Positions 1-20,000 of a stretch of DNA of 20,000 nt are shown in pieces (positions within the stretch are counted from its first letter, which is position 1; each line of letters starts with the position of its first letter). Both the position numbers and the translations under genes were made by a program. The notes below the pieces were generated by a model. It did not search any database and was not told where the DNA came from. It saw only the letters and a program-made list of their open reading frames with translations. The stretch is from an uncultured virus (IMG/VR IMGVR_UViG_2061766007_000665) (Duplodnaviria > Heunggongvirae > Uroviricota > Caudoviricetes), in the IMG/VR virus record IMGVR_UViG_2061766007_000665. One strand, written 5' to 3'.

Positions 1-77
1 TTCCAAAACGGACATGTGACGCATTCTAGCGTCAGAAACCCTTCTAAACAATTATTAGATAACTTAACTTCAGCCAT
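1..77 (-). CDS. Hypothetical protein, 5' part only (MAEVKLSNNCLEGFLTLECVTCPFW...), runs off the window
   Basis: ATG at 77 with AAAGGAG RBS upstream; frame open to the window edge; CxxC motif. Confidence 0.65.
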   Translation of the reverse strand, partial: MAEVKLSNNCLEGFLTLECVTCPFW

Positions 78-190
78 TTTCGTTTCTCCTTTCATTATCA
101 ATACAACGAAGTGCTTTGGCTTACAAAGACGGGCAGGCGGACGCCTAATGGTAAATATCGCGAAGCGATAAATATATCCCCCACAACATG

Positions 191-260
191 GCGCCTTAAG
201 CTGCCTTTACTAGCCAGCTACCAATAGCAAGCTAGTAAAGACAGCCCTATATAGGGCTGT
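191..260 (-). promoter_or_regulatory. Overlapping-hairpin intergenic element, copy 1 (diverged)
   Basis: Perfect 20-nt palindrome 241-260 overlaps a long hairpin 198-247 whose mismatches are mostly G-U pairs on the minus strand. Confidence 0.6.
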
Positions 261-264
261 ATTT

Positions 265-546
265 TTAAGAAATTGTCCACTGATAATCATAAATCCGCTT
301 ATAATAAGCGCCATTTACGATTTCAGACTTTCGAACAGCTTTATGAGCCGCTTTTTTGCAAAACACAGAGTAAGAAGAATTGTGCTTTCTTTTAACCCTA
401 TCGTCTTTAAGATACATACCAACATACCTTTTAGCATGCTGCAGATCTTTTGCCTCCTGCTTTTTCCTTGCATCGTGATTTCGCTGAAGCATGAGCGACT
501 CAGAACGAAGGAAGCGTTCCCACTCTTTAAAATTAGCAAATTCCAT
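265..546 (-). CDS. Hypothetical basic protein (93 aa)
   Basis: GGAGG 7 nt before ATG at 546; the out-of-frame ATG at 551 is only 2 nt from the RBS. Confidence 0.75.
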   Translation of the reverse strand: MEFANFKEWERFLRSESLMLQRNHDARKKQEAKDLQHAKRYVGMYLKDDRVKRKHNSSYSVFCKKAAHKAVRKSEIVNGAYYKRIYDYQWTIS

Positions 547-557
547 TTCATGCCCTC

Positions 558-782
558 CTATAAGAAACTAAGCTGTACATCTTCACCGGGTTCTGGTGTA
601 GACTTAAGATATTTTTTATCGAGCGAAAGTTTAGCTGTTGGCAGTAGGCCTAGCTTTTGCTTTGCTCGAAAAGCAAAATTAGCCAAGGCCTTGGCTTCTG
701 ATACAGCCAAGGTCTCGGCAACGTACATTGGAATAACGGTTATGTCAAACCGTTTTACCGGTCCTTCATATTTGTATTTCAT
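558..782 (-). CDS. Hypothetical protein (74 aa, MKYKYEGPVKRF...)
   Basis: AAGGAG RBS; start overlaps the upstream stop (TAATG), so start moved from 815 to 782. Confidence 0.75.
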   Translation of the reverse strand: MKYKYEGPVKRFDITVIPMYVAETLAVSEAKALANFAFRAKQKLGLLPTAKLSLDKKYLKSTPEPGEDVQLSFL

Positions 783-1852
783 TATTCTTCTCCTTTCTTG
801 CGCATTTCGATCCACTTATCGGGGTCTTTCTTAAAGTCAAGGAAGTTACCATAGGAGAATTTAGTGGATCCGGTGATGTAGACAAGCGTGGGCACATCGA
901 TATATTTATCTTCCACGAGATCATTGAATCTCATGAAGAGGTTAAAATCACCAAGCTTTTTGGTGACTTCATTTCCATCTTTATCGACGCTCTTGTAGGT
1001 TTCTCCCTTCACAGAAAGGATATACGTACGAACTTCTTCCACGCTCATGATGTGGGGCTCTCGACGAGTGCGATCGTCCCAATAAAGGTCATTGAAGTCT
1101 CCGTTCGGATCAACATTACGGAGAATGCCAACTACCTTTCTGGAAATAAGAAGATCAAGCTTATCTTCTTCTGTCATGTTTTCTGCAACCTTTTTCATTG
1201 CTTCTGCTTCGCGGGAACGATCGATCTGATCAACGGGTTCCTGCCCAAGGGCTTCAGCCCATGCTTGCTCTTTCGTCATGTCACGAAGAATGGAATATAG
1301 GAGCTTGTTATCTTCCCGCATTTGCTGTTGACGACGACGATACTCTTTCATTGTAGTGTTGAACCGATCAAATTCTACACTTTCTTCATATGTCATATTA
1401 TCAACTACAGCAGTTGCTTGAACACCGAAGATGTTCATGAAGGTCTTTTTCTTCGGCCAGAAATTGGAGAGGTACTCTTCATATTCAGCGCTAACGCCAT
1501 CATTATTAATGGCATTAACAAGATCATAAAGACTTTCTTGGTTTTCGGTTTCTTCACTGGATTTACCAAACCAGTATTTCTTGTTATTGCAGACGATGAA
1601 TTTAGATCCATACTGGTCTTCTCCTCCAGTGCATCCGGGGACTTTAGAAAGAAGATCGAACATACGATCTCTTCCTTCGTTGATGCATTCAACTCTTTTA
1701 GCAAAGAGTCCATGATTGATCTTCTTCAGGAACTTTTCATCAAAGTCCTTTCCTTTAAGCCATTCGATCTGGCCTTCGGTAAGAGGAAGATCTGCGAATC
1801 TCTTCGCATCTTCTTTGGCGGCAGCTTTCAGCATTTCATTAGTAGCTTTCAT
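782..1852 (-). CDS. Hypothetical protein (356 aa, MKATNEML...)
   Basis: Long ORF; GAAAGGAGAACTAAAATG RBS/start gives 1852 rather than 1882; no recognisable motif. Confidence 0.85.
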   Translation of the reverse strand: MKATNEMLKAAAKEDAKRFADLPLTEGQIEWLKGKDFDEKFLKKINHGLFAKRVECINEGRDRMFDLLSKVPGCTGGEDQYGSKFIVCNNKKYWFGKSSEETENQESLYDLVNAINNDGVSAEYEEYLSNFWPKKKTFMNIFGVQATAVVDNMTYEESVEFDRFNTTMKEYRRRQQQMREDNKLLYSILRDMTKEQAWAEALGQEPVDQIDRSREAEAMKKVAENMTEEDKLDLLISRKVVGILRNVDPNGDFNDLYWDDRTRREPHIMSVEEVRTYILSVKGETYKSVDKDGNEVTKKLGDFNLFMRFNDLVEDKYIDVPTLVYITGSTKFSYGNFLDFKKDPDKWIEMRKKGEE

Positions 1853-1965
1853 TTTAGTTCTCCTTTCATAAGAACAAAACAATAAATATTATGAAGAGAC
1901 GATATTGTCCTTCTTAATGTGCACCAATAATGATACACATTAAGAAAGGCATATAGCCTTTCTTA
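1853..1965 (-). repeat. Overlapping-hairpin intergenic element, copy 2
   Basis: Hairpins at 1941-1965, 1909-1948 (18 bp) and 1893-1913; aligns with 2191-2297. Confidence 0.75.
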
Positions 1966-2190
1966 CAGTTCCCTCCAACTGTAACGAAGAAGAGTTCTTC
2001 TAACCCTACCAGACCTCGCATGCTTAATGAGGAACTCATAAGATCTAATGCACTGATCTTCCAGTGCGTCGCGGAAGATTTCATAATCTTCCTGTACAGA
2101 CGTCCAAGAAAACTTGTAGCCTGCGAACAGCATGATTGCTGCGCATGCCTCATAGCGAGGCTCGCATACAGTAATGTTAATTCTAGCCAT
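1963..2190 (-). CDS. Hypothetical protein (75 aa)
   Basis: GAAAGGAGAACTAAAATG RBS/start, identical to that of the next gene. Confidence 0.75.
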   Translation of the reverse strand: MARINITVCEPRYEACAAIMLFAGYKFSWTSVQEDYEIFRDALEDQCIRSYEFLIKHARSGRVRRTLLRYSWREL

Positions 2191-2297
2191 TTTAGTTCTC
2201 CTTTCTTAGAACAGACTAAAATAAAAGTACATAATTGTACCTTCTTTAAATGCACCTATGTAGATGCACTTAAAGAAAGCCAATTAAGGCTTTCTAA
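2191..2297 (-). repeat. Overlapping-hairpin intergenic element, copy 3
   Basis: Hairpins at 2274-2295, 2239-2280 (19 bp) and 2224-2243, the last followed by a U-rich tract; compensatory changes relative to copy 2. Confidence 0.75.
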
Positions 2298-2612
2298 TTA
2301 CGGATGTAAATTTGGGCAGTAGATGTGCATATCGCCATCTTTTGCGTGCACCCCATCTGGGGCAACTGTCTGTTTCCCTACGATATCCATAAGTCTGTAA
2401 TTGTCATTAAACTTATAGAGCAGGTTTTCTGGCGTATTTGCCAGATATTCTTTGCGGTTAAGGTAGTTACCGCATGTGATAACAACGTTTCCGTTGTATC
2501 CACTCATGGCTATTCTTGCCACTGTGTTATACACACAGTCAATTGGCAAGCTGGGATTATAGACGGTGTTGATTAACACCATCAAATCATACAGGGAGTT
2601 TTTGTCAAACAT
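2298..2612 (-). CDS. Hypothetical protein (104 aa)
   Basis: AAGGAGGT RBS before ATG; tiles with its neighbours. Confidence 0.8.
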   Translation of the reverse strand: MFDKNSLYDLMVLINTVYNPSLPIDCVYNTVARIAMSGYNGNVVITCGNYLNRKEYLANTPENLLYKFNDNYRLMDIVGKQTVAPDGVHAKDGDMHIYCPNLHP

Positions 2613-2624
2613 TTTGTTACCTCC

Positions 2625-2783
2625 TTACAGATAGTTATAATAAGTGGTAAGAATTTTATCAGGATTATTAAATCCATAGACAATAAGAAAAATGAACAGA
2701 GCAATGACTATAAGAGACATTGCAAGTACGAACATAAACGCAAGAAATTGCGTTTTGTTCAGTTTATAGCGTTTTTTCATCAT
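2625..2783 (-). CDS. Small single-pass membrane protein (52 aa)
   Basis: AAAGGAG RBS before ATG at 2783; basic N-terminus followed by hydrophobic FLAFMFVLAMSLIVIALFIFLIVYGF. Confidence 0.7.
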   Translation of the reverse strand: MMKKRYKLNKTQFLAFMFVLAMSLIVIALFIFLIVYGFNNPDKILTTYYNYL

Positions 2784-2965
2784 TTTTCTCCTTTCTTTTG
2801 ATGAAAAACAGACTAAAAACAAGAGCTAATTTACATTTGGATACAAAAAACAAAAAGAATTCCAAATGTTACCCGGTCTTTTTCCATTACCAAAAATAAA
2901 AAATTAAAAAAATNNNNNNNNNNNNNNNNNNNNNNNNNNNNNNNACAATTGTATACACAATTGCA

Positions 2966-3186
2966 GTTAGTTCCTTTTTCGCACATTTTTTATCAAAAAA
3001 GGAACTAACCGATTCCACTTTTTCTTATGCTGGACTCACTTTTCAGTACCTCTTAAACCATTGATTTTATGCCATTTCTCGAACCCCTCAAAAATTTGGT
3101 GTTTTTCGCACCTCACGAGCCTTGAAATTTCAATGGGTTTCGTTAGTTCCTTTTTTGCGACTTTTTTGTTAAAAAAGGAACCCTAA
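2966..3186. repeat. Two direct copies of an inverted repeat (GTTAGTTCCTTTTT...AAAAAGGAAC)
   Basis: 2966-3009 has perfect 14-bp arms; 3142-3186 is a near copy. Confidence 0.8.
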
Positions 3187-3362
3187 TAATAATATAGTAC
3201 TTAATAGAAAAAAATATACAAACCATATCGGAGATACTTCCACTATTGCTTTACACACACCACATACTTATACACCTCCGGCGNNNNNNNNNNNNNNNNN
3301 NNNNNNNNNNNNNCATCATCACAATAGACTCTAAAAAAAATAAAAAAATTTTTTCAAAACAC

Positions 3363-3391
3363 TTGACAACTGCTTTTGATTATGTTAGAAT
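3363..3391 (+). promoter_or_regulatory. Sigma-A/sigma-70 promoter
   Basis: TTGACA (3363-3368), 17-nt spacer, TGn-TAGAAT (3386-3391), with an A/T-rich UP-like tract upstream. Confidence 0.85.
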
Positions 3392-3481
3392 TTAGGCAAG
3401 GTTGGTCGGTTGGCATATACCTATCTATCATCTTACATAAATTATAGCTTTACTTAAGGAGAACAAATAAGTATTACTATC

Positions 3482-4249
3482 ATGTCTAAAGAAGCAAAAC
3501 GTAACTCACTCTATTTTCAGATTCCAAATTCTATCATTCAATATGCATGCAGCCCATGTTATATTGAAAACCATAATTCTATGGTGCTACCTGTCTATCT
3601 ATATTCAGCAGTAAATTTTCAATATCATAATGACTGTAAGGNNNNNNNNNNNNNNNNNNTAGCCTCTACTTTTGATCATACTAATAACAAGCTTTGGAAA
3701 GATGTCCGCGATGCATTAAAGCTCCTTCATTCCGGATACAACACAACAATCTTTACTCCAGAATTGAAGATTAAATCTAAATCGATTGACATTCCTCAAT
3801 CTATTGAATATAAAATGCATATAGATAATGTTTCGAAGACTGATCGTATAGAATATTACTTTCTTAATAGATATGCGTCTTTTGCGTCTGGTGAAAGTAT
3901 GAATGGATATACTACATTCTATCATGACGAATATAATTATCTAATAGATTCTATTTCATACGCTAATGATAATTCTCCAAAAGATATAAACTTGGTCCAA
4001 CTTATTACCGTATATTCATATTTCAAAATGCAGATTCAGTATTTTAATAGCCTTTCTAAAAATTCTGCTTTTGATTATTCGTTTAGACAAACACTTGACA
4101 CAATATCTACTAATTTGTGTATGGCTAGACGTGTATTAATGAGATACATTAACTTTTTATATGATATTGGTATGATTGACTTTGATAAACAAGATTCAGG
4201 ATCAAGAAACTCTCGTGTATATACGCTTTCGATGCGTTGGAAAAAATAA
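3482..4249 (+). CDS. Winged helix-turn-helix DNA-binding protein (replication initiator-like or regulator)
   Basis: C-terminal QTLDTISTNLCMARRVLMRYINFLYDIGMIDF...RVYTL fits a wHTH pattern; the start may be an in-frame ATA at 3467. Confidence 0.6.
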   Translation: MSKEAKRNSLYFQIPNSIIQYACSPCYIENHNSMVLPVYLYSAVNFQYHNDCKXXXXXXXASTFDHTNNKLWKDVRDALKLLHSGYNTTIFTPELKIKSKSIDIPQSIEYKMHIDNVSKTDRIEYYFLNRYASFASGESMNGYTTFYHDEYNYLIDSISYANDNSPKDINLVQLITVYSYFKMQIQYFNSLSKNSAFDYSFRQTLDTISTNLCMARRVLMRYINFLYDIGMIDFDKQDSGSRNSRVYTLSMRWKK

Positions 4250-4282
4250 TTTTTGTTTTCCTGAAGTTTTTTTCAAAAACAC

Positions 4283-4311
4283 TTGACAACTGCTTTATTT
4301 TGTGGTATAGT
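4283..4311 (+). promoter_or_regulatory. Sigma-A/sigma-70 promoter, near-duplicate of the one at 3363
   Basis: TTGACA (4283-4288), 17-nt spacer, TGn-TATAGT (4306-4311). Confidence 0.85.
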
Positions 4312-4400
4312 ATACATGTAAACAAAAAAGACACAAGAGATTGTGTCAGATGTAGAATTTTAACCGAAAGGAGAAATATGAAGTAACATATATTATTGAA

Positions 4401-5057
4401 ATGTCTAGTAAGCCGAATACAAAACAAAAAATATTCTGGGACGTCGATGATGTTATATTAAATACATCAGAAGCTATTATTGATATTATTAATCAGAAAT
4501 ATCGCGTCCCAAATGGCCTTAAGCCAAAAACAGAAGATGATCAAAAGTCCTGGGGATATAAATCTATATATAGATCGTTTTCTGAAAGTCAGTTATTTGA
4601 AATTTTAGAATCCAACGAATTTTGGAAAAAGGTTAGGATTAATAAAGATTTTAAGCGCATTCTTGATACTGGAATGCTTGATAACTATAACAATGTTCTA
4701 GTTACAAAAGGGACTCTTACAAACCTTTCTCTTAAAATTGGATATCTTAAATCACATGGACTTAATTGTGATAGAGACTTCGTCTATGATCCTATCGTAA
4801 TCGAAGCTGGAGAAAGCGCTACTGATAAATCTGCAATTGATATGCGTGGAGCTATTCAGATAGACGACAATATTACTAATCTTATAAATACTAACGCGCA
4901 CATCAAAATTCTTATCAAAAATAATCATGATACCGTCTTTAATAATTCGTTTGGCCATTATACGGACAAAATTGACCCTGACGATATCTTTTACGAAGTA
5001 AACACAATCTCTGAAATTGAAGAGATTTTAAAATTTAATCTAGAATACAAGCTTTAA
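4401..5057 (+). CDS. HAD-superfamily phosphatase, 5'(3')-deoxyribonucleotidase-like
   Basis: Motif I IFWDVDDVI, motif II LVTKG, motif III Lys (DKS), motif IV IQIDDN. Confidence 0.8.
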   Translation: MSSKPNTKQKIFWDVDDVILNTSEAIIDIINQKYRVPNGLKPKTEDDQKSWGYKSIYRSFSESQLFEILESNEFWKKVRINKDFKRILDTGMLDNYNNVLVTKGTLTNLSLKIGYLKSHGLNCDRDFVYDPIVIEAGESATDKSAIDMRGAIQIDDNITNLINTNAHIKILIKNNHDTVFNNSFGHYTDKIDPDDIFYEVNTISEIEEILKFNLEYKL

Positions 5058-5073
5058 TTTAAAAAAGGACAAC

Positions 5074-7897
5074 ATGAAACCAAATCGTTTGTATTATGTT
5101 GTCAAGCTATCTTCATCTTTACTTAAAGAANNNNNNNNNNNNNNNNNNNNNNNNNNNNNNNNNNNNNNNNNNNNNNNNNNNNNNNNNNNNTAGAGATATT
5201 ACAGGGCAAAAAATTGATAGAGACATACTTGAAGAGTGGTATTCTGAACGTGATAGATTAAAAAAGAAAAAGAATAATACTAAAGAAACTCGAACAAAGA
5301 TAAAAGAACTCCAAGACAATATATACAACATGATGTATATAAAAGAATACATCACAGTTGTTATGGAAAATGAGAAAGATTATGAGCACATGTTCAAACA
5401 TGGCTTTGAATTTAATGGCCGTGTATATAGAAGAATGAGCTGCTCAGCTTCTCAGGCCAGAGTTTCAACTATAGTATTTGTAGATGAGTCTATTAAAGAT
5501 GAATTAAAAGATAGACTTGATAACGGAAGAGATTTAAATCATCTGTTAGCACCTAGTAAATATAATGCATACTTTGGTTTATATTCTTCTGCGATTAAGC
5601 AAGTTAGGAAACCAAGATTCTGCATTGTAAAAGACTATACCGAAACCAGACAAGTAGACGTTGATTATGTTATTGAGACAGATAAAGACTCTGATGATAT
5701 AATCGAACCTAGAACAGTTGATGTTGACTTTAATCTATTTGACGGATCCGGTATGATCAGTCCTGAATTTGCTGCTAAATGGGCAGAAGATTTAGGTGAA
5801 GATTATGTACCTTGTCAATTTTGTTTAAGAAGCTCTTTCACTAAAGGCATGGTTAATGTATTTGACTTTGTCGAATGGTGTAAAGAATATAATAACGGCA
5901 ATTATGAAATAGTTGATATATATGGGAAGAAGAAAGATTTAAGATTCTTTGATGTAATTCTTTCTGAAGGACAGGTGAAATTATGGGATTCATGGGAAAG
6001 CCAAAAGTCGTTTGAAGAGAATAGTGAGAAGAATGGCATTATCTGGGGCATTACAAAATACGCTCCAAAGAAAGATAAAGACGTTCTGCTTTCTAACTAT
6101 CAATATATTCAGACCCTTAAGCTTAATGATGAACAAATAGAATCTCTTTGCAAAGATACCGTTGATTACATTAAAGGAGTTTCATATTCCGATCCATATT
6201 ATTCATTACTGTTTATGCTTGGTGAAAACATGGATATACCAGATATTAAACAGTATATGGAATCAAGTGATAATTATTGGCTTAAAACGCTTATTTTAGA
6301 ACACAAGCTTCTTGACGATAAATACTCTAAAGAAAAAATTAGAGATATGATCGTGAGAAGAATTGAGCAAGCATGCCTTGGCAGAATTATTACAAGAGGC
6401 AATTATCAATGTATTGTTCCTGATAATTTCGCTTATATGGAAGCTATAACAGGCAAACCCATTGTTGGGTTATTAAAAGCTGGTGAGTTTTACAGCCAAT
6501 ATTGGAATAACATTGAAGAAAATGGACAGAGAACAACTAAAATTGACTGTATGAGAAGTCCGCTCACTCATTTTAGTGAGCATTACGCAGTTGATCTTAA
6601 GTTAAACGAAGATACTGAAAAATGGTATAAGTATAGCTATAGCGGTATAATCGTAAATGTCCATGACAATCATACAATGCACTTTGCTGGTTCAGATTAT
6701 GACTTTGATATTCTTGCTACTACCAATAATCAAGAGTATATCAATGGCATTTACCCAAACCAAAGAGTGGTAACATACGCCGTTAAAAAGCCAAAGAAGA
6801 AACTATTTAACGAGGATGATTTATATATTACTGATACATTTTCGTTTGGCACACAGATTGGGCAAATTACAAATGCAACTAGTACATTTGTTGCAATGAT
6901 GGCCGATTATCCGGAAGGCAGTAAAGAATATAAACTTCTTGGTGATAGAGTTAAAGCTGGATGCGCCGCTCAGAGCAGACAGATTGATAAAACCAAAATT
7001 GGCGAAAACGTTAAGACTTTAGGATCGTGTTGTAGACAATATATGAAGAGAAGCGAAGACGATACTGAAGAAGAACGTGAAAAAATAGAATTTTATAATA
7101 AACTTGTTGCTGATAGAAAGCCGTATTTCTTTAAATACAAGTATAAAGATCTTTATAAAGATATCAACATATACAACGAAAAAGTAGATAGAGACTTTAA
7201 AGAGAAATTTGGAAAATCACTTAATGAAGTAAAAGAGTTTGCACATCTTTATCCTGATAAGTTATCAGATAAGCAAAAACAAGCACTAGAGCTTTACAGA
7301 AAAAACTTCCCGGCACTTACTTCTCCATGTGTAATGAACAAGGTTTGTAAGTACATCGAAGGAATTGATTTCGAGATTAAGAAAAAGGTTAGATCTACAT
7401 CTGACTTTGACTATAAGGTTCTTCAGACCCAGGGATTTAACATTAATCAGAAGTTATATTATAAAATTAAGACTGAAGTTGAAACTACTTTTAAAGAGTG
7501 GGAAGAAAAAACAAAAGCTGCTAAAAAGAGCAAGATAGAAAAAAGCTTTACATATGATAAGCAGGAGATGAGATTTGAGCGTGAGGCTGAATGTAGAGCT
7601 TTAAAAGATAGACTTGAGGATATAGTATCTAATGAAGAAAGTCTTGCAAATCATCTTGTGTATCTATTTTATGTAGATAGACCGTCGTTTAGCAAATCTA
7701 CGCTTTGGAATTTAGTTGGAAGACAAATTTATCAAAATGTAAGATCAAACAAAGATTGTTTCTACTTCCCTGTTAAGAATAGTGATGGAACCATTACCTT
7801 CCTTTATGAAAAATATTCGATAGCTAAGATCGACTTAAGACAAAATTGTGAAGTTGACCTTAACGATAATAACTTTGATAATATAGAGTATGATTGA
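5074..7897 (+). CDS. yonO: YonO-like single-subunit two-barrel DNA-dependent RNA polymerase
   Basis: About 940 aa; motifs FDGSGMIS, LRSSFTKGM, MRSP and GSDYDFD of the YonO/cellular-RdRP-related family; lies upstream of HU and terminase as in SPbeta. True start is probably ATG 5074 (AAAGGA RBS, MKPNRLYYVVKLSSS), joined across the N-gap. Confidence 0.85.
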
Positions 7898-8960
7898 TAT
7901 TTATGATGAAGAAGGTTATATAAGAGTGATTATAGCGGAGGGGCTATCTCAAAAATGGGAGAGAGATGCCTCTCTGCTTGCTCGCTTTTATAAAGNNNNN
8001 NNNNNNNNNNNNNAAAGAAAAAACTTAAAGAGAAGTGCGAGATAGCAGCTACAAGAAAAGATGATCCAATATATTATCAGCACATTATAAGCTATAAGAG
8101 ACTTAATCATATAGTAGACAAATCTTGGAAAGACAAAACGCCAATTAGAAAGATCAAGCAAGTTGAAATTTCTAAAGAAGTGTTAGATTGGTTTTTAAAC
8201 TTAAGCGATACTTTTACAATAAGTGATGAAGAATGCGCGAGGCTTAAAGAAAAGTATCCTTCTATATCTATTAAAAAGAATAAGCCAATCAATTGGCAGA
8301 GAACAAAATATCTTTTTACGCTTTATATTTGGACTAAGATTCAGGAGAATTATCTCGATCGTCCGTTTATGCATTATTTAAAGCAGTACAGTAANNNNNN
8401 NNNNNNNNNNNNNNNNNNNGAATAAAGAGCGTGAATTTCTTAGAGAGCTTGGTTTTTTAAGCGTAAACTTCTCTATGGGCATTGATGTTAAATTTATAAA
8501 AGACAACGATGTATTTAGTATTCCTATTACAGATAAGAATAGAGTTGTTCTTAAAACCGGCGATCCGCCGCATAGAGGGGAAGCTCCTGAAGGAGATCTA
8601 TATAATTGCGGATATTGGCTTNNNNNNNNNNNNNNNNNNNNNNNNNNNNNNNNNNNNNNNNNNNNTACTTTAAGTAAAAGGGAACAAGCCAGAAAATATT
8701 GTAAAGAATGTTCTGATGCTATAAGGCATGGAAAGAATGTAGATGGCTATAGAAAAGTTATCTGTATAGACTGTGGAGAAGAATTTCAAGTATCTGTTAA
8801 AGACACTAAAACAGTTAGATGTTATGACTGCCAACTTGAACGTGACAGAGAACGTAAAAGAGAGTGGGCAAAACAGCATAAAATATCGAGTGAAACCGCA
8901 GAAAATATGCTAACATTAGACGTAGCAACCGGCTTTTCAGAAAACTCTGAAACCCTTTGA
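7890..8960 (+). CDS. Hypothetical protein with C-terminal Zn-ribbon motifs, RNAP-adjacent (one gene split by gaps)
   Basis: ATG 7890 overlaps the RNAP 3' end; each inter-gap segment has an open frame; CKEC, CIDC and CYDC motifs. Confidence 0.7.
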
Positions 8961-9122
8961 AATACTAGGCTACAGAGATTTTTTTAGAAAAAACGTCATG
9001 GAGATAATATGAAGGAGAAGGCACTTATTTCTTATCCTTCGCTTAAAAAAGTAGTGTCAGGGAATTTTATTTCCTGTCATATAAAAGTCGAATGGCGACT
9101 ATAAAATNNNNNNNNNNAATTA

Positions 9123-9506
9123 ATGATTGTAGTTTCCAAAATGGAAAGAAAGAAACTTGAAGAAGTTGGGCTTCTTAGAAACAAGAGGACTGGATTGGAT
9201 CCCCAGGAAGCCAACTATGTAATAGCTAACAAGTTTCATAAATCCAGAACTAAGAAGTGCTACGTTACGGAGGAGCCTGACATACTACTATTTTTACAAA
9301 AGTATGATAAACTTAACCTCCAAAAGGTAAGACCAGACCAGATAAAGAAGCTTAAAGACATGGGACTTCTGCACGATAGCCAGATCCAGCTTCCTGGGGA
9401 ATATAAACCTGGTGCACTTGCTTTTCAGGATAATCATGGTCAATGGAGAATAAGAAAGAACGCGTCTCTTATGACCGCATTACAAATTTGGAAGAACAAA
9501 AATTAA
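9123..9506 (+). CDS. Hypothetical protein (127 aa)
   Basis: Clean ORF in the operon direction; RBS hidden by a gap. Confidence 0.75.
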   Translation: MIVVSKMERKKLEEVGLLRNKRTGLDPQEANYVIANKFHKSRTKKCYVTEEPDILLFLQKYDKLNLQKVRPDQIKKLKDMGLLHDSQIQLPGEYKPGALAFQDNHGQWRIRKNASLMTALQIWKNKN

Positions 9507-9536
9507 AGTAAAAAGTTTTTAAAGGAGTTAAAAATT

Positions 9537-9843
9537 ATGACTAAGATTGAATTTATTAACAAGGCTGCTGAAAGAGCTGAGCTGACCAAGAAGGATATGG
9601 CCGCTGCTCTTGCTGCTATTGAAGACACACTGCTNNNNNNNNNNGACGAAGTTAGACTTGGTATTGGCAAGTTCTATGGAAAGACGGCTCCTGCTCGTCC
9701 AGCTAGAATGGGTCGTAATCCGATTACCGGAGAAGCTCTTCAGATTGCCGCAGTTCCTGAAAAGCATGGTCAGCCTGCTGTCAAGTGGTCTAAANNNNNN
9801 NNNNNNNNNNNNNNNNNNNNNNNNNNNNNNNNNNNNNNNNNNN
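9537..9843 (+). CDS. HU-family DNA-binding protein (YonN-like position); stop probably lies in the gap
   Basis: MTKIEFINKAAERAELTKKD..., GKF, ARMGRNPITGE HU signature; AAAGGAG RBS. Confidence 0.92.
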
Positions 9844-9848
9844 AAAAG

Positions 9849-9882
9849 GTGCCCAGTTGAAATATACTGGGCACTATTTTTT
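9849..9882 (+). terminator. Rho-independent terminator after HU
   Basis: 9-bp stem GTGCCCAGT/ACTGGGCAC followed by TATTTTTT. Confidence 0.75.
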
Positions 9883-9899
9883 CAAATGGAGATATAGAT

Positions 9900-10849
9900 A
9901 TGACAAGACAAAGACTTGCCATGCATATACGTGATAGGCTTAAAGAGAAAAATATTGATCTTAGCGTAGACACTATCAAAGAAATAATTGCTATAGAGGA
10001 AGATGAAGTTTATATGGCTATTGCTGTTAATGACTTTGTCCAATATAGTTGGGGTAAAATTTATGGAATAGAAAAGCCTCCTATTAAGGTCGCTGGTAGA
10101 TTTAGACTAAACGATGCTGTCAGAGAAAATCATGGCTGGTCAGCTTGGAGGACTTCTGGTGTTCCAAAGGTAGAGTGGAGCAAAGCTGCGAAGATAGCAG
10201 AAAAAGAGCCCGCCGAAAAATATTTTGAGTTGCCCCCGCAAAGATACTGTTCTAAAGCTAGGGAATTTCGGAAAGACGCAGGCCTTCCTGAAATACCAGA
10301 ATTTAAAGACCTATCAGAAGAAAAAATAAAAGAAATTTGTGCTAAAACAGATCAAGCTATGCTTGATGCTCTTCCGCCTAAAGTGCGTAGAAATAAAATA
10401 NNNNNNNNNNNNNNNNNNNNNNNNNNNNNNNNNNNNNNNNNNNNNNNNNNNNNCATCCAACCAATCCAGATTATCATGGCCCTACTAGAGACGAAATTGA
10501 CTCATATATAAACATTCACATTAATGTTGATGGAATTAGTTTGCCAATGAAATTGGATGAAGTTAGAAATGCTATTGATTTTGCTGAAACTATTGGGCTA
10601 ATATCAAGCCATATGGATTTATATGATATGGAAAAAGATCTTGTAAAAAAAGTAAAAGAAAGTGGCCTTGATGAAATTATTCATATTAAGAAAGAGTATC
10701 AAGGAAGCGCCACTGCTAAATATAAGGGATCTGATGTTGTTTCTGCAAGGGAATCGTTAGAAGAAAATAGGCTAAGGGTGGAAAAGGCGCAGAGAGAAGT
10801 AAATAGAATTACAAAAAAATTAAAGCAAGGGAAGGTTAATGAAGTTTAA
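9900..10849 (+). CDS. Divergent HU/IHF-like domain protein with a long C-terminal extension (one gene split by a gap)
   Basis: N-terminus parallels the adjacent HU (WGKIYG vs IGKFYG; GVPKVEWSK vs GQPAVKWSK); after the gap HPTNPDYHGP... reads into ORF 10541-10849. Confidence 0.6.
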
Positions 10850-10936
10850 CCACTTTGGGGAACCCGGCGGATGAGATTTGAGAAAATTTGAGAAGGAAGT
10901 CAAGAGGTAGTACCCATTTTTTATAGGGAGGATATA

Positions 10937-12860
10937 ATGGCTGTCACATGGAACAATAACGTTCAAAATATATCATTAGAAAGCCTGTCCGTTGGCAGCG
11001 CTGAAGAATTCCGTAATAAGCTTAATAAAAACTTTGGACATGATGTTATTAACCCTACTACTGGAATCGAATCTGCAATTAATGATAGTTTAAATCCATC
11101 AGTAAATGAGATTCATGATGTCGTGTCTGCTATTGAAGGACGAGTTACAAACTCTGAGGGCAATATTAGCAACTTAACTACCAATTTAGCTAATCTTACA
11201 AATGGTTACAATAATTTAAATACACTAGTAACAAGCACATCTAATCCAGTTGGTATTAATGCTCGTCTTACCGCAGCAGAAACAACGCTTGGTAATGCAA
11301 ATAGCGGCCNNNNNNNNNNNNNNNNNNNNNNNNNNNNNNNNNNNNNNNNNNNTTTTGGGCGCTGGTGGAGTTAATGCAAGATTAAACAATTTGTCAAATA
11401 GCCATAATACATTATATTCTGGATTTAACAATTTATATAATAATGTATACAATGCTGGTGGGCTTAATTCTAGAGTTTCTAGCCTTGAAGCGACTGTTGG
11501 AAACGCAAATGCCGGTTTAGTCAATACTGTTACAAAATTAAATACTACTGTAACAGGTCTTGTTACAAATGTAAACAGTTTAACTAATACTACAACCAAC
11601 ATTCTTCCAGTATTAAACGATCTAGGTAATGATGTCACTAATTTAAAGACAAATGTTGGCATTCCTACTGACGCAGCAAATTCTACAGGTACTGCATTTG
11701 CAAGAATAGCTCAGTTACGTGCCGATATTGGAGTATATACTGGTGTGCCAAATATTAATACACGCCTTAATGCTCTTGAGGCCAATAGTGGGTCGGCTAG
11801 CGTTCTTGCTCCTAGAGTTTTAGATTTAGAGAGTTTTGTTCAATATAATAATGATATATTAAATGATAATGGATCTGTCGCTGCTAGACTTGGGGCACTT
11901 GATGGGTATGGAATATCTGGATATGCTGATTTGAATAAATGGGTTGGCTACACCGCTACATTAAATACTCAACAGGGAACTGTTGCTAGTAGATTATCAA
12001 ATCTTAATAACACTGTTGTTGCAGCATACGCGCAAGCAAACTCAGCTTATGATAAAGCTAATAGTGCATATAGTACTGCAGTTGCAGCGTATTCTCAGGC
12101 AAACAGTGCATACAACCAAGCAAACAGTGCATATACACAAGCTAATACTGCAAGGAATCATGCTAATAATGCTTATAATACAGCAAATGCTTCTTATACC
12201 AAGGCTAACTCAGCATACACTATAGGTGACGGCGCCGCTACAACAGCTGCTGCCGCTTATGCAAAAGCAAATAATGCGTATAATCACGCCAATAACGCGT
12301 ATAATGCAGCTAATTCGGCATATTCAAAAGCCAACAGCGCTTATGATCTTGGGTCTACAACCATACAGCCAGTGTTGAATAACGCATATAATCACGCCAA
12401 TAGTGCTTACACTATAGCTACTAGCGCATATGCACATGCCAATAATGCATATAATACTGCGAATAGCGCTTACACAAAAGCCAATGGGGCATATAATCAT
12501 GCCAATAATGCTTACAATACAGCAAATAGTGCATATAGCACAGCTAACAGTGCATATACACAAGCAAATACAGCAAGCACAACTGCTTCTACTGTAAATA
12601 CATGGGTTGGATATAATTCTACTATTTATGGAAGCAACGCAAACAATACAGTTCATAATAGATTAAGCAGAGTTGAAACAGCGATAGTTAATGCAAAGCT
12701 GCCATATATTTATAATTCGTCATTAACAACGCCAGTTGGGACGCTTAATGCAAAAGATTATTATGGCACTTTTGTTATAGATTCTAACAGACGACTTTGG
12801 TTCTCATCCAATAATAATGCTAATGCTAATTGGCAGCTTGTCGCATCTGTTTGGGGTTAA
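10937..12860 (+). CDS. Segmented coiled-coil fibre protein (virion fibre/whisker-like)
   Basis: GGGAGG RBS; two ORF pieces joined across gap 11310-11352; Asn/Ala/Thr-rich heptads; small C-terminal domain. Confidence 0.7.
12018..12590 (+). repeat. Tandem 21-nt / 7-aa repeat array (AN[S/N]AYxx)
   Basis: ANSAYDK ANSAYST ... ANNAYNH ANSAYTI, about two dozen degenerate units. Confidence 0.9.
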
Positions 12861-12883
12861 ACCATAGAGGAGGATAGTTTATT

Positions 12884-13672
12884 ATGCTAACAGCGGCACA
12901 AATAGTGGCATTAAAAACCGCTATAAAAGAGCTCATGCAAAAAAGGTCTTCTACTATTGGCGGTACTGGTTTATCTGATTATGGCACTAGCACATATGAC
13001 TTTTCAACTACCCCTACAAAAGACGGCGTCATAAAAACAGAGCATGGAAATAAAACGTTTGATTTGCTATATCATATTAATAGTATAGCTTCTTATGGTC
13101 AGACTTCGCTTATTTCACAAAGCAACATAATAGAGGATGTAGATCCTTCAATAATTACCTATGTAAATACATTAAAAAGCTACAACAACTCTACGTCATC
13201 GTCTGCCGCCCATGGTTGCAGAAATGCATGCACTGGTTTATGTCAGGGAAGCTGTTATGGAGAGTCTAAAGCTGGTACTTCTTATGGTAGCTATTGTGAT
13301 GGATGCACAGGTGGATGCGGAGGAGGGTGCGAAGGCTGCGGTGGTGACTGTACAGTTGTTTGTTCCGATGGATGCTATACTGGCTGTAGTAACGGATGTT
13401 ATTCATCAAGTAATACGAATTGCGGATATTGTACTACATCTTGCGCCGATAATTGCGGAAGCGCTTGTGCCAGAGCATGTTCTGGTGGATGTACAAATGG
13501 ATGCTCTAACGGTTGCCAAGGATGTGATGGATGCGGAGGTAGTAATTGTACCGGATATTGCGCTTCTACATGTAGCAGTTGTTCTACTGCATGCAAAGAT
13601 TCGTGTGGTGCAAATTGTACTGGATGCTCTGTATTATGTACCGGGACTTCGATTTCTACGGCAGAGTGGTAA
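12884..13672 (+). CDS. Cys-rich CXXX-repeat protein, putative radical SAM modification target
   Basis: Cys-free N-terminal ~110 aa, then 34 Cys mostly in Cxxx/Cxx spacing in a Gly/Ser/Thr-rich context; GGAGG RBS. Confidence 0.85.
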   Translation: MLTAAQIVALKTAIKELMQKRSSTIGGTGLSDYGTSTYDFSTTPTKDGVIKTEHGNKTFDLLYHINSIASYGQTSLISQSNIIEDVDPSIITYVNTLKSYNNSTSSSAAHGCRNACTGLCQGSCYGESKAGTSYGSYCDGCTGGCGGGCEGCGGDCTVVCSDGCYTGCSNGCYSSSNTNCGYCTTSCADNCGSACARACSGGCTNGCSNGCQGCDGCGGSNCTGYCASTCSSCSTACKDSCGANCTGCSVLCTGTSISTAEW

Positions 13673-13696
13673 TAAAGGTTAAGGAAAAGGTTTAAA

Positions 13697-13990
13697 ATGA
13701 CAAAGACTTTAAAAATAGATAGTGAGATAGTTATTGATCTTCAACGGCTTGCCGTTGCTGTTGAATCTAGAAGAGATCTTATCGCCTTTATGATTTCTAC
13801 AGATATGGATTTAACGTCTCCTAAATTTAAAGAATATGAAGAAGCTTACGAAAGTTATTATTTTCAATATTCTACATTAAAAAAAGAATTAGAAAATAAT
13901 ATTATAGCGCCAGCTTTTGGTAAAGAAAATTTGATTAAGTGGAATTTAGACTTTAATACAGAAATAGTAACTGTTGAATTAAAAGAATGA
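13697..13990 (+). CDS. CXXX-repeat modification system small partner protein (putative)
   Basis: 97 aa, acidic and helical, ending WNLDFNTEIVTV; between target and rSAM; ATGA overlap with the rSAM start. Confidence 0.7.
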   Translation: MTKTLKIDSEIVIDLQRLAVAVESRRDLIAFMISTDMDLTSPKFKEYEEAYESYYFQYSTLKKELENNIIAPAFGKENLIKWNLDFNTEIVTVELKE

Positions 13991-15297
13991 TTACAGAAGA
14001 ATTAAGACACATCCCTCAATATCAGGATGTCATTTCTAAATTATATCAGGATATGTCTCCTAGTAATGAGCTGTTAACAAAAACAGTTACTTTTCAGGTA
14101 ACTGACGCGTGTAATCTTGCATGTACATATTGTTATCAGATTAGTAAACATAACAATGTAATGCCTTTTGAGGTTGCCAAAGAATTCATTGAAATGCTTC
14201 TTGAAAAAAATAATGACAATACAAAGCAGTATATAGATACTTGGAATAGCAAGGCAGTCATTATTGAATTTATTGGCGGAGAGCCTTTTCTTCAAATAGA
14301 TTTAATTGATCAAATATCAGACTATTTTGTAAAAAGAATGATTGAAACAGATCATCCATGGCAATATAATCATAAATTTTCTATTTGTTCTAATGGTGTT
14401 TTATATTTTGATCCGAAAGTACAGGCGTATATAAGAAAGCATAGACACAATTTATCGTTTTCAATTTCTATTGATGGTAATAAAAAGCTTCATGATTCTT
14501 GCAGAATTTTTCCTGATGGAAGCGGAAGCTATGATATAGCCATTGCTGGCGTAAAGCATTATATGAATGTTTTTGGAGGAAGAATGGGGTCTAAGATGAC
14601 CATTGCTCCCGGGAATGTTAATTATGTTGCTGAGGCCGTTGAGTCTTTAATAGAAACTGGATATGAGGATATTAACCTTAATTGTGTATATGAAGAAGGA
14701 TGGACAATTGAGCACGCAAAAATTTTTTATGATCAGCTAAAAAGACTGGCAGATTATATTGTTGATAATGACTTATTTGAAAAAGTGTTTATATCTATAT
14801 TTTCAAATACGTTTTTTAAGCCTAAAGATATAAGTGATGAAGATACTTGGTGTGGCGGAAACGGAAAGATGATTTCAGTAGACTATAAGGGAGATATCTA
14901 TCCTTGTATTCGTTATATGGAATCTTCTTTAGGAAACGACCAACCGCCACTAATTGTAGGTAATGTATACGATGGTATTCTTTCTAAACCTAATTGGTGC
15001 GAATGTTTTAATTGTTTAAAATGCACCACAAGAATATCTGAATCACCACAAGAGTGCTTAAACTGTCCTATTGCTGATGGGTGCTCTGATTGTCTTGCAT
15101 ATAATTATCAGCTTTATGGCTTGCCTATNNNNNNNNNNNNNNNNNNNNNNNNNNNTATGCATAAAGCTCGCTCTCTTGCTAACGCTTATTTTTGGAACAA
15201 AGGATATAAAAAGAAGGGCTCCAATGAAAGATTTAAAATTTGGTTACCAGATGAAGANNNNNNNNNNNNNNNNNNNNNNNNNNNNACCGAGCTGTAG
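13987..15297 (+). CDS. Radical SAM/SPASM peptide maturase, CXXX-repeat target family
   Basis: CNLACTYC (CxxxCxxC), FIGGEP, SISIDG, SPASM cysteines CGG...GDIYPC...CLNCPIADGCSDC; exact stop uncertain because of a gap. Confidence 0.9.
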   Translation: MITEELRHIPQYQDVISKLYQDMSPSNELLTKTVTFQVTDACNLACTYCYQISKHNNVMPFEVAKEFIEMLLEKNNDNTKQYIDTWNSKAVIIEFIGGEPFLQIDLIDQISDYFVKRMIETDHPWQYNHKFSICSNGVLYFDPKVQAYIRKHRHNLSFSISIDGNKKLHDSCRIFPDGSGSYDIAIAGVKHYMNVFGGRMGSKMTIAPGNVNYVAEAVESLIETGYEDINLNCVYEEGWTIEHAKIFYDQLKRLADYIVDNDLFEKVFISIFSNTFFKPKDISDEDTWCGGNGKMISVDYKGDIYPCIRYMESSLGNDQPPLIVGNVYDGILSKPNWCECFNCLKCTTRISESPQECLNCPIADGCSDCLAYNYQLYGLPXXXXXXXXXXMHKARSLANAYFWNKGYKKKGSNERFKIWLPDEXXXXXXXXXXTEL

Positions 15298-15334
15298 TAA
15301 AATTCGTAATTGGACCATTTAGGGGAGAAAAACA

Positions 15335-16319
15335 ATGGCCACATTATTAGATGCGGTAATTCCTTTTGACAGAATTGTCACTATGGGAATATGGAATAAC
15401 CAATCAACCTATTATACTCTTCAAACGGTTTATAATAAATTAGTAAGTCAATATCCTGGAAAAGAAATTTACATTTCCAACGGTGGATTCTTTTCCATGT
15501 CTAGTCCATGGTTTCCAGTGTTTGGTCTTAAGATAGATGGAAACGTTTATGCTAATGATTGGAGCCAGGGCGGCTGGATTGGATTTTCTAATGGTACGAT
15601 TGGATATGGATATATGGGGACTATTCCAAATCAGTGGAAAAACGCTGTTTCTGGATATCCTTCATTGTTAGAAAATGGTGCAAAGGCATCTAGTTTTTCT
15701 TATTGTATTGATAATACTAATAGAGGAAGAACTATGCTTGGATATAACAAAAAAGAGGTTATACTTTCTTGCGTTGGAGATGTATCAGGAAGCTCTGATC
15801 TTACATTAGATGAAGAGATAGTTCATATGCGTAATTTAGGAGCTCTGTTTGCTATTAATCTTGATGGCGGCGGATCTTCTCAGTGTAACTTTAATGGACA
15901 AATCATAACTTCTCCTAGAAGAGTTAATAATTTTATATATATAGTTGCAGAACCTGATAAATCAAAAGACGTGATAGCAGTTGATGGTTCTTGGGGGCCC
16001 GCCACATNNNNNNNNNNNNNNNNNNNNNNNNNNNNNTGGAATTATAAGTGGACAACCAGCTTGCAATAAGCAATATCTTCCAGCATGCTCAACTGCATCT
16101 TGGAGATTCTATAAAACTTCTAGCGGAAGTCAGTGCATTAGAAAATTACAAGAGCTTGTTGGCGCTAGTGTTGACGGGTATTGTGGGCCTGGAACCGTCA
16201 GAGCACTTCAGGCGTTTTTATTTAACAATGGGTTTGCTGCAGGTACCATTGATGGATATATGAATAAAACAACTGTAATGGCATGGCAAAAATATGTAAA
16301 CGCATATTTTAAAAAGTAA
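15335..16319 (+). CDS. Phosphodiester glycosidase (NAGPA-like) domain plus C-terminal peptidoglycan-binding repeats
   Basis: NGGFF, RGRTMLG and AINLDGGGSS motifs; VDGSWGPAT, VDGYCGPGTVRALQ and IDGYMNKTTVMAWQ repeats; joined across gap 16008-16036. Confidence 0.8.
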
Positions 16320-16349
16320 GAAATAATTAAAGGAAAGAGGTGAGGCCTG

Positions 16350-17897
16350 TTGGCTAAGCTTACTAAAAGTATGGTTGATCTTCAGGCCAANNNNNNNNNN
16401 NNNNNNNNNNNNNNNNNNNNNNNNNNNNNNNNNNNNNNNNNNNNNNNNNNNNNNNNNNNNNNNNNNNNNNNNNNNNNNNNNNNNNNNNNNNNNNNNNNNN
16501 NNNNNNNNNNNNNNNNNNNNNNNNNNNNNNNNNNNNNNNNNNNNNNNNNNNNNNNNNNNNNNNNNNNNNNNNNNNNNNNNNNNNNNNNNNNNNNNNNNNN
16601 NNNNNNNNNNNNNNNNNNNNNNNNNNNNNNNNNNNNNNNNNNNNNNNNNNNNNNNNNNNNNNNNNNNNNNNNNNNNNNNNNNNNNNNNNNNNNNNNNNNN
16701 NNNNNNNNNNNNNNNNNNNNNNNNNNNNNNNNNNNNNNNNNNNNNNNNNNNNNNNNNNNNNNNNNNNNNNNNNNNNNNNNNNNNNNNNNNNNNNNNNNNN
16801 NNNNAAATATTAGCTACATATTTTAATCGTTTTGTTCCATTATATAATAAGCACGTATGCTCATGCTGTGGTTCTGCTAAAGGCTTAGACAATTTTTATA
16901 TAGTATATAATGTCACCTGTGGGTCATTAGTAGACAAAAATGGCAGTTATCATATGACAATTTGCAAAGAGTGCTGCCAAAGACTTTTTGCATATTTATA
17001 TTCTCATGTGGCTGCTAAGAATGCAGAGCTTGCGATGCAGTATATGTGTTCATATACTAATTNNNNNNNNNNNNNNNNNNNNCTTTGAAGACTCAGATAG
17101 AAAGGGAACTTTAATTGGTGAATATATTAAACTCATTAATTCTGAAGTTCCCGGGTCTACTTTTATGGACAGCCCGTTTTTAAAAGATGAGCATTATAGT
17201 GCCATAATGAGAATTAGTGAAAAAGAGGACGATACTCCTCTTGACTGGAGCGCCGAAGATACTAAAAATAAAAAAGATGTAATTCGGCTTCTTGGCTACG
17301 ATCCTTTTACATATTGTGAAGATGACAACGACAGAAAAATACTATACGCAGATTTAATATCTATACTTGATGAAGATATACAGCAAGACTATGTTAAGCT
17401 GCAAAGTGCATTGACCATTGTTAAGTCTTTTACTAAAGTAAGAAAGCTTGATGAAAAACTTAATGAAATGGAAAAGAATGGAGAGTCACTCAACGAACAA
17501 AAAGCCGTTGCTGACCTAAAAGCAAAAGAGCTTAAGGCCATTAGTGACTTTAGTAGAGACTCTGGATTTGCTGAGCGCTTTAAGACAAAACAGTCTCAAG
17601 GTCAGACAAGTTTTACCGGAATCGTTAAAACCATGAATGAGAAGAAGTATGAAAATGAACTTATTAACAAGTATGATGTTCAAACTTCTAGCACAATACA
17701 GGCAGCTGCTGACGCTAGCTTNNNNNNNNNNNNNNNNAGAAGTTTATAAAATTTGTTCTGATCAATTAGAGGAACTTAGAAAACTTAGAAAAGATAATAA
17801 TAGACTTGAAGAGGACTTAAGAAAGACTAAATATCAGTTGGCCGAGCTTTCTTTAAAAGAAAAAGCTAGAGAAAACGGAGTTGACACCGATGCTTAA
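16350..17897 (+). CDS. YonG-like protein, putative terminase small subunit (split by gaps, including a 414-nt gap)
   Basis: GAGGTG RBS with TTG start; CSCCG...FY...ICKEC Zn motif; C-terminal coiled coil; overlaps the terminase start. Continuity across the large gap is not verifiable. Confidence 0.55.
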
Positions 17898-19782
17898 TGT
17901 AATCTTTAATGATTTTAATTATGAGATTCTGCCAAAGCAAAAGGAAACCTGGGACAAATATTGCCAAATCGTGCAGTGGGGAAGAAGGCATCCGACTAGG
18001 TTTTGTGAAGAATTTTTAAATGTTCAGCTTACTGATTATCAGAAATATATCTTTATGAATACTTGGAGTTCTAGAACAAGTGTGCTTCTTTGTAGTCGAG
18101 CTACTGGTAAAAGTTTTTTTAGTGCTCCTTTTATTATGTGTAGATCGTTGCTTATCCCTAATCACAAAACCTTTATATTAAGTGTATCTGGTGGTCAGGC
18201 ATCAAGCACATTCAGTAAATTAGAAGACTTAGCATATAATAATATTGCGTCTGTTATAGGCGTGTCTAGTGTTTTTTTAGAAAATGTCGTTAGACCAAAT
18301 ACAAAAACCTCTGGTTTTACTCATGGAAAAGATGGCATGCATGTCGAGTTATTTAATGGAAGTGAAGTAACTAGTCTAAACTCAGTTCCGGATAATTTGA
18401 GAGGTTCTCGTTCGAATCTTAACGTCTATGATGAGGCTGCTTTTATACCAAAAGAGTTATTTACAGCCACACTACCTTTTACTGCCGTAGATGCAGATTT
18501 TAGAACATCAAAAGATCTTAACGCAGAACTATTCCCAAGACAAATACCGAATTTAAATTTATTCCTTAGTTCTGCTAGTGATATTAGCTCTGAAATGTAT
18601 GCTCAGTATAAAGAAGCTTTTCGTCAAATGATGATGGGCAACACAGATTATTTTGTTGCTGATCTTGATTATCATTTGTCTGTAGCCCCCTATATGAATG
18701 GAAAGCCAATGAAGCCTCTTGTTTCTATGGAAGAAGTTGAGCGTATGTATAAAACTCAGCCATATAAAGCGGAACGTGAGTTTGGTAATAAGTGGTCTGG
18801 AGATCAAGGAGAGAACGTTCTTGTAAAACGTACCACTCTTGAAAGATGTTCTAAAGCATACTACCCAGATTTTAAAAACGATGGAAGTAAAAAATATATA
18901 ATTTCATATGACCCTTCTTCTAGACAAGATAATTCCGTTGTGTTGGTTGCAGAGCTTGTTAGAGATCCAGATAAAGGGCTTACACTCAAGCTTAATTATA
19001 TGAANNNNNNNNNNNNNNNNNNNNNNNTTGGAATTATTCAAAAACCAGAGCAAGTAGAAATACTTAAAGGGCTCATGCTTGATTTTAATGCTGGTTACGT
19101 AGATTATGATGGGTTAGATACAATTCAGATTGATGCAGGAGCAGGCGGAGGTGGCTTTGAAATCGGTCAATATCTCTTGACAGATTTCAAAGGTAAAGAC
19201 AATAAAAATCATCGAGGAATAATTGACCTTGATAACGAATATATGAAAATACGCGCCGATGNNNNNNNNNNNNNNNNNNNNNNNNNNNNNNNNNNNNNNN
19301 NNCCGCAAGTGCGATTAATCAAGGCTTAGTTATATTTCCCAAGTCTTTAAATATTAGAAATGAACTTGAATTTGAGGACACTTTGGCCGATGGAAGTATG
19401 ACCATAAGATATGAAAAGCCAAATCTTGAAGAGATGAATTCATTTATGCAATTTGACTTGGCAAAAGNNNNNNNNNNNNNNNNNNNNNNNNNNNNNNNNN
19501 NNNNNNNNNNNNNNNNNNNNNNNNNNNNNNNNNNNNNNNNACTCCCGAAGCTAAACAAAACGGCTTACACGATGACCGTGCTGACGTTATTGCTATGGCG
19601 TGTTATCGTTTAATGCAGCTAAGAGCTAATGAAGCTCTTGATATTGAAAAGCCACAAGAAGACTTTTCCAAAATATTTTCTACGGTTAAACAAGTAAAAN
19701 NNNNNNNNNNNNNNNNNNNNNNNNNNNNNNNNNNNNNNNNNCGTTTGAAGCACAAAGGGGCTATAATCCTTTTAAGAAATAA
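17890..19782 (+). CDS. terL: Terminase large subunit (SPbeta YonF-like)
   Basis: Walker A SRATGKS, Walker B LNVYDEA, nuclease ISYDPS and HDDRAD; fragments joined across gaps; probably ends ...GYNPFKK*. Confidence 0.9.
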
Positions 19783-19801
19783 TTACTAAAGGAGATAAAA
19801 A

Positions 19802-20000
19802 ATGAAACACGTTTGGCAATCTGAATTTGAAAACAAATATTATAAGAAAGAATGGAGAGAAAAAACATTCTTCACAAAAAAGCCTTATCGTATTGGTACT
19901 GTTCTTGAAGATAAAGATGGCACCTTTGCTGTTTATGATGGCGCTCATAATTGGATGGGAACCATTAGTGCGAAAGGCGCTTTTAAACAGAATGGCCAAC
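19802..20000 (+). CDS. Hypothetical protein, 5' part (MKHVWQSEFENKYYKKEW...)
   Basis: AAAGGAG RBS, ATG 19802, frame open to the window end. Confidence 0.7.
   Translation, partial: MKHVWQSEFENKYYKKEWREKTFFTKKPYRIGTVLEDKDGTFAVYDGAHNWMGTISAKGAFKQNGQ

Follow-up and report, generated by a model that had tools for sequence, protein, structure and literature searches.

In the early region of phage T7 and at lambda sib, RNase III acts on intercistronic or 3′ hairpins of about 20 bp, and the cut leaves protective hairpins behind. At lambda sib, the choice between a short and a long version of one hairpin decides whether the RNA is sensitive to RNase III. The RNase III sites of phage SP82 lie between early genes and resemble one another. 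The attC site of integrons is an imperfect palindrome right after the stop codon of a cassette, conserved in structure more than in sequence, in arrays of small promoterless genes of the same orientation; its core motif (R′/R″) is GTTRRRY. The RNAs of the Bacillus phage SP82 are characterised targets of B. subtilis RNase III with internal-loop stems, and mutation of the ribosome-binding (polypurine) site of an SP82 mRNA shortens its half-life, according to the available portions of PMC4838370, PMC1935012 and PMC7509114. Stem rules for the T7 enzyme sites are treated in PMC1935012. In T4-like phages, the conserved stem-loop motifs termed PeSLs are described (PMC4122927, PMC2839356) as flanking unrelated orphan genes in plastic regions and mediating their shuffling.

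The locus studied here lies in a 20,000-nt stretch of DNA, referred to as the window, from an uncultured gut phage that is SPbeta-like and encodes a YonO-type RNA polymerase. Two of its spacers, A and B, appear from their sequences to be duplicates of a single RNA module between the cistrons of a leftward operon of orphan genes, which we infer to be polycistronic and transcribed as a single mRNA. The genes and spacers concerned are as follows.

2775..2807, minus strand: leader of the first gene, g52, whose sole similarity to A and B is the module adjoining the ribosome-binding site, UUUUAGUCUGUU...GAAAGGAGAA (repeat family D8).
2298..2612, minus strand: ORF g104 from the ORF list, an orphan of 104 aa upstream of copy A.
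2191..2297, minus strand: spacer copy A, 107 nt; sense minimum free energy (MFE) −37.2 kcal/mol, z −6.1 (among 20 spacers compared).
1963..2190, minus strand: ORF g75, an orphan of 75 aa that follows copy A and precedes copy B.
1853..1962, minus strand: spacer copy B, 110 nt; sense MFE −37.6 kcal/mol, z −6.3.
782..1852, minus strand: ORF g356, 356 aa, downstream of copy B.
78..264, minus strand: spacer C, which follows ORF g93 and may be a structural analogue, with tandem hairpins from 4 nt past the stop codon.

The ORFs on either side of the spacers were mutually unrelated orphans by Pfam and PHROG. A strong AAGGAGG site precedes the ATG of g104, and its UAA stop codon (2300–2298) ends 2 nt before the first hairpin of copy A. 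Neither g104 nor g75 matched a Pfam or PHROG family, and the only homologue of g104 among 5.8 billion proteins was a 64-aa fragment identical to it. The best family score of g356 was a sub-threshold match to Pfam Peptidase_M15_2 (16.3 bits against a cutoff of 27), with nothing else matched. Searches of IMG/VR for relatives of g356 and g104, and of JGI metagenomes for relatives of g356, found none. The pattern of natural variation marks g356 as a genuine coding gene, since 21 of the 29 variant positions among those listed fall on third codon positions of its frame. Elsewhere the phage has near-consensus promoters, TTGACA-17-TAGAAT and TTGACA-17-TATAGT, each matching at 11/12 positions; the YonO promoter itself is left undefined in the available text of PMC5467207.

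The original prediction held that the two spacers are homologous, and their alignment bears this out, with a mean column identity of 79% over 129 columns and 84% over the 73-column (73-nt) core that contains the hairpins H1–H3 described below. Both spacers were also said to end in the same string, and the 18-mer GAAAGGAGAACTAAAATG indeed closes both, with exact matches at 1850–1867 and 2188–2205, though the string is generic: it consists of a ribosome-binding site and a start codon and is present in at least 114 unrelated IMG/VR stretches. The distance from stop to start codon across the spacers is 107–110 nt. Four strands can be followed through each copy. Strands 1 and 3 share one purine tract (AGAAAG / AGAAGG), which is a shortened version of the Shine-Dalgarno (SD) sequence used in the operon, GAAAGGAG, and strands 2 and 4 are pyrimidine tracts that match them, so the same RNA is able to re-pair into one long irregular duplex of 18–30 bp. 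The g52 leader lacks H1–H3, and the fold of 2780–2912 was no better than that of shuffled sequences (z −0.02). The fold of 150–270, in spacer C, reached −50.8 kcal/mol (z −4.9); this spacer had no clear sequence homology to A or B and scored just 13.2 bits (E 1.3) with a covariance model of the two copies.

As sense RNA, copies A and B folded with an MFE of −39.8 and −39.3 kcal/mol (z −7.0 and −7.2), and none of 200 shuffled sequences was as stable. On the minus strand each copy forms three abutting hairpins, H1, H2 and H3, with linkers of 0–1 nt, and a fourth, H4, over the SD and the AUG of the next gene.

2274..2295, minus strand: A-H1, AGAAAGCC paired with GGCUUUCU, 8 bp, loop UUAAUU, −11.3 kcal/mol.
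2244..2275, minus strand: A-H2, 14 bp (12 bp in the MFE fold, 2246–2273), loop ACAU, two G-U pairs, −15.4 kcal/mol.
2223..2244, minus strand: A-H3, GAAGGUACA paired with UGUACUUUU, 9 bp with just two G-C pairs, −6.9 kcal/mol, followed by AUUUUAG.
2189..2222, minus strand: A-H4, AUUUUAGU...UUCU paired with AGGA...ACUAAAAU, covering the core of the SD plus the AU of the g75 start codon AUG.
1943..1963, minus strand: B-H1, AGAAAGGC paired with GCCUUUCU, 8 bp, loop UAUAU, −11.0 kcal/mol.
1913..1944, minus strand: B-H2, 14 bp (12 bp in the MFE fold, 1915–1942), loop UUAU, two U-G pairs, −16.8 kcal/mol.
1893..1913, minus strand: B-H3, GAAGGAC paired with GUC-U-CUUC, 7 bp plus a bulge, −5.6 kcal/mol, with no U-run directly behind.
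1851..1880, minus strand: B-H4, GUUUUGUUCUU paired with GAGAAC-UAAAAU, which spans the SD at its 3′ side together with the AU of the g356 start codon AUG.

The antisense RNAs were 12–13 kcal/mol worse (−26.2 kcal/mol for A and −27.5 for B), whereas single-stranded DNA folded nearly equally on the two strands (−14.9 versus −12.3 for A, −15.5 versus −15.1 for B), which attributes the asymmetry of the RNA to G-U pairing of the RNA type. Every G-U pair in the stems reads as G-U on the minus strand. The claim that mismatches become G-U pairs only on the transcribed strand was confirmed. Of the three overlapping hairpins proposed for each spacer, the 1:2 / 2:3 / 3:4 topology was recovered in both copies, but the hairpins of the MFE fold stand in tandem and do not overlap. 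H2 reaches 14 bp only by taking 2 bp from H1. Likewise, the U-rich sequence said to follow 3:4 is present in A (AUUUUAG) but not in B, where the tail is AUAAUAUUUAUUG. In the last 40 nt, H4 contributed −7.6 kcal/mol in A and −6.2 kcal/mol in B. H1 starts 2 nt past the stop codon in A and on the final A of the stop codon in B; a region 0–2 nt past a stop codon lies inside the footprint of the terminating ribosome. A permissive Rfam scan of the whole window gave no match in the spacers, and its sole match was SpR14 at 2952–3028 (30.6 bits against a gathering threshold of 50, E 0.77).

The differences between the copies preserve the pairing. Ten stem bases of H1 and H2 differ without breaking a single pair, and the changes amount to one double change in H1, three double and two one-sided changes in H2 and two one-sided changes in H3. 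For these four double and four one-sided changes, 0 of 48 cells were unpaired, compared to slid controls in which 35–57% of cells were paired, and all one-sided changes were exchanges between G-C and G-U on the sense strand. The differences had been called compensatory, and they are, in that every pair is kept. When 10 random substitutions were simulated in the 44 stem bases (22 pairs) of H1 and H2, all 22 pairs survived with a probability of 7.5e-6 to 2.9e-4. A two-sequence shuffle control, in which 54 of 500 shuffles reached the observed values, is powerless with only two copies, as n=2 cannot give significance. Runs X1 and X2 contain the complete stretch, and no RNA run was among the sequencing runs listed for it. 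Variants 85–99% identical to the locus were present in four sequencing runs, with variants of 85–95% in X3, X5, X6 and X8, and in one variant (92% identical, a 1463-nt contig from run X8) all three single-base deletions in spacer B hit unpaired positions, where 34% of the spacer is unpaired (P=0.038 for all three).

Both copies can also adopt a single long helix between strands 2 and 3.

2232..2286, minus strand: long helix of A (2:3 extended), 19 bp, an A bulge and 6 bp, excluding H1 and H3; −35.8 kcal/mol with strand 1 masked.
1906..1951, minus strand: long helix of B (2:3), 18 bp, a 1x1 mismatch and 2 bp; −31.3 kcal/mol with strand 1 masked.

With strand 1 masked, 2:3 became the minimum-energy fold in both copies and the full H1 and H3 were excluded, in agreement with the predicted incompatibility of an 18–19 bp 2:3 helix with both 1:2 and 3:4. 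In the masked B RNA, strand 4 pairs with the SD region and the SD is still hidden. Without masking, a giant hairpin (closed by 1:4 in A) was nearly isoenergetic with the MFE fold, at −38.0 versus −39.8 kcal/mol in A and −37.1 versus −39.3 in B, that is, 1.8 and 2.2 kcal/mol above it. The six pairs that extend H2 into 2:3 have an ensemble probability of about 4–15% and are invariant between the copies, so covariation is uninformative for or against 2:3. Because the long form is not the MFE fold and its extension pairs are both rare in the ensemble and invariant, the sequences give no sign of selection for it.

The covariance model (R1) built from the two copies was scanned on the window, on loci L115–L117 and on the full records behind L115–L118, and no further significant copy was found. 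A blastn search of positions 1–3480 against 50,697 phage records gave no match, and a 22-base core pattern was absent from IMG/VR, metagenome contigs and GTDB genomes; a looser H1-H2 pattern hit six IMG/VR loci that had only an H1-like hairpin, the best at 20.7 bits. The search for further copies that the original prediction had proposed as a check therefore ended with two copies only in the window, the relatives and the collections searched. With two copies in 20 kb and none more found, a dispersed palindromic repeat or MITE-like element of the Correia, ERIC or BOX kind was rejected. The best R1 matches outside the copies were 22–23 bp hairpins in sense orientation between genes of L116, at 1043–1118 (21 bits, E 0.038) and, more weakly, at 2053–2116 (12.6 bits, E 1.6). 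They hint, weakly, at a recurrence of long duplexes between cistrons in this group of phages. The analogy may be coincidence, since the sense z was the more negative in only 11 of 20 co-directional spacers from five loci, which indicates no general bias towards sense structure. In three relatives found through the RNA polymerase (61–68% identity), the left gene clusters had no similarity to the spacers (longest shared words 11–12 nt, E >= 0.28), and none of the six minus-strand ORFs had a homologue there. The only spacer of comparable structure, that of the relative BUCT082, was a classical terminator with a GC-rich stem of about 14 bp and a fold of −41 kcal/mol.

The spacers had been interpreted as a ribosome-coupled attenuator relay, in which a ribosome terminating at the upstream stop codon would melt H1, allow 2:3 to form, block H3 and give read-through, and H3 would otherwise terminate transcription. 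The structural part of this proposal is supported and its functional step is not, and the relay as a whole seems improbable. The 1:2 / 2:3 / 3:4 topology is found in both copies, and the start of H1 at 0–2 nt past the stop codon provides the geometry. Masking of strand 1 does favour 2:3 and abolish 3:4 in folding, as had been claimed, and the masked fold (−35.8 kcal/mol in A, −31.3 in B) lies below the MFE minus H1 (about −28.5 and −28.3 kcal/mol), which, by arithmetic from the fold energies, favours it by about 7 (A) and 3 (B) kcal/mol. What did not hold up is 3:4 as a terminator. H3 is weak (−6.9 and −5.6 kcal/mol, two G-C pairs in A), AUAAUAUUUAUUG behind B is not a U-run, and a consensus scan called no minus-strand terminator in 1853–2297 but nine elsewhere in 1–5200, where 2.7 were expected; the genuine terminator of BUCT082, with its GC-rich stem of about 14 bp, looks quite different. 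A high-depth contig from run X5 speaks the other way, as it appears to match only about 2215–2249 (H3 and its tail), with unlike flanks and a U-richer continuation, and hints that H3 may be a stand-alone terminator-like unit. The pairs that extend H2 into 2:3 are invariant and hence uninformative here. A leader peptide was considered and rejected: copy A has an ORF of 8 codons preceded by an SD-like tract, and copy B lacks one. In hosts of the Bacillus type, transcription and translation are largely uncoupled, which counts against a relay of this kind. So does the description, in the available text of PMC5467207, of a YonO-type polymerase without domains that respond to hairpins. The same two-state fold could instead serve as a bistable RNA switch, where the ribosome ending the upstream gene would melt H1, convert three hairpins into one duplex and so gate a downstream event, be it RNase III cleavage, read-through or ribosome loading. 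Each cassette would then be licensed by translation of the preceding one, as a gene-to-gene relay in a dsDNA phage. We consider this reading, too, improbable. Its logic is analogous to the coat-replicase coupling of RNA phages, here in a portable duplicated spacer instead, and if the fold does work as a ribosome-triggered switch, such regulatory logic would be unusual in a dsDNA phage and could supply synthetic biology with a useful part.

Control or coupling of translation, with the hairpins bringing stop and start codons close together, H4 hiding the ribosome-binding site and downstream initiation governed by a ribosome-triggered refolding or by a repressor of the conserved ribosome-binding region, is rather unlikely. 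H4 lies over the SD and AUG in both copies with different 5′ arms and an identical 3′ arm, the three purine tracts (strand 1, strand 3 and the SD) and three pyrimidine tracts permit shifts of register, and the 18-nt block of ribosome-binding site and start codon is identical compared to 79% for the whole alignment. However, that 18-mer is a generic string that recurs in unrelated phage contigs (at least 114), H4 has a modest stability (−7.6 and −6.2 kcal/mol) against an SD of 8–9 nt, and the gap from stop to start remains 107–110 nt. No path to activation is evident either, as H4 in A is unchanged in both conformers and the shifted register in B leaves the SD hidden. We regard as unlikely a role at the DNA level, in which the spacers would be the boundary of a cassette for homologous or site-specific recombination, as with PeSLs or attC sites, or a palindromic protein-binding site, and the RNA fold would be incidental. 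Homologous spacers flank unrelated orphan genes, and the leftward cluster is not conserved in the three RNA polymerase relatives (61–68% identity), as a plastic region would lead one to expect. In its 73-nt core the element is quasi-palindromic, with R1 matching the plus strand at the same loci (45.7 and 38.2 bits), and single-stranded DNA folds about equally on both strands. In contrast, substitutions tolerate G-U on the sense strand only, H1 carries its own compensatory pair, which a simple long palindrome would not need, and recombination requires identity, not compensatory change. An attC site was rejected because the GTTRRRY core is absent from the spacers (0 of 38 matches in the window), and none of the 19 ORFs scanned in the 20-kb window matched an integrase or recombinase family. 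A plain insulator, with H1 or H3 as a weak intrinsic terminator and a promoter that restarts transcription in the spacer (a composite terminator/promoter), is quite improbable. AGAAAGCC-loop-GGCUUUCUUU resembles small A-tract/U-tract terminator hairpins, and H1 on its own has counterparts in unrelated phage contigs; yet H1 has just three G-C pairs and its U-tract lies inside the stem, no terminator was called in the spacers, and the conserved 12–14 bp H2 would be left unexplained. Spacer B has TTAAGA-18-CATAAT, a 9/12 promoter match, against 11/12 for the clear promoters of the phage; with no match in copy A and with 26 sites in total against 19.4 +/- 4.0 expected from shuffles, that is, within noise, a sigma-A promoter in the spacers was rejected.

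We tentatively favour an intercistronic module for mRNA processing and stability of the RNase III type, as modelled here, although we would not put it at even odds. The readings that need a terminator, a promoter or an attC core each fail a direct test, and this counts for the processing reading. It also builds on the demonstrated homology, sense-strand structure, kept pairing and near-isoenergetic alternative fold of the spacers, while transcription as one mRNA, cleavage and an effect on stability are predictions. By ORF layout the spacers lie between cistrons of a predicted transcript, with no convincing promoter or terminator. The irregular double-stranded stem of about two helical turns that marks RNase III sites of the T7, SP82 and lambda type is seen in both copies in the alternative fold only, either as 18–25 bp with strand 1 masked or as the giant hairpin; in the favoured fold, H2 has just 12–14 bp, which is short for RNase III, and is stacked between H1 and H3. 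In the proposed mechanism, H1–H3 would fold from the upstream stop codon onwards and H4 would occlude the ribosome-binding site of the next gene. Host RNase III, which is specific for double strands, would cleave either the long duplex or the coaxially stacked hairpins. After the cut, the upstream cistron would retain H1 as its 3′ cap and the downstream cistron would retain H3/H4, with the purine tract, as its 5′ cap, so that each orphan gene would get its own control of stability and translation. As a by-product, the homologous spacers could allow unrelated genes to be swapped in and out. The processing reading would depend on the RNase III specificity of the host, and a role in stability without cleavage, or a ribosome-sensed switch, would leave an identical sequence signature. 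RNase III stems and cassette boundaries, which the original prediction had listed as alternatives, fit at least as well as the attenuator. Most likely, the spacers are a cut-or-protect site, of a type well known among phage control elements, and not an established new switch. A processing or stability site of this kind would be a compact and portable "punctuation mark" for phage operons in Firmicutes-type hosts, in which about 110 nt would combine caps for the 3′ and 5′ ends, a cleavage stem and an occluded ribosome-binding site, and it would help explain how shuffled arrays of unrelated orphan genes can be expressed uniformly. As it stands, the element is well supported as a structure, in two copies in an uncultured phage, and its significance is modest.

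Among the known systems, the trp and his attenuators likewise consist of four strands that pair 1:2, 2:3 or 3:4 in mutually exclusive ways, with a ribosome positioned on strand 1. Here, the ribosome would be at the stop codon of a full-length gene and not on a leader peptide, 3:4 is not terminator-like, a 12–14 bp hairpin is nested within 2:3, and the element is repeated between genes instead of standing at an operon leader. The integron attC sites differ by their GTTRRRY core, absent from the spacers, and by their integrase, a family matched by none of the 19 ORFs scanned in the window; the spacers belong to a phage, and their G-U pattern speaks for RNA. Like the PeSLs, spacers that are 79–84% identical flank unrelated orphan ORFs, but the conserved early promoter of PeSLs has no equivalent in them (9/12 in B, none in A), the host group is another one, and three or four hairpins carry compensatory changes on the sense strand. 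The T7 sites and lambda sib belong to Gram-negative hosts and have no sequence or Rfam relationship to spacers A and B; unlike in lambda sib, the choice between short and long forms would come from competing local hairpins and not from the end of transcription. The SP82 targets, as far as PMC1935012 describes them, are single stems with internal loops and one cut on the downstream side. In spacers A and B, three abutting hairpins compete with a long duplex instead. With its Firmicutes host, RNAs that are cut by RNase III and a polypurine 5′ stabiliser, SP82 offers, to the extent that its published accounts cover these features, a precedent for the processing reading.

The two homologous spacers studied here lie in phage DNA, inside a leftward cluster of small minus-strand ORFs that have strong Shine-Dalgarno (SD) sites and that diverge from the plus-strand genes. 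Copy A (2191-2297, minus strand) separates g104 from g75, and copy B (1853-1962, minus strand) separates g75 from g356.

Features of the window
78-264, minus strand: spacer C, after g93; hairpin row from 4 nt past the stop codon, -50.8 kcal/mol, z -4.9
265-546, minus strand: g93, ORF of the minus-strand cluster
558-782, minus strand: g74, ORF of the minus-strand cluster
782-1852, minus strand: g356, ORF of the minus-strand cluster
1963-2190, minus strand: g75, ORF of the minus-strand cluster
2298-2612, minus strand: g104, ORF of the minus-strand cluster
2625-2783, minus strand: g52, ORF of the minus-strand cluster
3363-3391 and 4283-4311, plus strand: near-consensus sigma-A-type promoters of the plus-strand genes (promoter scan)
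5096-7897, plus strand: YonO-like single-subunit RNA polymerase, 933 aa (Pfam RdRP PF05183, E 1.5e-13)

The polymerase ORF matched 41 phage records by tblastn, with Bacillus phage BUCT082 (Spbetavirus) as the best match, 41.3% identical across 90% of the query; identity to the yonO genes of SPbeta-like phages was about 23%. A strong host-type promoter directly precedes the polymerase gene, whose N-terminal coding sequence is partly replaced by N. Further along the plus strand come genes of tail-fibre-like, radical-SAM and terminase type, and the stretch was present in animal-gut metagenome runs. In the minus-strand cluster, one of the six ORFs had a family match (g74, phrog_15567, function unknown), g356 had one Pfam match below threshold, and g104 had no relative among 5.8 billion proteins apart from a fragment of itself. 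Among the 29 natural variant positions listed for g356, 21 were third codon positions, so g356 is a real gene in the given frame. The operon's first gene, g52, codes for 52 aa with a single long hydrophobic stretch, and its product may resemble small membrane peptides of the type I toxin or holin-like kind.

Several other features were noted. A 46-nt promoter module occurs in two 78%-identical copies (3349-3394 and 4269-4314, plus strand), whose TTGACA-17-TAGAAT and TTGACA-17-TATAGT elements are near-consensus and carry a TG extension; these copies precede g255 and the g218/RNAP genes. The divergent control region holds two 40-nt repeats (2966-3005 and 3142-3181, 85% identical, 176 nt apart), each an inverted repeat GTTCCTTTTTT...AAAAAAGGAAC; a below-threshold Rfam match to the SpR14 sRNA (30.6 bits against 50, E 0.77) overlaps the first. 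An operator pair is one possible reading of this arrangement, a gene for a small RNA another. N runs of about 18-60 bases occur at many sites (e.g. 2914-2944, 3287-3313, 3642-3659 and 5131-5190) and break up the control region that precedes the leftward operon, leaving the operon promoter unreadable. On the plus strand, a tail-fibre-like 536-aa protein with an Alanine-zipper Pfam match has a 21-nt (7-residue) periodic repeat in 11 in-register copies (12045-12603). The C-terminal half of a 262-aa protein (12884-13672) is a Cys/Gly-rich repeat with many CxxxC-type spacings, and about 300 nt downstream, past a 97-aa ORF, lies a radical-SAM enzyme gene (13987-15297; phrog_1802, E 4.4e-61; Pfam Radical_SAM).

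Copies A and B were 79% identical over 129 columns and 84% identical over a core of 73 columns, and the genes on either side of them were unrelated to one another. The sense (minus-strand) RNA of both copies adopted one common fold of four hairpins.

Hairpins of the sense RNA (minus strand; stand-alone energies in kcal/mol)
H1: 8 bp, beginning 2 nt (A) or 0 nt (B) past the stop codon; A -11.3, B -11.0
H2: 12-14 bp, adjoining H1 with zero linker; A -15.4, B -16.8
H3: 9 bp (A) or 7 bp plus a bulge (B), 1 nt past H2; A -6.9, B -5.6
H4: upstream U-rich tract paired with the following gene's SD, spacer and AUG; last 40 nt, A -7.6, B -6.2

The whole-spacer sense RNA folded at -39.8 (A) and -39.3 (B) kcal/mol (z -7.0 and -7.2), and the antisense RNA at only -26.2 and -27.5 kcal/mol. 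One classical terminator excepted, these were the most structured of 20 co-directional spacers from the window, three RNAP relatives and BUCT082.

The differences between the copies preserved the pairing. H1 carried one double change (C-G to G-C), H2 three double changes (U-A/A-U, A-U/U-A and U-A/A-U) and two one-sided ones (G-U/G-C and C-G/U-G), and H3 two one-sided changes (G-U/G-C). Pairing was kept in 48 of 48 cells with zero pairs lost, compared to 35-57% in controls with slid partners. When 10 random substitutions were simulated in the 44 stem bases of H1 and H2, all pairs survived at a frequency of 7.5e-6 with equal rates and 2.9e-4 with transitions weighted fourfold. In a shuffle control, 54 of 500 shuffles equalled the observed values, a design in which two sequences cannot reach significance. 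The six pairs separating the long 2:3 helix from H2 were invariant. In a 92%-identical variant contig, all three single-base deletions in spacer B fell at unpaired positions (P=0.038). The non-Watson-Crick pairs were all G-U when read on the sense strand, and with DNA parameters both strands folded about equally; the conservation signal therefore points to RNA.

Strand 1 (AGAAAGCC or AGAAAGGC) is a purine tract almost identical to strand 3 (AGAAGG...), and strands 2 and 4 are pyrimidine tracts. The original prediction of mutually overlapping 1:2, 2:3 and 3:4 helices had the topology right: with strand 1 masked, as a stand-in for cover by a terminating ribosome, 2:3 was the best fold, an outward-extended H2 helix of 19+6 bp (A) or 18+2 bp (B) that takes over H1's 3' arm and H3's 5' arm. 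Left unmasked, the RNA can also form one giant hairpin that combines 1:4, pairs between the loops and 2:3, at a cost of only 1.8 kcal/mol (A) or 2.2 kcal/mol (B) relative to the optimum; the extension pairs of this form have an ensemble probability of about 4-15%. By eye, the H1 and H3 loops share AAUU (A) or AUAU (B), an ambiguous loop alignment that would fit the long form. The sense-strand covariance model also matched the same two loci on the plus strand (45.7 and 38.2 bits), so the 73-nt core is a palindrome built of palindromes.

Further copies, a check proposed with the original prediction, did not emerge beyond A and B: Rfam gave no match within either copy, the core patterns had zero matches in IMG/VR, JGI metagenome contigs and GTDB genomes, and the covariance model found just these two (93.5 and 90.4 bits) and gave no significant match when run on four relatives' full records. 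Its weak matches were sense-strand intergenic hairpins, at 1043-1118 (21 bits, E 0.038) and 2053-2116 (12.6 bits) of L116, a contig from a relative with a similar RNA polymerase, and at 190-262 of the window, in spacer C (13.2 bits). These loci folded into long stems of 22-23 bp or into tandem hairpins from 4 nt past the stop codon. Spacer C resembles A and B in architecture, without clear sequence homology, and the g52 leader shares with them only the module adjoining the ribosome-binding site. L116 has two families of repeated intergenic modules of its own (minus strand), both viewed by eye. In one (1040-1120 and 2055-2115), a long hairpin is framed by UUAAGCAUUG...AGUGCUUAA and the inner stem differs wholly between copies; in the other (3530-3590 and 1990-2060), a module upstream of the RBS has a pseudoknot-like layout with apparent compensatory changes (GCCUU/AAGGC vs GGGUU/AACCC and GUAGC/GCUAC vs GCUAC/GUAGC). 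A high-depth contig of sequencing run X5 appears to match the window over just 35 nt, around 2215-2249, which covers H3 of copy A together with the tail behind it; both flanks differ, and the continuation is richer in U. The match may reflect an H3-like terminator that stands alone elsewhere, or low-complexity sequence agreeing by chance.

What survives these tests is a sense-strand RNA module. It spans stop codon to next start codon, its stems include shortened versions of the SD motif used in the operon, and it is able to pair into a duplex of a size suited to RNase III; the reading ranked highest on these grounds, a tentative one, is an RNase III-type element for mRNA processing and stability between cistrons. 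Translational control, under which H4 would matter through its hold on the next ribosome-binding site, ranked second and is unlikely. A boundary between cassettes acting at the DNA level came next and appears improbable; an attC site was rejected, with the core motif absent and a scan of 19 ORFs finding no integrase family, and a dispersed mobile repeat was rejected with two copies only. Below it stood the ribosome-coupled attenuator of the original prediction, a doubtful reading for all that its topology is correct; a leader peptide was rejected, showing no conservation between A and B. A plain terminator or insulator was judged the least probable. H3 is weak, a minus-strand scan called no terminator in A or B, and a real terminator in BUCT082 is quite unlike H3. 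A promoter in the spacers was likewise rejected (B has a 9/12 match that does not exceed noise, A has none); in the accessible part of PMC5467207, the YonO promoter is undefined.

The element forms an undescribed sequence family, of a kind with the known intercistronic hairpin elements of phage operons. Its unusual points are the placement on the stop codon and the two-state architecture, three abutting hairpins versus one long duplex, about 2 kcal/mol apart in both copies. The closest precedent for the RNase III-type reading is phage SP82, whose RNase III sites lie between early genes and are mutually similar. In the accessible parts of three reports, SP82 RNAs are characterised Bacillus subtilis RNase III targets, and one SP82 mRNA has a shorter half-life when its ribosome-binding (polypurine) site is mutated (PMC4838370, PMC1935012, PMC7509114). 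A role in gene shuffling is described for PeSLs, in the part of PMC4122927 consulted, and by analogy homologous spacers that shuffle orphan genes would be compatible with the module as a by-product.

What the first reader, a model, noticed from the sequence alone, without database searches (positions are those of the whole stretch)
10937..15297. Phage-encoded radical SAM/SPASM system with a 34-Cys target, coupled to a virion fibre gene
Seen: four tightly packed genes (fibre, CXXX-repeat protein, small partner, rSAM/SPASM enzyme; 23- and 24-nt spacers and an ATGA overlap) between the HU genes and the terminase. Known: CXXX-repeat target/partner/rSAM trios are described as bacterial RiPP-like systems, and related SPASM enzymes form Cys-to-carbon thioether crosslinks (sactipeptides, ranthipeptides). 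Inference: no peptidase or exporter is visible, the target is a 262-aa protein rather than a short precursor, and it directly follows a fibre gene in a late-type operon. The phage may therefore crosslink a structural fibre-tip or receptor-binding protein post-translationally, for example as a disulfide substitute in an anaerobic host.
Basis: partly seen in the sequence, partly recalled or inferred. Interest (0 to 1): 0.9.

Follow-up and report, generated by a model that had tools for sequence, protein, structure and literature searches.

The report
Phage fibre-linked cysteine-ladder maturation cassette
A gut phage encodes, right behind a fibre gene, a protein with 34 evenly spaced cysteines, a small helper and a dedicated radical-SAM enzyme, and comparison with many related phages suggests, without experimental proof, that the enzyme cross-links an appendage of the virus particle.

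Summary
Four co-directional genes are present: fibre, a 262-aa protein with 34 Cys, a 97-aa helper and a 436-aa rSAM/SPASM enzyme. Spacers are 23 and 24 nt, plus an ATGA overlap. The enzyme is a TIGR04115 CXXX-repeat maturase (445.6 bits, cut-off 350).

The cassette is a phage-specific variant of that system.
- Its targets carry a conserved ~105-residue helical N-domain.
- The helper is not TIGR04116 by HMM, and is fused to the enzyme on 13 contigs.
- In 21 of 28 representative phage loci, tail-category genes lie nearby.

New here: the gene directly upstream of the cassette usually ends in a conserved ~35-residue tag (…LWIDT…KYYNG..W..V..VWG), and the window's fibre has it.
- The tag precedes the cassette in 59 of 107 loci with N-domain targets.
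- It does so in 0 of 27 loci without them.
- Scanning IMG/VR with the tag alone returns the cassette in 26 of 26 and 29 of 30 strong, evaluable matches.

Non-Firmicutes bacterial relatives lack the N-domain, the tag and phage neighbours.

The cross-link chemistry and presence in virions are untested. No paper was found. This scan has noted the same idea before on other DNA (43 notes).

The parts
10937..11309 (+). Fibre gene, N-terminal part (frame of ATG 10937), read up to the N mask
   Evidence: ORF list and sequence. A strong Shine-Dalgarno (AGGGAGGA) lies upstream. It has the same 'G(I/V)NARL...GNANSG' repeat style as the part after the mask.
11310..11352 (.). Masked stretch (43 N) hiding the junction of the two fibre reading frames
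11353..12860 (+). Fibre gene, main part: coiled-coil protein with heptad 'ANSAYxx' repeats
   Evidence: PHROG tail fibre families: phrog_13173 E 7.6e-11, plus 4 more tail fibre, 1 tail fibre assembly and 1 tape measure. Pfam Alanine_zipper E 2.7e-14.
12744..12857 (+). C-terminal tag of the fibre (last ~38 residues, ...FVIDSNRRLWF...NWQLVASVWG)
   Evidence: Matches the local tag HMM at E 9.3e-9. It sits at the extreme C-terminus and ends 24 nt before the target gene. Alignment A5.
12867..12873 (+). Shine-Dalgarno GAGGAGG of the target gene
   Evidence: Read from the sequence.
12884..13216 (+). Target, conserved helical N-domain (residues 1-111)
   Evidence: Alignments A1/A4 with invariant R21, P44, K57. 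AF2 pLDDT 85-89 over most of 1-105, helical. 640 representative relatives at E<=0.001.
13217..13672 (+). Target, cysteine ladder (34 Cys between residues 112 and 252) and short C-terminal tail
   Evidence: 23 CxxxC and 7 CxxC spacings. TIGR04114 repeat 13.6 bits, below the cut-off of 20. AF2 pLDDT below 50.
13697..13990 (+). Helper (97 aa): strand, long helical hairpin, two strands
   Evidence: Alignment A2 of 23 homologues. AF2 pLDDT 97.1. Fused to the N-terminus of the rSAM on 13 distinct contigs. No family match.
13987..15297 (+). Radical SAM/SPASM maturase (436 aa); start overlaps the helper stop (ATGA)
   Evidence: TIGR04115 445.6 bits against a cut-off of 350. CX3CX2C at C42/C46/C49. SPASM-region Cys at 289, 307, 357, 360, 366, 369. 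Residues 381-390 and 424-433 are masked. phrog_1802 E 4.4e-61.

Best explanation
This is a phage-specific form of the CXXX-repeat radical-SAM maturation system, built as a four-gene accessory-fibre module.

Shown:
- A trimer-type coiled-coil fibre ends in a conserved ~35-residue C-terminal tag.
- The next gene encodes a two-part protein: a ~105-residue helical N-domain followed by a ladder of 34 cysteines spaced mostly four apart, with Gly/Ser/Thr between them.
- A 97-residue helper and a TIGR04115 rSAM/SPASM enzyme follow, translationally coupled.

Inferred:
- In the reducing cytoplasm of an anaerobic Firmicutes host, the enzyme, guided by the helper (which is fused to it in other phages), makes many Cys-sulfur-to-carbon thioether bridges along the ladder. 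The ladder becomes a compact, reduction-proof and protease-resistant body. The leader is not cut off and nothing is exported.
- The N-domain serves as the docking domain. It docks to the helper/enzyme during maturation and then, or instead, to the tag at the fibre's far end. The matured ladder would thus ride on the virion as a fibre cap or adhesin, in the way tail-fibre tip proteins encoded just downstream of fibre genes do.
For: Enzyme identity:
- TIGR04115 E 1.6e-133, above the cut-off. The next-best models are thioether-forming maturases: PapB 172 bits, QhpD-type 107, SCIFF 105.
- The rSAM motif and six SPASM-region Cys are present.
- Passages read in PMC12373016 state that related maturases link Cys to alpha or beta/gamma carbons, and that thioethers are stable alternatives to disulfides.

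Cassette recurrence:
- 65 IMG/VR loci and 117 genome relatives, of which the best 80 were kept.
- Cys-ladder ORFs lie next to nearly all of them.

Helper-enzyme link: the helper is fused to the rSAM in 22 locus entries, which are 13 distinct contigs.

Structural context:
- Tail-category PHROG hits lie within about 6.5 kb in 21 of 28 representative phage loci. Lysis genes are present in 12 of 28.
- 6 of 7 Firmicutes genome loci lie in prophage tail modules, against 0 of 8 non-Firmicutes loci.

Tag link:
- In the rSAM-anchored set of 134 loci with upstream room, a C-terminal tag ORF ends between -60 and +400 nt from a cassette gene in 59.
- All 59 are among the 107 loci with N-domain targets. 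None is among the 27 without. After clustering rSAMs at 70% identity, this is 28 of 47 clusters.
- L003 has two tag-ORF-then-target pairs.
- Reciprocal scans of IMG/VR with the tag alone: 26 of 26 loci carry cassette parts just downstream. For the second variant, 29 of 30 evaluable strong matches do.

Expression hints:
- Strong ribosome-binding sites on the fibre and target, and a coupled start for the enzyme.
- No + strand terminator between 9875 and 15297.
- One identical 267-nt contig from an RNA library bridges target and helper.
Against: - No experiment or proteome shows the target in a virion or shows it modified.
- The ladder has no conserved acceptor residue such as PapB's Asp. Positions between Cys are mostly G/S/T, so the chemistry is a guess.
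- AF2 gives no confident model of the ladder.
- Neither the N-domain nor the helper resembles a known fibre-attachment or RiPP-recognition fold.
- No fusion of tag and N-domain was found. Only 1 ladder protein in 147 loci carries a large extra domain.
- 48 N-domain loci have no tag upstream.
- The slot between tail fibres and lysis genes is also where phages keep accessory 'moron' genes.
- In this window the module lies between DNA-binding/early-type genes and the terminase, not inside a visible tail module.
- Many loci are close relatives, so raw counts overstate independence.
Confidence: 0.5

Rival explanations
1. The cassette is an accessory (moron-type) RiPP-like gene set. The N-domain is only a long leader recognised by the helper and enzyme. 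The modified Cys-rich protein is released at lysis and acts outside the particle, for example against competing bacteria, on the host envelope or on the gut matrix, and is not a virion part.
For: It has RiPP-like logic of precursor, helper and rSAM, and it belongs to a family that NCBIfam names as a peptide maturase. The related non-Firmicutes systems are chromosomal, with several short precursors and no phage genes. The cassette often sits at the tail-lysis junction. In L056 the domain lies C-terminal to the ladder, as a movable recognition element would. No virion evidence exists.
Against: The targets are 140-520 aa proteins. No protease, exporter or immunity gene was found in the window. 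The specific, reciprocal pairing with a C-terminal tag on fibre-type proteins is not expected for a free product.
Confidence: 0.25
2. The ladder is a metal- or iron-sulfur-binding protein (metallothionein-like), or a protein carrying another Cys modification. The enzyme then does something other than make thioether bridges, for example oxidising Cys as anaerobic sulfatase maturases do.
For: Regular Cys spacing with small residues is typical of metal binders. No acceptor residue is conserved. The anaerobic sulfatase maturase model also matches the enzyme at 59 bits.
Against: The best-scoring characterised relatives are thioether-forming maturases, and the sulfatase model is far below its cut-off (59 against 349). 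A metal binder needs no dedicated helper and maturase.
Confidence: 0.1
3. The target is a fibre assembly factor or chaperone. It acts on the tagged fibre end during assembly and is then discarded.
For: It is encoded directly downstream of the fibre gene, as tail-fibre assembly genes are (recalled general knowledge). The tag link is tight.
Against: A transient chaperone would hardly need up to 126 cysteines and its own maturase.
Confidence: 0.1

Closest known systems
NCBIfam CXXX-repeat radical SAM system (TIGR04115 maturase, TIGR04114/TIGR04117 targets, TIGR04116 associated protein)
   Same: The enzyme passes the TIGR04115 cut-off. The target is a CXXX Cys repeat. 12 of 31 homologous targets match TIGR04114 and 11 of 31 match TIGR04117. 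The genes are adjacent.
   Different: The window's target scores 13.6 bits, below the cut-off of 20. The helper family matches TIGR04116 in 1 of 23 members, at E 0.086. The targets carry a ~105-residue N-domain that is absent from the non-Firmicutes systems. The cassette is phage-borne and paired with tagged fibre genes.
PapB/freyrasin and other ranthipeptide or sactipeptide maturases (CteB/SCIFF, QhpD)
   Same: These are SPASM-type rSAM enzymes and the next-best models for this enzyme. They form Cys thioethers to alpha, beta or gamma carbons (PMC12373016, passages read).
   Different: All are below their cut-offs (PapB 172 against 340). No CX3D-type acceptor motif is present. The substrate is a 262-aa protein with 34 Cys. 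No leader protease or exporter is present.
Tail-fibre tip adhesins and assembly proteins encoded just downstream of fibre genes (for example T-even gp38 with an attachment domain plus a glycine-rich domain). Recalled from memory, not tested.
   Same: The gene lies immediately after the fibre gene. It has a two-part build: an N-terminal domain followed by a small-residue-rich repeat body.
   Different: No sequence or fold similarity was found. Here the body is a Cys ladder with its own radical-SAM maturase.
Covalent stabilisation of virions (for example HK97 capsid isopeptide cross-links). Recalled from memory.
   Same: A phage particle protein is hardened by covalent cross-links.
   Different: That chemistry is autocatalytic and in the capsid. 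This would be enzyme-made thioethers in a fibre appendage, and it is unproven.

Membership tests
CXXX-repeat rSAM system (NCBIfam) | Maturase reaches the TIGR04115 curated cut-off | tested here: met
   445.6 bits against 350; residues 31-402 cover model positions 1-359 of 359.
CXXX-repeat rSAM system (NCBIfam) | Radical SAM CX3CX2C cluster motif | tested here: met
   C42, C46, C49; invariant in A3.
CXXX-repeat rSAM system (NCBIfam) | SPASM seven-Cys auxiliary-cluster motif (motif recalled) | tested here: inconclusive
   C289, C307, C357, C360, C366 and C369 are present. The position of the last conserved Cys (C389 in A3) falls in the mask at residues 381-390.
CXXX-repeat rSAM system (NCBIfam) | Target reaches the TIGR04114 repeat cut-off (or TIGR04117/04118) | tested here: not met
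   13.6 bits against 20; no TIGR04117/04118 hit. The CXXX spacing itself is plain: 23 CxxxC.
CXXX-repeat rSAM system (NCBIfam) | Associated small protein is TIGR04116 | tested here: not met
   No hit at E<=10 for the window's helper. 1 of 23 homologues hit, at E 0.086. No profile-profile test was possible.
Ranthipeptide maturase, PapB family (NF047865) | Curated cut-off, and a Cys-X3-Asp/Glu acceptor motif in the substrate (motif recalled) | tested here: not met
   172.4 bits against 340. Residues between the Cys are mainly G/S/T, with no fixed Asp.
SCIFF/sactipeptide maturases (TIGR03974, NF035951) | Curated cut-off | tested here: not met
   105.2 against 425, and 65.1 against 720.
Classical RiPP pathway | Leader protease and/or exporter near the precursor | tested here: not met
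   No such family among the tested window ORFs. Masked stretches were not readable.
RiPP recognition element (PqqD-like) for the helper | Winged-helix RRE fold | tested here: inconclusive
   The AF2 model has pLDDT 97. No RRE appears among the Foldseek or VIA matches, and the best Z of 7.8 goes to generic helical hairpins.
Phage tail fibre (for gene 10937-12860) | Similarity to tail-fibre families and a fibrous repeat build | tested here: met
   Five PHROG tail fibre families with E from 7.6e-11 to 6.4e-4. Alanine-zipper Pfam E 2.7e-14. Heptad repeats seen. Its place in the virion is unknown.

The most novel reading that the evidence does not exclude
Phages of anaerobic gut Firmicutes finish a tail or accessory fibre chemically. 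A radical-SAM enzyme turns a cysteine ladder into a thioether-stapled cap that resists reduction and proteases. The cap docks through its N-domain on a dedicated C-terminal tag of the fibre, or is even stapled covalently to that tag by the same enzyme. This would be the first enzyme-installed radical cross-link in a virion and a new class of receptor-binding tip.
Probability: 0.3. Interest if true: 0.9.

Novelty: new variant of a known kind. Interest (0 to 1): 0.7.

Why it matters
If true, virion proteins join the substrates of radical-SAM peptide maturases. It would also explain how phages of strict anaerobes, which cannot rely on disulfides, harden exposed appendages for the gut.

The finding reclassifies many 'ranthipeptide-like' clusters in gut Clostridia genomes as prophage tail parts. 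It offers a compact, genetically encoded way to make multiply stapled protein rods.

The tag and N-domain pair gives a concrete, testable docking hypothesis. It is also a simple sequence marker for finding such modules.

Tried and rejected
- Word-based homologue search with the N-domain alone found nothing. The profile searches did.
- PDB sequence searches with the N-domain, helper, tag and fibre gave nothing meaningful. The fibre's hits to the RNA polymerase II CTD are heptad-repeat artefacts, and T4 fibritin scored only E 0.18. I therefore dropped my first idea that the tag is a fibritin-type foldon.
- Fold searches for the N-domain (best Z 4.9) and the helper (best Z 7.8, generic hairpins) gave no specific match. 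BFVD returned only uncharacterised phage homologues.
- Pfam has no model for the tag, the targets or the L005 extra domain in the copy at hand.
Helper/N-domain and tag/N-domain binding therefore stay untested.
- No whole genome is held.
- The near-identity DNA search of the phage collection found no match.
- I looked for ladder proteins fused to large fibre domains, as earlier notes of this scan claim. I found only one (L005, 968 aa) in 147 loci, and no tag-N-domain fusion.
- SPN3US papers: PMC5105663 has no mention of the rSAM genes or the ladder ORFs in its main text.
- Literature searches that found nothing relevant.
- Sequencing runs: apart from two runs that may be the source, holders had small shares of 0.05-0.17. 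Parts without cover mean nothing.
- No tRNA or Rfam family is in the window.
Full report
**What is there.**
The window carries four co-directional genes:
- a fibre gene (10937-11374 in one frame, 11250-12860 in another);
- a 262-aa target (12884-13672);
- a 97-aa helper (13697-13990);
- a 436-aa enzyme (13987-15297).

The spacers are 23 and 24 nt, and the last two genes overlap by ATGA. The target has 34 Cys, with 23 CxxxC and 7 CxxC spacings. A 43-N mask at 11310-11352 hides where the two fibre frames meet. Both sides share the same repeat style, so one gene, a frameshift or two genes cannot be told apart.

Upstream lie one confirmed HU gene (PF00216) and an unassigned 203-aa gene. Downstream lie a NAGPA-domain gene, a PG-binding-like ORF, a 414-N mask, a 253-aa ORF and then the large terminase. 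No peptidase or exporter family matched any tested ORF.

**The enzyme.**
- It passes the curated cut-off of TIGR04115, the 'radical SAM peptide maturase, CXXX-repeat target family' (445.6 against 350 bits, E 1.6e-133).
- The next models are PapB (172 bits), the quinohemoprotein amine dehydrogenase maturase (107) and the SCIFF maturase (105). All are below their cut-offs.
- It has CX3CX2C at C42/C46/C49 and six Cys of the SPASM region. The place of the last conserved Cys is masked.
- Passages read in PMC12373016 say that such maturases join Cys to alpha or beta/gamma carbons, and that thioethers are stable alternatives to disulfides.

**Target and helper are not the textbook partners.**
- The target reaches only 13.6 bits on the TIGR04114 repeat model, whose cut-off is 20. 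Of 31 homologous targets, 12 match TIGR04114 and 11 match TIGR04117.
- The helper matches nothing. Of 23 homologues, one touches TIGR04116 at E 0.086.
- All targets share a ~105-residue N-domain followed by a near-invariant 'SSSCRGACTGLC' entry into the ladder (A1 and A4).
- AF2 models the N-domain as a small helical domain (pLDDT 85-89) and gives no confident model of the ladder. No solved fold stands out, with a best Z of 4.9.
- The N-domain family has 640 representative members at E<=0.001 among 1.84 billion cluster representatives. In the 150 best-listed hits it almost always sits at the N-terminus, in proteins of 85-522 aa.
- The helper folds with pLDDT 97 as a strand, a long helical hairpin and two strands. 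It has no specific structural relative.
- On 13 distinct contigs the helper is fused to the N-terminus of the enzyme. This ties it to the maturation step.

**Where the cassette lives.**
- The enzyme has 65 relatives in IMG/VR at 39-61% identity. It has 117 in species-representative genomes, of which the best 80 were kept. The closest (58%) are Oscillospiraceae MAGs.
- Cys-ladder ORFs with up to 126 Cys lie next to nearly all of them.
- I took 28 representative phage loci (27 of the 65 IMG/VR loci plus L001). 21 have tail-category PHROG hits among the ORFs within about 6.5 kb, and 12 have lysis genes. The 7 without tail hits are L013, L005, L010, L065, L049, L009 and L066.
- Of 7 Firmicutes genome loci tested, 6 lie in prophage tail modules; L111 has only a 'virion structural protein' hit.
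- Of 8 non-Firmicutes loci tested, none has tail or lysis hits. These came from Spirochaetales, Selenomonadales, Bacteroidetes, Ignavibacteria, Alphaproteobacteria and Thermoguttaceae. They carry several short ladder peptides without the N-domain.
- So there is a bacterial form and a distinct phage form. The window belongs to the phage form.

**A tag on the upstream gene.**
The gene just upstream of the cassette very often ends in a ~35-residue motif: APxNTxLLWIDTxxGxxKYYNGSxWVxVxxVWG, or ...VPVAYT. The window's fibre has a divergent copy (E 9.3e-9) that ends 24 nt before the target.

In the set anchored on the enzyme alone:
- 134 loci have at least 300 nt of upstream room, and 59 have such a tag ORF ending between -60 and +400 nt from a cassette gene.
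- All 59 are among the 107 loci with N-domain targets. None is among the 27 without.
- After clustering enzymes at 70% identity, this is 28 of 47 clusters.
- L003 has two separate tag-ORF-then-target pairs.
- The tag ORFs range from 54 to 1190 aa.

The reverse test scanned IMG/VR with the tag alone:
- One variant gave 26 loci, and all 26 have cassette parts starting 15-40 nt downstream. L166 has room only for the helper, and L171 shows only enzyme pieces farther away.
- The other variant gave 41 loci. Of 31 strong matches, 29 have the cassette, L188 has no room and L194 lacks it.
- The 10 weak matches, mostly internal or repeated copies of a similar hairpin, have none.

Many of these loci are close relatives, so the counts are not independent events.

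Of 11 tag ORFs that went through PHROGs:
- 4 are tail fibre (window, L050, L017, L003b);
- 1 is minor tail (L030);
- 1 is virion structural (L111);
- 5 have no informative hit.

The tag has no Pfam or PDB relative. I withdrew my first guess that it is a fibritin-type foldon.

**Most likely mechanism.**
The shown parts are the enzyme family, the ladder, the helper-enzyme link and the reciprocal tag-cassette link. The rest is inference:
- The enzyme, with the helper, staples the ladder by multiple thioethers in the cytoplasm.
- The N-domain is the handle. It binds the helper/enzyme and, then or instead, the fibre's tag, so that the matured ladder becomes a cap on the fibre.

Weak support comes from three points:
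- strong ribosome-binding sites on fibre and target, against a coupled start for the enzyme;
- no + strand terminator inside the module;
- one identical 267-nt contig in a gut RNA library that bridges target and helper. DNA carry-over in that library cannot be excluded.

The window's DNA is held by bovine gut metagenome runs that may be its source.

**What speaks against it.**
- There are no virion or modification data.
- No conserved acceptor residue exists; G/S/T dominate between the Cys.
- No tag-N-domain fusion was found, and only one ladder protein has a large extra domain.
- 48 N-domain loci lack the tag.
- The tail-lysis junction is also a classic slot for accessory genes.
- In this window the module sits between early-type genes and the terminase.

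**Rivals.**
- A released RiPP-like product (0.25).
- A metal-binding or otherwise modified ladder (0.1).
- A discarded assembly factor (0.1).

**Novelty.**
- The system's family is known from NCBIfam.
- I found no paper on a phage or fibre link, the N-domain or the tag. The searches were made, and only listings and abstracts were seen. Passages were read in 10.1101/2024.01.22.576618, PMC5105663 and PMC12373016.
- Earlier notes of this scan describe the same 'cysteine-ladder fibre' idea on other DNA: 43 notes in at least 33 genomes.
- Two word searches of those notes did not show the tag.
- Their claim that ladders commonly form the far end of true fibres found little support in my loci.

Noticed in passing
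window 5096-7897 (+): A 933-aa protein matches Pfam RdRP PF05183 (E 1.5e-13) and phrog_8308 (E 2.6e-120). It may be a single-subunit phage RNA polymerase of the cellular-RdRP fold.
   Followed up: no
window 15335-16319 (+): A NAGPA phosphodiester-glycosidase domain gene (PF09992, E 9.6e-16) is followed by, and overlaps, an ORF with a weak PG_binding_1 match. NAGPA relatives also follow the cassette in L003, L045 and L063. This may be a cell-wall-acting partner of the module.
   Followed up: partly
L025 11834-13105 (and the 25-locus cluster around it): A reverse transcriptase (phrog_1423, E 6.6e-73) lies about 3.5 kb downstream of the cassette, after a 760-aa unknown protein. It may be a diversity-generating retroelement beside the fibre genes.
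   Followed up: no
L147 (Salmonella phage SPN3US) 4139-4531 and 4542-4946: Two Cys-ladder ORFs of 130 and 134 aa lie upstream of the two rSAM genes and are not annotated. The deposited CDS SPN3US_0166 (4615-4950) is in another frame over the second one. Published virion proteomes may therefore have missed them.
   Followed up: partly
L013 12513-14849: A second, shorter rSAM (405 aa) is followed by a 364-aa protein with a different Cys repeat (CSCNSDCADGCGSDC...) and its own N-terminal region. This is a sister system in the same phage.
   Followed up: no
L005 7001-8962; L055 4825-7212; L141, L143, L145: Some relatives of the enzyme are much longer (653, 795 and about 740 aa). They may hold insertions or fused extra domains.
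   Followed up: no
L019/L025-type loci 5325-6668; L008 5362-6345: The target is split into two adjacent genes: an N-domain with a short ladder, then a ladder-only protein of 44-64 Cys. The split is conserved across 25 loci. How the second is recognised is unexplained.
   Followed up: no
window, 22 masked stretches (for example 16391-16804): Runs of N interrupt several genes, including the fibre, the rSAM (residues 381-390 and 424-433) and the region before the terminase.
   Followed up: yes
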